From: Andalucia godoyi And28
Lineage: Eukaryota; Protista; Jakobida
Assembly: GCA_009859145.1 (NCBI GenBank)
Contig: VRVR01000048.1
Location: forward strand, 165,763-229,762
Length of the DNA stretch: 64,000 bases
Direction: 5' to 3'
A program made the position numbers and the translations under genes. Position 1 is the first letter of the stretch, and each line of letters starts with the position of its first letter. The notes beneath the pieces were generated by a model. The model saw only the letters and a list, made by a program, of their open reading frames with translations. It was not told the DNA's origin and did not search any database. Below, piece after piece: positions 1-64,000 of the stretch.

Positions 1-126
1 TCGTCAGGACTGACCCTCGTGTGCTTGGTCATCCAGATTGCCGCTATGATCTGGTATGCTCTGTCGTACGTACCGTTCGGGCGGCAACTCTGCACCATGT
101 GCTGTGAAAACGCAATGGACATCTAA
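1..126 (+). CDS. SFT2: 3' end of Got1/Sft2-family vesicle transport protein (truncated by window start)
   Basis: Frame 1 reads SSGLTLVCLVIQIAAMIWYALSYVPFGRQLCTMCCENAMDI* (TAA 124-126); WYALSYVPF matches the Sft2 C-terminal WYxLSYIPF motif. Confidence 0.8.
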   Translation, partial: SSGLTLVCLVIQIAAMIWYALSYVPFGRQLCTMCCENAMDI

Positions 127-295
127 TTTATGCAAAACTCTTTTTCTTTTTAATTCTTCATAATAAATACTGGTATATGTATATTAAACAAGCCAACTTC
201 GGTGCCAAGAAATCGTTTTCGGACGTCGTCGTTCGGTCCTTTCCGTTCTAAGAATGTTCGGTGTGACAACAGCCCCCCTCCCCCCGCGCCACTTT

Positions 296-2773
296 CTATG
301 CGAGAAGAGAAGAATCCGTCTTGATCGGCGTCTGGGGTTCCAGAGCATACATGGAAGACTCCGGAGTGCCGCCTTGCGCGCTGTTGGGGGTTTCAACATC
401 GGCACCGATCTTCTGGCTTGAAGAGAGCAGCTGCAACCCGTCATCCCCGTCTGTTGCAGTTGCTTCATCAACGGCGATGAATTCCTTGTCGGACTTCTCC
501 TCGGTGTCTGTGATGCTTCCCGTTTCTGCAAATGAAGAGCGATTAAACCCGGGAATGTACGCAGAGTCCACACTAGACAACAGGCTCAGCTGGCCGGACG
601 CACCATCCCCAAGTTGGCGGTGCTGATGACGGCCGTTCGGCGTCGAAAAAGACTCTCCAAGAGCAACAGAGTCTCGTTCTATGCGGCCATACTCGCCTTC
701 CTCGGCGTGTTGTTGGCTGTCGCAGCCAATCAGCCAGTACGTGCGCACGGTCCCTTTTCCCTTGACAGCAACCTCGCCACGCAGCTCAACATTCCAGCCA
801 CGTTGCTCCAGTGCTATTGCGGCGTCTTGGGACAGCTGCACCCGGCCTGCGGAGCCGGTGGACTCCATGCGCGATGCGAAGTTGCACGCATCTCCAAAGA
901 CATCCAGCATGGGCTTGTTCCTTGAGAGCACCGCGCCCATGACGTGTCCAATGTGCATTCCTACGCGAATCGCAATGCATGTTCCGTGCCGCTCATTGTA
1001 TCGTTGGATATCATGAATCACAGCCAGTGCAAACCTCGCCATTGCACTGATATCATGCTCCCTAGAAATGCCCTTCAAACACGCGGCCATGTACGCATCA
1101 CCAATGGTCTTGATCTTTTCGACCCCAAATTCCTCCGCACGATCGTCAAACATTCCAAAAATCTCTGCAAGCATCTGGGTCACTTCGTGAGGGGCCATTT
1201 TGGATGATAGGGAAGTGAATCCAACCATATCCGTGAACAAGATTGTGGAGTTTTCCAGGCGCTCCGAGATTGTATCGACAGTGGGATCCTTAAGCATGCG
1301 CTCGGCAACCCTTGTCGGTAGAGTGGTCGAAAGAAGTGCAGCCATTGCTCTTGCTTGCTCTGCACGCTTCCGGTTTGAAATGTCTCTGACAATCGCTGCA
1401 AAGATGCGCGACGATTGCCCTGTTCCAATTGAGATGTCTGAGAGCGTAAGTTCGCACGGAATGAACGATCCGTCTGCTTTCTTGACGTCTCGTTCCCACG
1501 CACCCTTTCCAATTCTCAGAGCAACCCCTGTGTCCAAGTAGCGCTGCACATAGGACGCGTGGGACTTTGCCAAGTCATCGTCCATGAGCACGCTCACGTT
1601 CTGACCGACCAACGAATCAACCGAGTCGTAACCCAGCATCCGCACGCCCGCTGGATTGATACTCAAGATCACCGAGTTGGCGTCCATAGTGATGATCGCA
1701 TCCGATGCAGCCTCGAAAATCGCCCGAGCACGGACTGCGGTCGCTCGCGAGTTCGTCACATCCTCAATCACCAAGCATGCACACATGTTTCCTTGAACAT
1801 CAATGCGGGACACGTGCACCTCGGCAAGAAACTCGCTACCGTCTTTTTTCGTCCCGGAAACCTCCATTGTTTTCGTCCCCAAATTCTCTTCCTCGACTTC
1901 CTTCTCTGCATGTTTCACTTGCTCTGAACCCGAAGAGGGCGACGCGTTGACGTGCAGCCCAGTCGCCGCTGCATCTGCATGCAAATGTCTGGGATACAGA
2001 TCTCCCATAAGCTCGGAAAGTGGTTTTCCAATCACATTGTCGATCTTTGCACCCAAACACTCGCTCTCCGAATACCCCGTGATTCTTGTGATGGCGTGAT
2101 TGACCGTCTGAATCCTCGACGAGACCGTGTCCACAACCACGATTCCATTGGGCGATGCGTCCAGTACTGCTTTTGCTCGTGCTTCTGACGCAATAACATC
2201 TTCCCTGACCTTTGTGACCTGTGCGTTGTCTCTTACAATGCCCGTGAAATACGACTCACCATTAACGATTGTTTCCGACACACTTAATGCAATCGGCACC
2301 AATTCTCCGTCTTTTGTCACGCCCGTGACCTCCCGTGTGCGTCCGACGACACGCTTCACACCCGTCTGGAGGTATCTCTGCAGATACCCATTGTGCCGTG
2401 ATCTGTGCGGCTCCGGGCACAGCATCGAGATGTTCTGCGACACAAGCTCCTCCACAGCATATCCAAAAAACCGCATCGTTGCCTTGTTTGCATTCAAAAT
2501 CACGCCTTCCTGGCTAATCACAATCACTGCATCCGGCAGGTCGTCAAGCAAATGCGAGTCCGTGTCCGGCGACACGCTGAAGGAAGACCCCGTCGACAGC
2601 TTGGATCGGTTCCGAGGAATCGATCCACCTCTACTATCTCCATCGCTCAGAACCACCGAGTCACTCCGACCACCACCTCCACTTCCTCCACTTCCTCCAC
2701 CTCCCGCAGACGCTCCACCTTCTCTCGTCGAACTTGGCTCCGCCACAGCCTGCTTCGAGCCACACGCACCCAT
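296..2773 (-). CDS. Soluble triple-PAS class III adenylyl cyclase, N-acylated, with FixL-like heme-PAS domains
   Basis: 871-aa ORF; likely ATG 2773 (MGACGS, myristoylation/palmitoylation-like). Three PAS repeats, then cyclase motifs ILFTDMVGF, KIKTIGDAYM, IRVGMHIG, DVFGDACNFASRMES. The K...D pair implies ATP specificity. Confidence 0.9.
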   Translation of the reverse strand: MGACGSKQAVAEPSSTREGGASAGGGGSGGSGGGGRSDSVVLSDGDSRGGSIPRNRSKLSTGSSFSVSPDTDSHLLDDLPDAVIVISQEGVILNANKATMRFFGYAVEELVSQNISMLCPEPHRSRHNGYLQRYLQTGVKRVVGRTREVTGVTKDGELVPIALSVSETIVNGESYFTGIVRDNAQVTKVREDVIASEARAKAVLDASPNGIVVVDTVSSRIQTVNHAITRITGYSESECLGAKIDNVIGKPLSELMGDLYPRHLHADAAATGLHVNASPSSGSEQVKHAEKEVEEENLGTKTMEVSGTKKDGSEFLAEVHVSRIDVQGNMCACLVIEDVTNSRATAVRARAIFEAASDAIITMDANSVILSINPAGVRMLGYDSVDSLVGQNVSVLMDDDLAKSHASYVQRYLDTGVALRIGKGAWERDVKKADGSFIPCELTLSDISIGTGQSSRIFAAIVRDISNRKRAEQARAMAALLSTTLPTRVAERMLKDPTVDTISERLENSTILFTDMVGFTSLSSKMAPHEVTQMLAEIFGMFDDRAEEFGVEKIKTIGDAYMAACLKGISREHDISAMARFALAVIHDIQRYNERHGTCIAIRVGMHIGHVMGAVLSRNKPMLDVFGDACNFASRMESTGSAGRVQLSQDAAIALEQRGWNVELRGEVAVKGKGTVRTYWLIGCDSQQHAEEGEYGRIERDSVALGESFSTPNGRHQHRQLGDGASGQLSLLSSVDSAYIPGFNRSSFAETGSITDTEEKSDKEFIAVDEATATDGDDGLQLLSSSQKIGADVETPNSAQGGTPESSMYALEPQTPIKTDSSLLA

Positions 2774-3107
2774 GCCTTTCTCCACTACCTCTCTAAACAA
2801 ATGTATATGAAATAAATAAAGACTGCGGATTCGATGGACGAAAGGAAAACAAACAAACAAAACAATACAAAAAGACGAAATATCGATGACAGAACGACTC
2901 TCAACGCTCAAGAATGAATGAAATTAGACAAGTAAAGCATGCTTTTGTACTTTTAATAGAAAAGGAAAATGATCCGAGAAAAAAAAAGCCGAAAAGAAAA
3001 AGTACGACTGGCAGTTTTGTACGTAGTGAAGTCTAGAATTTCTTCATTCTTCACATTCCTCCAACGTTCAGTTTTTTGAATGTTGAATTGATTGGAGAAA
3101 TGTGTTG

Positions 3108-3212
3108 GGTGCGATGACCCTTTGACTGCAGAGTTGGTGCTCGACCCAAATTGGATCTGTCTTTGGTGACAGCTTGACCGATGATGATCAAGAATGATTT
3201 CATGTTTTTGGC
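3108..3212 (+). repeat. Dispersed repeat, copy 1 (homologous to 53468-53616 on the minus strand)
   Basis: 3151-3187 matches the reverse complement of 53492-53528 at 34/37 nt; the flanking blocks (TGCGAYGACCCTYTGA and GAGTTGGTGCTC) also align. Confidence 0.8.
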
Positions 3213-3436
3213 AAGCGGGGAATTCTATGTTTTATTTTTGCCTTTCATGCACGGATCAGCACAGTACAAGGAGACTCAAGCGCGAAAAGTCGTGTCTCGG
3301 GAAAATACGCGAGAGAGTTTGGAATAGGTGGAATAGGTTACCAAAGCCAAATCCATCAACAATAAAATATTCAACAACAACAGCAGCAGCAGCAACAACA
3401 ACAACAAAGGGAATGAATCAAAACAAACAAACCAAA

Positions 3437-4333
3437 TTAGGATTCTTTGACGGTGACTGCGGTTCGCATGGACTTGAAGCGGTACGGAGTTGTCCACTTC
3501 AGGTTATCGGCATGGAGTCGGTGATCCCATTCTCTTGACTTTTGCTCTTGAAGTTCGAGGGGGTCGGAGGACCGGAATGGGGCAGGGTTGATGGGTTGAG
3601 GGGCGGCAGAAGGCACCTTCCATTCCTTTTTGGGAGGAGCGGAGGTCGGGGCGCCGACGCCAAGGGATCGGGAGTTGGCGGGAGTGCTGAGGCTGCGAAT
3701 GCCATGGAGGCGGGGTTTGTGGCTGGATGGGGATAGCGGCTTGACGGACGGTTCAAACAAGCGGGCTTGTTTGCCGGCGGTCGACTGGTAGGAAAACTCC
3801 CGGTTATGGTGCAGCGATCGGACAATTTGCCGGTGTTGCGCAAGTTGGCGGCGGGCAGCTTCTTCCACCGCAGCCTGTTTGGGCGACAAGAAGGCAACCG
3901 GGACCGTTTTAGGAGCCGTGAACGACCGCGCGGCAGCCGAAGCTGAGGACGGTCGGGAATTTTCCGTCTTGAAAAGGCGGCGATCCGGAAGCGGGCCTTG
4001 CGGAATATATCCATATGCAGAAGTGCTGTGTATTCCCTTTTGGGTAGTGGGTGACGACGCGCTGACAAATCCACGCGCTGTCACAAACCTCTTCCGGTCG
4101 TCCGCTCGCCGTTGTTCGTCTCCCGCTGTCCGCCCCGCAGTGTACGGAACATTGACGTTGATCGATGCATGCCAAAGTTGGATTGGCGGAACCCCCGCCT
4201 TGAACGGCTTTCCGTCACGCCCATGCTGCGACGGGCTGTTCTCCTGGCTCGGCACTCCATGAGGCCCCACATACCCAAACAAGCCGTACAAGTCCATATC
4301 GCTCTTTCTCTGTAATTGTGCCTCCATCGTCAT
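3437..4333 (-). CDS. Hypothetical basic, Pro/Ser-rich protein (298 aa)
   Basis: ATG-initiated ORF with purine-rich 5' flank and (CAA/CAG)n AT-rich 3' flank; no recognisable domain. Confidence 0.7.
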   Translation of the reverse strand: MTMEAQLQRKSDMDLYGLFGYVGPHGVPSQENSPSQHGRDGKPFKAGVPPIQLWHASINVNVPYTAGRTAGDEQRRADDRKRFVTARGFVSASSPTTQKGIHSTSAYGYIPQGPLPDRRLFKTENSRPSSASAAARSFTAPKTVPVAFLSPKQAAVEEAARRQLAQHRQIVRSLHHNREFSYQSTAGKQARLFEPSVKPLSPSSHKPRLHGIRSLSTPANSRSLGVGAPTSAPPKKEWKVPSAAPQPINPAPFRSSDPLELQEQKSREWDHRLHADNLKWTTPYRFKSMRTAVTVKES

Positions 4334-4816
4334 TTCTCTCGTACTTCCAAATTCTCTCCGGTTCCTTTTCTTCTTCTCTTTCTTGGATGGTGTTTCTTCA
4401 GCACTATGCGTGTGTTGTAATGCAATTTCAGCTGCGAATTCTCTTTCTCCTCCTTTCTATTACAAACTCGACAACTCTTTTCTTCTTTCTTTTCTGATTG
4501 GTGAAATGAAACCGCAAAACTAAGAGAACATAAACAGAAGAAAGACGAAAAAGGAAAGGAAAGGAAAAAACAAAACACACAGAGTCCAAAGCTGTTGGTT
4601 GCTTTTTTTTTTGGTTTTTTTAGCGGTGCTCCCCAAACTCCCATCCAACGGTTGTCTCAAGTGATGCTGGATGCACCACCCCCCTGGCTTTTCCTGCCAG
4701 ATGAAGGGGTCGAGCGGGCAACTACAGCAGCAGCAATCAGCAAGTACTGTAACACAAGGGCATCGAGTATTTTGTCATGTTTCCGACCCACAAACCCGCA
4801 CCAGAGCCAACGGAAA

Positions 4817-4875
4817 AGAGAGAGAGAGAGAGAGAGAGAGGGGAGACGAAAGAAGAGAGAGAGAGAGAGAGAGAG
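4817..4875. repeat. (GA)n microsatellite
   Basis: Two (AG)n runs visible directly. Confidence 0.9.
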
Positions 4876-4916
4876 GGAAGCAATGAAACGATACGTCATC
4901 GCCGACGGAGGATCGG

Positions 4917-6032
4917 TTAAGAAGGAGGGTAGCTTTCGGCGCCGAGAAATTCGGCAAGGAAGCCGTTGCGGTCTGCGGCAGCATGGACGGTCGCTAGGGC
5001 TGCGGCGGCGACCCGCGCCTTTGCAGCCTCTGCGTCCTTTCGGATGAGCTTGACGGCGATGACGGCGGCTCTCGTGGCAGAGGCGACAGCAATGGAAAAG
5101 AGAGAAGCTGCAAGCGGCCCGCCAATGGGGAAGGACAGCAAAACCGAGCGCATGAGCCGCGCGGCAATCGATGCAGCGATCGCGATCGAGAGTCCCGAGG
5201 TGGAGTCGCGGACCCGGTCGCACGAATTGCTGCATCGCGACACGACATGGACAATGACGGACATCACAAAGAACCGCAACACCGCCAGCGCGAGGTCCAG
5301 CAGCGCCACTGCCGTCGATGCTGCAGTTCCCAGCGCATCCTCCGCCCGCTCCAGAAGGTCCGAAATCGATGCCACGGACGACATGGCACCTGCGGCTGAC
5401 GATGCTGGTTGCACCACCGCTGCCGCTGGTGAGGCAGAGAGCATCGCAGGAGTCGATTCCCAGATCCACGACCACCATCCCGACACATTCCTGCTGCCAT
5501 TGTTACTGCCATTGGTATAGCCATTCTTCAAGCTGCTGCAGCTGTAGGAGCTGTTGTTGCCATTCAAGGCGGCCAGTGGATGATGAGGAAGACTACAGTC
5601 GCCGTCAGCAAGATGCGCACGATGAGACTGCACGACGGCCGTGATGCGGCTCCACAGATCCGCGAACGAAATGGCAGGCGGGGTCGCGGCAGTCGGGAAT
5701 TCTCCTCGAAATGGAATGCTTGATGTGAGCGATGTGTCCGGCCACAGCTGCCGAAGGACCGAAACTGCCGCCGTACTCTGGCTCCTCGTTTTACTCTTGC
5801 CGTCGCCGCTACGGCCGCTGCTGCCATTCGCACTCGCCGTGGAGGCCGTGGTGGAGGCCGTGGTGGTGGTCGTCGTCGCTGAGGTTGTCGACATCTGCAT
5901 CAGAGGGGATGGACTGGATTGCGGCAGCGCATCTGGCCCCGCATTGGAAAACGGAGCAGCGGCCGTAGAAGCATCCAGATCGGTTGGGACCAGGTGCCGC
6001 AGCACACTTGCCAATCGCCAAACACCGCTCAT
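4917..6032 (-). CDS. Hypothetical protein (~371 aa) with Ser/Thr low-complexity N-half and Ala-rich hydrophobic C-terminal helices
   Basis: Long ORF; first ATG at 6032 (MSGVWRLASVLRHL), preceded by a pyrimidine-rich leader; no family recognised. Confidence 0.6.
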   Translation of the reverse strand: MSGVWRLASVLRHLVPTDLDASTAAAPFSNAGPDALPQSSPSPLMQMSTTSATTTTTTASTTASTASANGSSGRSGDGKSKTRSQSTAAVSVLRQLWPDTSLTSSIPFRGEFPTAATPPAISFADLWSRITAVVQSHRAHLADGDCSLPHHPLAALNGNNSSYSCSSLKNGYTNGSNNGSRNVSGWWSWIWESTPAMLSASPAAAVVQPASSAAGAMSSVASISDLLERAEDALGTAASTAVALLDLALAVLRFFVMSVIVHVVSRCSNSCDRVRDSTSGLSIAIAASIAARLMRSVLLSFPIGGPLAASLFSIAVASATRAAVIAVKLIRKDAEAAKARVAAAALATVHAAADRNGFLAEFLGAESYPPS

Positions 6033-6302
6033 TGCCCTTCCCGCCCTGTAGTGCCTCTGATTCTGCACATCACCAGAAAAAAAGAAGACGACGAAGAAAA
6101 AAATAAATAATAATAATGAAAATAAGAAAGAAAGAGGAAAGAAACAAACCAAACCAAAACAAAAAGAGGTTCAATTGGATGCTGCAATCGTGTGCTTCTG
6201 TCGACTGTAGAGCGTCGCTAAAAATCATTATTTATGTATATATTTTTTTACAGTAGATGGTGAGGAGTGATACTGTGAACGAGTGGAGTATCATGGAGGG
6301 TG

Positions 6303-8777
6303 CTATTCGACGCGGGTCTTGCGGTGCTGGAGCCAGAGGATGGCAAAGGCAGCCAGTCTGAGGGTGGTGCCGATTGCAAAGGCTGCGGCGATGTCGATGA
6401 GCTGTTGGCTGTGCTCTTGTTTGAATCCGACATTTGCGAGGCTTTGGCTGACATCGGAGCCCTGGGCGGCGTAGGACTGGACCTCGTGGACAAAGAGGAA
6501 CTCTCCAGTCCATCTCTGGAAGGACAGGCACCAGAGTGCGTAGAGGGGAGGAAACCGTTTAATCTGAGCGAGCGGAGGGTGGGTTCCGGCGCACACGGCA
6601 AGGATGACGGCACAGACGACGCCGACGATAGTTGTGCTGGACCGACGGACAAGCAACGAGACGAGGTATCCGACGCCGTACGCGCAGTAGTCGACGAGGA
6701 GACAAACGGCAAGGTATCCTGCAAAAGAAGCGTGTGGATCGAGGAACATGTAGAGCAAAGCAGCAAACAGCACGGCGTTGAAAACGAGAAACGGGATGTC
6801 AAGGAGCGTTTTGGCGATCACGTATGCGCTGCAGCGGACACGGGACGAGGCGGCTTCGCGGCGATATACGAGAATCTCGTCTCCAAAGGTCGACAATGAG
6901 GAGATGATGCCGCAGCCACCAAGAATCATCAGCACGAAAAAAATAATGTTCTCCAGCACACTCTGCTGCAGCGCATCGTGCATGCAGCGCTCGCGGATGA
7001 TCAACGGACACTTTTGGGCTTCGGACTCGGATACGGGCGGCGTGTAGAGCTGGAAGCCGCGGCTCGACGAAAACACGGATCCAAGACTAGCACCTGCCAA
7101 GACATGCATACTCGTGCTGATCACCAGCGACACTGTGTCTCGACTCTTCTGGATCGCTGCTCGGCGTCCAAACGCCACCATTTGACCAAAAAAGCTTCCA
7201 CTTGTCGTGCTCGTGCTGCTCGCTTTCATCACATCATGTGACGCAGCAGGTGGTGACTTGATGGTCACGTCGAGCGGAAATGCGGGGAAAAGGGGGGCTG
7301 TGGCGAGAACATCGAGGAAGAAGTCGGATGGGTTGCATCGATGTGGAATGTTGTAACCGAGAGTGGCGGTAAAGTACGCTAGTGACTCGCTGGCGGGACC
7401 AAAGTAAGCAGTGCGGCCCTTCTTGGCAAGTAGCAACACGGCATCGAGCATCTCGAAGATTTCAAATCGCGGCTGATGCAGCACTGCGACTACTGTTGTC
7501 TGCTTCCTACACCAGCCTTTACGCGGCGGCGACGACGACGACGACGAAGCGATTCTGCAGAGACACGCGATGATTTCCTTGGCGACCGTCGCGTCCAGTC
7601 CGGTGGTCGGTTCGTCGAGAATGAGGAGCGCAGGCTGCGCAACAAGCGCAATACCGATGCACACACGCTTCCGTTCGCCACCCGAGATCCCACGGTTCTC
7701 TGCATCTCCAACGACCGCATGGCGAACATCATACAATCCCAAGATCCGCAGGACGTTCGTCACCAGCATCTCCAGCCTCTGCGCATTGTGCACCTTTTTC
7801 GACTGTGACTGCGACTGCGACTGTGACTGTGACAGTGTTGGCGGAGATGACTGGGTGCGAGCCGCGTGCAAAAGGGTTTCCTTGACAGTGAGACAAGGGA
7901 TGAGGATGTCGGTTTGGGGCACGTACGAGATGGATCGACGATGGCTTGCGAGCGTTGTGGCGGATCCGTTGACGACGATTGAACCGCGAGAGACGCTGAC
8001 GGTTCCAAGAAGCGCGTTCAACAGCGTCGTTTTGCCACAGCCGGATGGCCCAAGAATCCCCGTACACTTCCCAGGCGCAAAGCGGCCGCTCGCACTCTCA
8101 ATCAGCACGCTCGATCCCAACCGACACTCTATCCCTTGAAACACCACATCAAGGCCACAGTCAATGCAATCCCCTCCAACTTCGTCATTCGCATCACCAA
8201 TCTCACAGTCCTCGTCCTCGGCATTGTCATTGTCATTGTCAAAGCCATGGTCATTATTTTCGCAAATGCTTCGAGCCGGATCTTGAATTTCCAAAATGTC
8301 GTCTGTTTGAACATGGGACTGAGAATGCGTGTGAGAGCGGTGGTGCGAACTGCGGCGGCGCTGGTTGCGTGCTTCTCGGCGAAGGTCTCGAATGGAGCGA
8401 AAGGCAAGAAATGCAAGAACAGCCGCGAAAAACGTGATGAACACGATTGCGAACGCGAGATAGAAGACCTGGTGTTCAGAGCCAGAAGGACAGTACGCAA
8501 GAAGCTGGCACTTGACAGGCTGCGCGGTGCCTTTTGGGCAAAAGTAACCTTGGGGACATCGCATTGGCGGCGTCGTAGGGGTTGGGCAGTACCATCCAGC
8601 CGGACACATGTGGGGGACTTGTCCGGAAAGTAAGGATCCGTACGCATCGATTGTGTACCCGGGGCAAAAGTATCCTTCGGTGCACAGCTCGTTGGTGTTG
8701 CAGATCTGCTGCTCCAGGCAGTCCAGTCCGCCAGGACAATTGTAAGACATGTTGACAGCTCGATTTGCTTCTCCCAC
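6303..8777 (-). CDS. ABCG (white-type) half transporter with N-terminal Cys-rich repeats
   Basis: Walker A GPSGCGKTT, signature ISGGERKRV, Walker B LLILDEPT and C-terminal ABC-2 TM helices. N-terminal CPxGYF/WCP repeats are followed by one TM. 5' end uncertain (ORF-track GTG at 8777; first ATG 8750). Confidence 0.9.
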   Translation of the reverse strand: MGEANRAVNMSYNCPGGLDCLEQQICNTNELCTEGYFCPGYTIDAYGSLLSGQVPHMCPAGWYCPTPTTPPMRCPQGYFCPKGTAQPVKCQLLAYCPSGSEHQVFYLAFAIVFITFFAAVLAFLAFRSIRDLRREARNQRRRSSHHRSHTHSQSHVQTDDILEIQDPARSICENNDHGFDNDNDNAEDEDCEIGDANDEVGGDCIDCGLDVVFQGIECRLGSSVLIESASGRFAPGKCTGILGPSGCGKTTLLNALLGTVSVSRGSIVVNGSATTLASHRRSISYVPQTDILIPCLTVKETLLHAARTQSSPPTLSQSQSQSQSQSKKVHNAQRLEMLVTNVLRILGLYDVRHAVVGDAENRGISGGERKRVCIGIALVAQPALLILDEPTTGLDATVAKEIIACLCRIASSSSSSPPRKGWCRKQTTVVAVLHQPRFEIFEMLDAVLLLAKKGRTAYFGPASESLAYFTATLGYNIPHRCNPSDFFLDVLATAPLFPAFPLDVTIKSPPAASHDVMKASSTSTTSGSFFGQMVAFGRRAAIQKSRDTVSLVISTSMHVLAGASLGSVFSSSRGFQLYTPPVSESEAQKCPLIIRERCMHDALQQSVLENIIFFVLMILGGCGIISSLSTFGDEILVYRREAASSRVRCSAYVIAKTLLDIPFLVFNAVLFAALLYMFLDPHASFAGYLAVCLLVDYCAYGVGYLVSLLVRRSSTTIVGVVCAVILAVCAGTHPPLAQIKRFPPLYALWCLSFQRWTGEFLFVHEVQSYAAQGSDVSQSLANVGFKQEHSQQLIDIAAAFAIGTTLRLAAFAILWLQHRKTRVE

Positions 8778-9325
8778 CGTCTACTGCCCTGGTACCCTAT
8801 CTAGGATACATCAACAGCGTAATAGGAACTACGGAGCAACCACACCGTTTCAAATCTTCTTGCGTCCTGCAGGAAAGGGTTTCAAATCGCTCTGCGGAGA
8901 CCAAAAATAAATACTACTACTACTAATAATAATAAATCGGCGAAGCCCTGGCAAATCTGAGATTTTTTGAAGAGTTGAAACAGCGAATACAGCCGTCGAG
9001 CAGCGGGCATTCCACAGCGGTGTGTGTTGATGGGCGGTTTGCTTGCACAGTACGAACCGAACCTTCGGACACCACCTCACGAACTCGCCAGCCAACTCCA
9101 GCAACGGACCTGCGTCGTCCCTTTTCGCATGCCAAAAACGCAGAAACGAGTCGGAGAGCAGGAGCAGGAGAGACAGATAGAGAGTGCAAGGGGTAGTATT
9201 ACGCAGTACTGATAAGAGAAGAGGGAGAGCCGAGAAGGATACTGTACATACGGGGCCAGAGAGGTACTGGTACGAGGTGTGGTGCGGTGGACTTGCGAAA
9301 CCGGAAGACGTGTACATGCGCATGA

Positions 9326-12292
9326 ATGGCAGACGATTCGGTGGTGTTTGAAGTGCTGGAAAAGGCATTTCAGCGAGCGCAGGACATCATTGTCAATGCG
9401 TCGTTTGACGATAAACGATCCGTTGACGAGTATTTCACTCCAGAGTCGACGATCACCAGTCTCCTGACGAGTCCAAGCGACTCGGGGATGCTGAACAAGA
9501 GCAAGAGCAAGGGCAAATCGAACAGAAGTGGGCTTGATCCCGACGAGACGTTTCTTACCGAATATCAGGAAGCCCGCGGGCAAAACGTGTCTGGAGTCTT
9601 TCTTTCCGAGCACCAGAAGCAGATTGCGCGGGCTCGAGAAGTGCTGGAAAGATTCAGGAAGAAGATCGGGGCCGAGTTCGATAGGTTTGTTTTTGTTTGC
9701 GTCATGCGATCAAGAGATCGCCTGCGCGGATATGTTGAGGGGCAGCGAGAAAAGATGCTTGTTGCAATCGAGGAGGACCGTGCAACCGCCCGCGAGCTTC
9801 TTGAATTGCGGAAGATTAAAAGCGATAATGTCCTGCTCGTCCAGAAAAAGGATCGTGAAATCGCAGAACTCCAAACAAAACTCGATGCGAAACGGAAGCT
9901 GTTTAACGAAATCCGCAATTCTCTCTTTAAGGAAGTGTGCATTTTGCGCGAACAGTTGCAGCACAGGGACAAGGGAAAGGGGTCAAAGGGCGGACATTCA
10001 GCAGGCAGTGGTAGTTCTGGTGGCGACGGTGGCAGCGGCGGCGGTGGCAGCAGCAGCAGCGGTGGTGGAGGAGGTGGCAGCGGCGGAGGAGGCAGTGGTA
10101 GTGGCAGTGGTAGAGATGGTCGGTCTTCAACGAGTGGGAATGCAGGTAAGAGCTATCACGGATCGATAGCAAAGCCATTTGAACCGGATCGCAACACCTT
10201 CTCGTTCTTTGACTGGATGGCACTTATGGACGATGAAACGTCGAGTGGTGACAAGCGATTTCTGATGAACAAGCTTCAGGATGTCGTTTTCAATGACTAT
10301 CTGCGCATTCGAGACTACTACGACGAGAAGCTGCGGGCCATGGACAAGCGAATCCAAGGATTGAACAAGAGGTTCCGTTCGATCTATGAGCAATTTTCGA
10401 AGACAGCGCTGCTGCAGCGACAGAAAAACGCACCGCTGCCGTTTGATCGCATGCCGGGTGCCGTCGGTGCGAGTGGCTCGGCGGCGAAGCGCGCACTGGT
10501 GAGCACGGGGGACCCCGAAGCGGATGCCGCGCGACTGGCAGAAGAGGAAAAGTTTGACAAGGACAAGAAGAGACTGCGAAAGCTAAAGATGTTCCTCGAG
10601 AACCAGGCGCAGGAGCAGGACCACCTGCAAAAGAAGCTTATTGTGCTGGCGAAGCGTGTGGATGTGTATGAGCGGCAGAGTAGCCAGCAAAGCTCGACGG
10701 CAGAGATGGATGCTCGCGCCCCTGATGGTGACGTGTACTTTATCTTTACGGATGTCGAATCCTCGACGAGGATTTGGGAAGCAATGCCAGACGTGATGGA
10801 AAAGTGCTTGGAGGTGCAGTTTCACATTTTCCGCAGGCTGATCGACAAGTACAAGCTGTACGAGTGCAAGACCGAAGGCGACGCAATCATGATCGCTGGC
10901 GGCGACCCATTTGCCGTCGTCAACTGGTGCATGGAGGCACAGCTGGAACTGTTCAACTATCACTGGCCGTCGATTCTCTACACACATGAGAACTGTTCCA
11001 AGGTGTTTGACAAGACCACAGCGCTTGTTTTTGCAGGCCTTCGTGTTCGAATGGGAATCCACAAAGGACAGCCGCGTCGCGTCAAGGATCCTGTAAGCCA
11101 GCGCTACGACTTCTTCGGAAGATCAGTCAACAGAGCTGCGCGTGTCTCCGGTGCCGCACACGGCGGACAAGTGATTGTTTCGTCGGGCATCTGGGACGAG
11201 ATCCGAAACTTTCTCCACATGGTCGTTGGGGATCCTGTGTGGAGGGATCGTGGATCGCATATTTTCAAAGGTCTTGACACTCCCGAGCTGTGCATAGAGC
11301 TGCTGCCTCGAGTTTTGGCAGGTCGCACGGATTTTTTCCCACCGATCAACAGCACCAACAAGCCCGCGGCGTCGATTCAAGACGAGCTGAAGCACGAGTT
11401 GCAAAAGCTAGAATCACAAGTGTCGTCGGCCGGTGGCGCAGGCGGCCCTGTCTCACGCGATGGATTTGACATCAATGAGCAAATCCAACTTGCGGTGGAG
11501 GAGTACAAGAACAAAATCAACGCCGAGTTTGCAGACAAGGAGCAGCAGCTGGACGACAAGATGAAAGCTGCAAAGAAGATTCTGATGCATCTTCTTGCCT
11601 GTCTCGATGAGCGTGATGTTCTGTCGATGCAAGCGCAGCAGGATACAACCATGCAATCGCAACTGCGCGGCTGCGAAGCGCGTTTGGTTCGCCTGCGACG
11701 CGATGTGGAACGTGTCTTTTCGCTGCAGGCCTCCGACTTTGGAGCACCATCCTCTGCTCCTGGAATGGCAAAGCCGCGATCTTCCGCCCGAACACCCTCT
11801 TATGCTGCGCTTGGGGTGAAGGATGATGCGTCATCGCCGGCCGGAAGGCTTGCTGCGAGGTCCATGTCTGCGTTTGCAGTGTCGCCGAAGCGCCATCAAC
11901 GGCAAGACTCAGGCGATTCTGCAGAAGATGACCAGCATCCTCGAGAAATGAATGCGCTCCGACGAACCGTGGCACAACAAAGAGAGGCCGCGGCGCCTGG
12001 ATTGACCAATATTGTTACGCCTGTGGTTTCGGGCATTGGAGGAGTCGGACTTTCCAAGAACGACTTGCCTCCGCCACGAGCCGCAACCTCCGCGTCAGCT
12101 CCTTCCAGTGCTGCTGCGCATGGTGGGGTGCTACGCGAGACTAGCAAAAGTACTCTGCCACCTGCTGCACAGCAAGTGGTTTCTGGAAAGTCAAGCATCT
12201 CGAATCTGCGGCCGTCCACGCAGGAGCATCTGCTACGTGCACAAACCAAACTGTCTGCTGTGAACGCTTTCAACAACCCTCCTCGCAAGTAA
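9326..12292 (+). CDS. Coiled-coil class III adenylyl cyclase (fungal/trypanosomatid-like catalytic domain, no TM)
   Basis: FIFTDVESST, ECKTEGDAIM, GLRVRMGIH, YDFFGRSVNRAARVSG; Gly/Ser linker and coiled coils flank the domain. Confidence 0.88.
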   Translation: MADDSVVFEVLEKAFQRAQDIIVNASFDDKRSVDEYFTPESTITSLLTSPSDSGMLNKSKSKGKSNRSGLDPDETFLTEYQEARGQNVSGVFLSEHQKQIARAREVLERFRKKIGAEFDRFVFVCVMRSRDRLRGYVEGQREKMLVAIEEDRATARELLELRKIKSDNVLLVQKKDREIAELQTKLDAKRKLFNEIRNSLFKEVCILREQLQHRDKGKGSKGGHSAGSGSSGGDGGSGGGGSSSSGGGGGGSGGGGSGSGSGRDGRSSTSGNAGKSYHGSIAKPFEPDRNTFSFFDWMALMDDETSSGDKRFLMNKLQDVVFNDYLRIRDYYDEKLRAMDKRIQGLNKRFRSIYEQFSKTALLQRQKNAPLPFDRMPGAVGASGSAAKRALVSTGDPEADAARLAEEEKFDKDKKRLRKLKMFLENQAQEQDHLQKKLIVLAKRVDVYERQSSQQSSTAEMDARAPDGDVYFIFTDVESSTRIWEAMPDVMEKCLEVQFHIFRRLIDKYKLYECKTEGDAIMIAGGDPFAVVNWCMEAQLELFNYHWPSILYTHENCSKVFDKTTALVFAGLRVRMGIHKGQPRRVKDPVSQRYDFFGRSVNRAARVSGAAHGGQVIVSSGIWDEIRNFLHMVVGDPVWRDRGSHIFKGLDTPELCIELLPRVLAGRTDFFPPINSTNKPAASIQDELKHELQKLESQVSSAGGAGGPVSRDGFDINEQIQLAVEEYKNKINAEFADKEQQLDDKMKAAKKILMHLLACLDERDVLSMQAQQDTTMQSQLRGCEARLVRLRRDVERVFSLQASDFGAPSSAPGMAKPRSSARTPSYAALGVKDDASSPAGRLAARSMSAFAVSPKRHQRQDSGDSAEDDQHPREMNALRRTVAQQREAAAPGLTNIVTPVVSGIGGVGLSKNDLPPPRAATSASAPSSAAAHGGVLRETSKSTLPPAAQQVVSGKSSISNLRPSTQEHLLRAQTKLSAVNAFNNPPRK

Positions 12293-12518
12293 GTGTGTGC
12301 GGCTTTTCTGTTTTATTCATTTTATTTATTTAATAATCTTTATTATTTTTTTAAAAATAAAATAATATTAAATTAATAAAAGAATGAATATTATTATTAT
12401 TATTTTGTGCGATTTCATTTTTTTGGAGTTGATTTTTCAAACTGTTGCTTGTTTAATTGGGAGAAGCGGCGTCGAGAGGTAGGTCACGCCTCTCTCCCAA
12501 CACAATAACGCCCCGCTT

Positions 12519-13262
12519 TCAGAATTCAAACACGAGGACTTCTGCAGCACGGTTCGCGTCGGTTCCCTGGAGCACGAGGCTGTCGAAGCGATCGACAAAC
12601 GCGCCGTCGCCAGGCTTGAGCTCTGCAGACTCGCCATCCACCGTGAGCTTCGCTCCGCCTCCAATCATCGCCACATGGACGTACGCCTTTTTCTTTGCCT
12701 CCGACGAATCCAGCAGGACCTCGTTGTGCGCGTCGACGATTGTGGCCCACGTTTTCATGTCCTGCAGAATCCGGATGGAGTTGTCCACGAGGTCTTTTCC
12801 TTTGCCGCTGACGAGCAGCACAAGCTTGTTTTTCTTTTCCTCGTCGGTCCACGACCTCGTCTCGTAGTATGGAGAGGTTCCCATCGTGTGCGGCTTGACC
12901 CAGATCTGCAAGAACCTGAGATCCTTTGAAGGATGCATGTTGAATTCCGAGTGCGTCAATCCCGTTCCAGCATTCGTAAACTGCACCGCTCCTCTGCCGA
13001 GGACCTCTGTATGCCCCATCGAGTCCTTGTGTGTGATTTCTCCATCCAAAATATACGAGAAGATCGCAAAGTTGGAGTGCGGGTGAGAAGGAAAGCCCTC
13101 CTTCGGCGCCACGGTGTCCTCGTTGATCACTCGCAGCGACTCGTATCCCATAAATCGGGGGTCATGCCACGACGCAAAGGAGAACGAATGGTACGAATCA
13201 AGCCATCCGTGGTTCGCATGTCCCCGTTCGTCCGACGCATGAAGTCGAATCTTTACCGTCAT
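12519..13262 (-). CDS. Pirin family (YhhW-like) cupin protein
   Basis: RGHANHGWLDSYHSFSFA, LRVINED, GFPSHPH, HKDSMG, HSEFN and LQIW pirin motifs; first ATG 13262. Confidence 0.92.
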   Translation of the reverse strand: MTVKIRLHASDERGHANHGWLDSYHSFSFASWHDPRFMGYESLRVINEDTVAPKEGFPSHPHSNFAIFSYILDGEITHKDSMGHTEVLGRGAVQFTNAGTGLTHSEFNMHPSKDLRFLQIWVKPHTMGTSPYYETRSWTDEEKKNKLVLLVSGKGKDLVDNSIRILQDMKTWATIVDAHNEVLLDSSEAKKKAYVHVAMIGGGAKLTVDGESAELKPGDGAFVDRFDSLVLQGTDANRAAEVLVFEF

Positions 13263-13607
13263 CGCTTGCGCTATGGTTCCTGCTGTGGTTGTTGTCGAGA
13301 ATCGCCGAGCTGCTGTCGTTAGTCGGAGTATCGTTCTTGCTCGGGAACCCGGTGCGTTTGATGAAGCCCCCCAAATCCCAAGATTCACGATGATTAAAAT
13401 AGCAATTATAAACAAAGATGTGTATATATATGCGATGCAAACCAAAAATATATAAAGAAATAATAAAGTAATAAAGAAAAAACAAAAACAAACACAAAAA
13501 ACAAAAGAGAAAAAGAGAAAAACTACAAAGACTGGCGCTTATGAAGGCGGAAACAGTCGGGGAAATCGCCGATTTGTCGGATATATCAGCAGACAGTGTG
13601 ACGCTGC

Positions 13608-13615
13608 ATTGTGAC
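13608..13615. repeat. 8-bp target-site duplication ATTGTGAC, left copy
   Basis: Identical 8-mer at 18677-18684; both copies directly abut the TIRs. Confidence 0.92.
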
Positions 13616-16600
13616 TAGTCATGGGGCTAACGTAACGCATGTTAGGCTAACGTGCGATGCTGGCCACAGTTAATCTCCGCTAACTGGATGAGAGTTGACG
13701 CTAACGCCAGGCCGCCAGGCGTCAGCATCGGCGACTTGACGCTGTCTCCCGCCAAAATTCGGCGGGAGCACAAACAACACAAATCCCCAAGAGGCCGAGA
13801 CCCTTATCTTTCGGTTTGGACATTTTGACCTTTCCAATTTCCATGATCATTCTTCTCTTTTCGAGAGCAGTCAAGTGTGTCTGTTTATCAAGATTTGGGT
13901 GTGCCTTGAATATTTCATGTCTAAAACTTCAGAATCTGTTGCTGATCTCAGGGAGAAGGCTCGTCAGATTTTAAAGAATCGCACTGTTTCTCAACGACAA
14001 ACTGAACCGTTCGCCTGGTCTTTGCCGATAGTGCGTTGGCATGACAAATACCCGCTGGTTCCAGTTGATACTTCTTCGCGCTCCTCTCCTGTTTGGAATT
14101 TTTTTGGTGTTTCCCCCGAAAATGATTCTGAAATGATCCGTGACAGCAAGGAACATCCAGAAGTTTGTTGTGCACTATGCGTTTTCAGAATGAGCGAGAA
14201 GCCGAAGACGTATCCGTATCTAAAACCGACAACGGACAAGCTTCGAGATCATTTAGAATCGAAACATCTTTCGGACTGGAAAGCTGTTTCCTCGCCGCAA
14301 ACAGGCGTCGTACCCTCTATCGGCAACTTCTTTGCCAAGCCTCTGACAAATAGTCGCAAAAAGGAACTCCGTGAAGCCATTGTTTATATGATCTGCCATG
14401 ATATTCAACCTTTGTCTGTTGTGGAGAACAAAGGTTTCAAGCAGCTCCTCGAAATGCTTGAGCCAAGATTTCAAATCCCGGATCGACAGCATCTGTCACA
14501 GACGTTGTTGCCTCAGATTGAAAAGGAGATTCATGATTTTGTCGGCGATTCTCTTTCACAGGAGGCATCAGGAGTTTCTCTGACGACAGATGGATGGTCG
14601 TCGAAAAATGGCCATCATTTTGTTGCAGTGACTGCGCATTTTGTGAATGAGGACTTCCAAATTGTGAATGTTCTGTTGAGATGCCTGCCCTCAGGGGAAT
14701 CCACGGACTCCTTGCGCACAAGCCTTTCCAAATGCCTGGAGGATTATGGAATTCGACATGATGCGATCGTTTCAGTAACGACTGATAACGCTGACGTGCA
14801 AGTGAACGCCGTTGTGAATGCCAGTCTCCCGCATCTTCGTTGTTTCATCCATACTTTGCAATTAGCAGTCCAAGGATCTCTTAATAACCGAGTGTGTGAT
14901 TTCGTCGTTGAAAAGGCCAAGAAAATAATGGAATTCTTCCATCGCAGCAATAAGGCAACTCATGAACTGGTAGAGTATCAAAAACGAGCCGGCATCGCCT
15001 CTCCTCTCACAATCAAAACTGAATGTAAGACGCGATGGAACTCTCTTCTGTATGCGCTTGAACGACTGCTGAAACTGAAAGACTTCATCGAACTTGTGTT
15101 GGTTGCGATCAAGCGTGAAGATCTACGGATGAATTCTGTTGAATGGTCGTTCATTGAATCGTTGCTTCCTGCGTTGCGTCCTTTCGAACAAGCCACCCGT
15201 TGGTTCTCCATGAATCAAGAAACGGTTGCAAGCCTCGTTATTCCGACTGTTAGGACGCTATTCAGTCTCTATCCCGATCACGATGAAAGAACGATCCGAG
15301 AGCTGCAAGCCAACATGAAGACAGTCGACAAAACTGACGTGATCGACGCATCCATCGCTCCACTGGAGTTTATTTTTGTGGATGAATCTCTGGACTACGT
15401 AGGACCAACTTCCAAAAAATCTCGCAAGAGAAAATCGCAGTGTCCGCAAACGGTTGAAGCAGAAGTTTCATCGGTGACTTCCGAGTTGTGCAATGCAGCA
15501 CTTTCTTCAATTCGTTTAGCTTTTGGAAATCACCTAAGGGCGCGTTTGAAAACGTTTCTGGATTCATCGATGCTAAAGATGTGCACTCTCCTCGACCCGC
15601 GAGTCAAAACAGGGTACATGCCATCGAGCGAAAGACGTGAGGTAGAACGGTTGTTATCTGATTTGTTGCGTCGAGAAGCAGGATTCGGGAATGATCCCGC
15701 TCCGTCTCCAAGGAACAATACTCCACACTCTCCATCCGATGCTTCTCAAAATTTCCGGCTCATAGGTCCGATATTTGAGGACGACGAGCATGTATCCAAA
15801 GATGCTTTTGAGTCAATTGTCACGTCTTATATGAATCATGCATGTCGTTGGCTTGGTGACGATCTTCCAACGTGGTCTGAAACGTGGAAATCGCTGCAGT
15901 CACTGTTTCCTCAAGTTGCTGCCATAGCCCGCAGATACGGAGGTGTTCAAGCATCCAGCGTGAGCAGTGAGCGTGTGTTCTCCATTTCTGGATACACAAT
16001 ATCTGACCGACGTCGCCGTCTTCATCCGACCACTGTCAACAGTATGATGCTTATCCACGCAAACTACGATTTTTGCAAGACGGACCGCAAAAGAAGGGCA
16101 GACGCTGGTTGCGAAGATGCGAGGCCTCCTAAACAGCCTGCAATTTCGCCTTCAGATCCCAGTCCATTGCATCGGAAATGAGTGAAGAGTATTTTCCAAG
16201 ACAGGTTTCAGTTATTTAATGAATGTGTGTTTTGCAACATCCTGTAATACGTCCAAAAGAGCAAGGAATGAAATCATTGGATTATTTAACATTCATGTCC
16301 GGAAGTATATATATCTGTGTACAATAATCGTATGGCGCGAAAAATGAGAACGTCGTCTATAATACCCCTTCGCATATATATTACGCAGGACCCACGCACG
16401 TCATCACGTTCTCACGATAGCTTGATCCGCGACAAACTGTAATTTGTTTTTTCAAGTGAGACATGAGAGCAACAAGTGGAGAAATGTGCGTGAAAATGCG
16501 TAAATCGTAACACATGTGTGGTTGCCCATGTATCTTCGTCCCTGCACAATGTCGACATCCTGATTTTAAATTCGTAAAGCAACAACCGGATCGATATTTT

Positions 16601-18676
16601 GTATTCCAAATTGCAAATCCCTCGATTCTTCGATTGCAGCGTGCCTCACAACATGTGGCACTCAGGCTCTTAATTGACACACTCTTTTGAACTAACTCAC
16701 AATTAATCTCCCACTTTGACACATCGAAACAGACAAATTCGATCATGGGTCAGCATACGTTCGCTTGCACTTGCACAAAATCGTTCCCACTCCCTCTCCA
16801 TTTTGCCCCATAGAAGGCATCGTCCCCTTTCTGGCAGGAAATGGCAGATTCCAATATCATACTTCAATGGATCTTGCCACAACAATTCCAACACCTTTAT
16901 TTTTGTCACACAAACAGATTTCTGTGGAAGAACCTCAACGATCATTTTCAGCTCACAACGCACAAAATAGGTCTTGAACGACGGTGAGCCACAGGGCACA
17001 GAGGCCAAACTGTTCCGGGGAGGTATGGTCGATGGTCACGACGGAAGTGATGGTTGAAAATGCAATCCACTGGATGCCTGCCGTAGCATTACTCATTGGA
17101 CAATCCACGGCAGTGTTGTGGCAGCGGATAACTGCTCGGTCGCTTTTTTTGCTTCTTGACTGGTACGCCCACACCAGACGATTTCAATTACATTTCCAGT
17201 GTAAGGCGTGACAGATTCTTTGGGATACTCTCTTCCGGAGACCTGCAGCCGCGTCGAGAATGGCAAATTCGTGTCTCCTTTGCAGTATCCGGACACCTTA
17301 GGATCAACTCGTCCTACTCCCGGAACAAAGCGAGACGTCCTGCATTTCAGGATGTCACTTATGACTTTCTTTGTTGAAACACTACATTGCGAATACACTA
17401 AAAATGCGTTTTGCGACCTGAGCAGTGTTTTCAGATCAAAACGCTCAAATTACAATAATGAATGTTGTCAGTATGGAGGCATGGCATGGAGACTTGCGGA
17501 AACACTTAAATATCATAAATGCTTCATTAGCGATGCAATGAAAGTAATAGAAGGTCCTTTTTGGCAGCGTCAAGAAGATTATGGAGGCCACTGTGAACTG
17601 GGTACTGACAGCCAACGAAGCATGTTAATAACGAAGCTGCTGTAAATTGACCTAGTTGTAATATGAAATTGTGAATTGTTACGACCCAATTCCAAGTCGA
17701 TTTTAGCCCCAAAAGCGACAATTTTTGGGTTACAAAGAGATCTTGTTGTGGATGTTGGGCTTATTCGAAATCGCGTCTTGGTAACGAGGTGTGACAGAAA
17801 TGTAACAGAAATGCGCGGACATGCAAACTCACTCCGGTCGTCTTAGGGAATTAGCAACCAGCCACAACTACTGCGGTTGTCAACTTCCAAAATGAAGACT
17901 GCTGCCGAGGAGCGGCCGTCTTTCAACGGCTTATTGCATCCTGGAACAATCGGCGTCTCCACTCTCCAGCAGAAAGTCCAAAGATTTCACAAAGCAGGCT
18001 CGGAATCCTTCAGTGACATCCGCGAAAGCATTTGAGTTCAGTGCATTGCACTCCGATTATTGTTCCTAATGACCGACTGCGTTATACTGAACCGCATGTC
18101 TCTTGCTGAATTTAGAATCATAGAACTCAGTTAGTAACTAGAAATTGCTCCTGAAGAAGCGGTCTGTACCCGTCCCTGAGAGCACAAGATGCGACTCGTA
18201 CAATTGCAAGAAGGATTCGTATGCACTCGGGGTTGCATCAGAATCAATGCATGGCGCATCTCCTTCGTGAGATGCAGAGAATCACTCGAGGAATAAGACC
18301 TTCGCTGTGTCGCTCTTTCAACATTCCTAGACGACGCACTGAGCAGACTAGAGAGTGGGTCAGTGGGGTCCTGATTCCTGATTCATCCCACATTACACAA
18401 TACACACCAGTAGTAGAGTGATGTTTACAGTGATATATCCAAGAACAAACGTGCAACAGTACATTTTTTCAGTATGGAATATGGATGCACGGCAGTCAAA
18501 ATCAATCTCATGTTTCATGATTGCAGGAACAGTGACACCTGGAGGCCCCGACATAACTCCTAAGTCGCTAAACCACCGTAATCACGACAGAGCAACGGGC
18601 CAACGGCCGTTAACGCGCGTAGTTCATTTCTGTCGTACCTTCAACGGCGCAGTTTTTCAGCGTTACCCCATCACTA
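13616..18676 (+). mobile_element. Complete hAT-superfamily DNA transposon (5,061 bp)
   Basis: Left TIR TAGTCATGGGGCTAACG (13616-13632); right TIR CGTTACCCCATCACTA (18661-18676; reverse complement TAGTGATGGGGTAACG), differing by 1 mismatch and 1 indel. Perfect 8-bp TSD, subterminal CTAAC(G) motifs and an intact transposase. Confidence 0.93.
13917..16181 (+). CDS. hAT transposase with BED zinc finger
   Basis: SPVWNFF...CALC...HLESKH BED finger; catalytic LTTDGW (D), VTTDNA (D), CFIH (CxxH), TRWNS and ASSVSSERVFS (E, dimerisation domain); uninterrupted ORF, first ATG 13917. Confidence 0.95.
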   Translation: MSKTSESVADLREKARQILKNRTVSQRQTEPFAWSLPIVRWHDKYPLVPVDTSSRSSPVWNFFGVSPENDSEMIRDSKEHPEVCCALCVFRMSEKPKTYPYLKPTTDKLRDHLESKHLSDWKAVSSPQTGVVPSIGNFFAKPLTNSRKKELREAIVYMICHDIQPLSVVENKGFKQLLEMLEPRFQIPDRQHLSQTLLPQIEKEIHDFVGDSLSQEASGVSLTTDGWSSKNGHHFVAVTAHFVNEDFQIVNVLLRCLPSGESTDSLRTSLSKCLEDYGIRHDAIVSVTTDNADVQVNAVVNASLPHLRCFIHTLQLAVQGSLNNRVCDFVVEKAKKIMEFFHRSNKATHELVEYQKRAGIASPLTIKTECKTRWNSLLYALERLLKLKDFIELVLVAIKREDLRMNSVEWSFIESLLPALRPFEQATRWFSMNQETVASLVIPTVRTLFSLYPDHDERTIRELQANMKTVDKTDVIDASIAPLEFIFVDESLDYVGPTSKKSRKRKSQCPQTVEAEVSSVTSELCNAALSSIRLAFGNHLRARLKTFLDSSMLKMCTLLDPRVKTGYMPSSERREVERLLSDLLRREAGFGNDPAPSPRNNTPHSPSDASQNFRLIGPIFEDDEHVSKDAFESIVTSYMNHACRWLGDDLPTWSETWKSLQSLFPQVAAIARRYGGVQASSVSSERVFSISGYTISDRRRRLHPTTVNSMMLIHANYDFCKTDRKRRADAGCEDARPPKQPAISPSDPSPLHRK

Positions 18677-18684
18677 ATTGTGAC
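18677..18684. repeat. 8-bp target-site duplication ATTGTGAC, right copy
   Basis: Identical to 13608-13615. Confidence 0.92.
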
Positions 18685-19032
18685 GCCGCCCTTCCGGATT
18701 TTGACGCCGCTCCGAAGCTCCTGCTGCACTTGTCCATCATGTTCCCGACTGCTGAAATTCCGAATTCGGCGCTAAAAAAGATTTGCAAAAAAGAAAGGCG
18801 AGTTACACTGCTGTAGATCCTCTAAGATGATTCGCTTGTCGACAGGAAGTTGATGGGAGCGACAGATAGGGAGGGTTTTCCTTTCTAATGATTATTATCA
18901 TGCTATCAACCCACGTATACACATATATGTGTGTATGTATAAAATTTCCAACTGTTGAAAAATTCAGAGCCATTAGCGTCTTCATCAAGATTGTTCGACT
19001 TGCCAAAAAATAAACTTGATTGTTGTTTGCTG

Positions 19033-22000
19033 ATGCGAAGAATCGTGGTGGCTTGCGCACTTATTTTTTTGATCGTACACTTGTCCTGTGCTGCTCATAC
19101 GCTTGCAGGACTGTCGTGTTCAGCAGGCGAGTTTCTGGATAATTCCGCGGCACCGCCAAAGTGCGTGGGCTGTCCTCCGGGCTCCATCTCGCAGACTGTG
19201 AACGCGTCGTCTTGCACACCTTGCTCTCCCGGGTCGTTTTCACCCTCTCTTGGCTCCAGGAACTGCACGCTCTGTCCGCCGGGCAGTGTGGCGGCTGCCG
19301 GATCGCGGAATTGCACAGCCGGGCCAACGCTCGCGTCGCTCGTGTGGTCGACTGGAGCGCTGTCGCCAGAATTTTCGGCAAATGCGTTCGCGTATCGCTT
19401 GGCTGTGAGTGCACCAACGGCAAACGTGTCGGTGGTTCCGGTCGTAAGTGCGGCAGTCCGTGCAGTAGCTGTCATCAAGGTGAATGGGAGCATCGTGGAG
19501 TCTGGAAAGCGGTCGCGGGAGTTGTCGCTGACTGCGGGAGTGAACGTGTCGGTGCCCATTGAGATTTCGGTAAGCAGCGACATGTGGACCAGATACACCG
19601 TCACGATCGCTAGAGCGACTTTTGGAACAAGCAAGTTGACGGCGCTTGCAGTCTCCGCGGGCACCCTGACTCCCGTATTTTCTGCGTACGAATTCAGTTA
19701 TTCAGTTGCAAGTGTTCCACTGACAGCTGCGAGCGTGACGATCACTCCGACCGCACAGTCAGACTATGCAACAATCAAGGTCAACAACGTGATTGTCGCT
19801 TCTCGCAGTGCCTCGAGCCCACTGTTCCTGTCTGCAGCGAGAGCAATTACAGTAACCGTGAATGTTTCCGTACCGGGCACAGTGTGGACATCCTACACCG
19901 TCTTCCTCCCAAAACTTCAAGTTCTTGCCAACGAGCTCTTTAATCTCTCGGCGTCAGCCGGGACTTGGAATCCGCAGTTTTCTCCCAAGGTGTTTGTCTA
20001 TTCGCTGTCCGTTGCTCCGCAGGTTTCGAACATTACATTTTTACCGCTTGGGCTGACGTCTCGAGTGAATGTGACTGTGAATGGCACCAGAATCCCGCAT
20101 GGTAGTGCATCCCAGGCCGTGCCGCTGATGCTGAGCAACACTGTCGTCGTCAACATTTCCGTCGTGGACATTGGAGTGGCGCCAAAGTCATACATTGTCT
20201 CTGTGTTTCGGCAGCCAGCTCCGCGCAACGCAAGTCTTTCCAGACTCGAGCTCAGCGCAGGAGTTCTTTCTCCTGCTTTCAACTCATTGATTGTTGCTTA
20301 TACCGTTGTGATGCCAGTCGACACATCGAACATTACGATCCGACCAACATCGTTTAGTCTCAGTACGCGGATATGGGTGAACAATTCGTTGGTTGTGTCG
20401 GGTTCTCAGTCCGCGGAAATACCAGTTCCTTTTGGTCAACAAATGCTGGTAGTCGTGCGACTCCAAGACGGGGATCTGCTGCGTTCGTACAACCTCAGCA
20501 TCCTTCGTCCCGGTGTGACGGTGATCTATCCGCGAAGAGATACTTCCTTTGTCTCTGGTCAGTTCATCTATGTACGCTGGAACTCGCTGTTATTGTCGAA
20601 CACAGATGCTCTCCAAGTTGTGTTTTTCAGTCCTCAGAATCGTGCTGGCGACGTTGTTGCCTCTCGTGTGCCGTCCGGAATCACCAGCTTTCCGCTCCGC
20701 ATTCCTCTCGCGATCGTCCCCGGGTCGCAGTTTACAATTGGGGTGCGGTTGAACAACAACACCAGCACTCAGGGCCTTTCGACAGGAACATTTTCTGTCG
20801 TGGCGCAAAATCCCACAAAGTATGTTTATGTGAGCTCACCCGCTCCGTTTACTCGTTTTGGAATCTGGAATGGTCCGTACCGAGTCTCGTGGACAATCCT
20901 GAACTGCAATGCCCTTGACACCGTCTCAATATCTCTACGCGACACTCTGAACAATTTCGCACTGGTTCAGATGCTGGCGCAGTACGTTCCCGCGTCGCTG
21001 CTGTCTACAGAGCTGAGACTGACTTCCACAACCGGTATTGCTGTGAATTCGGATCGATATGAGATGCACATCACACTGGATGGGGCTGCCAGCTCGGATG
21101 CAGTACCAGTTTCGTTCGCATTCAGTGCCCCCATCGTTTCTTCATTGTCCATCTTGTACCCTCGAGACTCCACGAGCTGGGTAGTCGGCGACGTCTGGGG
21201 CGTCGAGTGGGCTTCCACTGGTCTGAGTGAGAGTGAGACAGTGTCCTTCTTTCTATATCTTCCAGCCAATGCCTCCCTGCTGTGGCGACTGTCGACCCCA
21301 TCTTTGGTGTTCGCTTCCGTCGGCTATCAGGGCCTCAGAGTCACTCAGGGGGGGTCTGTTGCGTTGGGCGGTCCGTACCGCCTCCGAATGGTTGGTTCCT
21401 CCGGCGTGACAGCAGATGCCTTGGCTGATGTGTTCCTTGTCAGTTCTGCCACGCTGCCGTCTGCTACCATTATTTCGGCGTCTCCCGAGTCAACATCGTC
21501 CGTTTCTGTTCTCTTGGGATCTGCAGCGGGTGTCCTGGCATCGTCCAAGATTGTCGAGCTGTTTCGGAATGCTCTCTGTGCAGGCACTGCGTTGTCGAGT
21601 CAGATTCTAGGGCCATCCACATGGACAGCAAGGTTTCGCAATTTATCATCGGGTACCACACATTCCGTACGTGCAAGGTACACTTCTATTTCCGGCGGCA
21701 CTTCTCCTCTTTCAAGTTGTGTGGCCGTTTCGACGAATCTGGCCAGCAGTTTCTTTCCGAGCATTCGACTGTTGCATCCGATCGCGGGTCACTCGTACTT
21801 TTACACGGAGACGTCCTCCGTCATTCAGGCGCAGTCGATGGATATTCGCGTGCTCGTTTCTGGCCCCCAAAGCGTGTACACCGTCTCTGCGATGTTGCAG
21901 ACAGTGTCAGGAAGGGCGGTGCGCACATTGTTCGCAACATGTTCTACATCCTCCGAGTGTCTGATCGGGTCCGTGAAGTGGATGAATGACGTTTCGCTGA

Positions 22001-23880
22001 TGGGCGTGAGGTTTATCGCTGTGTCGTGTGTGAATTTTCCCAGCGTACAGGACAGTGAGGGTATACTGGTATCTGCAGTAGACATTGTGGCTCACACCAC
22101 ACTTCTTGCTGGGATTCAAAGTTCCCTTGTTGCAGACGTTGCTGTCTCAGCGCCTTCTGGAGTGTCTCTCTTCGTACCTGCTGGTTCTGTACCCATATCC
22201 TCTGCTGGTTCTGTACCGTTGATTTCGGTTACTTCATCCTCCTATCTCCCTTCTAATGTTCCGCCCGGAATGATAAGCACGCAGGACGGTGTGACGGCGC
22301 TGTCGACTGCGATCAAGGACAACGCTCTTTCTCAGCCGCGCTCTTTTTTGTTCCCCGTGACCTTGTCCGCCTCAATTCCGCAACGAACGGCTTCTCAACA
22401 CGAAGCTGCTTCTCAACACGAAGCTGCTTCTCAACACGAAGCTGCTTCGATCCACATGCATGGGGCAACGTGCAGTCCTTCCGTGTCGGGAACGGAGTGG
22501 CGGGCTTTCAGAAGCGAGACTGCAGGCTCCTGGTCGCTTTTGGACAAGCAGCTTGTGCAAATTGATTTGTATTCATGTTCGTTTTCTGTGCTGTTGCAAG
22601 TCTCGAACGCCGAATTTGTCTTGGGAATTCATGCCATGTCTCCTCAATCGAACAACAACAACAGCGACAAGGACGGCGCAAACCGTGACAATGTTCCTGT
22701 AATGATGATTGTCGGAGTCGTTGTCGCTGTGGTTGCTTTGCTCGTAATCTGCTGCTGCTGCCGATCATGCCACAAGAAAGCGCAAGTCAAGAAGAAAGCT
22801 GAGCGGCGAAAAGAGATGCATGCGATTTGTTCTGCAGAGTCTCATTTCTCCTTTGATTCCGTCAATCCAGACGGCACGTATGAATTGCAGCCACTCCCAT
22901 CTGCTCCCTCGCACATCTCCTCTCCTCTGATATTCAGCTTTCCTGCTCCGCTGTCCAGTGCAGGGGAGGCGACGTTCGCAACGCAGCAGGAAGCAATCGC
23001 GTGGGCCTTGAAAGACGAACCAGCAGAGAATGCCGAGTTGGCTGTTGGCTTGTGCAGATCACTTGGTGTCTTTGTCTTGTATGATTTGGCAAAGCGTGGA
23101 GCGACATGCACGGATTCTCCTCCAGTGCCGATCATGCCGACGTCTGCATCGAGGCTTGTGAGCGCTACCAGCAGTCGCCGCTTTGCAGTGGCAGATGGAA
23201 ACAGCATTTCGTCCTTTGACAAGGAAACACCGTACGCGACGTTTGTTCAGTTTGTAGGGCACACGTCTTCCATTCTCTGCTTGTCCTTTTCTGCCGACGA
23301 GGAGCGCTTGATATCCGGGGCGGAAGATGGATCCGCACGTGTGTGGAGCGTGGCTGCTGGAAGCAACCTGAAGGTCCTGGGAGGATCCCACGGTCCAGTT
23401 CGGGCAGTTGCCATTGGTGCAGTAGCGGTCACGGCCACTGATGACCTGATTGTGAGAGTTTGGGATGTGACGACTGCCCAGGTGCTAGCTGCTCTCAATG
23501 GGCACTCCGCCGCCATCCGGACCGTCGCAGTCTCCACGGACGGAGTCACTGTTGCCACGGGCTCGGATGACTCCACCGTGCGACTCTGGACGATTTTCCC
23601 AACCACCATTTGCAAGCAGATCATGACTGCGCATTGCTCTCCCGTCGTGTGCGTCTCCTTTTCGCCCGATTCGCGGTTCCTTGCATCTGCCTCGCTCGAC
23701 AGAACCGTCCGCCTGTGGGATCTCAAGTACTGCTCGCTCGCTGCAGTCATTCTGCCGTTTGTCGGGCGCACGGTAATCGAGTCTGCCAAATTCGCCTCCA
23801 GCACAGTTCTTCTCATCGAGTCCGCCGACAAGCACTCCGTGTTCTTCAGTATTCCCGAGCACCTCGTCGTCCCCGAGTGA
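19033..23880 (+). CDS. Large type I membrane protein: signal peptide, Cys-rich repeat, cadherin-like beta-sandwich repeats, Ig/FN3-like modules, TM, cytoplasmic WD40 repeats
   Basis: ATG 19033 MRRIVVACALIFLIVHLSCAA; CPPGS-type Cys repeats; four L.LS.G.LSP.F....Y repeats; TM near 22700-22750 followed by CCCC; GH...W(D/S/T) WD repeats from ~23250 to 23730. Confidence 0.85.
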   Translation: MRRIVVACALIFLIVHLSCAAHTLAGLSCSAGEFLDNSAAPPKCVGCPPGSISQTVNASSCTPCSPGSFSPSLGSRNCTLCPPGSVAAAGSRNCTAGPTLASLVWSTGALSPEFSANAFAYRLAVSAPTANVSVVPVVSAAVRAVAVIKVNGSIVESGKRSRELSLTAGVNVSVPIEISVSSDMWTRYTVTIARATFGTSKLTALAVSAGTLTPVFSAYEFSYSVASVPLTAASVTITPTAQSDYATIKVNNVIVASRSASSPLFLSAARAITVTVNVSVPGTVWTSYTVFLPKLQVLANELFNLSASAGTWNPQFSPKVFVYSLSVAPQVSNITFLPLGLTSRVNVTVNGTRIPHGSASQAVPLMLSNTVVVNISVVDIGVAPKSYIVSVFRQPAPRNASLSRLELSAGVLSPAFNSLIVAYTVVMPVDTSNITIRPTSFSLSTRIWVNNSLVVSGSQSAEIPVPFGQQMLVVVRLQDGDLLRSYNLSILRPGVTVIYPRRDTSFVSGQFIYVRWNSLLLSNTDALQVVFFSPQNRAGDVVASRVPSGITSFPLRIPLAIVPGSQFTIGVRLNNNTSTQGLSTGTFSVVAQNPTKYVYVSSPAPFTRFGIWNGPYRVSWTILNCNALDTVSISLRDTLNNFALVQMLAQYVPASLLSTELRLTSTTGIAVNSDRYEMHITLDGAASSDAVPVSFAFSAPIVSSLSILYPRDSTSWVVGDVWGVEWASTGLSESETVSFFLYLPANASLLWRLSTPSLVFASVGYQGLRVTQGGSVALGGPYRLRMVGSSGVTADALADVFLVSSATLPSATIISASPESTSSVSVLLGSAAGVLASSKIVELFRNALCAGTALSSQILGPSTWTARFRNLSSGTTHSVRARYTSISGGTSPLSSCVAVSTNLASSFFPSIRLLHPIAGHSYFYTETSSVIQAQSMDIRVLVSGPQSVYTVSAMLQTVSGRAVRTLFATCSTSSECLIGSVKWMNDVSLMGVRFIAVSCVNFPSVQDSEGILVSAVDIVAHTTLLAGIQSSLVADVAVSAPSGVSLFVPAGSVPISSAGSVPLISVTSSSYLPSNVPPGMISTQDGVTALSTAIKDNALSQPRSFLFPVTLSASIPQRTASQHEAASQHEAASQHEAASIHMHGATCSPSVSGTEWRAFRSETAGSWSLLDKQLVQIDLYSCSFSVLLQVSNAEFVLGIHAMSPQSNNNNSDKDGANRDNVPVMMIVGVVVAVVALLVICCCCRSCHKKAQVKKKAERRKEMHAICSAESHFSFDSVNPDGTYELQPLPSAPSHISSPLIFSFPAPLSSAGEATFATQQEAIAWALKDEPAENAELAVGLCRSLGVFVLYDLAKRGATCTDSPPVPIMPTSASRLVSATSSRRFAVADGNSISSFDKETPYATFVQFVGHTSSILCLSFSADEERLISGAEDGSARVWSVAAGSNLKVLGGSHGPVRAVAIGAVAVTATDDLIVRVWDVTTAQVLAALNGHSAAIRTVAVSTDGVTVATGSDDSTVRLWTIFPTTICKQIMTAHCSPVVCVSFSPDSRFLASASLDRTVRLWDLKYCSLAAVILPFVGRTVIESAKFASSTVLLIESADKHSVFFSIPEHLVVPE
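22390..22448 (+). repeat. 18-bp coding tandem repeat x3 (ASQHEA)
   Basis: GCTTCTCAACACGAAGCT repeated three times exactly. Confidence 0.95.
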
Positions 23881-23938
23881 TCCAATTACCACGACACATG
23901 GGCGCGATGGGATACGTACGAGACGGGAAATAACCAAC

Positions 23939-24020
23939 CCCTCTCTCCCTCCCTCCCTCCCTCCCTCCCTCCAACCAAACCAAACCAAACCAAACCAAAC
24001 CAAACACACAAACAAACACA
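23939..24020. repeat. (CCCT)n and (AAACC)n microsatellites
   Basis: Visible directly in the 3' flank of the receptor gene. Confidence 0.85.
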
Positions 24021-24240
24021 ATGCTTACGTAATTACCGTTTCGCTCGTCCCATCGTGCGTCCTAGTCGTAGTCGGTTCCAAAACTGGAAATAAGATGCTG
24101 GCGTTTCGGTGTTTCCTCTGTTTCCTCTTTTTGTTTTGTTTTCGTAGTGATTGTTTATCCAGCTGCGTATTGGAAAAGTAAGCATTTCCCCTCCCGCTCC
24201 TTTCTTTCTTGGACTTTGCGGACTTTGTGGGGTGCTGTCA

Positions 24241-25089
24241 ATGTTTTGTGGGAGGCTTGTGAATCGTTCGCTGGCCAGAATTCCTTTGCCTCCGTTGCAT
24301 ACCGTGTTCATGTCGTCGTCTGTGCCTACGCATTCGCGGAAAAAGGGTCGGCAGCAATGCCCGATCTCACTGTCGATATCCAACTCGACGCTGCCGGAAG
24401 CGACGTTTCATGACCATCCGAAAGACTACGAGGCCATTTTAAGCGCGCTGCAAAGCAGGCAAGGCTACAAATACATTGAAAGCGCCGCGGCTGAATTCAG
24501 CACTCATTTGCCGAGTGCGAAGAAGTATCATTTCATGGATCCAAAGCTGCATCCGTCGCTGTTTCGGTTTGACTACTTTGTCAGAGAAGACGGAAGAGTC
24601 CTTGACGGCCTAGTCATGTTCAACGAAAAAGCAGAAGGGTTTCCGGGCTGTGTGCACGGCGGAGTGTCCTCTGCGCTGCTGGATGACGCGCTTGGATTTC
24701 TTGGGTTCTACACCATCAAGGCGCTTGTCACCACCGAACTGGACGTCCGTTTTCTCAATCTCGTCAAGCTCCAAACAGTGCACTACTTGTACGTCGAGGC
24801 GGTTCCCGCGGTCGATGCTCATCGGTACGACCCACTGTACCCGCCATCCTTGTCATCGTCATCGTCATCGTCATCGTCGTCGTGTGCTGTGAGTGAGCCG
24901 GAGCGGTCCAAAAAGGATGCAGACGGAGGCGGGAAGCCAAAGGTCGAGTATGGATTCATGGGAAAGAAACCGCTGTTCCTTGGCGGACTTGTCGATCCTT
25001 TTGGTTTGGAGTGCATTTGGGCCCGCGGAAGGTTCCTGGATATTCGACACAAGGCCTCGAAGCCCATTCACCATCCCTCCAAACTATAG
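24241..25089 (+). CDS. Hotdog-fold acyl-CoA thioesterase (THEM4/PaaI-like), probably mitochondrial
   Basis: EGFPGCVHGGVSSALLDDALG motif and TTELDVRF; ATG 24241 gives an Arg/Ser-rich presequence-like N-terminus. Confidence 0.85.
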   Translation: MFCGRLVNRSLARIPLPPLHTVFMSSSVPTHSRKKGRQQCPISLSISNSTLPEATFHDHPKDYEAILSALQSRQGYKYIESAAAEFSTHLPSAKKYHFMDPKLHPSLFRFDYFVREDGRVLDGLVMFNEKAEGFPGCVHGGVSSALLDDALGFLGFYTIKALVTTELDVRFLNLVKLQTVHYLYVEAVPAVDAHRYDPLYPPSLSSSSSSSSSSCAVSEPERSKKDADGGGKPKVEYGFMGKKPLFLGGLVDPFGLECIWARGRFLDIRHKASKPIHHPSKL

Positions 25090-25361
25090 GAACACATCGT
25101 ACAGAGTAGAGTGTACATAATCTTGATTAAACCGCAAAACCCGCTAATCCCACAAAAACCCTCCTTCACATTGCCTCGTTCTCTTGCCTCCGTTTTGTCG
25201 CGTATTATCCGACAGTCACGTTCTTTTCTAGTCTTTTCTTTCATTTTCTAAAAAACAACAACAATAATCATTGTTGGTCTTTTTCCCATCTCTGTCTCGG
25301 TTCGTCTGTTTCCGAGCCTGCGCCGACTCTGCGTACTTGCTTCAAACGAGGAAGGAAACGA

Positions 25362-26357
25362 ATGCCACTTTTTGAAACAATTCCGGTCGATGCGGACAAG
25401 GTTCGGCAGATTGTGTTGGAGCATTGGTCGCTGGAGCTTGGAGCGTGTGTGAAGGCATCGCAGAACCACACGTTCACGGCAACATCGACTGCGGACTCGG
25501 GCAAGTACATTGTGCGAGTGACACCTGATCCTAAGAACACTCGATGTTTGTCGATTCAGGTCGAGCTGGCGTTTCTAGAGTATCTTGCGAAGCACGGACT
25601 GACGGTGTGTCCTGCAGTGGCGACACGTTCTGCGCCGAGCCAGGAGTTTCTGCGCGTGGATTCTCTTTCGATCTGTGTGTTTCCGTTTGCAAAGGGGAGT
25701 GCAGTGAACTACCTGGAGTGGCGGTGGATGACGGAGAAGTCGCATGTTGTTGCGCTTGGTCGGTGGATCGCACAACTTCACAGGCTTTCGAAACAGTTTG
25801 CAGTGGATCACCCAGACATCGCCGGCAAAGCTCGCGAGTACTCGGAGATCCACGATAGCATCCTTGCGGAAGCGCCGATTGACGCAAAGGACCTGGCGAC
25901 GAAGACGGATCCGGATGTGTACGGGTTGCTGCACGGCGACGTGAACCCGAGCAACTACTTTTTCGATGTGCGCGAGCAGATCCCGTATGTGTTCGACTGG
26001 GACCAGGTTGCTCGCGGGTGGTTCCTGTATGATCTTGCACAGCCGATTTGGGGAGTTGTGATGCTGGTCGGTGCTGGAAATCCTTTCGATCGGTCGCCCG
26101 TACCGCAAGCCAATGTTGCGCAGTATACGGAGTGGATTGTGGAAGGGTATGAGTCGGCGTTTGGACAGCATGTGGACACTGCAGCCCTCCAACGGATGGT
26201 CAGACTTCGCAGAGAGTTGTACTCCCGGTTCTGCCGACGAGCTGTTCTGGAACTCGATCCCACGTCGTTCATGGGCCAGTTTTGCCAGTACATCGTGCAG
26301 TGGCTGGATCGTGAAGATGCCGCCGCCGAGACCCAAGTCCAAAGCAACGACTGCTAA
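25362..26357 (+). CDS. APH/choline-kinase-fold phosphotransferase (type II homoserine kinase/YerI-like)
   Basis: E-L-x-F-L-x-Y-L, LG...LH, LLHGDVNPSN catalytic loop, VFDWD metal-binding motif, FLYDLA. Confidence 0.85.
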   Translation: MPLFETIPVDADKVRQIVLEHWSLELGACVKASQNHTFTATSTADSGKYIVRVTPDPKNTRCLSIQVELAFLEYLAKHGLTVCPAVATRSAPSQEFLRVDSLSICVFPFAKGSAVNYLEWRWMTEKSHVVALGRWIAQLHRLSKQFAVDHPDIAGKAREYSEIHDSILAEAPIDAKDLATKTDPDVYGLLHGDVNPSNYFFDVREQIPYVFDWDQVARGWFLYDLAQPIWGVVMLVGAGNPFDRSPVPQANVAQYTEWIVEGYESAFGQHVDTAALQRMVRLRRELYSRFCRRAVLELDPTSFMGQFCQYIVQWLDREDAAAETQVQSNDC

Positions 26358-26494
26358 TATCGCAGCGCGTGACGTGGTAAAATCGGTTCCTTCTCTTCTC
26401 TTCCTTCGATGTTTATTTGCAGTTTTTGTTGGCATTCTTGCGTTACTTCTTTTTTTTAAAATTTCATAATACTTTCCTCCGTATGTTCTCTTCT

Positions 26495-28177
26495 TTAAAT
26501 GTCTGTTCCTGCAGGAACGCGGGCTCGTCGAGAAGTATTGACATCTGCGCCAGACGAGGCCGCGATGCTTGCTCTCCGTTGTTGCAGCGGTTGGTAGTCT
26601 GGTGCAGACGGCGAAGTGGATGCAGCCGGTTGATCGTGTTGTTCGATCTGCGATTGCAAGGATTGCTGCTCTTCGGTGGAGACGACGGAGGTCAAATGAG
26701 CCCACGACTGCCGTTTCTGGAAATCTTGGTTTCGTTTTTCCAATGCAAGAATCAATTCCGCGAGTCCAGTTGTCCAGACAAAGTATGCATCGTCGTCGGG
26801 TGCGATCAAGTACAACGTCTCGCCGGCTTCGGTTTCGACGGCGAAGCTCAGGCGTCGATTGTCCTCTGACATTCCTTTGTATTCTCGAATGATGTCGGGG
26901 TCCGTTCGGACGGCAGTGGCGCGCAGACAGTTTGGAAACACGGTGGCCCCGGGCTCACCCCAGTACACGAATCCCGTTGCGTCGGCCATGAACGCCCGCT
27001 GATGCGGTGGTTTTGTCGCTAGCCGAGCATTCTTTTTCGAAAATCCCTTTCGGATATGCTTGTACAACAATAGCGGCTTCTGCAGCTCTTGCCAAACAAG
27101 TTCGATCGAAAACTGTCCTGCAGCATCCTCATTCCCAGCATGCGATAGTGCTGGCTGCCCATTATCGCTGCCAGAGACACGCTGCATCGCAAACTGCTGG
27201 TGTTCGGCTTGCGATGGATCGATTGTGACCGACTCGACTAATTGATCTGTGAACTGTGTCTTGGACGGCTCCACAATCCGCACTACTGGAGTCGCGGCCG
27301 AGCTGCTAGTTCTTGACGACTGGAACAAATACTCTGTGGTGGCGGTGTCTCGAGCATCCTCATTCGCCGCTGCCGACGACGCTGTTGCGACGATGCCAGC
27401 GTCGTCAACGTCGGCAAACGGGATCTTGTTTTCTGCGAGGAACTGAAGCACATTCTGGAACAGATAGAGCCTTCCTGTAAACACAGCAAGCAGCAAATGC
27501 CGGTCTTTTGCACTGACGATGAATCTGTATGGTCTATCGTTCTTGTACTCGATGGTCATGAGCAAGCGGTCTCTGCGATCGACTCTGAAGAACGCAATAT
27601 CGTCATACGAGTGCTGTGAAAACATCGCCTTCTTTTCCTGGTCGACATGCCGCACCAGCCGTCCAGCGACCACCAGCTCATGCGAGTGCAAGTGCCCCTT
27701 TGAATCCACGCCTTGCACCAAGAACGAGTAGTCACACGACGGCATCGACTTGCAAAACACACTCCACTCTGCACTAAGCTCACTGCTCTTACTCCTACTC
27801 CCTCCACCGACGCCGGCACTCCCACTGGTACTGGGGCTTGGGCTGGTTGGAGCGGGAAGCTGGTCCTTTGAAAGGCCCCCTTTGTGGTGCAAAAGCTTCA
27901 AGTTTCGAACGACATTCGCGACGATCTTCTCCGAGTCGGCAGAGAGATAGATATGTGCCTCGTCGTTCTGAAACACAATGCGAAAAAGCTGTGGGTTGCG
28001 TTGATCCCAACTCACCTTCTTCACGTTCTCCATCGCATCCCGAGTCTTTACATTCCCAGAAAACGGATCAATCACCAAAATGTCCTGAATCGACAGCACT
28101 AAAAGACGTGAAAACACCTGGTTACGCCTCGAAAACCGAAACACCGGGTACGACGTAAACTCCACAACTCCACCCAT
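26495..28177 (-). CDS. Multi-PH(-like) domain protein
   Basis: Two N-terminal repeats resembling the RME-8/DNAJC13 N-terminal PH-like module; C-terminal PH domain ending SFAVETEAGETLYLIA...VWTTGL; ATG 28177. Confidence 0.65.
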   Translation of the reverse strand: MGGVVEFTSYPVFRFSRRNQVFSRLLVLSIQDILVIDPFSGNVKTRDAMENVKKVSWDQRNPQLFRIVFQNDEAHIYLSADSEKIVANVVRNLKLLHHKGGLSKDQLPAPTSPSPSTSGSAGVGGGSRSKSSELSAEWSVFCKSMPSCDYSFLVQGVDSKGHLHSHELVVAGRLVRHVDQEKKAMFSQHSYDDIAFFRVDRRDRLLMTIEYKNDRPYRFIVSAKDRHLLLAVFTGRLYLFQNVLQFLAENKIPFADVDDAGIVATASSAAANEDARDTATTEYLFQSSRTSSSAATPVVRIVEPSKTQFTDQLVESVTIDPSQAEHQQFAMQRVSGSDNGQPALSHAGNEDAAGQFSIELVWQELQKPLLLYKHIRKGFSKKNARLATKPPHQRAFMADATGFVYWGEPGATVFPNCLRATAVRTDPDIIREYKGMSEDNRRLSFAVETEAGETLYLIAPDDDAYFVWTTGLAELILALEKRNQDFQKRQSWAHLTSVVSTEEQQSLQSQIEQHDQPAASTSPSAPDYQPLQQRRASIAASSGADVNTSRRARVPAGTDI

Positions 28178-28722
28178 CCTCGCTCCGTCACCGATCACCA
28201 GCAATACCAATTCAATAATGCAGGTTCCGTACTTGCGTAACGGTTGGCCGTTTTGTGCATCAACATTGAAACATCAAGCAATATCATCCCGGGAAGTCTG
28301 TTAGATAATCTCACCCCTATGAAAGAACACGATTTTCCTACCGTAGTCAAGTCCAGATTTTCCTCACGTTTTTCTTTCTGCACCACCGACTGTAGTCGCA
28401 CTCTTGAAACCTTGAGACTTGAGACTGGAATCGAAAACGAGGGAAAAGAAAAAGGAAAAGAAAGAGAAAAAAAAAACGGTTTGACGAAGACGCATAAGTA
28501 TTCGGAACTAATCGTTATGTTTTGTTGATTGGATTTTTGTTTTTGTTTTTTGTGATGATTTTCGGTTATTTTCCCATCTTCTTTGATTTGCCGTCAGAAA
28601 CGAAGAGAAGAAAGGGTTGCGAGTACTTGATAATTGTGTATTGAGAGTGTGAGCGAGTGAGTGATTAAGTGAGTGGGTGTGAGAGAGAGCGAGATCAGTA
28701 GGAAGATTGTAATAAAAAAAGG

Positions 28723-30180
28723 ATGCCTCCAAAGAAGAAGGGTGGGAAGAAGAAGGATTCGCGGCCTTCGTCTGCGGCTGTTGATGGTGGGGAGTTGTCG
28801 GGTGGACCTACAGTGGAGTCTCTGACGGCTCAGCTGCAGCAGATGGTGGCGGAGAAGGAGCAGGAGCAGCGCGAGCGGAACTTTTATCAGCTTGAGAGAG
28901 ACAAGGTGACTGGGTTTTGGGAGATCACGAAGAAGGAGCTTGATGAGTTGCGGTCTCAGCTGCGGAACAGAGAGCGTCATGTGGAGGAACAGGAGGAGCG
29001 GCATCAGATTGAGATGAAGGTGTACAAGCAAAAAGTTCGTCATCTGCTCTATGAGCACAAGGTGACGATGGACAAGGTGAAGACGGACTCCGAGGTGTCG
29101 TCCAAGGTCGCGTCGGATGAGCATCGGTCCAAAGAGATTGAGCTTAAAGGAGAAAAGAGGTCGCTGAAGGAGGAGATGAAGGAGCAGGAGCTGTCGCATG
29201 AGGAGATGATCAGGAAGTTGCGCCAGGATCACGATAAGAACATCACGAAACTGAGACAGGAGTTTGAGCGCGAGGTTCGTGAGATCCAGAACAAGTACGA
29301 AAAGAAGATGAAGACGCTCCGAGAGGATCTGGAGCTGCGTCGCAAGGCAGAAGTGCACGAGATTGAAGAGCGTAAGAACGAGCATATCCAAGAGCTGATG
29401 TCGAAGCATGCAAAGGCGTTTGCAGAGATTAAGGCGTACTACAATGACATTACGACGAATAACCTGGATCTGATCCGGTCGCTCAAGGAGGAAGTCGAGG
29501 TCATGAAGAAGAAGGAGGCCAAGAACGAGAAGCTCATGTTTGAGATTGCACAGGAAAACAAGAGGCTATCGGAACCGCTGACCAATGCGCTCAACCAGGT
29601 TGAACAGCTGCGCTCGGAACTTGCAAACTACCAGAAGGACAAGATGAGCCTCAAAAACTCAAAGGCAAGACTGAAGCTCCTGGAGTCGCAAGTCAAGTCT
29701 CTTTCTTGGGAACACGAGGTTCTGCAGCAGCGGTTTTCCAAGGTCTCGGGCGAACGCGACGAGCTCTACGGAAAGTTTGAAAAGGCCTTGCTCGATGTCC
29801 AACAACGCGCTGGATTCCGAAATCTGCTGCTTGAACGCAAGCTCGAGTCCATCTCCGAGCAGCTTGAAAAGAAGGAGGCTCAGCTCGCCGAGGTCCTTCG
29901 AGCCGCGAACCTCGATCCGTCTGTCCTGGGCTCCGTCACCGCCAAGCTGGAAGAAATTCTCGAGGGCAAGAACAGACTTATCCGCGATATGCAGTACGAA
30001 ATCGCAAAGCTCTCCAAGGCACAGCACGACATGGTCCACGTCTTTGAAGGAAAGCTCCGCGAGTTTGGCATTCCCCCCGAGGAAGTCGGCTTCCAACCCG
30101 TGTTGCCGTCCGCCGACATCCAAGCGGACTTGCCACGACCCGGCGGCGGTCCTGCCGGCCTCGTTGCCGCCTCCAGTTAA
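28723..30180 (+). CDS. DRC4: Dynein regulatory complex subunit 4 (GAS8)
   Basis: MPPKKKG start, ERNFYQLERDK..FWEITK, HQIEMKVYKQKVRHLLYEH, F.EIKAYYNDITTNNLDLIRSLKE. Confidence 0.96.
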   Translation: MPPKKKGGKKKDSRPSSAAVDGGELSGGPTVESLTAQLQQMVAEKEQEQRERNFYQLERDKVTGFWEITKKELDELRSQLRNRERHVEEQEERHQIEMKVYKQKVRHLLYEHKVTMDKVKTDSEVSSKVASDEHRSKEIELKGEKRSLKEEMKEQELSHEEMIRKLRQDHDKNITKLRQEFEREVREIQNKYEKKMKTLREDLELRRKAEVHEIEERKNEHIQELMSKHAKAFAEIKAYYNDITTNNLDLIRSLKEEVEVMKKKEAKNEKLMFEIAQENKRLSEPLTNALNQVEQLRSELANYQKDKMSLKNSKARLKLLESQVKSLSWEHEVLQQRFSKVSGERDELYGKFEKALLDVQQRAGFRNLLLERKLESISEQLEKKEAQLAEVLRAANLDPSVLGSVTAKLEEILEGKNRLIRDMQYEIAKLSKAQHDMVHVFEGKLREFGIPPEEVGFQPVLPSADIQADLPRPGGGPAGLVAASS

Positions 30181-30259
30181 TGAAGCACAGCAAAGCAAGA
30201 TAAGCGTAAAAAAAAAAATAAATAGTGTAGATATATACTGCATTTTTTTCCTTCTTCTT

Positions 30260-32070
30260 TCTTTGTTGTCCACAACTCCCTCGGCATCTCCAGTCCGTGT
30301 TCAATCTGATCATCAACTCTGCATCTAACAAGTCAAAGGAGATATTGTGTCTTCCGTCGACGAACCGGCCTTGATCGGAGAAGGTGCGTTCCACATCGGC
30401 CTGAGTGCAGCCGACTTCTGTTAAAGCTAACACAGGACCAGAGCTATCAGAACATCCCGGTTTAAAGCTGCAGTCCAAAAGGAGACGAAATCATTCTCGT
30501 ATTCTTCCAAACAGCCGAATGCATTCGAACGCATCCTATACTCCGCCAGTTCACGTTCCCACCTGTGCCTTGATTTCCGCTCGTCGTTCTGAAAGCACAG
30601 AAGAAGGCGGGTCCTCTTTTTTAAGAGAAAATTCTAGACAAAAATCGACAGTTTTCCTAAAAGCAGTCGCTTCCAAACCCGCAATATTGAGATCTCTGCG
30701 CTTCACTGGATCCAGAAATGCAAGAATTGTAGACAATAATGAATGATTCAGGTTTGAACTCCAGCAGGAGGTACAGGCATTGGTGACCGCATTGCAGAGA
30801 TGTATCGTCAGGGGATCCTGGGAAGCATTTCGGATCTCTGTGACCTCACGACCTGCTTTCGGGAAGACGTCCCACAGAGAAATCGCCTGAAAAGCATCGG
30901 CTTGCACGGCGTCCGTAGCGCAAGCAAAGGGTTTCATCGCAGTGCAAAAGGCGGTCAACTTGTTCTTCCAGTCTTCCGAACAGATTTGATTGGCTACGGA
31001 GGTACCACCCATTGCACTGGAGTATGCGTTCCAGCGATCAAGAACACGCCTTGCAGCGTTATAGTGAGAGTTCCAGCGAACATCAACGCGCTTGACAATC
31101 CTCAAAGGAGTTGTGGCAGGCTGCATCACCTGCATCGCATGAAAAATCTTTGCAACCTCCTGTTGTCTGAATGGCGCAAGAGAAGCTGACATCTGGTGCA
31201 TGAAGTCAGGGATCTGCTGGGTAACTGCATCCTTCACAATCAGTTGAATCGAGTGTGCAGCACAACGCATGAAAAATGCCCATGGGCGAAATTGTGAAAC
31301 GTAAGATTCAATACCGCGAACGAAATCAGCTCCGTTGTCAGAAACAAAATGAAACCACTACCACCTTGTCACCGCGCTCGATATCCTCGACAATCTGTAT
31401 TAGGATAGCACAGATCCCGTCTCCTGTTAGCGACTCTGTCAATAGAAGACCTTGTAATAGTACGATTGGTTTCCAGAAACAACGCAGAATGCAGCCACGA
31501 TCCGTTTGTGTTGCCAACCTGGGTTGAATCGCACATGAGACAAGCAGCGTAAGAGCTCTTCACAATTCGCTGGACCTCAGACCGCACTTCAGCTGCTAGA
31601 TTCAGGACTTCGGTCTTCACTGTCTGTTCCGACACGTGCACACCAAACGCTTGTCTGAAAGACTCGTTTCGCAAAATCTTGTAAGACAAGTGGTTGTCGG
31701 CAAAAGCAAACGCAATCAGTGTTTTTCCCTTCCGCTTGATTCTTCTTCATTCGCTCAAACAAAGTCGGTAAATTGGAAGACGAACCAGAAGGACCACTCG
31801 CTGATTCGGCAGGAGGAGACATTGCATGTGCATGCTGCAAATGATAGGCACAATTGGAAGTTTGGAAACGAATTTAGTGAGTCTTTTCATCATGTGCGCA
31901 CAGCAGGCATCGAGCTTGTTTTTCACCATTTGCAACGAAATATGACGCCACCTAGGAACGGCATTTGCCGACTACCTTGAATCCTTCCGTTGCCAGAAGA
32001 GGCGTGAGTGTTTTCTTTCGATCGGCAGTCAACACAGACATTTGAGAACGGCGGCGAGGAGTCAAACACT
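30260..32070 (-). pseudogene. Degenerate hAT transposase (second, divergent family)
   Basis: Pieces spread over shifting frames: BED finger S*VASYF...ARCLLC...TSNCAYHLQHAH (two in-frame stops), LIAFAFADNHLSYKILRNESF, CLMCDS, RCAAHSIQLIVKD, DVRWNSHY, and CTQADVERTFS...ELMIRLN. No TIR/TSD seen. Confidence 0.85.
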
Positions 32071-32304
32071 GATAACCCAAGAGCATGTCAGCAGAGATGA
32101 AGGGTCAAGGGAAGAGCTTGGCGGAATGCGGCGGGACTCGGCGGCATCAGGATCTGATGAGTGGCTGATGCAATCCAAGCATCAAGCCTATAACAACCAA
32201 TAAACCGAGTGTTGCTCCGAAGTCTCGAGTTTACTTTGTCCTCCGACTTTAGAGTGCAAGCGTTGCCGTTCAGAAGCTACAAGGGGTACGTCCAAAGAGA
32301 AAGA

Positions 32305-32349
32305 TAGATATATAGGTATATAGGTATATAGGTAGATAGACAGAGAAAG

Positions 32350-32395
<46 letters not shown>
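32305..32395. repeat. (TATAGG)n, (GAAA)n and (GA)n simple repeats
   Basis: Visible directly upstream of the Erv gene. Confidence 0.8.
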
Positions 32396-32396
<1 letters not shown>

Positions 32397-32887
32397 TGGT
32401 TGTCGTGTCTGCACCGCCGTTGCTGACACAGCGGAATGTACTGTCTGCGGTTGCCGGGGTATGCTTGTTCTTTTTGTTCTTGTACCACATGACAAGCTCT
32501 CCGACGCAGCGCGGACCTGTTAGGACATACGACGGCGGAGTCGACATTGTGCGGAGGAAGTCTCCGCCGACGAAACAAGAGCTGGGAAGAGCTGCGTGGA
32601 TGCTGATGCACTCCATTGCTGGAAACTTCGATGACGAACCAACTGTAGAGCGAAGAGATGCGGCCCAGTCCTTCGTCAGAGGGCTCTTGGAGCTCTTTCC
32701 ATGCTCGGTCTGCTCCGACGACTTCAAAGAGCGCATCCTCACCAAATACCCAATCGATGTTTCGTCAAGACGGGCGTTCTCTCTGTGGACGTGCAAAGTC
32801 CACAACGAAGTCAACGGCAAGCTCAACAAGCCCCTCGTGCCGTGCGAGCACTTTGACCGATTCTATCTCGGCATCGGGGAGCACTGA
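32396..32887 (+). CDS. Erv1/Alr-family FAD sulfhydryl oxidase, Erv2-like (N-terminal TM anchor)
   Basis: ELGRAAW.LMH, FPCSVCSDDF (CxxC), W.CKVHNEVNGKLNKP..C; hydrophobic N-terminal segment. Confidence 0.92.
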
Positions 32888-33348
32888 AAAGCAGCACCCG
32901 TCCACCTCCTCCCCACAATGCCGAGACGCCCCTCTCTTGCCCGTGTCTTGTTCGCAGAAACTCCTTTTTTCTCTTATCTTTTCCTTCCTCGAGGCCGAGT
33001 GGCAGTTCCCACCTGCTGTATCGCCACGGTCCCTCCCCCAAGTGGCTTCCGTAATTAGCCGTTTGTTAAAGCGGAAAAGGAAAGGAAAAGGAGATGCGAC
33101 AAAAGAAAATGTCCGGCAGTCCCAACCCTTGCCTAGGGTTTCCGCACATGCATGCCTACGTCCCCCTCTCTCTGTAAAAAAGCCAGGGGTAGGAAACACG
33201 ACGATAATTCAAAAGGATTTTTCTCTCTTCTTCTGTTGTTTTCGATTTTATTTTTTATATTTTCTTTTTTCTTTGAGCAAAAGTGTTCTTTGATACGTAC
33301 TTTTGCCGTCGGTGCTCTGCAGATCCTTTCCAAGATTGAATAGACGAA

Positions 33349-34486
33349 ATGAGCTCCAACATCAAGGCACTCCAGATTACCGAAGATGATGCCCAGCGCA
33401 TGCTTGCATCGCAGGTCCACCTTGGATCGAAGAACGTGAACCCGGACATGGCACGCTACATCTACTCTCGCCGCGGAGATGGAGTGCACGTCTTCCACCT
33501 TGCGCGTACTTGGGAGAAGCTCTTGCTTGCCGCCCGCATCATTGTCGCCATCGAGAACCCCGCCGAAATCGCAGTTGTCTCGTCGCGTGCGTACGGCCAG
33601 CGTGCAATCCTGAAGTTCGCAGCACACACTGGTGCCACCGCCATCACCGGCCGCTTCACCCCGGGTACCTTCACGAATCAGATCCAGAAGCGATTCGTCG
33701 AGCCCCGTCTGCTGATCGTCACTGATCCTCGTACTGACCACCAGGTATGTTTTTCGCCTTTCGCCTTTCTCCTTTCTCCTTTCGGCTTTATGCCTTTTCT
33801 TTCTTTTTCTTCCAATCCCGCTTTTTTCTTCTTTTGATCGAGATGCAGCTCTTTTCAGGGAGAGAGATTGGGGGAAATAATGTGATGCATCCAATTTTGC
33901 ACGTTAGGGCGATTTCTCCATGAGCACTACACCAAGATCTCTGATTTGTTTCCCGTTCTCTCCTTTTGTTGCATTCATTTCTCTCGCGCTGTCTTTTCTG
34001 TTGACTGCTGAAGAAAAAAGTATTGAACATGTTTACTGATTCTTTTTTTTAAAAATCATTGTTTGCTTCTGTTCTTAGCCGATCACTGAAGCCTCGTACT
34101 GCAACATCCCGACCATTGCCTTTGCCGATGCAGACTCGCCATTGCGCTTTGTCGACGTTGCGATCCCGTGCAACAACAAGGGTAAGTTCTCCATTGCACT
34201 TGTCTACTGGCTCCTTGCCCGTGAGGTTCTCCGTCTCCGAGGACAGATCCTCCGCTCCGTTCCTTGGGACGTGAAGGTTGATCTCTTCTTCTACCGTGAT
34301 CCGGAGGAGGCCGAGGCACAGTCCAAGAAGGCCATTGAGGGCCAGACTGCCGAGGAACAGCTCGAGGAGGAGGCCGCCGCCGCCGCCGATGAGTGGGCAG
34401 ACAAGGTTGGGGCCTCGGAATGGGCTGAGCCTGAGGGTGTTGCCGGAGAATCGTGGGCAAACGACGAGACTGCAGCCCAGAACTAA
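33349..34486 (+). CDS. RPSA: 40S ribosomal protein uS2 (SA); exons 33349-33744 and 34079-34486
   Basis: [50 protein letters not shown] spliced in frame to [14 protein letters not shown]...IPCNNKG. Confidence 0.97.
33745..34078 (+). other. Spliceosomal intron of RPSA (334 nt) hosting a snoRNA
   Basis: GTATGT donor at 33745, TACTGAT branch-like motif near 34037, TTAG acceptor at 34078; splicing restores the conserved protein. Confidence 0.95.
33872..33954 (+). ncRNA. Intronic box C/D snoRNA with two rRNA guides (U24-like D guide; snR72-like D' guide)
   Basis: 9-bp terminal stem GGGAAATAA/TTGTTTCCC (one G-U); C box GTGATGC 33882-33888; D box CTGA 33941-33944. Guide CACCAAGATCT is complementary to LSU AGAUCUUGGUG; guide TTTGCACGTTAG is complementary to LSU CUGACGUGCAAA (one G-U), ahead of a putative D' GCGA. 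Confidence 0.85.
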
Positions 34487-34634
34487 AAGGTGTTCAGTCG
34501 TCTTTTTTTGTTTTTGTTTTGCGTATCTGTATTGCTCTTGGTGTAAAAGAAAAGGAAAAAAAAAAAAAAAGGAATGAGAAAAGAATTGCAAGATTGTAAT
34601 TTCAGTTTCGCATCTTTTCTTCTTTCGGTTTATC

Positions 34635-36224
34635 TCATGCCAGAAGGTCTTTTGCAAACGTCTCATCAGCAAGCTGCACCTTGAACTTTGCGAGATCTAC
34701 CAACTGTTTCACAGCCGAGATCTCAGCGCGTCTCCGAGACAGCGCAGATTCTGCTTCAGCAACTCTCCTCTTCGCAGCCAGCGTCTCACTCCGGGACTTG
34801 ACTCGAATGTCATCATAGCATCTGGTCAGCGCGGCATGCTGCTCTGTACTTTCTGGTGTTGGCAGCTCCTTACCTTCTGCCAGCATGGCTGCGTACTCTG
34901 CGGCAGTTGCAGCAAGCTTGTTGTGCGATGGATGGGTTTCTGTCGCCGGTGGAGACAGTGGTGTGTAGGCCTCCATGGCCGCTGCTTGCGCGGTCGCAGC
35001 ATTCGCCGCCATTGCTGCAATGTTGGATGAAGAAGCCGATGCCGTCAGGGTTGGTCCCGATGACGGAATCACCGCCATTCCGAATCCATGGTGCTGCTGC
35101 AGCATCGGAATCGGCACGCCCATGGTCATTGGAATTGGCAAGTGCACAGGGATTGGCATTGGCACTGGCATGGACATGGGGACGGGAACGGGAATCGGCA
35201 CAGAAACCGATTGCACACCAGACGCAGGGATTCTGAATGGGTTGGCTCCAGTACCAGAACCACTGCTGCTGCTGCTGTTGCCACTCACAACCGTGTTATT
35301 CGGGGACGTAGCCACCGACTCGGCAAGGTTTCCAGAACTGCTGGTCATTGGAATTCCCAGCAAGGAAGACAGCGTTACTGTCCCCGAGCCAGATGGTGGG
35401 AGTCCAGTTGGACCTGCAGTGGAGACAGAAGCGGAGCCAGCCGCAGCCCCTGATGCGGCAGCAGAGGCTGCGGACGGCGCCGGGACAGCGGCTGTCGAGC
35501 TTGGAATGGGCTGGCTAAAAAATGGATTGGATGCAGAGCTATAGGCCGCCGTGGAGGACAACGGAGTGCTGGGAGCCGACAATCCGAGCGACGACGACGA
35601 CGACGACGACGAAGAAGAAGAAGAGGAAGTGGGTCCATACAAAGAAGCCTCGGATCGATCTCGATCTCGATCTCGATCACGGTCTCGGTCGCGATCTCGG
35701 TTATGATGATGTGAGTAATGGGAAGAAGAGTGGTAATCACGATCGTACCTGTGATCTCTGTCGTATCTGCCTCCATGGTGTCCATGGTCTCGATAGTGGT
35801 AGTCGCGGTCCCGAGAGTCGCGATAGTCACCGCGGTCTCTGTCTCTATAATCACGATAATCGCGGTCTCTGTCTCTATCTCGGTCGCGGTCGCGATAGAA
35901 CAATGACGACCCAGCGTGCCCATCTTTGTTCGCTGCGCTCAAGCTTGAAGCAGACGGCTGAGCAGAAGCATTCGACGCAGACAGTCCACTCGCAGTCGCA
36001 GTCGCAGTCGCAGTCCCACTCCCAGTAGCACTCGCAGAACCACCAGCTGTCGTCACGACGGCCGTAGAAGGAGTCGAAGCAGTCCCAAGTGCCGTAGTTG
36101 CACTGCTTGGAGCGGTGCTCACATTCGACGACGCGGTGGACGGAGGATGATCGCGTGCATAGTAAGGACGGTCTCTGCTGTCTCTACTGTCTCTGTGGTC
36201 ACGAAACTCCCGATCTCTCTCCAT
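34635..36224 (-). CDS. Hypothetical low-complexity protein with Arg-Asp dipeptide tracts and C-terminal coiled coil
   Basis: 529-aa ATG ORF; RD/RE/Y/H-rich block, Ser/Ala tracts, PxPxP segment; no family recognised. Confidence 0.75.
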   Translation of the reverse strand: MERDREFRDHRDSRDSRDRPYYARDHPPSTASSNVSTAPSSATTALGTASTPSTAVVTTAGGSASATGSGTATATATASGLSASNASAQPSASSLSAANKDGHAGSSLFYRDRDRDRDRDRDYRDYRDRDRGDYRDSRDRDYHYRDHGHHGGRYDRDHRYDRDYHSSSHYSHHHNRDRDRDRDRDRDRDRSEASLYGPTSSSSSSSSSSSSSLGLSAPSTPLSSTAAYSSASNPFFSQPIPSSTAAVPAPSAASAAASGAAAGSASVSTAGPTGLPPSGSGTVTLSSLLGIPMTSSSGNLAESVATSPNNTVVSGNSSSSSGSGTGANPFRIPASGVQSVSVPIPVPVPMSMPVPMPIPVHLPIPMTMGVPIPMLQQHHGFGMAVIPSSGPTLTASASSSNIAAMAANAATAQAAAMEAYTPLSPPATETHPSHNKLAATAAEYAAMLAEGKELPTPESTEQHAALTRCYDDIRVKSRSETLAAKRRVAEAESALSRRRAEISAVKQLVDLAKFKVQLADETFAKDLLA

Positions 36225-36567
36225 TCCAATATCTTCCCTAACAAACTCTCACAGAACCAAAAGCAAAACACAAAAGCAAAAGCAAAACACAAAAGCAAAA
36301 CAAAACACAAACAGAAACGACAGAAATTAGGAGAAAAAAAGGGGGGTCGGTGTCGACAGATTTCGACGATCGCTCTTTTTGTTTTGGGTTCTGAAACTTT
36401 TGCTGTGAACTACAGTAGGCACAGCACAGAAGCGCAGAAGGACAAGCCGAGGATGGTTTGAGCGTCGACCAGTTCTCGTGTGCCGTTGTTAAAAATTGAA
36501 AGAAGACTTTGATGCTGGTGGTTGTTTGCGGATTATCCAAAAGGAAGAGAAAAAAGAGAGGGGAGAA

Positions 36568-37058
36568 ATGACGATGAAGCTCTCGAGTCTGTTTTCGCAG
36601 TCTGCGCTGGACGGATCGCGGACGTTTTCGCTCTTTGGCGATGCTGGTGAGAATACGGACTTTGGGAGGCACGGGCTTCGAGAGGCGGAGGCACAGGGAA
36701 TGAAGGGAGTAGAGGAGGTGGCGGTGAGGAAGGCGGATCATGGAGTGAAGCCGATTGCATATCTGGAGCCGTCGAGCGTGTTCTTCCGCACGATTTCTGT
36801 TCCGTACCCAACACTCGACAAGTTCGAATTGCTAACGCCGGACGTCGCAAGGTATGTTCATCTCTGTCTTTTTATAGTTTGCACCGTCATTACCTTTTTC
36901 GTTTATTAATGATTATGTTGTTGTTGGTTTGGTGTGCGGGGGGCAGGTCGGAATTGAATCGGTTTGCGAGAAAGCTGAAGAGGGATCGCATGATGGAAAT
37001 CAAGAGGTTGCATCGACAAGCTGTGAAGCGGTCTTCCAGGCAAAAGGCCGAACGATGA
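36568..37058 (+). CDS. Small hypothetical protein with basic C-terminus; exons 36568-36851 and 36947-37058
   Basis: Intron GTATGT (36852) to GCAG (36946); splicing joins ...PDVAR to SELNRFARKLKRDRMMEIKRLHRQAVKRSSRQKAER*. Confidence 0.7.
36852..36946 (+). other. Spliceosomal intron (95 nt)
   Basis: Same GTATGT donor as the RPSA intron, T-rich body, CAG acceptor; removal bypasses the in-frame stop at 36907-36909. Confidence 0.72.
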
Positions 37059-37240
37059 CCAGTCTAGCCTCCCAGTCTTCGTTCATCAATGTCATCCATT
37101 CGTCACTCTCATCCATGTACATCCACACAAACCCCCACTGTCTCACACACGCATTCGGCACTGTCTTCACATAGCAATAAACACATGTTTTCATTTTGCA
37201 TATTTAAAATTTATAATAAATAAATATAAGCATATACATA

Positions 37241-37300
37241 CATACACATACATACACATACATACACATACATACACATACATACACATACATACACATA
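37241..37300. repeat. 10-bp tandem repeat (CATACACATA)x6
   Basis: Exact repeats visible. Confidence 0.95.
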
Positions 37301-37512
37301 CATACGTATATATATAAAGAAGCTGCTTTTTGTGAGCTGTTGTTTTTCTGGAAGGAAACTTCAACCATCAGCATTTTCCAAGGATTTTTTAATGCAAGTT
37401 TTTCCGTTGGTTCGGGTTTTCACTGTTTGCGTGGTTTTCTTTTCCCCAGTTGATTTTGCACGAACGAACGAACGGACGAACGAACGGACGGAGACTCGGT
37501 GCTTGAGCAAGG

Positions 37513-38922
37513 ATGTGGCGAGGGCGTATGTTTCTTCGGTCTCAAGTGCTTTGGCACGCACACCACGATGCACGGCTTCTTTCTTTACAGATGTCCGCAG
37601 CACGGCCAGCGACGGTACGAACATGCCGGTTCTTCTCTTCGTCGGCGGCGGGTTCTTCGTCACTGGCTGTGCTTTCAACGGGACTAAAGTGTCCTGGATG
37701 CGGAGCGATGATGCAAAACTCGGATTCTGCAGCACCGGGGTATGCTCCACCTGGGAGGGAGTCGACGTGCCAGAGATGCTATCAGATGCTCCATTACGGG
37801 AAGCACACGCACCGGTTTCCAGTCCAAAAACAAGAATTCGAGACGCATTTGGCTCGATTGAAAAGATCCAAGCGATCGTCTGTGGTTGTCCACACTGTAG
37901 ACCTGGTCGACTGCGAAGGGTCTCTGATACCGTACCTCAAAGACCTGGTTGGAGACCGCAACCCCGTGTACTTTGTCGCGACGAAGCTCGACGTGTTGCC
38001 GAGCCGCAATCGAGGCGAGTATTCGAATCGCATATCGACGTGGTTCAAGCACCGTGTGCAAGACCTGTTTCCTTCCTTTTCAGAGGACACGGATCGAACG
38101 TTTGTGGTTTCTGGACAGTCTGGCGAAGGTGTGCACGAGGCCTTGTTTCCTGCTCTCAAGAGATTCAGACGGGAGTGCGAGGATGGACCGTCCGATGTCG
38201 TGGTTGTGGGAACGACAAACTCGGGCAAAAGCACACTGGTGAACCATCTTGCGTCTGTCTTCGATACGTTTGCAAGCGCGCGCGAAGACCAGTCGTGGAC
38301 CCAGTATGACGATCCCAAAACACCTGGGACGGGATTTGTCAAGTCCACAGTCTCTGCACTGCCGTCCACTACTCTGAGTCTCGTCTCCAAACCAATCCCG
38401 AAGCGAATCGGTGGAGGCTTCCTGATCGACACTCCTGGGCTTGAGCGCCGCGACTTCCTGGACTCTGCGATTTCCGTCGACGACTGGGCCAAACTCTGCG
38501 TCAACAAGAAATTGGTTCCGCGCTCGTTTCATCTTGGTCCGGGCTCCGCACTTCAAATCGGGCGATATCTCAGACTGATGCACGTCCAAGGGCCAGAGTG
38601 CATGTTTGTGCTTATGGCGGCCCCTGCTCTGCAAGGAACGCTTGTCAAGCCCGAAGATCCAAGGAAGGCTGCTGCTGCTGCTGTCGGCTCCGTGGACGTC
38701 GGTGGAGCTGCAAAGGAACCCATTACCGAGTGCGAGCTTGTGGTTGAAGGCTCAGGAAGTCCTGTTATCGCAGCCTCCGACATTGCCATCCCAGGCATCG
38801 GATGGATATCCGTTGTCTGTCACAGTCCAGTGCGCGTTGCCTGCGAATCCAGGTTCGGAATTCGTCCTGTCGTCCGCGAATCTCTGACTCCTTTCGCCTC
38901 GACCTCCTCCAAGAAGACTTGA
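37513..38922 (+). CDS. NOA1: NOA1/YqeH circularly permuted GTPase, mitochondrial
   Basis: Zinc ribbon CPGCG...CQRC, G4 TKLD, G5 VSGQSGEG, G1 GTTNSGKS, G2 PSTT, G3 DTPG in permuted order; presequence-like N-terminus. Confidence 0.9.
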   Translation: MWRGRMFLRSQVLWHAHHDARLLSLQMSAARPATVRTCRFFSSSAAGSSSLAVLSTGLKCPGCGAMMQNSDSAAPGYAPPGRESTCQRCYQMLHYGKHTHRFPVQKQEFETHLARLKRSKRSSVVVHTVDLVDCEGSLIPYLKDLVGDRNPVYFVATKLDVLPSRNRGEYSNRISTWFKHRVQDLFPSFSEDTDRTFVVSGQSGEGVHEALFPALKRFRRECEDGPSDVVVVGTTNSGKSTLVNHLASVFDTFASAREDQSWTQYDDPKTPGTGFVKSTVSALPSTTLSLVSKPIPKRIGGGFLIDTPGLERRDFLDSAISVDDWAKLCVNKKLVPRSFHLGPGSALQIGRYLRLMHVQGPECMFVLMAAPALQGTLVKPEDPRKAAAAAVGSVDVGGAAKEPITECELVVEGSGSPVIAASDIAIPGIGWISVVCHSPVRVACESRFGIRPVVRESLTPFASTSSKKT

Positions 38923-39319
38923 AATCTCTAAACGCTCTCGCGGAGTCGCATGAGCATGTCTGCAATTGAAGTTACTGAATGTCGCCACCCTTGCCCGTAG
39001 GAAGAATGCATCGGTCCGCTGTCGCCGCGTCCTAGCATCGTAAAGCAGCCCCGTGGGAAGACGCCCCCAACCAGCAAGATACCTAGAAGCCCCAGCGATT
39101 CGCGCTGTCGTAGTCAGCAAGCAGCGATTGGTTCAATTGATGCAGGAAAAAAAATCAGCCGTTTCTTCCCGCAAAAAGCCTGCCTTTTTTCTATATGTTG
39201 AGAAAAGTTCTTTGATAGCTATTGCTTAATAGTTTGATTTAATTTAAAAACAAAACAAACAGAACAAAGCAGACAAACAAAAAAGACATCGTTCTGAGAG
39301 TAGAGTCGTGAGGTGTGTG

Positions 39320-40942
39320 ATGGCAGCGGAACCAGATAGAGTAGCGTCCAAGCACGTTCGATATCCGAATTCTGATGTTCCCTTTATATACTGGCGCGGA
39401 GTGTCGCAGACGAGGTATGTGAACCGCAACGACATTTTGTTTAATCGACCTGGGACGTTTATTCTGAAGCTGAAGGATCCGTACGGGCAGTATCAGACGC
39501 GGATGGTGTATGAAGGCGGTGTGAAGGTATGGGAGGCTGGCGGCCGGTGGGTGTTCCGGCAGCAGCAGGCAGTTCGTGAGGGGACGTGGAAGGACTCGTT
39601 GCGGAATGCAGAACTGTTCATGACAAGTGGTGGGACCGAGGGGAACGCTGCTACTGGTGAGCGACTGTACTTCTTATCGCAAATCATGGTTCCTCATGGA
39701 CAGGGGGTGCTGAAGAGGGCGGACGGGAGTGTGGTGTACGAGGGTTCCTGGAAAGACGGCAATCGCGATGGGTCTGGAGACGGGGAGTACGAGGACGGGA
39801 GGTACTTTGGGGAGTGGAGTGGGGGGTCCAAGGACGGAGACGGGGTGTATACTGCGCGGACGGGGGAGACAGTGTCGGGTAAGTGGGTGGAGGACTTGGT
39901 GTTTGATGCACAGGGGACCTTGCGGAAGAAGGACGGCGAAGTCTGGAAAGGCGAGTGGAGGTCTGCGTACTTTAAAGGTATTGTCGTGTATGCTTCCGGA
40001 GACAAGTACGAAGGCGAGGTGACGCCCCCGCGATGGATTCACGCTGCATCGGGTTTGCAAGCAAGTCCAAATGCTATTGGACTGGGTGCGGCTGGACAGA
40101 GTGCAGGGAGTGGAAACTCTGCGGCTGCGCTGGTTCTTTTGCAACAGCAGATCCAGGGTCTGCAACTGAGCGCGCTGAACAATGCGGCAAGCGGCTCTGG
40201 TGGCGGTGCAGGTGGGTCTTCGCAGAGTGCCGTGATTACTCAGGCCATGAGCGGCGGGCTGAATCCGTCCGAGGATGAATCAGAGTTGTTGCAGATGACT
40301 CGGTCGATTTGGGACCGGGTCTTGATTCCAGGGTCGCGGCAAGGGCCTGGAAAGGAGACGCTTGTGACGGGAGGAACATATGTTGGGTACTGGCAAGACG
40401 GGAAGCGTCATGGGTTTGGCACATTCCAGTGGCCCGATAAGAACACCGACCAGCTGTTCTACAGCTTCGGCAACCTGCTGCACATGCGGTCCGCAGCATA
40501 TGCGGGTGGAGGAAGTGGTGGAGGCGCATCATCAGGACCAGGATCAGGGGCTGGAGACTCCGGGGTGAACTCGGCGACGGTCGATGTCCTGTCGAGAGAA
40601 ATGGAGGTGTTGCGGGCCGAGAAGAAGCACTATGCAGAGGAGGCACAGTCGATGATGTCGAAGCACCGTGAGAATCTGGAGCGCATGGCTGCGCTTGAGC
40701 GGGATCTGTTGGTGATGCAGGCGGAAAGAGACACGCTTCGAAAACAGCTCGATGAAGAAACGACAAAGAGATCCTCGGAAGAGCACAGACGAAAGGCTGC
40801 CGAGGTGTTTATTGAGCGGCTCGATGAGGAAATGAAGAATCTCCAGCAGGTGCAGCAGCGACGAATCCAGGCGCGGCTGGACGAAGCCAGACGAAGCATG
40901 GACCTCTCCAACGGCTCGAGTTATTCGTTCCAGCCCGACTAG
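39320..40942 (+). CDS. MORN-repeat protein with C-terminal coiled coil
   Basis: YEGSWKDGNRDGSG, YFGEWSGGSKDGDG, YVGYWQDGKRHGFG repeats; ATG 39320. Confidence 0.85.
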   Translation: MAAEPDRVASKHVRYPNSDVPFIYWRGVSQTRYVNRNDILFNRPGTFILKLKDPYGQYQTRMVYEGGVKVWEAGGRWVFRQQQAVREGTWKDSLRNAELFMTSGGTEGNAATGERLYFLSQIMVPHGQGVLKRADGSVVYEGSWKDGNRDGSGDGEYEDGRYFGEWSGGSKDGDGVYTARTGETVSGKWVEDLVFDAQGTLRKKDGEVWKGEWRSAYFKGIVVYASGDKYEGEVTPPRWIHAASGLQASPNAIGLGAAGQSAGSGNSAAALVLLQQQIQGLQLSALNNAASGSGGGAGGSSQSAVITQAMSGGLNPSEDESELLQMTRSIWDRVLIPGSRQGPGKETLVTGGTYVGYWQDGKRHGFGTFQWPDKNTDQLFYSFGNLLHMRSAAYAGGGSGGGASSGPGSGAGDSGVNSATVDVLSREMEVLRAEKKHYAEEAQSMMSKHRENLERMAALERDLLVMQAERDTLRKQLDEETTKRSSEEHRRKAAEVFIERLDEEMKNLQQVQQRRIQARLDEARRSMDLSNGSSYSFQPD

Positions 40943-41188
40943 CCGTGACTGCAGGAGTTTGTGTGTGCAATATGCTAACTTTCCCGGTAAAGCGATGAAT
41001 TAATATATTGTTAAAAAGGGGCTTCCAGAACCGCCTAGGCATCTGATTGAACGGTAATCAGTCGGATGGTGTGTGCTGTCGTGCATGAAAGCGACTAACC
41101 TCGTCAGAAAACACAGAGTCATAGAACGAAGCCTTGCGTGGAAAACGAAAAGGGAAGATTCTGATAGGTGGTTTTCATCTGCGGCTTG

Positions 41189-41224
41189 TCGGCATCGGCA
41201 TCGGCATCGGCATCGGCATCGGCA
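41189..41224. repeat. (TCGGCA)x6 hexamer repeat
   Basis: Exact repeats visible. Confidence 0.9.
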
Positions 41225-41454
41225 ATGTGTGAAGGAAGAAAGAAATAAGCCAAGATAGATAAATAAAATCAAAGAATCAAAGAATCAAAGAATCGAAGAA
41301 TCAAAGAAGGAAAAAAGGCGGAGTTTTTTTAAAATGTGGGAGCGGGAATTTAATCCGAAAAAGGAATTGTTGTTTGGGAAAGAATACTGGCTTGATGCTA
41401 GCTGTCTCAAAACCGACAAGAGTGGGTTAGTGGGACGAGAACGTGTGCACTTTT

Positions 41455-41562
41455 ATTATCATCGTAATAATTGTGATAATTACAATAATTACAGTTATAA
41501 CAGTTATTACAGTTATTACTACTACCATTATTATAGTAATTATAGTAATTATTATTATTATT
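41455..41562. repeat. Degenerate AT-rich (TTA/TAA)-based low-complexity tract
   Basis: Includes near-tandem TACAGTTAT units. Confidence 0.75.
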
Positions 41563-41623
41563 AAAAAGAAGAGACCAGGCTGCGTGAAGAACGTTGAGTG
41601 AGTGTCGTTTTTTTCAAAGAGCG

Positions 41624-44600
41624 ATGGCGGCCAAGGATCGTGCAAAGGAGATGTGGGAGCAGCTCAAACGTCGCGAACAGTCCAAAGTCACGCAAGTCGG
41701 CCAGATTTACCAGAGCCAACGAGCTGCGACGAGCACGGTTTCATCCAACGCAATCGCCGCCTCGTCTTCGATTCATGAGAGTGCTATGGGGGATGAGCGG
41801 AATGCAGCAGCTGCAGCAGGTGTGGCGGATGATCCTGCAATGCACATTTCGGATTTTGGAGAAGTGGTCAAGTACATCGCACGCGATATCAACTGCTTTA
41901 CGGACGCGGATCGAGCGAAGCGACGGGCTTCGCTGCAGAGAGTGCATGATGTGCTGGATGCTTCGCGCAATCCGAACTTTGCAAGCTGGTCTGCGGGCCA
42001 GGTGTCCGCTCACTTTTTGGAGCGTCTTCTGAAGCCGACGCTGGAGGCTCTGCAAGATACCGTTGAGAAATGCAGAGAGCTTGCTGTGGGAATTCTTGCC
42101 TCGTACGTGCAAAGTGCGTTAGTTGGGCTCATTCGGTCCGACGATCCGTCCGCGTCGTTTGCGTTTCAAAAGGTTCTCTCGTATATGGTTCCTGTGTTTC
42201 TCTCGAGGCTGGGGTCCATTGGAGCTTCCGGGGACTGCGATGCACAGGAGACTTCGGAAGAAGTGCGAGTGAAGTTGCTTGCTGTTTTTGTTGGACTGGT
42301 CGATGTTGCGGACCAGGAATCGCTCAAGTCGCACATGGATGAGATCAGCTCGATTTTGAGGCACTGCATGCAGTCTGACCCGTTTCCGGAGATCAAGCTG
42401 CAGGGCTGCATGGCACTTGAGAATTTCGCTCACAGAATCGGATCTGCGAATTTTACGCTGATTGCTGCCACGATTGTCCCGTCCCTTCAGTCCTGTGTGT
42501 CCCATTCGCATTCCAAGGTTCGCGTGCAGGCCGTGAAGGCAATCGGCTGTGTCATCCGACTGGGATTGAAGTACAATGTTGAGCCGTGGGAACAGTCAAT
42601 TCGGTCGATGGTCCGATCGGCACAGCTGGACAAGACACTGAGTGTTCGGAGCGAGCTGGTTGTGCAGTGCGGACTTATTCTGGAGGAATGCGTGGATTGG
42701 GAGTATTTGCTGCTTCCGTTCCTGCTCTTCGGCGTGGAATTCGGAGAATCGGCGTGCGAACGCTGTGCACAGATTTTGGATGCTCTTGGCGAGCGATGGG
42801 TTCGCTTCAATGAAAAGGAAGTGGATGACATCTTGCGCTATCGCCCGGCCGATGCCGATCCGCAGCAATGTGCTTTCTTGTATGAGCGAGAACCACGTCT
42901 TGCACTCAGTGTCGGGGCGCACCCCGTATCTGTTCGACCACCGATTGGCTCCCGATCATTGGTGCAGCAGCATTTCCGCAAGTTCTACAAAGGGTTGCTT
43001 GCAGATGTTGAGGACTGGACCGCTGAGCGCAGAGTGGCGGCACTCCGAACCCTGGCAGTGTGCTCTCTGTTCATTGAGGATCACGCCACGGAATTCCTGG
43101 AGGCGATTCTCCCGGTGCTGTCTCGCTCAATTCTGGATGGAGACCAGGTAGTACGGTCTCTTGTGGAACTGATTTGCAGACGTCTCGGCTTTTTTGTGCC
43201 ACCGCGCGTGTATCTTGGCATCCTGGCACCGCGACTTCCGATGCATGCCAACACGTCTTCCGTGTCATCGCAGTATGCAGCCATTGCGCTTGGCGACATT
43301 CTCAATTCGTCGTCCTCCGTCTCCCACGTCGCTTCGTCGGGTTCCTCGATTCTTGTGTCGTACGTCACGCTGATTCGGTTCTGCCTATCGGGTACGTCTC
43401 CCCATCACATCTTGTGCCCGGACCATTCGTCGCTTGATCAGCTCATGAGCGCGTTGGCGCTTCCGGATGTTTGTCGAAGCACCGATTCTCAAGTGCTGTC
43501 CTCATTCGCCGACCTTCTGGCGTACTTGGCCTCTAGAGATGAAGTTCGCAGCGTCTTGCTGTCCGTGTTTCATTCGACTGTTGCACCGTGTATTGTCTGG
43601 TTGTTGTACCGTTCCGAAAAACTGGCCGTCCCCATTTTGCAAGCATTGCATATGGAACTTTCAGAATATCTGGAGCGCAACGTTGAAGTGCTCTATGATC
43701 ATGTCTTTCGGATGCTAGCTACTTCCTCTGTCTCCCATATCGCATCAGAAATGCACATGTTTGAGGCCTTTGTTCGCAATCTTCACGGCGCTGTGATTAT
43801 TCGCTTGTGGCCTCGGGTTGTTGACGGATCCATCATGACGATTTTGTCGCAAACAAGCGAGCGAGGATCTCCAAAGTTTGAACCTCGTTTGGCGACGATT
43901 TTTATGGGACTTATGCGCAGGTGCTTCTCTGCGCTCGTCGAGGTTACGTCGTCGCATGCAGATGCAGTGCGCGAGATTCTGTCCTCGCGTCTTTTATCGT
44001 ACTGCAAAACGTTTGTTTTCCCGAATTGTTTCTGGAGACCTGGAGGTGCACCGTCCACTGCATTGCGACGTGAGGCCGTCGCCGTGTTGTCGGTGGTTGT
44101 ACAGCACTTCTTGCTGGCCGATCAAGAAGTGTTCAAGACGCTGATCCCGGATATGATATCGGTTCTCGTGAGTGTCCTGGACGATGATGAAGACGACCTG
44201 CGTAAGGTGGGTACTGATGCGCTTTGGTTTTTCTTCCAGGCCGTGCTTGTGCTCGAGCCGTTCCAGAAATCCTTCTCAACAGTCAAGGAGGGACTGAACA
44301 GACTCGAGTACGAGCAGCATCGTTCCCTGTTCGAAGCCCTGCTGAAGCGACTGGACGACCCCTCGAATGCCACCCGAATTTCTCTCTGTGCCGGGTTCAT
44401 TCCCTACCTGGACGTTTTGCTGCAGGAGAATGACACTGCGCGAATTTGGTTGGAGACCATTGTGGACACGTTGCTCATTCATCTCGACGACCCAGACCAC
44501 GAGGTGCAGCAAGCCGTGCTCCCGGTGCTGAGGCGCCTTGCCGTGTCAGAGCCAGATCTGGTAGCTGCGCGTGCTCGCGAAGCCCGCAGCAAGCATCGCT

Positions 44601-44656
44601 CTCCGATGTATCTTGATCAGATCATTCCTGACGGACGACAGCTTTCTCTTTCATAA
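41624..44656 (+). CDS. DNAAF5: Dynein axonemal assembly factor 5 (HEATR2)
   Basis: HEAT-repeat protein with D.DRAKRRASL, D.VEKCRELA, E.SEEVR..L, DPFPEIK..GC, HSHSKVRV and C-terminal KRLDD...R, IHLDDPD..VQ.AV motifs. Confidence 0.85.
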   Translation: MAAKDRAKEMWEQLKRREQSKVTQVGQIYQSQRAATSTVSSNAIAASSSIHESAMGDERNAAAAAGVADDPAMHISDFGEVVKYIARDINCFTDADRAKRRASLQRVHDVLDASRNPNFASWSAGQVSAHFLERLLKPTLEALQDTVEKCRELAVGILASYVQSALVGLIRSDDPSASFAFQKVLSYMVPVFLSRLGSIGASGDCDAQETSEEVRVKLLAVFVGLVDVADQESLKSHMDEISSILRHCMQSDPFPEIKLQGCMALENFAHRIGSANFTLIAATIVPSLQSCVSHSHSKVRVQAVKAIGCVIRLGLKYNVEPWEQSIRSMVRSAQLDKTLSVRSELVVQCGLILEECVDWEYLLLPFLLFGVEFGESACERCAQILDALGERWVRFNEKEVDDILRYRPADADPQQCAFLYEREPRLALSVGAHPVSVRPPIGSRSLVQQHFRKFYKGLLADVEDWTAERRVAALRTLAVCSLFIEDHATEFLEAILPVLSRSILDGDQVVRSLVELICRRLGFFVPPRVYLGILAPRLPMHANTSSVSSQYAAIALGDILNSSSSVSHVASSGSSILVSYVTLIRFCLSGTSPHHILCPDHSSLDQLMSALALPDVCRSTDSQVLSSFADLLAYLASRDEVRSVLLSVFHSTVAPCIVWLLYRSEKLAVPILQALHMELSEYLERNVEVLYDHVFRMLATSSVSHIASEMHMFEAFVRNLHGAVIIRLWPRVVDGSIMTILSQTSERGSPKFEPRLATIFMGLMRRCFSALVEVTSSHADAVREILSSRLLSYCKTFVFPNCFWRPGGAPSTALRREAVAVLSVVVQHFLLADQEVFKTLIPDMISVLVSVLDDDEDDLRKVGTDALWFFFQAVLVLEPFQKSFSTVKEGLNRLEYEQHRSLFEALLKRLDDPSNATRISLCAGFIPYLDVLLQENDTARIWLETIVDTLLIHLDDPDHEVQQAVLPVLRRLAVSEPDLVAARAREARSKHRSPMYLDQIIPDGRQLSLS

Positions 44657-44864
44657 CTCTTCTTTCTTCTTGCAGTGCAACTTTTTGCATGGTGATGATG
44701 GCGATCACACGATAGAAAGCAGCAGAAACGGAAAAGAAAAGAAAAACAAACGGCCAAACAACCAAACAACCAAACCCCGTAAAAGAAATACTAAAAAATT
44801 AGTTCCGTCGTTAAAAAGCATACGAATGCCTGTAATCGTGGTCCTTGCGTTATTTACATGTTGA

Positions 44865-45785
44865 TTACCGCTTTGCGCCTTCCTTCTCCTTCTCCCGTTC
44901 CCGTTCCTTCACTCGTTCAAATTCGGCACGTTTTCGTTCGATCGCAGCGTCGACGATGTTCTCTGCAAACTCGGGTTTGAGCAGATCGCTGAAGCTGTCC
45001 TGTGCTGCTCGTTCCGCATTCAACGGGAATGTTTCAAAAAACACCAGCTGCCACTTGTCGACGTCTGGATGTTTTGTGAGGGTGACGCCGGGGGGCACGC
45101 GGTCCGATGCTGGCTTTGGCACTCCAATCTCCTTGAGATTATCTGTTCCAGCAGGAACAACGATGAGCTTCGAGTGGTCTGTCTGCATGAGCTCCGATCC
45201 CTTGCCCTCCTGCGTCGGGAAGAAGTTCGCGTTCAGAAACGACCGGAACTTGGAGTGCGTTGTCGGCTCCTGCGACGCATAAATGAGGGAACCATTGAAG
45301 TGCAGCGCTACGAAGCGCAGCGCACGCGACACGATGCGCCGTTCTTCCGACTCTGCATTTGCAAACAAGTCATATTTGTTCGCGATGAACACAATTGGTG
45401 CTCTCTGCCGAACCAGGGTTCCCCAGTACAATGCTTCTGAAAACGCTTCTGCGACACTCGACAAGTCGAGCACGACGCACACGACAAGTCCTTCTTGCAG
45501 CCGCTGCTTCGTCATGACAACGTCGACGAGCTGCGCCATTGCTCGCCCCCCGCCAATTTCAAAAAAGTGCACCGTTTGCGATCCGCCTGCTGCACCTTCC
45601 TTTTTGCCGTACGTGTAGTCCAACCCAAGCGAGGGCCGCGGCTTCTCGTCCGTCTTCTTCATAAACCGGTTGACGACCGTCGACTTGCCACCGCTCCGAG
45701 GCCCCACAAGCAGCGCACTCACTTCATATGACGGTGCCCCATGCCGCGCTGGAAGCTCAGACGCCAACTGCCACAAATCCTTCAT
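44865..45785 (-). CDS. DYNC2LI1: Cytoplasmic dynein-2 light intermediate chain
   Basis: MKDLWQLA start, GPRSGGKST P-loop, KP.LGLDYTY, HFFEIGGG, VVLDLS, IFIANKYD-like motif, R..SRALRFVA. Confidence 0.9.
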   Translation of the reverse strand: MKDLWQLASELPARHGAPSYEVSALLVGPRSGGKSTVVNRFMKKTDEKPRPSLGLDYTYGKKEGAAGGSQTVHFFEIGGGRAMAQLVDVVMTKQRLQEGLVVCVVLDLSSVAEAFSEALYWGTLVRQRAPIVFIANKYDLFANAESEERRIVSRALRFVALHFNGSLIYASQEPTTHSKFRSFLNANFFPTQEGKGSELMQTDHSKLIVVPAGTDNLKEIGVPKPASDRVPPGVTLTKHPDVDKWQLVFFETFPLNAERAAQDSFSDLLKPEFAENIVDAAIERKRAEFERVKEREREKEKEGAKR

Positions 45786-46134
45786 TTCGTTCTGAACCCT
45801 GAACCCCCGATCCCAGAACACGAAACACCCAACACCCAATACGCAATACGGAATACGGAATACGGAATCCAAACGAAGCGCAATAGAAGAGCAAAAAACC
45901 ACGTTTTCATATCCAGGAAAAAAAGATCCGGCACACATTCTTATTCGTCTCGATTGTCGATTCTGCGAACCAATCGTCAGCGAGGGGTTTCCATGTTTTT
46001 ATCTTGAACAGCAAAGGGCCGCACAGCATTCGTGTGTGGATGTGTGTGTTTATATTATGTATGTTGATTTTTACCGAACATCGATTGCTGACCAGCGAGA
46101 GTACGGGAAGCCAAAAAAGAGTCGGCGATAGAGA

Positions 46135-46848
46135 ATGGTGCGATCGAGTATATTTCTAGCGGCAGTAGTAGTGGTAGTAGTAGTAGTTGTTTTTGGAGGA
46201 GTGGTAGTTTCTGCGGGACGGGTGGAAAGTGCGTCTGTGTCTGAGAGTTCGTTGTATCGACTTTCGCTGAGTGGAAAAGTGTACGGAATTGACGCGACTT
46301 CTGCGATGTCGGCTGCAGCGCATCTTCCTGAGCAGGTGACGCTTCTTCTTGAATCTGGATCGTTTGTCCGCGAGTTTGTGGTTTTGAAAGACGGGTCGTT
46401 TTCGGTCCAGCTGGATGTACCGCTCGAGATGCAGCTTTCGCTGACGGTGTCTTGTGCGCATCAACTGTACGCCGAGTATCAGATTACGGTGCCAGAGCAT
46501 CCGTCCAAGAGTCCGCGGGTTGTCGAGTTTGCAATGGGCGAAAAGCGACTTGTCAAGAGCACCAGCATGCATATCCAGCCATTGATGGAAGCGGTTGCGG
46601 CGCGCAGCAGGTTCTTTGAAGTGAAGGAGGCCTTTGACTGGCGAAGCGTGCTGATGAACCCAATGACCATGGTCCTCGGAATGACAATGCTCATGATGTA
46701 CATGATGAAGAACATGGATCCTGCGGCACTCAAGGAGGCGCAGACGGCCATCCGCGACATTCAAAGTGGCGGACAGACACAGACGCCTCCGCAACCAGCC
46801 GCCATTCCAGACACCGCGACCAAGCACAAGCAGAAACGACATCACTAG
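46135..46848 (+). CDS. EMC7: ER membrane protein complex subunit 7
   Basis: Signal peptide, DGSFSV beta-sandwich, FFEVKEAFDW..VLMNPM TM motif, MDP...KE. Confidence 0.85.
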   Translation: MVRSSIFLAAVVVVVVVVVFGGVVVSAGRVESASVSESSLYRLSLSGKVYGIDATSAMSAAAHLPEQVTLLLESGSFVREFVVLKDGSFSVQLDVPLEMQLSLTVSCAHQLYAEYQITVPEHPSKSPRVVEFAMGEKRLVKSTSMHIQPLMEAVAARSRFFEVKEAFDWRSVLMNPMTMVLGMTMLMMYMMKNMDPAALKEAQTAIRDIQSGGQTQTPPQPAAIPDTATKHKQKRHH

Positions 46849-47043
46849 CACGTAAAACAAACATACTAGACGTTCAGGCTTGAAAATGGTTTATGAATGA
46901 AGATTAAAAATAAAGAGAGAAAGTAGGGAAGAGGAGTGAGGGGTGAGGGGAGAGGGGAGAGGGAAGAGGAAAGAGGAAGGAAGGAAGGAAGCGTCCGTGG
47001 TCATTTTTACCTGCCCAAGTGATGTATGTACAGATTAGGCAGA

Positions 47044-47733
47044 TTAAGAAGACATGGGAACACGCTCGCGCTCACGCTCGCGCTTGTTTTCCTTTGGCGG
47101 TTCGTCGGACTCACCATGCTCGGCGTCGTCCAGACGGTCCGTGTCCGGCTTCGGAAGATCCTTCTGGGGAACCGACACGGTGTCGAGCTTGGTGCCCAGC
47201 AAGTCTCTTTGTAAGCTCGCGAGTTCTTCGTTGACCTGTTCGTTCTGCTCGGGATCCAGGTCCTCGGCAAGCTGCTCGGCAAGCTGTTTCTGGTACGAGA
47301 TCGCATCTGCAGTCTCCTCATTCAGCATGTCGACCTTCTCGAGACTGATTTCGGACTGGAGCTGCTTGAGCATACCTGCTCCAATCTTGAGACCTTCAAA
47401 CACGCTCTGCTCTACAAGCGCAAACTCCACCGACGCAATCATCTGCTCAACATTCACAAGCTGTGCATCGGCCTTGTCCAGCAACCCCTCTTGGAACTTC
47501 TTCTTGCGAATCACGAGCATCGCTCTCGACTTGGACGTCTCGGTGCGCTGTGCAAGCAGGTTTCGCGCAATGTCAACTTCTTTGCGGATCGAAATCTCCA
47601 GCTTCTTCGAATACTGAACAAGCTTGTCTCGCTGGATCTTCAAGTCCAGCACCGCTCGATCATGCGCTGTGATCCTGTCTTCCTGCGGCGGCTTCTCAGA
47701 GTGCCCCGTGTGTTTTGAAAAGAAAAATCCCAT
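47044..47733 (-). CDS. VPS20: ESCRT-III subunit Vps20/CHMP6
   Basis: MG start, ITAHDRAVLDLKIQRDKL, IRKKKFQEGLL.K...QL.NVEQMI..VEFA. Confidence 0.93.
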   Translation of the reverse strand: MGFFFSKHTGHSEKPPQEDRITAHDRAVLDLKIQRDKLVQYSKKLEISIRKEVDIARNLLAQRTETSKSRAMLVIRKKKFQEGLLDKADAQLVNVEQMIASVEFALVEQSVFEGLKIGAGMLKQLQSEISLEKVDMLNEETADAISYQKQLAEQLAEDLDPEQNEQVNEELASLQRDLLGTKLDTVSVPQKDLPKPDTDRLDDAEHGESDEPPKENKRERERERVPMSS

Positions 47734-48032
47734 CCCTCTCCTGCCTGTGTGTACTGTGCACCTTTCTGTATGTATAACTGTATAACTGTATCGATGGATG
47801 GATGGGTACGTGTACGTGAAGCCTTTGCTTGTTCTTTCCATACGCCGCTGTCCTTTCGTCGTCGAGAACATGGGTTTACTGGTACAACAAACCTCCGACA
47901 AGGAAATTGGAAAGGGTCCTTGCTGTAGCATCACGTGATGCCAACAAGCCGTGGAGAAAACGTTTCAGTCGACTTGCTTCGCGGAAATGGTTGCTATTAT
48001 GTATTTCGCTTTGGCTTTCTTATTTTGTTTTC

Positions 48033-48033
<1 letters not shown>

Positions 48034-48063
<30 letters not shown>

Positions 48064-48083
48064 ATTATTATTATTATTATTAT
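48034..48083. repeat. (TGT)n(TAT)n microsatellite
   Basis: Visible directly in the divergent intergenic region. Confidence 0.9.
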
Positions 48084-48121
48084 TTGGGGTTGCTGGTTGT
48101 TGACAGAAAGACGCTGTGAAG

Positions 48122-49294
48122 ATGTCTGATAATAGCGAGGCAGCAGTAGCTAGTGCATCATGCTCTGGGTGTGTACCCGCAGCTGGGGAATCTGAGACAG
48201 TGGCGGCAGTGGCAAAGTCTCTTGCGGATGTGACGATCAACGGTCTGTCGTACGAAGAGCGAGTTGCACTTGCATTGTCGGTGGGCGAGGAGTGCATCCA
48301 GGAGCAAGAACTGAGGGCGCTGTTCGCGAAAAAGGAGAATCCGAGATGCTACGATGGGTTTGAACCGTCTGGACGAATCCATATTGCGCAGGGCGTGCAA
48401 AAGGCAATCAATGTGAACAAGCTGACCAAGGCCGGATGTGTGTTCACGTTCTGGGTTGCAGACTGGTTTGCGCTGATGAACGACAAGATGGGCGGGGATC
48501 TCAAGAAGATCCAGGTTGTTGGAAAGTACATGATTGAAGTGTGGAAGGCCGTTGGTATGGATATGAGCCGCGTGGAGTTCAAGTGGTCGTCGGACGAAAT
48601 CAATTCGAGAGCCGGGGAGTACTGGCCACAAGTCATTGACATTGCACGGAAAAACACAATTTCACGTGTGAAGAGATGCGGCCAGATCATGGGCCGGGCG
48701 GAGTCGGACGACATGTCTGCCGCGCAAATCTTGTATCCATGCATGCAATGCGCGGACATCTTTTTCCTGAAGGCCGACATTTGCCAGCTGGGAATGGACC
48801 AGCGCAAAGTGAACATGCTTGCTCGTGAATACGCAGAGGAAAAGAAGATGAAGTTCAGACCAATCGTTTTGTCGCACCACATGCTCCCGGGACTGAAGCA
48901 GGGCCAAGAAAAGATGAGCAAGTCAGATCCCGAGTCTGCAATCTTTATGGAAGATTCGGAAATCGATGTCCGTACAAAGATCAAGAAGGCATACTGCCCG
49001 GAGAAGCAGATCGAGGGCAATCCGGTTCTGGAATATGTCGAGTATGTCGTCTTGCCATGGCTCAAGTCGTTCAAAGTCGACCGCTCCGAGGCCAATGGAG
49101 GCCCGGTAGAATACACGGACATGGCGACACTGAAGGCGGACTTTGCAGAAGGCAAGCTGCACCCGGCGGATCTCAAGCCGTCCGTCGCCGTCGCCATCAA
49201 CGCCATCTTGCAACCTGTTCGGGACCACTTTGAACAGGATCCAGAAGCCAAGAAGCTTTTGGACCAGGTCAGAAAGTTCAAGGTTACGCGGTAA
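48122..49294 (+). CDS. TYS1: Cytosolic tyrosyl-tRNA synthetase (plant/archaeal-like type)
   Basis: YDGFEPSGRIHIAQG (HIGH-like), YPCMQCADIFFL.ADICQLGMDQRKVNMLAREY, KMSKS. Confidence 0.96.
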   Translation: MSDNSEAAVASASCSGCVPAAGESETVAAVAKSLADVTINGLSYEERVALALSVGEECIQEQELRALFAKKENPRCYDGFEPSGRIHIAQGVQKAINVNKLTKAGCVFTFWVADWFALMNDKMGGDLKKIQVVGKYMIEVWKAVGMDMSRVEFKWSSDEINSRAGEYWPQVIDIARKNTISRVKRCGQIMGRAESDDMSAAQILYPCMQCADIFFLKADICQLGMDQRKVNMLAREYAEEKKMKFRPIVLSHHMLPGLKQGQEKMSKSDPESAIFMEDSEIDVRTKIKKAYCPEKQIEGNPVLEYVEYVVLPWLKSFKVDRSEANGGPVEYTDMATLKADFAEGKLHPADLKPSVAVAINAILQPVRDHFEQDPEAKKLLDQVRKFKVTR

Positions 49295-49446
49295 ACAAAA
49301 GGATCGTTGTGTCCGTAAGATCAGTTTTTCGCGATAAAAGTGGAAAAAAGAGCAACAACAAGAAGGAAAGTAGTGGTGAACGGCAAACTTCTCATTGTCA
49401 CCCCCACCTCCTTCTTTCTGCGCTCCGACTCTCAAGTAGCACATTC

Positions 49447-50445
49447 CTACTGAACCGAGCCAAACGCAGGAGCCGAGTCTCGAACAGTCGTCGATGTTTT
49501 GCTTCCAGGAGGACCCTTCCGACGACCGCTGCGCATCACAAGCACCAACATGATTGTTGGGATGATTTCACAGACCAAATACATGCCAAACGACACGCCA
49601 TACACGACGGTCGGGGATACGTTTGGATTAGAATCAACAAGGAAGAATGCGATGATGAGAATCGCAACTCGCAGCGCTTCCGAGCATCCGCAAATCACAG
49701 CTGTGTTCTGGATCGCCTTCATCTGGGCCTTCCTGCTCGAGGTCATCGTCAGCGTCAGTGCCGCAACTTGCCTGACAAGGGACTTGCCCGCCACGACAAA
49801 TAACACAGCAGACATTGCCGAATATGCAATGACCAGCGACTGGCCGACCGTGTATGTGAGCTGATCGTCACTCACCGCGAAATGCACAATGGTTACCGAC
49901 AGCAAGTAGACAAACAACGAAACGCTGAGATACAGTGTATACAGAGCCCGGCACCGGAATGCAAGTGTCCCAATCCAGCTTTCCGACTGAGATGCCGACG
50001 AGACCGCAGTGTCTGCACCAAAGGCAAGCTGCAGATCCGCGTATCGCTCCGACCAGTAAAACACAAGAATGACCGTTCCGGAGATGAACCCAATGGAGCA
50101 CAGTTGTGCAACAAGAGGCAGCAAAACGCTGGATCGCAAACTCTCTTCCATCATAATAAGGGTCCATTCAACCGCCCTCCCAAGACAGCTAAGCGAGATG
50201 ATGAGATAGAACGTATTCTCCCAACGTGAAGACTTTCTTTCCTCGTTTGCATGGCCGGACAGCGGTGCCGACATCGGAAGCAAGGAAGCGTCTCCCATCG
50301 TTGATGAAAACCCACCAAACGCAAGAGAAAATGAAACACCGTAAGACCGAACAGCCCGAATCCAGTTCACCGTCAGGTAGATAAAGTACAGGAAAAACAC
50401 ACATGGTATCGCAATTACGACGCCCAATTCACCGCTGTTGGGCAT
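49447..50445 (-). CDS. Seven-TM membrane protein (TOM1/GPR137-like)
   Basis: About seven hydrophobic segments; VFYWSERY and YLVCEIIP patterns; ATG 50445. Confidence 0.6.
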   Translation of the reverse strand: MPNSGELGVVIAIPCVFFLYFIYLTVNWIRAVRSYGVSFSLAFGGFSSTMGDASLLPMSAPLSGHANEERKSSRWENTFYLIISLSCLGRAVEWTLIMMEESLRSSVLLPLVAQLCSIGFISGTVILVFYWSERYADLQLAFGADTAVSSASQSESWIGTLAFRCRALYTLYLSVSLFVYLLSVTIVHFAVSDDQLTYTVGQSLVIAYSAMSAVLFVVAGKSLVRQVAALTLTMTSSRKAQMKAIQNTAVICGCSEALRVAILIIAFFLVDSNPNVSPTVVYGVSFGMYLVCEIIPTIMLVLVMRSGRRKGPPGSKTSTTVRDSAPAFGSVQ

Positions 50446-50511
50446 TCGATGAAAATATCGCGCGGACTACAACGTACGCAGCGCGGATTCAAACAAACCC
50501 CCCCTCCCCCA

Positions 50512-50593
50512 AACAACAACAACAACAAAAACAACAACAACAACAACAAAAACAACAACAATAACAAAAACAAAAACAAAAACAAAAACAAAA
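50512..50593. repeat. (CAA)n/(CAAAAA)n microsatellite
   Basis: Visible directly. Confidence 0.85.
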
Positions 50594-51027
50594 CACACAG
50601 CTATTCAGTGTCCGATCCATAACACTAGAACAGTCCAAGTCGCTCGCAAAGTCGAAACTGGCCTGAACAACCTCCGACTCGAAACAGACAAAAAGACGCA
50701 GCAGCGACTGTAGTAGACAAGCATTTTTTTGCGTCGGAAAAAAAGTCGGAGAGATTCGGAGAGGGGAGGATTCGTGCGAAATTGACCGTCAACAAAAACG
50801 CCAAAACTCACATTGTGCAGTGCTGATGCTCTGTGGTTCATAATCATCATCACCTTTGTCTTTGTCTTTGTCTTTGTCTTTGTCTTTGATTTTCTTTCTT
50901 CTTCTTCTTCTTCTTCTTTCCATTTTAAGAAAAAAGACTTTTAAAAAAACTGTTCTGCCTACTTCTGTCTCTCTGAAAAGGAAAGGAAAAAAAAGAATAA
51001 TAATAATCAAACAGCAAATTAGCAGAC

Positions 51028-52650
51028 ATGGCATCTTCTACTTCGTCTGCGAGTGCATCGACGCTGCTGCCGGTGAGCATCTCAACATCGGTCCAGCACC
51101 AGCACGTGCCGTTTGGCCAAGAGGTCGAAGTGGTGTGCATGGCGACTCTGACTGCTGTGAACGACGATGAAATACAAATTCTCAAGGCCGCGTCGTCTGA
51201 CAAGGAAGTGAGAGCACCGGTGGACATCGTTGCGGTGCTTGACCGATCCGGTTCCATGGATTCCGGCGGAAAGCTGGATCTCGTGAAGGAGGCGATGCAT
51301 TTTGTGTGCACTCACTTGCGTGAGACGGACAGAATTTCGATTGTCGTGTATGACGATGCTGTGCAAACCATTGCGCCGCTGCAGTACGTGACTGCTGCAG
51401 CCAAGGAAAACTTGGACCGCATGATTGATGAGATTGCGACAGGCGGTTCGACGAACCTTTCTGGAGGCTTGTTTGAAGGGGTTTCCATCGCAGAGACCGC
51501 GGCTGCGGCTGCAAAGACTGGGCAGAACCGAGTTGGCTCCGTCTTTTTGTTCACAGACGGTCAGGCAAATGTGGGACTTCGATCCCTGCAGGAAATCAAA
51601 CCAGTCCTCTACGGAATGCTCAAGAATGGCACGTCCGTCATGACATTTGGGTTCGGATCTGACCACGAAGCTGCTCTTCTCAAGGGCATTGCAGAAGTCT
51701 CGAAGGGGCTGTACTACTTCCTCTCCAAAGCAGAAGACATTCCCGTTGCATTTGCAGATTGCATGGGAGGGCTATTGTCTGTTGTTGCGCAGAACATTTC
51801 ATTGTCCGTGGAGACGGTAGATGAAGATGTTGAGATTCTTCGCATCATGACAAAGTTTTCCACGCAGCAGCTCAGAGAAAAGCACGCCTTCAAGGTTACA
51901 ATGCAGGATATTTATGCTGGGGAATCGAAGAACATTCTCGTTCGTGTCAAGCTGCCCAAGCGCTCCTGCTCCATCCAGCAAGACCCAGTTCTGAATGTCT
52001 CCATCTCGTACATTGATGTTCTGACGCCTGCTCAGCGAGAACAGAGTGTTGTTCTGAAGGTTGATCGCGGGGACATCATGGACGCAGTGAACGTTGCCGT
52101 TGACGAGCAGACGAACAGGTTCATGGTTGCGGAAGGCCTCGAAACGGCGAATCAGCTGGGTGATCGGGGGAATCTTGCGGATGCCAAGGACCATCTCCAG
52201 AAGATTAAGAAGCACATTATGGAATCTGCGTCGAATCAGTCCCCAACGACGATGGAGCTCCAAAACCAGATTGAAAGCATCGTGTCTCGAATGGATTCAA
52301 CGAGGGACTACCACGACTACGCTTCCAAGGCAATGTGCCAGATTGCAAACGAGCACGCGTACGAGCGGTCTGCCATGTCCACTGTGGAGAACGACGAGGC
52401 TCAAAGCGCCCAGACGTCGAAAAAGTACGTCACAAAGTCCAAGTCTGCGTATCGTGCATCTGCCCAGGCAGCTGCCATCTCTGCACCTCCTCGACCGCAG
52501 CAAGCGCCGCAACAGCAGTATTACCAGCAGTCGTCTTTCGCAGTGCCCAATCAGCTGCAGATGCCGATGAATCAAGCGCCAACTCCGCAGCAGGTGCCCG
52601 TTGCCCCGCCGCAGTCAATTCTGTCGAAATCCAAGACCAAGACCAATTAA
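51028..52650 (+). CDS. von Willebrand factor A domain protein with Gln/Pro-rich tail
   Basis: MIDAS DRSGSM, GGSTNLSGGL, FLFTDGQAN, TFGFGSDH, F.DC.GGLLSVVAQ. Confidence 0.9.
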   Translation: MASSTSSASASTLLPVSISTSVQHQHVPFGQEVEVVCMATLTAVNDDEIQILKAASSDKEVRAPVDIVAVLDRSGSMDSGGKLDLVKEAMHFVCTHLRETDRISIVVYDDAVQTIAPLQYVTAAAKENLDRMIDEIATGGSTNLSGGLFEGVSIAETAAAAAKTGQNRVGSVFLFTDGQANVGLRSLQEIKPVLYGMLKNGTSVMTFGFGSDHEAALLKGIAEVSKGLYYFLSKAEDIPVAFADCMGGLLSVVAQNISLSVETVDEDVEILRIMTKFSTQQLREKHAFKVTMQDIYAGESKNILVRVKLPKRSCSIQQDPVLNVSISYIDVLTPAQREQSVVLKVDRGDIMDAVNVAVDEQTNRFMVAEGLETANQLGDRGNLADAKDHLQKIKKHIMESASNQSPTTMELQNQIESIVSRMDSTRDYHDYASKAMCQIANEHAYERSAMSTVENDEAQSAQTSKKYVTKSKSAYRASAQAAAISAPPRPQQAPQQQYYQQSSFAVPNQLQMPMNQAPTPQQVPVAPPQSILSKSKTKTN

Positions 52651-52953
52651 ATTGGCGAGACTCTCGGACGATGTTTCACCATTGCATCAACTGCTGTTTC
52701 ATCATGTACCGCCAACATTGTACGCGAATCATGCACAGCCATCGCTGACGCTGCATCATCATCAATGTTGCCGAGTGTTTATTTTAAATTTAAAAAAAAA
52801 AAAAAAAGAGCGCTGACTGCTGTACTGTACGGCTCTTGTACACTCCCGATCCAACAGGTTTGCCCAAACGATGCCTCGTTTGCCTTTTTCATTGAGCTTT
52901 CCCACGACCGCTCCCAAATAAACAGCAAAACAGACGTTGACACCAGACGAGAC

Positions 52954-53310
52954 ATGTTTCTGTTCCCCAAGCAATGGGGTGTGCTTCGACTAGGCACGCT
53001 GCCCAGAAGATTATGGGTACGTAGCGTTTCGGGCTGCGGCGCAGGAGGACAAGACGGCGGTTCGCAGTCGCCATCCGCCGCAGCGCCCGTTGATTTAGCT
53101 GCGGCGTTCCGCAAAGTCCGTGGATTTTCAGATGCAGATGTGAAGCGCATGCTGATGGAGCTTGAGCAGTATGAAGACGAGATTGCAGCGAAGGAGGCCG
53201 AGGAGCCCCCCGCTCGAAATCCAGCAAACGGAGAATGGAACGGGCCGAAGGGTCCTGAGCCCACCCGATTCTCAGACTGGGAACGCGGTGGCCGCGTCTC
53301 AGACTTTTAG
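52954..53310 (+). CDS. SDHAF4: Succinate dehydrogenase assembly factor 4 (DUF1674)
   Basis: C-terminal NP.NGEWNGPKGPEPTRFSDWERGGRVSDF signature; presequence-like N-terminus from ATG 52954. Confidence 0.93.
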   Translation: MFLFPKQWGVLRLGTLPRRLWVRSVSGCGAGGQDGGSQSPSAAAPVDLAAAFRKVRGFSDADVKRMLMELEQYEDEIAAKEAEEPPARNPANGEWNGPKGPEPTRFSDWERGGRVSDF

Positions 53311-53467
53311 CACGGGTTTTGCAGCTGCTTCTGTGCATGTTTCTATCCTATCCAAAGTGCGACTGCATGTTTTCCCCCCAACTCCGTAAAAATCGGCAGC
53401 AAGTAAAACGACTGTACATACGGTTTAGCAAAAGCGCGAAATCTGTCGTAGTGGCCATCTCCTGCAC

Positions 53468-53616
53468 GCCAGAGCATGAATCATTACTGGGTCATCATCG
53501 GCTAAGCTGTCACCGAAGACAGATCCAAGCCATATGTTTCTTTGCTTTCCATTCATTTGGGGGTGAGCACCAACTCTTCAATGTAGACTGCTCTGCATCA
53601 GAGGGTCGTCGCAACC
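53468..53616 (-). repeat. Dispersed repeat, copy 2 (homologous to 3108-3212)
   Basis: See copy 1; this copy has two internal segments (~17 and ~28 nt) absent from copy 1. Confidence 0.8.
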
Positions 53617-53960
53617 ACGAGTTTCTTGGTTCTCGGCATCTGCGGGCATGGCTGGTCTGAGTTTGTTGGGAAGATCCCTCATTGGAGCCATGGGATGCTT
53701 TGTCTTTGATGAAATGTGCTGCTTGAGGGTTCGATTATAAGTAACCCAAACAAACAGAAAAAAATATAGAATAGAAACAATAAACAGCGACGAATGAAAG
53801 AAATACTAGGCTTGACTACGGTAAGAAAATCGTATTTGTTTGATGTTTCAACGTGGATCCACAAAGCTGTCAGCCGTTTCTTTGATTTCCATTTTCTCGA
53901 TTTCTTGTTAATAATTCTTTTTGTTGTTTTCTGTAAATGTTTCGATTTCGAACACAAACC

Positions 53961-53992
53961 GAGTGAGTGAGTGAGTGAGTGAGTGAGTGAGT
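53961..53992. repeat. (GAGT)x8 tetranucleotide repeat
   Basis: Exact repeats immediately upstream of RSM22. Confidence 0.95.
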
Positions 53993-54038
53993 GTGCGCGC
54001 TGCGAGTGATCTGGTCTTGCTTGTTGACGGTCAAAAGC

Positions 54039-55259
54039 ATGTCGAGCCATTTACCGCGAGGACCGCACAAGTTTCCTGCGTTGCTGGAGCTTGGGGTCAA
54101 CGCATTGATCAAGGATTATCCTGTGCATTGGCTGAAACGGGACGTCAGGGGCCTTGCGGAACGCCTGCGTGATCGCCAAAGCGTCAACATCGACAGCGAA
54201 CGACGGACATCGATAGAGTACAGCGCACGAGATGTTCTTGCATACATTGTTTCCAGATTTCCGTCTACATTTGGCGCAGTGACGACTGCTCTGCAGCATG
54301 TATGGCTGGACGACGCACAGTTTGCGCCAAAGCAAGTCCTGGACTTTGGAGCAGGCACTGGAGCAGGCACGCTGTCGGTGCTTTCGAGGCTTTTCCCACA
54401 GAGCTTCTGGATAGATCATGATGATCGCGGAGACGTTGTTGATTTCAATGGATTTTCCAAGGTTCCGCCAGAACACATTCCACGTCTCGTGCAGATTGAG
54501 CCGAACAAGCACATGCAGTCGGCTGCTCGGTTTTTCGCGAGCTTTCTGCGCTTTCCCGATTCGATGATGCCGTTGCAGTCGACTTCGCTGTCTGGCGCTG
54601 TTGGCTCTGCGATAGCACCATCTGATTTATCAATATGTTCGTACGTGCTGAATGAGCTTTCGAGCCAGGACGAAGTGAAGTCTGTGATTTCGGATGTTCT
54701 AGGCAACACCACGAAATACGCGGTGTTTATTGAACCAGGAACTCCGGGTGGCTTCAGCTCCATTCGACAGCTCCGGGACGACCCGTCATTTCGCGCCATG
54801 GGTTTCGTGGCCGTCGCACCGTGCCCTCGCTCCCAGCTGACGTGTCCAATGGGCTCCGGTTCGTGGTGCCATTTTTCAACAAGGCTAGAACGGCCGATGG
54901 TCCAACGCAGGTTCAAAGAGGATTTTTCGAGAAGTCTGGAGGACGAGCGATTGTCATTTGTTGTGATGAAGAAGGAGATCTCTCTAACAGAAGATGCATT
55001 GGATGTCCCCAGGATTCTTGGGCCGCCGTTGAAGAGGTCCGGTCATGTCGTGTTGGACCTGTGCCATCCAAAGGGTGGCATCCAACGGCAGATTTTCTCA
55101 CGCAGTTCGGTCGAGGACGGTGCATACCGATATGCGCGGAAGAGCAAATGGGGAGACCCGATGCCATTCTTCTTCCCGGTGTCATCGGTTCCGTCAAAAC
55201 TCGAAGTGGATAGAGCGAGGTCGGAGGCTGAAGTGGACGAGGAGCCAGAAAGCCATTAA
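54039..55259 (+). CDS. RSM22: Mitoribosome small-subunit assembly methyltransferase-like Rsm22/METTL17
   Basis: AY...RFP, VLDFGAGTG, YVLNEL, IEPGTPGGF, APCP....CP....WCHF, RILGPPLKRSGHVVLDLC, YRYARKSKWGD. Confidence 0.93.
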   Translation: MSSHLPRGPHKFPALLELGVNALIKDYPVHWLKRDVRGLAERLRDRQSVNIDSERRTSIEYSARDVLAYIVSRFPSTFGAVTTALQHVWLDDAQFAPKQVLDFGAGTGAGTLSVLSRLFPQSFWIDHDDRGDVVDFNGFSKVPPEHIPRLVQIEPNKHMQSAARFFASFLRFPDSMMPLQSTSLSGAVGSAIAPSDLSICSYVLNELSSQDEVKSVISDVLGNTTKYAVFIEPGTPGGFSSIRQLRDDPSFRAMGFVAVAPCPRSQLTCPMGSGSWCHFSTRLERPMVQRRFKEDFSRSLEDERLSFVVMKKEISLTEDALDVPRILGPPLKRSGHVVLDLCHPKGGIQRQIFSRSSVEDGAYRYARKSKWGDPMPFFFPVSSVPSKLEVDRARSEAEVDEEPESH

Positions 55260-55350
55260 AAACAACAACAACAACAACAACAACAACAAACAAACAAACA
55301 AACAAACAAAAACAGCAGAGACCACCGCCACTCAGTGATTGATGGATATT

Positions 55351-58300
55351 TTATATCAAGAAACTGTGCGAGTCGGCATCCAGGTGTCCTTGCAGGAGTT
55401 TGATGACCTCGACAGGAAGACGGTGGCGGATTTCCTGAAAAAAGTCATCACAGTTGCACGGCCTTCCTGAAATTCGCAGCAGCATCATGTTTGACACAAG
55501 AGCAGTGTACACATCCACTCGTTGTGCGATCCAAGGCTCCTCGTCGATATTTTCCCGGATGAACTGCTCCAGTCTAGCGATGTTCTTCGCCGCCTGATCT
55601 GCAAAAGAAACATCAACAATGTTATCCGCTTCTCTTGTCAGAGCATATCCCAAAATGCCACACACCAAAACGTCTTCACTGAATTCATTGGGACGCTCCC
55701 GCTGGAACAGCTTTTTCACATTCGCAGACTGTTTGTCAAGGTTTTCGTTGGAAACTGTCGCAAAACTCTGCAGCAGCGCAATCTTCGAAGTAATCGGCAT
55801 CTGATCCAGGAAACTGTACAGTGCCACCATCCAATGTATTTCTTTTCGCGAGCCAATTCTGGAACACAGATACTGTCGAACGTCGTCGGACTCATCTTGC
55901 AGCAATCGAGTTGCTACACCGTGCAGTGTTGGGTCGACCGAAATCTCTGAAGAAGAGTCCGCCGATTTCAGCAGTTTTGAAACAGCACGGGCGGCGAACC
56001 AGCGAACCTTCTCAGTTTGATCCGGGTCTGAGCATCCCTGACAGAGCTCAACAAGCTGTGCGGCGCAGCTTGGAAAGTACGCGAGCACCTGGACTCTGTA
56101 TTCGACGGACAGGTTGGATATTGAGCTCAGAAGGGTGTTGGGCAGATTTTTCTCCACATCACGGCTTGTCCAAGAAAGCGAAATGTGGTCGAGACATGTG
56201 ACTAGACACTCCACTACGTTTTCCACCACTGCTGGGTGGCTCTCTGCCTCAATAATAGGACACAGACAATTCACAGCAAACTGCAAAACATCGTCACAGG
56301 AGTCCGAATTCGTGAGTAAAAGCATCTTAAACGCCTGTGTGACGGGTTCCAGTATTTCAAGCTCCGACAGCGTGATCTGCGACAACAAGAAACAAAACGA
56401 CAGAGAAATGGATCCGTTCACGCTCGAGAAGCAAGTAGTCGCGAGTTCAACAAACGTCCGCATCAATCCGGAAAAACCGCCGTGAATTCTCCAAAAATCG
56501 GGATACGGCAAATCTGCGAAGATCAAACTGAGCGAACAGCACATGCGCTGCGACATGGCATGGTCAAGTTTTTGCACTGCAACGACAATGGTCTGCACCA
56601 TGTCCAAAAATGCATGCAAGCAACAAGGTGACCAGACTGTGAACATCGTCTTGGAGCTGCGAAAAACAGCGAGAAGCGAAGTAAACGATTCCACTGCAAG
56701 CTGCAAGCTACGATGTCGGGGCATGTGCAAGAATGAATTGGAGAACAGATAGTGAACTTGCAGAATTGCGCCATGCAGAGAATTCTGATCCATGTGCAGG
56801 GAATTTTTTGCAATGAACATCAGTCGTTGACAAGTTTGCACAGCTACCTCTGACAGTGGAAACAATGGAAACAATGCAGCAGCAGCACGCCGTCGAATCA
56901 ACGCGGATGGCAGTCGTGCCCAGTTGTCGATGTACGGAGCGAACATCTTTAATTGGCCCATGATTCTTTCATGACCTGCATGGAAGTCTTGTGCCTCATC
57001 ACACTCCCCACTTTCCACGCATGTATCATCATCATATGGAGAAAGTCTACTGAGAAGCATGAGCAACGGTGACATGTAAAGCCTGCCATGGGCGCCTTGG
57101 ATACTCTCTAAGAACATAGGGAGGACATTCGCAAAGCGAGAGCCAAACTCCACCACGGTCATTCTGTTTTCCGGAGCAAGATCATCCGAGTCGGTCTTCT
57201 GACCGAGAAAACGTGAAAGAAGCGAAGAGAAGCACAAGGTAGCGGAATTTCGGATCGTCCAGCTGTCGGACGAATACAGTTTGAGAACAAGAGCAAAGAG
57301 CTGAGACGCAGCGAAATCCAGACGAGAACCGAGAATTGTATCCATGAGCAGCTGCCGAAGTATGTTGAGCGAATGGACTCGCACTTCCAGAGAAGACGAT
57401 GCAGAATCGCACAGTTTCACCAAATAAAACGTCACTCTCCTCAGAAACGACGATGTTGAGACGCACCGAAAAGCGGGCTCTGCCCGAAGAATGGTGGACA
57501 GCGCAAATGGTAGTCCTGATGATCTGCGCAGAATGGAAGTATCTGGATCATTGATGCGATTCAACACATTATCTGCCCAAGACGAGACCAGCATGACGGA
57601 GTCAAAGCTAAAGCAGCGACAATTCTCGGGATCCAGCAAGAATCGGCACGTCACAAAAAACGCATTCTGCGTTTTGTCAACCGCGCCAATGTGCTTCGTA
57701 TTCAACAGCATCTGCAAGAATGTATTACCGATGAAGGAGAAGTCGGCGAAGGGCAGGGCGCGTCCGAATTGCTCGATAAATATGCTCATGCAATGCGCAA
57801 CTCCGCGTGTTAGCTTCCAGAGGTTGACAGTAAAACTTCGGCTAGTGTCAGTGGATTCATCAAAGTCTTCGAAATCGTCATCTTGCTGCACCTCGTCTTC
57901 ATTTGCAAACTCTGGGCACTCTTCCTCGGAGCTGACAGGAAGCGGCACGCCTCTGCAGTCCGTTGCATCTCCTTTCCATCCGAGCATGCCATAGCACAAC
58001 GAAAGAGAAACGCCAAAAATGTCGTACACAAAACGGTTCATAACCGATGGAGGGATTTGTGCCTTGCGAGCGACAAGAAACTTGAAAAGATTGATGATGC
58101 CGTTGAAATTTTTCATTCTGGCCTTCGATGGATCGTCCCTGATGTCTGCCACTTGCTGGGCAAGAAAATCCGCGACCAGAAAAATGATGGTGTCCATACT
58201 GCTATGGCAGTCTGCCGGGACGGTGTTACTCGAGCACGAAAACCGTCGAACGGTGGCTTCAACGACGGACGGATACTTGCCAGCAAGGACGCTTAGAGCT

Positions 58301-60759
58301 CGAGCAGAGCCCTCCGACTTCCCAGATCGCACACTAAACAAGCCCATCCACAGAGAATCCGAAAATTCAGTGAATTTGGAAGGCGGACCGAAATCTGGAA
58401 ACTGCTGGAGCACGTCCATCATTACCTGCCTTGTTCGATCAAAGGGTTCAAACATACACCAGTAGAACAACCTGTCGCAAATGTCTTCGCGATAGAGTTC
58501 TCCACCAAAGGATCTGCAATCCAGAAAGGACAAGGAAAAATGCTCACTTCGGTACCGAGAGAATACTTCCAGCGAAGTAGCTTCCGAGAATAGCTGCAAG
58601 AAAATAGAGAGCAAATCCACACCAAACGCTCGACGATCATATGCGGCGGACGGAGAAAAGCAGGTTGAAATGAAATCCAGGTTCCAACGAAAAAATGATT
58701 TGAAGGACTGGATTCCACTCTGCCTCTCATCGTCTGTCATGGCAAGCGGAATCATCTTCACACGCTTGCCAACCTTCGTTCTGGTCAATCCTTTCTCGAA
58801 CACCTGATACACCACCGAGCGCAGAAAATCGAGAAACCTCGCAACGCTGTCCATGATCCCCCAGCGAAACGACGCATCAGTCGTCTTGCAATTGTTTCTC
58901 AGAAACTCAGTGTATAGCCCGATGCATTCCTCGGAGGGCCATGCAAAAGCGTCTTTCAAACTGTGGATGAAGACCAGGTCAAAAGAGTCTGTCCGAATGA
59001 CCGGCGACGCATGCTGCAGGCCCAAAAGAAGCCAGTCTCGATTTGGCAGATTCTTGAAGTGATACACAACGGTGCCAGTTCGCGGTTGCGTTGATGATAT
59101 GCAACTCCAAATCGAAATAGACAGACGCAATCGCACATCGAGAGCAAGGTCCGTTGCATGCAGCACCACATGGAGCACATCATCCAGAAGGTAAAGTCCG
59201 CCCTCCTTCACTAAAGGAGGAAGAATGTATCTTCTTACTAGCGCATCGTCTTTTCCTCGATTCACTTCGGCGGACTGGACACCGCACAGCGCATGTGCCA
59301 GATCAGAAACAAACTGCAAATATGTGTCAGTCCCTCGTTCAAGCGACAGCATGAATTTGCAAACAAATGTGATCACAGACTTTGCAATCAAATTTGACGT
59401 GACAGCTAGCAAGGATTCTGAAAACACAGCAGGACACTGGCGCCACACAAAAAGAGACCCAAAAAGCTCGACAAGCAGTTCCAATGCATCATACTTCCTC
59501 CGCTGAGACCAATCCAGGGAGAGAACCTGGTCCTTGATCCACGCCTCGCGATGGATTCCGCACTGCACCGGGTTCTGAAGAACAGTTCGCAAAATGTTTT
59601 TTCCAAGAAGATGGGCCCGCAGAACAATGTCGTTCCACGCATTCCATGCGATTCCGGGAAGTTGCAGGCAAATTGAAGCATCCTTTTTTGAGAATTCTGA
59701 AAACCACTTCATGCAATCCGAAAGATACGAAAACAACTGACACCGCTCCAAAACGGCAAGCGAATCGACACGCAGCGCCTCTTCTAGGAGAGCCGGAAGA
59801 ATACAGAAGGTCAGCACAGAAAGCTGCTGAGATTCCAGAGTTTCGCATTCTCGGACGCTCCCAATCCAAACGCTAATGAGTGCATTACGAGATAATTTGG
59901 GAGCACAGTTCAGTTTGGAAGTTAAAAGACAGTTAAACAGGGACGGTGAGGTCGTCAGGCATACAGAGGCCGCCGATGAAAAGACGGAAAAATCAACTGC
60001 AACCGCGTCGGAAAAAAGCAGAGTCTCCACGACAGAAGACAAGAGAGATTTCAGAGGATGCAGCCCGACATGATCCTCAAAAATGTCTGGAGACACCTTT
60101 GTAACAATGATGTGAATATTTCGGAAGACCAAATGCAGGAGACGCGAAAAATTATCGACGACTTTGGCATTCTTTCCTTCAAACAACACGATAAAACCAG
60201 AGAGTATACGCGAACACACCTGAAGCACTAGACTCAATGCCCTATAGCCTCCGCAGTCGGAAAATACCTTGCAAAACAGCCGCTGACTAAAAAGAAGACT
60301 TACGCGATAGAGAAACGTTGCGCATGTTTCAGAGCACTCTGGAATCATAACCGATTTGGACGGTTCGTCGATGAGCAACGAGCACGAAAGGGCGACATCG
60401 GCTGTCCAGCTGTGCACTTTTTCAACAAAAGCAGCCAGAGTATGTGGCTCTGCACTGCGGAGCAGATCTTCCAAGATCTCGGAAAAGACGCCAACCAAAT
60501 AACTCCATTGGTTAGACAAACATGGGGCCAGAAAAGATGTCACTGCCAGCTCCAACGTCTCACCACGAAGCAAGTGGGAGGACGCCGTTACTGACCGGAT
60601 CCTTCGGGAAGTGGCGAGTTGGTCCTTCTCCGACAGAAACACACTCGACAATCTGGAGATTTCGGATTGGATCGAGATTCCTTCCACCGCGGCAGCCAGT
60701 ACCGAAAAATTTCCACAGAAAATGGAAATGTCAGGATTTGCAGACATCGCTGACTCCAT
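55351..60759 (-). CDS. THADA: THADA/Trm732 armadillo-repeat protein
   Basis: L...KH.GAV, ILRRSSGLPF, VRVHSLNILR, WTIRNSATL.FS.LL.R.LG, LLMLLSRL, NSLHG.ILQ motifs; likely ATG 60759. Confidence 0.88.
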   Translation of the reverse strand: MESAMSANPDISIFCGNFSVLAAAVEGISIQSEISRLSSVFLSEKDQLATSRRIRSVTASSHLLRGETLELAVTSFLAPCLSNQWSYLVGVFSEILEDLLRSAEPHTLAAFVEKVHSWTADVALSCSLLIDEPSKSVMIPECSETCATFLYRVSLLFSQRLFCKVFSDCGGYRALSLVLQVCSRILSGFIVLFEGKNAKVVDNFSRLLHLVFRNIHIIVTKVSPDIFEDHVGLHPLKSLLSSVVETLLFSDAVAVDFSVFSSAASVCLTTSPSLFNCLLTSKLNCAPKLSRNALISVWIGSVRECETLESQQLSVLTFCILPALLEEALRVDSLAVLERCQLFSYLSDCMKWFSEFSKKDASICLQLPGIAWNAWNDIVLRAHLLGKNILRTVLQNPVQCGIHREAWIKDQVLSLDWSQRRKYDALELLVELFGSLFVWRQCPAVFSESLLAVTSNLIAKSVITFVCKFMLSLERGTDTYLQFVSDLAHALCGVQSAEVNRGKDDALVRRYILPPLVKEGGLYLLDDVLHVVLHATDLALDVRLRLSISIWSCISSTQPRTGTVVYHFKNLPNRDWLLLGLQHASPVIRTDSFDLVFIHSLKDAFAWPSEECIGLYTEFLRNNCKTTDASFRWGIMDSVARFLDFLRSVVYQVFEKGLTRTKVGKRVKMIPLAMTDDERQSGIQSFKSFFRWNLDFISTCFSPSAAYDRRAFGVDLLSIFLQLFSEATSLEVFSRYRSEHFSLSFLDCRSFGGELYREDICDRLFYWCMFEPFDRTRQVMMDVLQQFPDFGPPSKFTEFSDSLWMGLFSVRSGKSEGSARALSVLAGKYPSVVEATVRRFSCSSNTVPADCHSSMDTIIFLVADFLAQQVADIRDDPSKARMKNFNGIINLFKFLVARKAQIPPSVMNRFVYDIFGVSLSLCYGMLGWKGDATDCRGVPLPVSSEEECPEFANEDEVQQDDDFEDFDESTDTSRSFTVNLWKLTRGVAHCMSIFIEQFGRALPFADFSFIGNTFLQMLLNTKHIGAVDKTQNAFFVTCRFLLDPENCRCFSFDSVMLVSSWADNVLNRINDPDTSILRRSSGLPFALSTILRAEPAFRCVSTSSFLRRVTFYLVKLCDSASSSLEVRVHSLNILRQLLMDTILGSRLDFAASQLFALVLKLYSSDSWTIRNSATLCFSSLLSRFLGQKTDSDDLAPENRMTVVEFGSRFANVLPMFLESIQGAHGRLYMSPLLMLLSRLSPYDDDTCVESGECDEAQDFHAGHERIMGQLKMFAPYIDNWARLPSALIRRRAAAALFPLFPLSEVAVQTCQRLMFIAKNSLHMDQNSLHGAILQVHYLFSNSFLHMPRHRSLQLAVESFTSLLAVFRSSKTMFTVWSPCCLHAFLDMVQTIVVAVQKLDHAMSQRMCCSLSLIFADLPYPDFWRIHGGFSGLMRTFVELATTCFSSVNGSISLSFCFLLSQITLSELEILEPVTQAFKMLLLTNSDSCDDVLQFAVNCLCPIIEAESHPAVVENVVECLVTCLDHISLSWTSRDVEKNLPNTLLSSISNLSVEYRVQVLAYFPSCAAQLVELCQGCSDPDQTEKVRWFAARAVSKLLKSADSSSEISVDPTLHGVATRLLQDESDDVRQYLCSRIGSRKEIHWMVALYSFLDQMPITSKIALLQSFATVSNENLDKQSANVKKLFQRERPNEFSEDVLVCGILGYALTREADNIVDVSFADQAAKNIARLEQFIRENIDEEPWIAQRVDVYTALVSNMMLLRISGRPCNCDDFFQEIRHRLPVEVIKLLQGHLDADSHSFLI

Positions 60760-61373
60760 AGACTGCAACGTGCGTATCGAGAAAGGACGTAGTACTCGCA
60801 GGAGGTGGGGGGGGGGAAATAATTTAAATAATAATAATAATAATATATAATGTATGATTTGAAATAAAGCCGAAAAACGCGTTGTCGAGACGCCCACGAA
60901 AGCGCAGAGAGAAAAAGACATGCGTGTGCACAATCTCGCGGATGAGAACGAGCGCTGCCCAGTCGACAGCATTCGACGTACTTTTATGCTGCGAAGGTGA
61001 TAACAACAGTTTGCTCCTCCAAAAAATACAATAATAATAATAATAAATACATAAATAATATGGTGGTGCGCACGCGCAGCAGTCGCAAAACCCCAAGTGC
61101 CGATTCGCTGACACATTCTCTAAATACCGCCCGTCCAATGGGCCCGGAGGCGTCGGATTCCGGTGTTGTAACCGTTTCTTCTGTGATGCAATAACGGTAA
61201 TTCGCGGCCGTTGCTGACTGCAGTCATGAGACTGGTTATTTTTGACGACCGTGCATCCATACGGAGAAAGTTTACCGTTGTTAGTTTGTTCTACTAACTA
61301 ACAAATTTCTTGCACGGATTTATCGATCTCGGCCATTGGAAGCTCGAAAATGACATCCTTTTGCCTCGCTTAC

Positions 61374-64000
61374 TTACTTCACCAAGAACGTTTGCATCTT
61401 TCCTTTCCCCTTGATATCGACGTCTCCGCGTTCTTCACAGTCGACTGAGGACCACACCAATTCATACGTACTACGTGTGATCTGAATTCTTCCCGGGACT
61501 CCACTTGACTCCATCCGGGAAGCAATATTGACCGCATCGCCAATGCAATCATAGACAAATTTGCTTTTTCCAATGACGGCTCCGATGACTGGACCGGAGT
61601 TGACGCCGGCACGTATTTCTATGCTGGTAGAGTGCTGCAAGTTGTACTGCTTGACCATGTCGATCACGTCCTTTAAAAAGGAAATCATAGCAACAGCGTG
61701 GTCGTGTTTGCGTTCGAACAGACCGGCGGCCCCAAAAAAGCAATCTCCGATGAGCTTGATCTTTTCAATCTTGTGTTTTGTGCACAAAATATCGATGTTT
61801 GAGAAAATGTCACTCAGCATCTCAACCAAATCGCGAGGTGTCATGTGCGACGACAATTCCGTAAACTTGACAATGTCGACAAAACAAAGACTGACGCATT
61901 GATACTGGTCATATATGGGATGTTCCCCGTCTTTTAGACGTGTGGCAATACTGCGGGGCAGTATGTTCAGCAACAAGTCGTCGGATCGTTGACGTTCTGT
62001 ACGAAGCAACAGCTCAGTCTTCTCTCCCACAGTCAAATCACGCACAAATGCTGCGTAAAAAATCTCGTCCTTGATCTTATACGACGACAGCGATAGCTGG
62101 ACAGGGAACGTCTGCTGATCTGGCAGCATTCCATCCGCACGCAAGGACAGCGTGCCTTTCTTCCGGACGGCTTCGTCCAGTGCTTTTGGAATGTCGTACG
62201 GGAAATTGTCCGAGAAGGAACGCAAGTTGCACACAAGAGTGTCAAAAGATCGCCCGATGACATTTCCGTTTTCCGAGCATCTGAATATCTGATTGGCAGA
62301 CGGAGAAGCGTGTTCAACAAATCCTTTCGAGTTCAGCTCCAATATGCCGTCCACTGAAGCCGCAAGAACCGACCGTGTCCTCAGCTCTGCTTCCTCCACG
62401 GCATCTTGGAACATGTTCTCACTCATTCGTGTTCCGTGAGTGCGCACAAAAGATTCCAATGCGGGAACCTTCTCGACAACCGGAACAGGTATCATCGTTA
62501 GCATCTTCCGATACTGGTGAATTTCCTTCCACAAATGCGCTTGAAGGAACTGGGAGACGACAAGAGCTACCGCGATGACACCCACACATACTCCGAATAC
62601 TGGACCGATGGAACTCAATGCAAACGTTACTGTACTGGGAGTTTCGCTCACAAAAATCGCCTTCGACTGTGTCAGAAGAGGTCCCAAATAAAGAGACTCG
62701 ATGTTGAGCAAATCGCGATAGGTTTGCAACTGGAATGTGAGTTGCGAATCCGGAAGCAGCAAAAGGACATTGGCCAAGTTTAGGTAGGCGGACATGATTC
62801 CATCAAGACCGAGACATGCTACGTTGAGCGTATCGTTGCATCGTCGGTCAAACAGCAGACTATCTTGTGCTGCAGAATGACCAACGGATGGTGGTGTTTC
62901 AAACTTTGCTGATCCGTACTTGACAGCATCGTGAATTTCGGACAGCTGCTGAATTCCTGCACTCAGCTGAGGTCGCATGCTCGCCCTGCCTCCGTTCAGC
63001 AGCCGAGCATCATCCCGAATTAGTTCCGTTGCCAAGTAGTTGATTCTTTGCGAAAACGACCGTCGAGACCCTGCATAGTTGATCTGTGCAGACTTCGAGT
63101 ATGATGAAAAACTTGCAGCCAAGCAAAAACCGCACATGACGATGATCAGCGAGCAAATCACAATGATGAATGTCAGGAAAATTAAAGTCACTCGTGTGGT
63201 GGCAGACGTGGAAGAAGCCGCTGCACCACGTAACAGAATATCCGCACTAGAGCCCTTCTTGCCATTGCCCGCATGAATTGCAGTGCGACATTTTTGAACA
63301 ATCGTGGAAACATCGGTCTTTGGAACTAGCAAAAACAGTCGCGAGATGGCTTTCCGCTCGCGAAGAATTGATCTCATGGCCCGAACGTAGAGTAGCAAAA
63401 TCAACAAGATGGGCAGGCCAACCGCAAGCGCAGCAAGTACCCACAAGGTGATTCGATCTTGAGCAGCAGAGTCACGATAATAAGCGACGTAAGCATAGAC
63501 AAGACTCCACATACCCGTGAGCAAAGAATATGGACCGTTTTCAACAATAGAACGGAAATCTGTGTTGTTCCCGGTCCACACGTTGCTGGAAAAGAATGTA
63601 GCGTTGAACGATGCCACATTCCTAATGCTTCGTACGTAGGAGTTGTACATTTCCCACCGCGATTGCATGACAACAGTGTGATCTTGTGTTGAAGCGCTCC
63701 ACAGATAGAAAGGAACGTCTCTCTTTTGCCATTCTGCTATCAACGAGTCGACGCCGAAAGTGCTCGCAAACAGAGAAGAAGCTGCTGTTTCGATATCGGT
63801 AGCAGTTTGTGTTAACTTTGTAATTGATGCGGAGAACGAGGTTCCCGTGTACCAGCCTTTGGCAACCGCTTCGCAAAGCGCAGTCATGTACGCCGCATTC
63901 ACGGACGGCATACGGGTCCCTCCTGCATTGGCAACCATGTCCCCCTTATCCGACCGTATCGTCGATTTTCCAATGACATACACTGTGATGCAAATCGCAA
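61374..64000 (-). CDS. Multi-TM PAS-domain class III adenylyl cyclase, 5'-truncated by window end
   Basis: Frame open to 64000; several TM helices, NarX/PilJ-like QINYAGSRRSFSQR, PAS (ASVDGILELN...SANQIF), cyclase FVDIVKFT, KIKLIGDCF, YDCIGDAVNIASRMES. Confidence 0.9.
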   Translation of the reverse strand, partial: AICITVYVIGKSTIRSDKGDMVANAGGTRMPSVNAAYMTALCEAVAKGWYTGTSFSASITKLTQTATDIETAASSLFASTFGVDSLIAEWQKRDVPFYLWSASTQDHTVVMQSRWEMYNSYVRSIRNVASFNATFFSSNVWTGNNTDFRSIVENGPYSLLTGMWSLVYAYVAYYRDSAAQDRITLWVLAALAVGLPILLILLLYVRAMRSILRERKAISRLFLLVPKTDVSTIVQKCRTAIHAGNGKKGSSADILLRGAAASSTSATTRVTLIFLTFIIVICSLIIVMCGFCLAASFSSYSKSAQINYAGSRRSFSQRINYLATELIRDDARLLNGGRASMRPQLSAGIQQLSEIHDAVKYGSAKFETPPSVGHSAAQDSLLFDRRCNDTLNVACLGLDGIMSAYLNLANVLLLLPDSQLTFQLQTYRDLLNIESLYLGPLLTQSKAIFVSETPSTVTFALSSIGPVFGVCVGVIAVALVVSQFLQAHLWKEIHQYRKMLTMIPVPVVEKVPALESFVRTHGTRMSENMFQDAVEEAELRTRSVLAASVDGILELNSKGFVEHASPSANQIFRCSENGNVIGRSFDTLVCNLRSFSDNFPYDIPKALDEAVRKKGTLSLRADGMLPDQQTFPVQLSLSSYKIKDEIFYAAFVRDLTVGEKTELLLRTERQRSDDLLLNILPRSIATRLKDGEHPIYDQYQCVSLCFVDIVKFTELSSHMTPRDLVEMLSDIFSNIDILCTKHKIEKIKLIGDCFFGAAGLFERKHDHAVAMISFLKDVIDMVKQYNLQHSTSIEIRAGVNSGPVIGAVIGKSKFVYDCIGDAVNIASRMESSGVPGRIQITRSTYELVWSSVDCEERGDVDIKGKGKMQTFLVK

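Follow-up and report, generated by a model that had tools for sequence, protein, structure and literature searches.

The intron of the gene for the ribosomal protein uS2 (RPSA) of Andalucia godoyi very probably carries a box C/D snoRNA of the U24 (SNORD24) family, whose D′ guide has come to target A876 of the large-subunit (LSU) rRNA (yeast numbering) in place of the A1449/G1450 region, next to a D guide for C1437. The snoRNA lies in a 64-kb stretch of nuclear DNA of this jakobid, and this whole stretch, as analysed here, is referred to as the window hereafter. The original prediction had claimed that the RPSA intron contains a box C/D snoRNA with two guides, and the boxes, the stem, the two guides and a match to a U24 profile, all read from the sequence, argue for this claim. 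The features are collected in Table 1.

Table 1. Features of the uS2 (RPSA) gene and of the predicted snoRNA in its intron (positions in the window)
Feature	Position	Strand	Basis
uS2/RPSA exon 1 (host gene)	33349–33744	+	identity of the spliced protein with NCBI uS2
uS2/RPSA host intron, 334 nt, GT..AG	33745–34078	+	splicing there restores the uS2 reading frame
Predicted box C/D snoRNA, U24 type, 83 nt with the full terminal stem counted	33872–33954	+	boxes, stem, two guides, profile match
Terminal stem, 5′ arm GGGAAATAA	33872–33880	+	pairs with 33946–33954
C box GUGAUGC	33882–33888	+	6 of 7 positions agree with RUGAUGA
D′ antisense element TTTGCACGTTAG + G	33896–33908	+	complementary to yeast 25S 873–884
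D′ box GCGA, non-canonical NNGA	33909–33912	+	sequence
C′ box AUGAGCA	33920–33926	+	resembles AUGAGAC of CAGA-type classical U24; the profile alignment pairs the two
D antisense element CACCAAGATCT	33930–33940	+	complementary to 25S 1433–1443
D box CUGA	33941–33944	+	sequence
Terminal stem, 3′ arm TTGTTTCCC	33946–33954	+	pairs with 33872–33880
uS2/RPSA exon 2 including stop codon	34079–34486	+	identity of the spliced protein with NCBI uS2

When the two exons are joined, they encode a protein of 267 aa with 100% identity to the NCBI entry "uS2 (rpSA) [Andalucia godoyi]". The introns of A. godoyi are rare (12% of the genes examined) and have a mean length of 151 bp, with a range of 55–756 (genome paper, PMC7050145). 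The length given originally for the uS2 intron was correct, whereas its description as much longer than another intron of the window (95 nt) has to be tempered: it is only about twice the mean. The element is located in the middle of the intron, with 127 nt separating it from the 5′ splice site and 124 nt from the 3′ one. The intron's 3′ half was scanned for a second snoRNA, and neither a C box nor an ACA motif was found there; the TACTGAT near 34041 is, from its sequence, more likely the branch site. The nearest uS2 proteins (80% and 69% identity) are encoded on transcript-like JGI contigs of about 0.9–1.1 kb, which are intron-less.

The terminal C and D boxes are joined by a short stem, as is characteristic of box C/D snoRNAs. 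The stem GGGAAATAA/TTGTTTCCC consists of 9 bp, namely, 8 Watson-Crick pairs and one T-G pair, and is present in both the MFE and the centroid folds; it was thus recovered as first described, together with the C box GTGATGC and the D box CTGA. The fold of the whole element is not more stable than those of its shuffles (z = +1.2); an unremarkable fold stability is normal for C/D snoRNAs, but it lends the reading no support. The D antisense element directly abuts the D box. The internal motifs are less regular: GCGA deviates from CUGA at two positions, and the C′ box AUGAGCA is degenerate. Both retain the GA dinucleotides, and their degeneracy is comparable to that in classical U24 genes. As judged from these letters, the C′/D′ motif could form two sheared G-A pairs together with the pairs G33924–C33910 and C33925–G33909.

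Two further features were seen in the 5′ part of the intron. One is a tandem repeat at 33752–33789 (+), in which the 7-nt unit TTTCGCC occurs in 5.4 copies that match at 90%, embedded in a long pyrimidine-rich tract that makes up the first ~125 nt of the intron. Another is that the CT-rich CTTCCAATCCC upstream of the snoRNA can be paired with GGGAGAGAGATTGGGGG, which overlaps the start of the 5′ stem arm (33803–33877, +); the same region gave a weak hairpin-like Rfam match (MIR6426, E = 2.7). This pairing could be a competitor of the terminal stem of the snoRNA, or it could be due to chance.

The guides were examined against a yeast-type 25S rRNA of 3396 nt, taken from positions 4601–7996 of the contig L012, which also provided the 18S and 5.8S rRNAs. 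This contig comes from a collection of bacterial and archaeal genomes that was scanned with a eukaryote-specific LSU motif and that yielded at least 120 contaminating eukaryotic rDNA contigs (L001–L120). Among the matches listed, L012, L013, L045 and L068 carry a gapless 25S of 3396 nt. They were compared with a draft yeast 25S of 3396 nt, in which 37 of the 37 published Nm positions are on the right base. When compared with this draft base by base, L012, L045 and L068 have 4–5 substituted positions, and the BLAST identity of L013 to it is that of L012 and L045. On the L012 sequence, the rRNA strings and the numbering on which the original prediction had relied were found to be right: A876 lies within GGTTCTGACGTGCAAATCG and C1437 within GCAGATCTTGG.

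The D guide CACCAAGATCT forms 11 Watson-Crick pairs out of 11 with 25S 1433–1443, and its +5 base, G33936, stands opposite C1437; the assignment of this guide to yeast Cm1437 therefore held, and in the literature this position is the U24 site. The D′ guide TTTGCACGTTAG (33896–33907) forms 12 bp (1 G-U) with 25S 873–884, and the pairing on yeast extends to 15 bp with 3 G-U (870–884). The original description of these 12 nt as standing before D′ needs a small correction, since a single G33908 intervenes between the 12-mer and GCGA, but the +5 count is unaffected: the fifth base 5′ of GCGA is T33904, and it stands opposite A876, the snR72 site. As measured on the yeast-type 25S, both guides thus have an antisense stretch of at least 10 nt and obey the fifth-base rule. 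The energies of the two duplexes are −20.6 and −21.3 kcal/mol, values reached by none of 1000 shuffles in either case.

Conservation of both targets in the LSU rRNA of A. godoyi is presumed from other eukaryotes. The A876 target CTGACGTGCAAA is found in almost all of the 81 listed eukaryotic LSU sequences that extend far enough, and one of the twelve A876-target contexts listed has GTGACG instead. The motif AGATCTTGGTG occurs in 120 of the 120 listed LSU loci, which had been selected by that motif. The Cm1437 guide is U24 in yeast, human, Arabidopsis, Dictyostelium (CD19) and Plasmodium (PFS18, intronic), and the Am876 guides are snR72 in yeast, AtsnoR72Y in Arabidopsis (Am885) and CD5 in Neurospora (PMC8583080, PMC3511168, PMC5824354 for snR72/AtsnoR72Y). 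As originally claimed, the two sites are thus served by separate snoRNAs in yeast.

A third complementarity was found at 33914–33925 (+), where the D′–C′ linker and the C′ box together (TTCTCCATGAGC) can pair perfectly, over 12 bp, with yeast 25S 2663–2674. It was rejected as a third guide and is probably a coincidence, because the target lies in an rRNA stem that is variable among eukaryotes and the motif occurs in only 8 of the 120 listed LSU loci.

The family assignment is based on three observations: the match to a U24 profile, SNORD24 as the best Rfam family, and the shared box types. As for Rfam, a search of the whole window at the gathering score gave no match, and when E values of up to 10 were allowed for the intron, only noise was obtained (Phe_leader, MIR6426, bxd_4, snoR41, Ysr209 and sR52), none of it on the element. 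When the element alone was compared with 4227 Rfam families, the best one was SNORD24 (RF00069), with a local match to CACCAAGAUCgCUGA (15.1 bits, E = 3.1). This score is below the gathering score of 41 bits. In a control with eight classical U24 loci from metagenomes, the SNORD24 model called 5 at the gathering score and missed 3; hence, the silence of Rfam on the godoyi element is weak evidence. The D antisense element is identical to positions 58–68 of the Rfam SNORD24 consensus and to P. falciparum PFS18, and the element matches positions 58–72 of the model save the variable base before CUGA.

A set of classical U24 genes was collected by scanning metagenome contigs for the A1449-region guide TATTTGCTA, followed by 12–42 nt and then ACCAAGATCNCTGA, which gave at least 119 stretches. 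An nhmmer profile built from 76 diverse genes of this set has a single significant match in the window, at 33881–33946 (E = 1.1e-4; hmm positions 8–78 of 84). The alignment spans the element from the C box to the D box, and the guide and boxes supply much of the score. The C boxes of the classical genes are GTGATGT (28), ATGATGT (18), ATGATGC (15) and GTGATGC (3), among others, so that the last base is often not A; their D′ boxes are of the NNGA type (TTGA, CAGA, TCGA) and obey the +5 rule for A1449. In one large group the C′ box AUGAGAC is followed by CUA, and the godoyi counterpart is AUGAGCA-CUA.

It was also seen that the D′ and C′ boxes of the classical genes occur in matched types: CAGA with UGAGAC, TCGA with UGACGA, and TTGA with UGACGA or UGAUGA. 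This pattern, obtained from a crude parse of the contigs L125–L204 and further loci, suggests co-variation in the internal K-loop.

Of the two guides expected of U24, the godoyi element has the one to LSU AGAUCUUGGUG, with the C1437-equivalent at +5. The second one, to the A1449/G1450/C1451 region, was not found: the 5′ spacer does not pair with 25S 1444–1457 over 9 bp or more (at most 6 bp by reading), and pairs with 870–884 instead. One might argue that this pairing is idle, that is, that the element is a real U24 snoRNA in which only the D guide for C1437 works and GCGA and AUGAGCA form no working C′/D′ motif. The deviation of both boxes from the consensus speaks for this alternative, and so does PFS18, which counts as a U24 homologue with the C1437-equivalent as its only assigned site, its 5′ half being A-rich with no obvious rRNA guide in our reading. 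Furthermore, the list of Dictyostelium methylations lacks an A876-equivalent, which indicates that the A876 site is not universal. Nevertheless, we regard the alternative as improbable, for three reasons. One is that the spacer gives 12–15 bp in the exact +5 register, before an NNGA box, and on a nucleotide that is methylated in yeast and Arabidopsis. Another is that, when the 5′ spacer was shuffled, only 44 of 3000 sequences (1.5%) gave a 12-bp duplex with at most one G-U anywhere in the 18S, 5.8S and 25S rRNAs; for a random spacer that also strikes a known site in register, the chance is estimated to be about 1e-4. The last is that equally degenerate NNGA D′ boxes serve A1449 in the classical U24 genes.

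The preferred reading, a U24-family snoRNA with two working guides, was also weighed against the background of the window. On both strands, 24 pairs of a C box and a CTGA are enclosed by a terminal stem of at least 5 bp, and only the pair at 33872–33954 has an rRNA antisense of 10 nt or more. The window contains 439 CTGA sites, and by our arithmetic about 0.01 11-mer matches to a known Nm site would be expected per window. Together with the shuffled spacers and duplexes, this figure bears out the earlier judgement that two +5 matches are unlikely by chance, and the joint occurrence of the stem, the boxes and both in-register guides, as seen in the letters, is far beyond chance. The element might instead resemble a snoRNA by chance, or be the decayed pseudogene of one within a long intron, and yield no stable RNA. 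This would agree with the lack of an Rfam match at the threshold, but it is hardly credible, since a 9-bp stem that is still intact, the C and D boxes, two guides in register with known Nm sites and the U24 profile match are found together in the middle of an intron of a highly expressed ribosomal protein gene in an intron-poor genome, whereas the stray 10–11-mers of the window lie in coding sequence and have no boxes or stems.

When the whole window was scanned permissively for +5 matches to the 37 yeast 25S Nm sites, 24 were obtained, as compared with about 33 per shuffle, and they are therefore regarded as noise. The candidates that were inspected and rejected are as follows: an 11-mer for A876 at 14789(−) and matches for U2921/G2922 at 20387/20899(+), all in coding-like sequence without boxes; a CTGA-anchored 11-mer to 18S 606–616 at 40283(−), in coding sequence, whose +5 position G610 is no known site and of which about one is expected by chance; and the second nhmmer match at 63399–63367(−), TTTGCTACTCT..., with E = 0.99 and in coding sequence without boxes. 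Isolated rRNA complements of 10–14 nt, around known or other sites, and U24-like fragments, without C/D boxes or stems, thus occur in coding-looking DNA at a chance-level number.

The element can be compared with three known systems. U24 (SNORD24, snR24) shares with it the D-box guide ...CACCAAGAUCNCUGA for the C1437-equivalent, an intronic gene in a host with a translation-related role, an NNGA D′ box, a C box often without the final A, and a UGAGAC-like C′ box. U24 is hosted by ASC1 in yeast and by RPL7A in human, while the host here is uS2. The other differences are that the D′ guide of the godoyi element aims at A876 and not at A1449/G1450 (or human C2352), that the element lacks the small hairpin between D′ and C′ of classical U24, and that it stays under the Rfam gathering score. 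The guide to A1449/G1450/C1451 is carried by U24 in yeast, plants and Dictyostelium, and by a second snoRNA in S. pombe, Neurospora and human (A2350) (PMC2780460); the two functions of U24 thus reside in one RNA in budding yeast and plants, and in two RNAs in S. pombe, Neurospora and mammals.

The second system comprises snR72, AtsnoR72Y and Nc CD5, which are likewise antisense to CUGACGUGCAA with A876 (At A885, Nc A856) at +5; the likeness shown is that of the guide. In these three the A876 guide stands before box D, whereas in the godoyi element it stands before D′ and is paired with a U24 guide. Elsewhere it occurs alone (snR72), with a U2421 guide (Nc CD5) or with an A817 guide (Taphrinomycotina), and no Rfam model is given for SnR72 (PMC3511168). 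The third system is PFS18, which is intron-encoded, like the godoyi element, and has the identical 3′ end CACCAAGATCTCTGA.

From established snoRNP biology, the following course of events would be expected. The host pre-mRNA would be spliced and the lariat debranched, and exonucleases would trim the intron down to the 9-bp terminal stem, shielded by the C/D kink-turn proteins (Snu13, Nop56, Nop58 and fibrillarin), leaving an RNA of about 75–83 nt. The C/D and C′/D′ motifs would position one fibrillarin each. The guide before D would then pair with LSU AGAUCUUGGUG, and the C opposite its fifth nucleotide, the equivalent of yeast C1437 and the universal U24 site, would be 2′-O-methylated; likewise, the guide before the degenerate D′ would pair with CUGACGUGCAAA and direct methylation of the A876-equivalent. 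Our understanding of how box C/D snoRNAs work is unchanged by this, and the element is mechanistically ordinary.

When metagenome contigs were scanned for the godoyi type of arrangement (TGCACGTYAG, 8–38 nt, then ACCAAGATCNCTGA), no match was obtained, whereas the classical U24 pairing had given at least 119 stretches. This result fits the lineage-specific recombination of guides that had been suggested; however, what is recombined is better described as a U24 with a switched D′ guide than as two unrelated snoRNAs freely joined. The separation and recombination of guides and the mobility of host introns are well documented for snoRNAs (PMC2780460, PMC5824354, PMC3511168), and the new guide combination and the new host gene are therefore expected behaviour and involve no new principle. 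Canzler et al. described target switches of snoRNAs and inferred a gain of the A876 guide at the root of Ascomycota, and Hoeppner and Poole dated U24 and its sites to LECA, with intronic host positions being unstable.

As to how the A876 guide arose, in-place retargeting of the ancestral U24 D′ guide in the jakobid lineage is conceivable, though we hold it to be doubtful. The two targets have GCAAAU in common (UAGCAAAUAU at 1447–1456 and GUGCAAAUCG at 879–888), and the profile aligns godoyi TTTTGC-AC with classical TATTTGCTAC; consequently, a few substitutions, together with a shift of D′ by 4 nt, could have sufficed for the methylation to pass from A1449 to A876. In that case, Am876 of jakobids would be convergent with that of Ascomycota and plants, and A. 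godoyi would either lack Am1449 or have it guided by a separate snoRNA.

No mention of a snoRNA for jakobids was found in the searchable literature, which included the A. godoyi genome paper and its supplements (PMC7050145); as far as this literature goes, the element would accordingly be a first annotated methylation guide for a deep-branching Discoba lineage. The predicted snoRNA speaks for an origin of U24 and its C1437 site by the time of LECA. It would also make jakobids the third distant lineage with a predicted guide for the A876-equivalent, after Ascomycota and plants, which is relevant to the question of an ancestral origin or repeated gains of this methylation. Moreover, it would be another clean case of guide separation and recombination, and would offer a plausible reason why a genome poor in introns has retained one in a gene for a ribosomal protein.

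Finally, some observations were made on the sequence collections themselves. The rDNA contigs mentioned above (at least 120) come from genomes and MAGs labelled as prokaryotic, and represent contamination of public assemblies; the full S. cerevisiae-type 25S (L012, L013, L045 and L068) was found in the assemblies of Planomonospora parontospora JCM 3093, Cellulomonas telluris, Collinsella aerofaciens and Burkholderia sp. H160. In the metagenomes, one contig (L181, 2003–2680) has three tandem copies of U24 within about 700 nt, and two others (L125, 3492–4217; L137, 2686–3409) carry a snoR1–snoR12–SNORD24 cluster.
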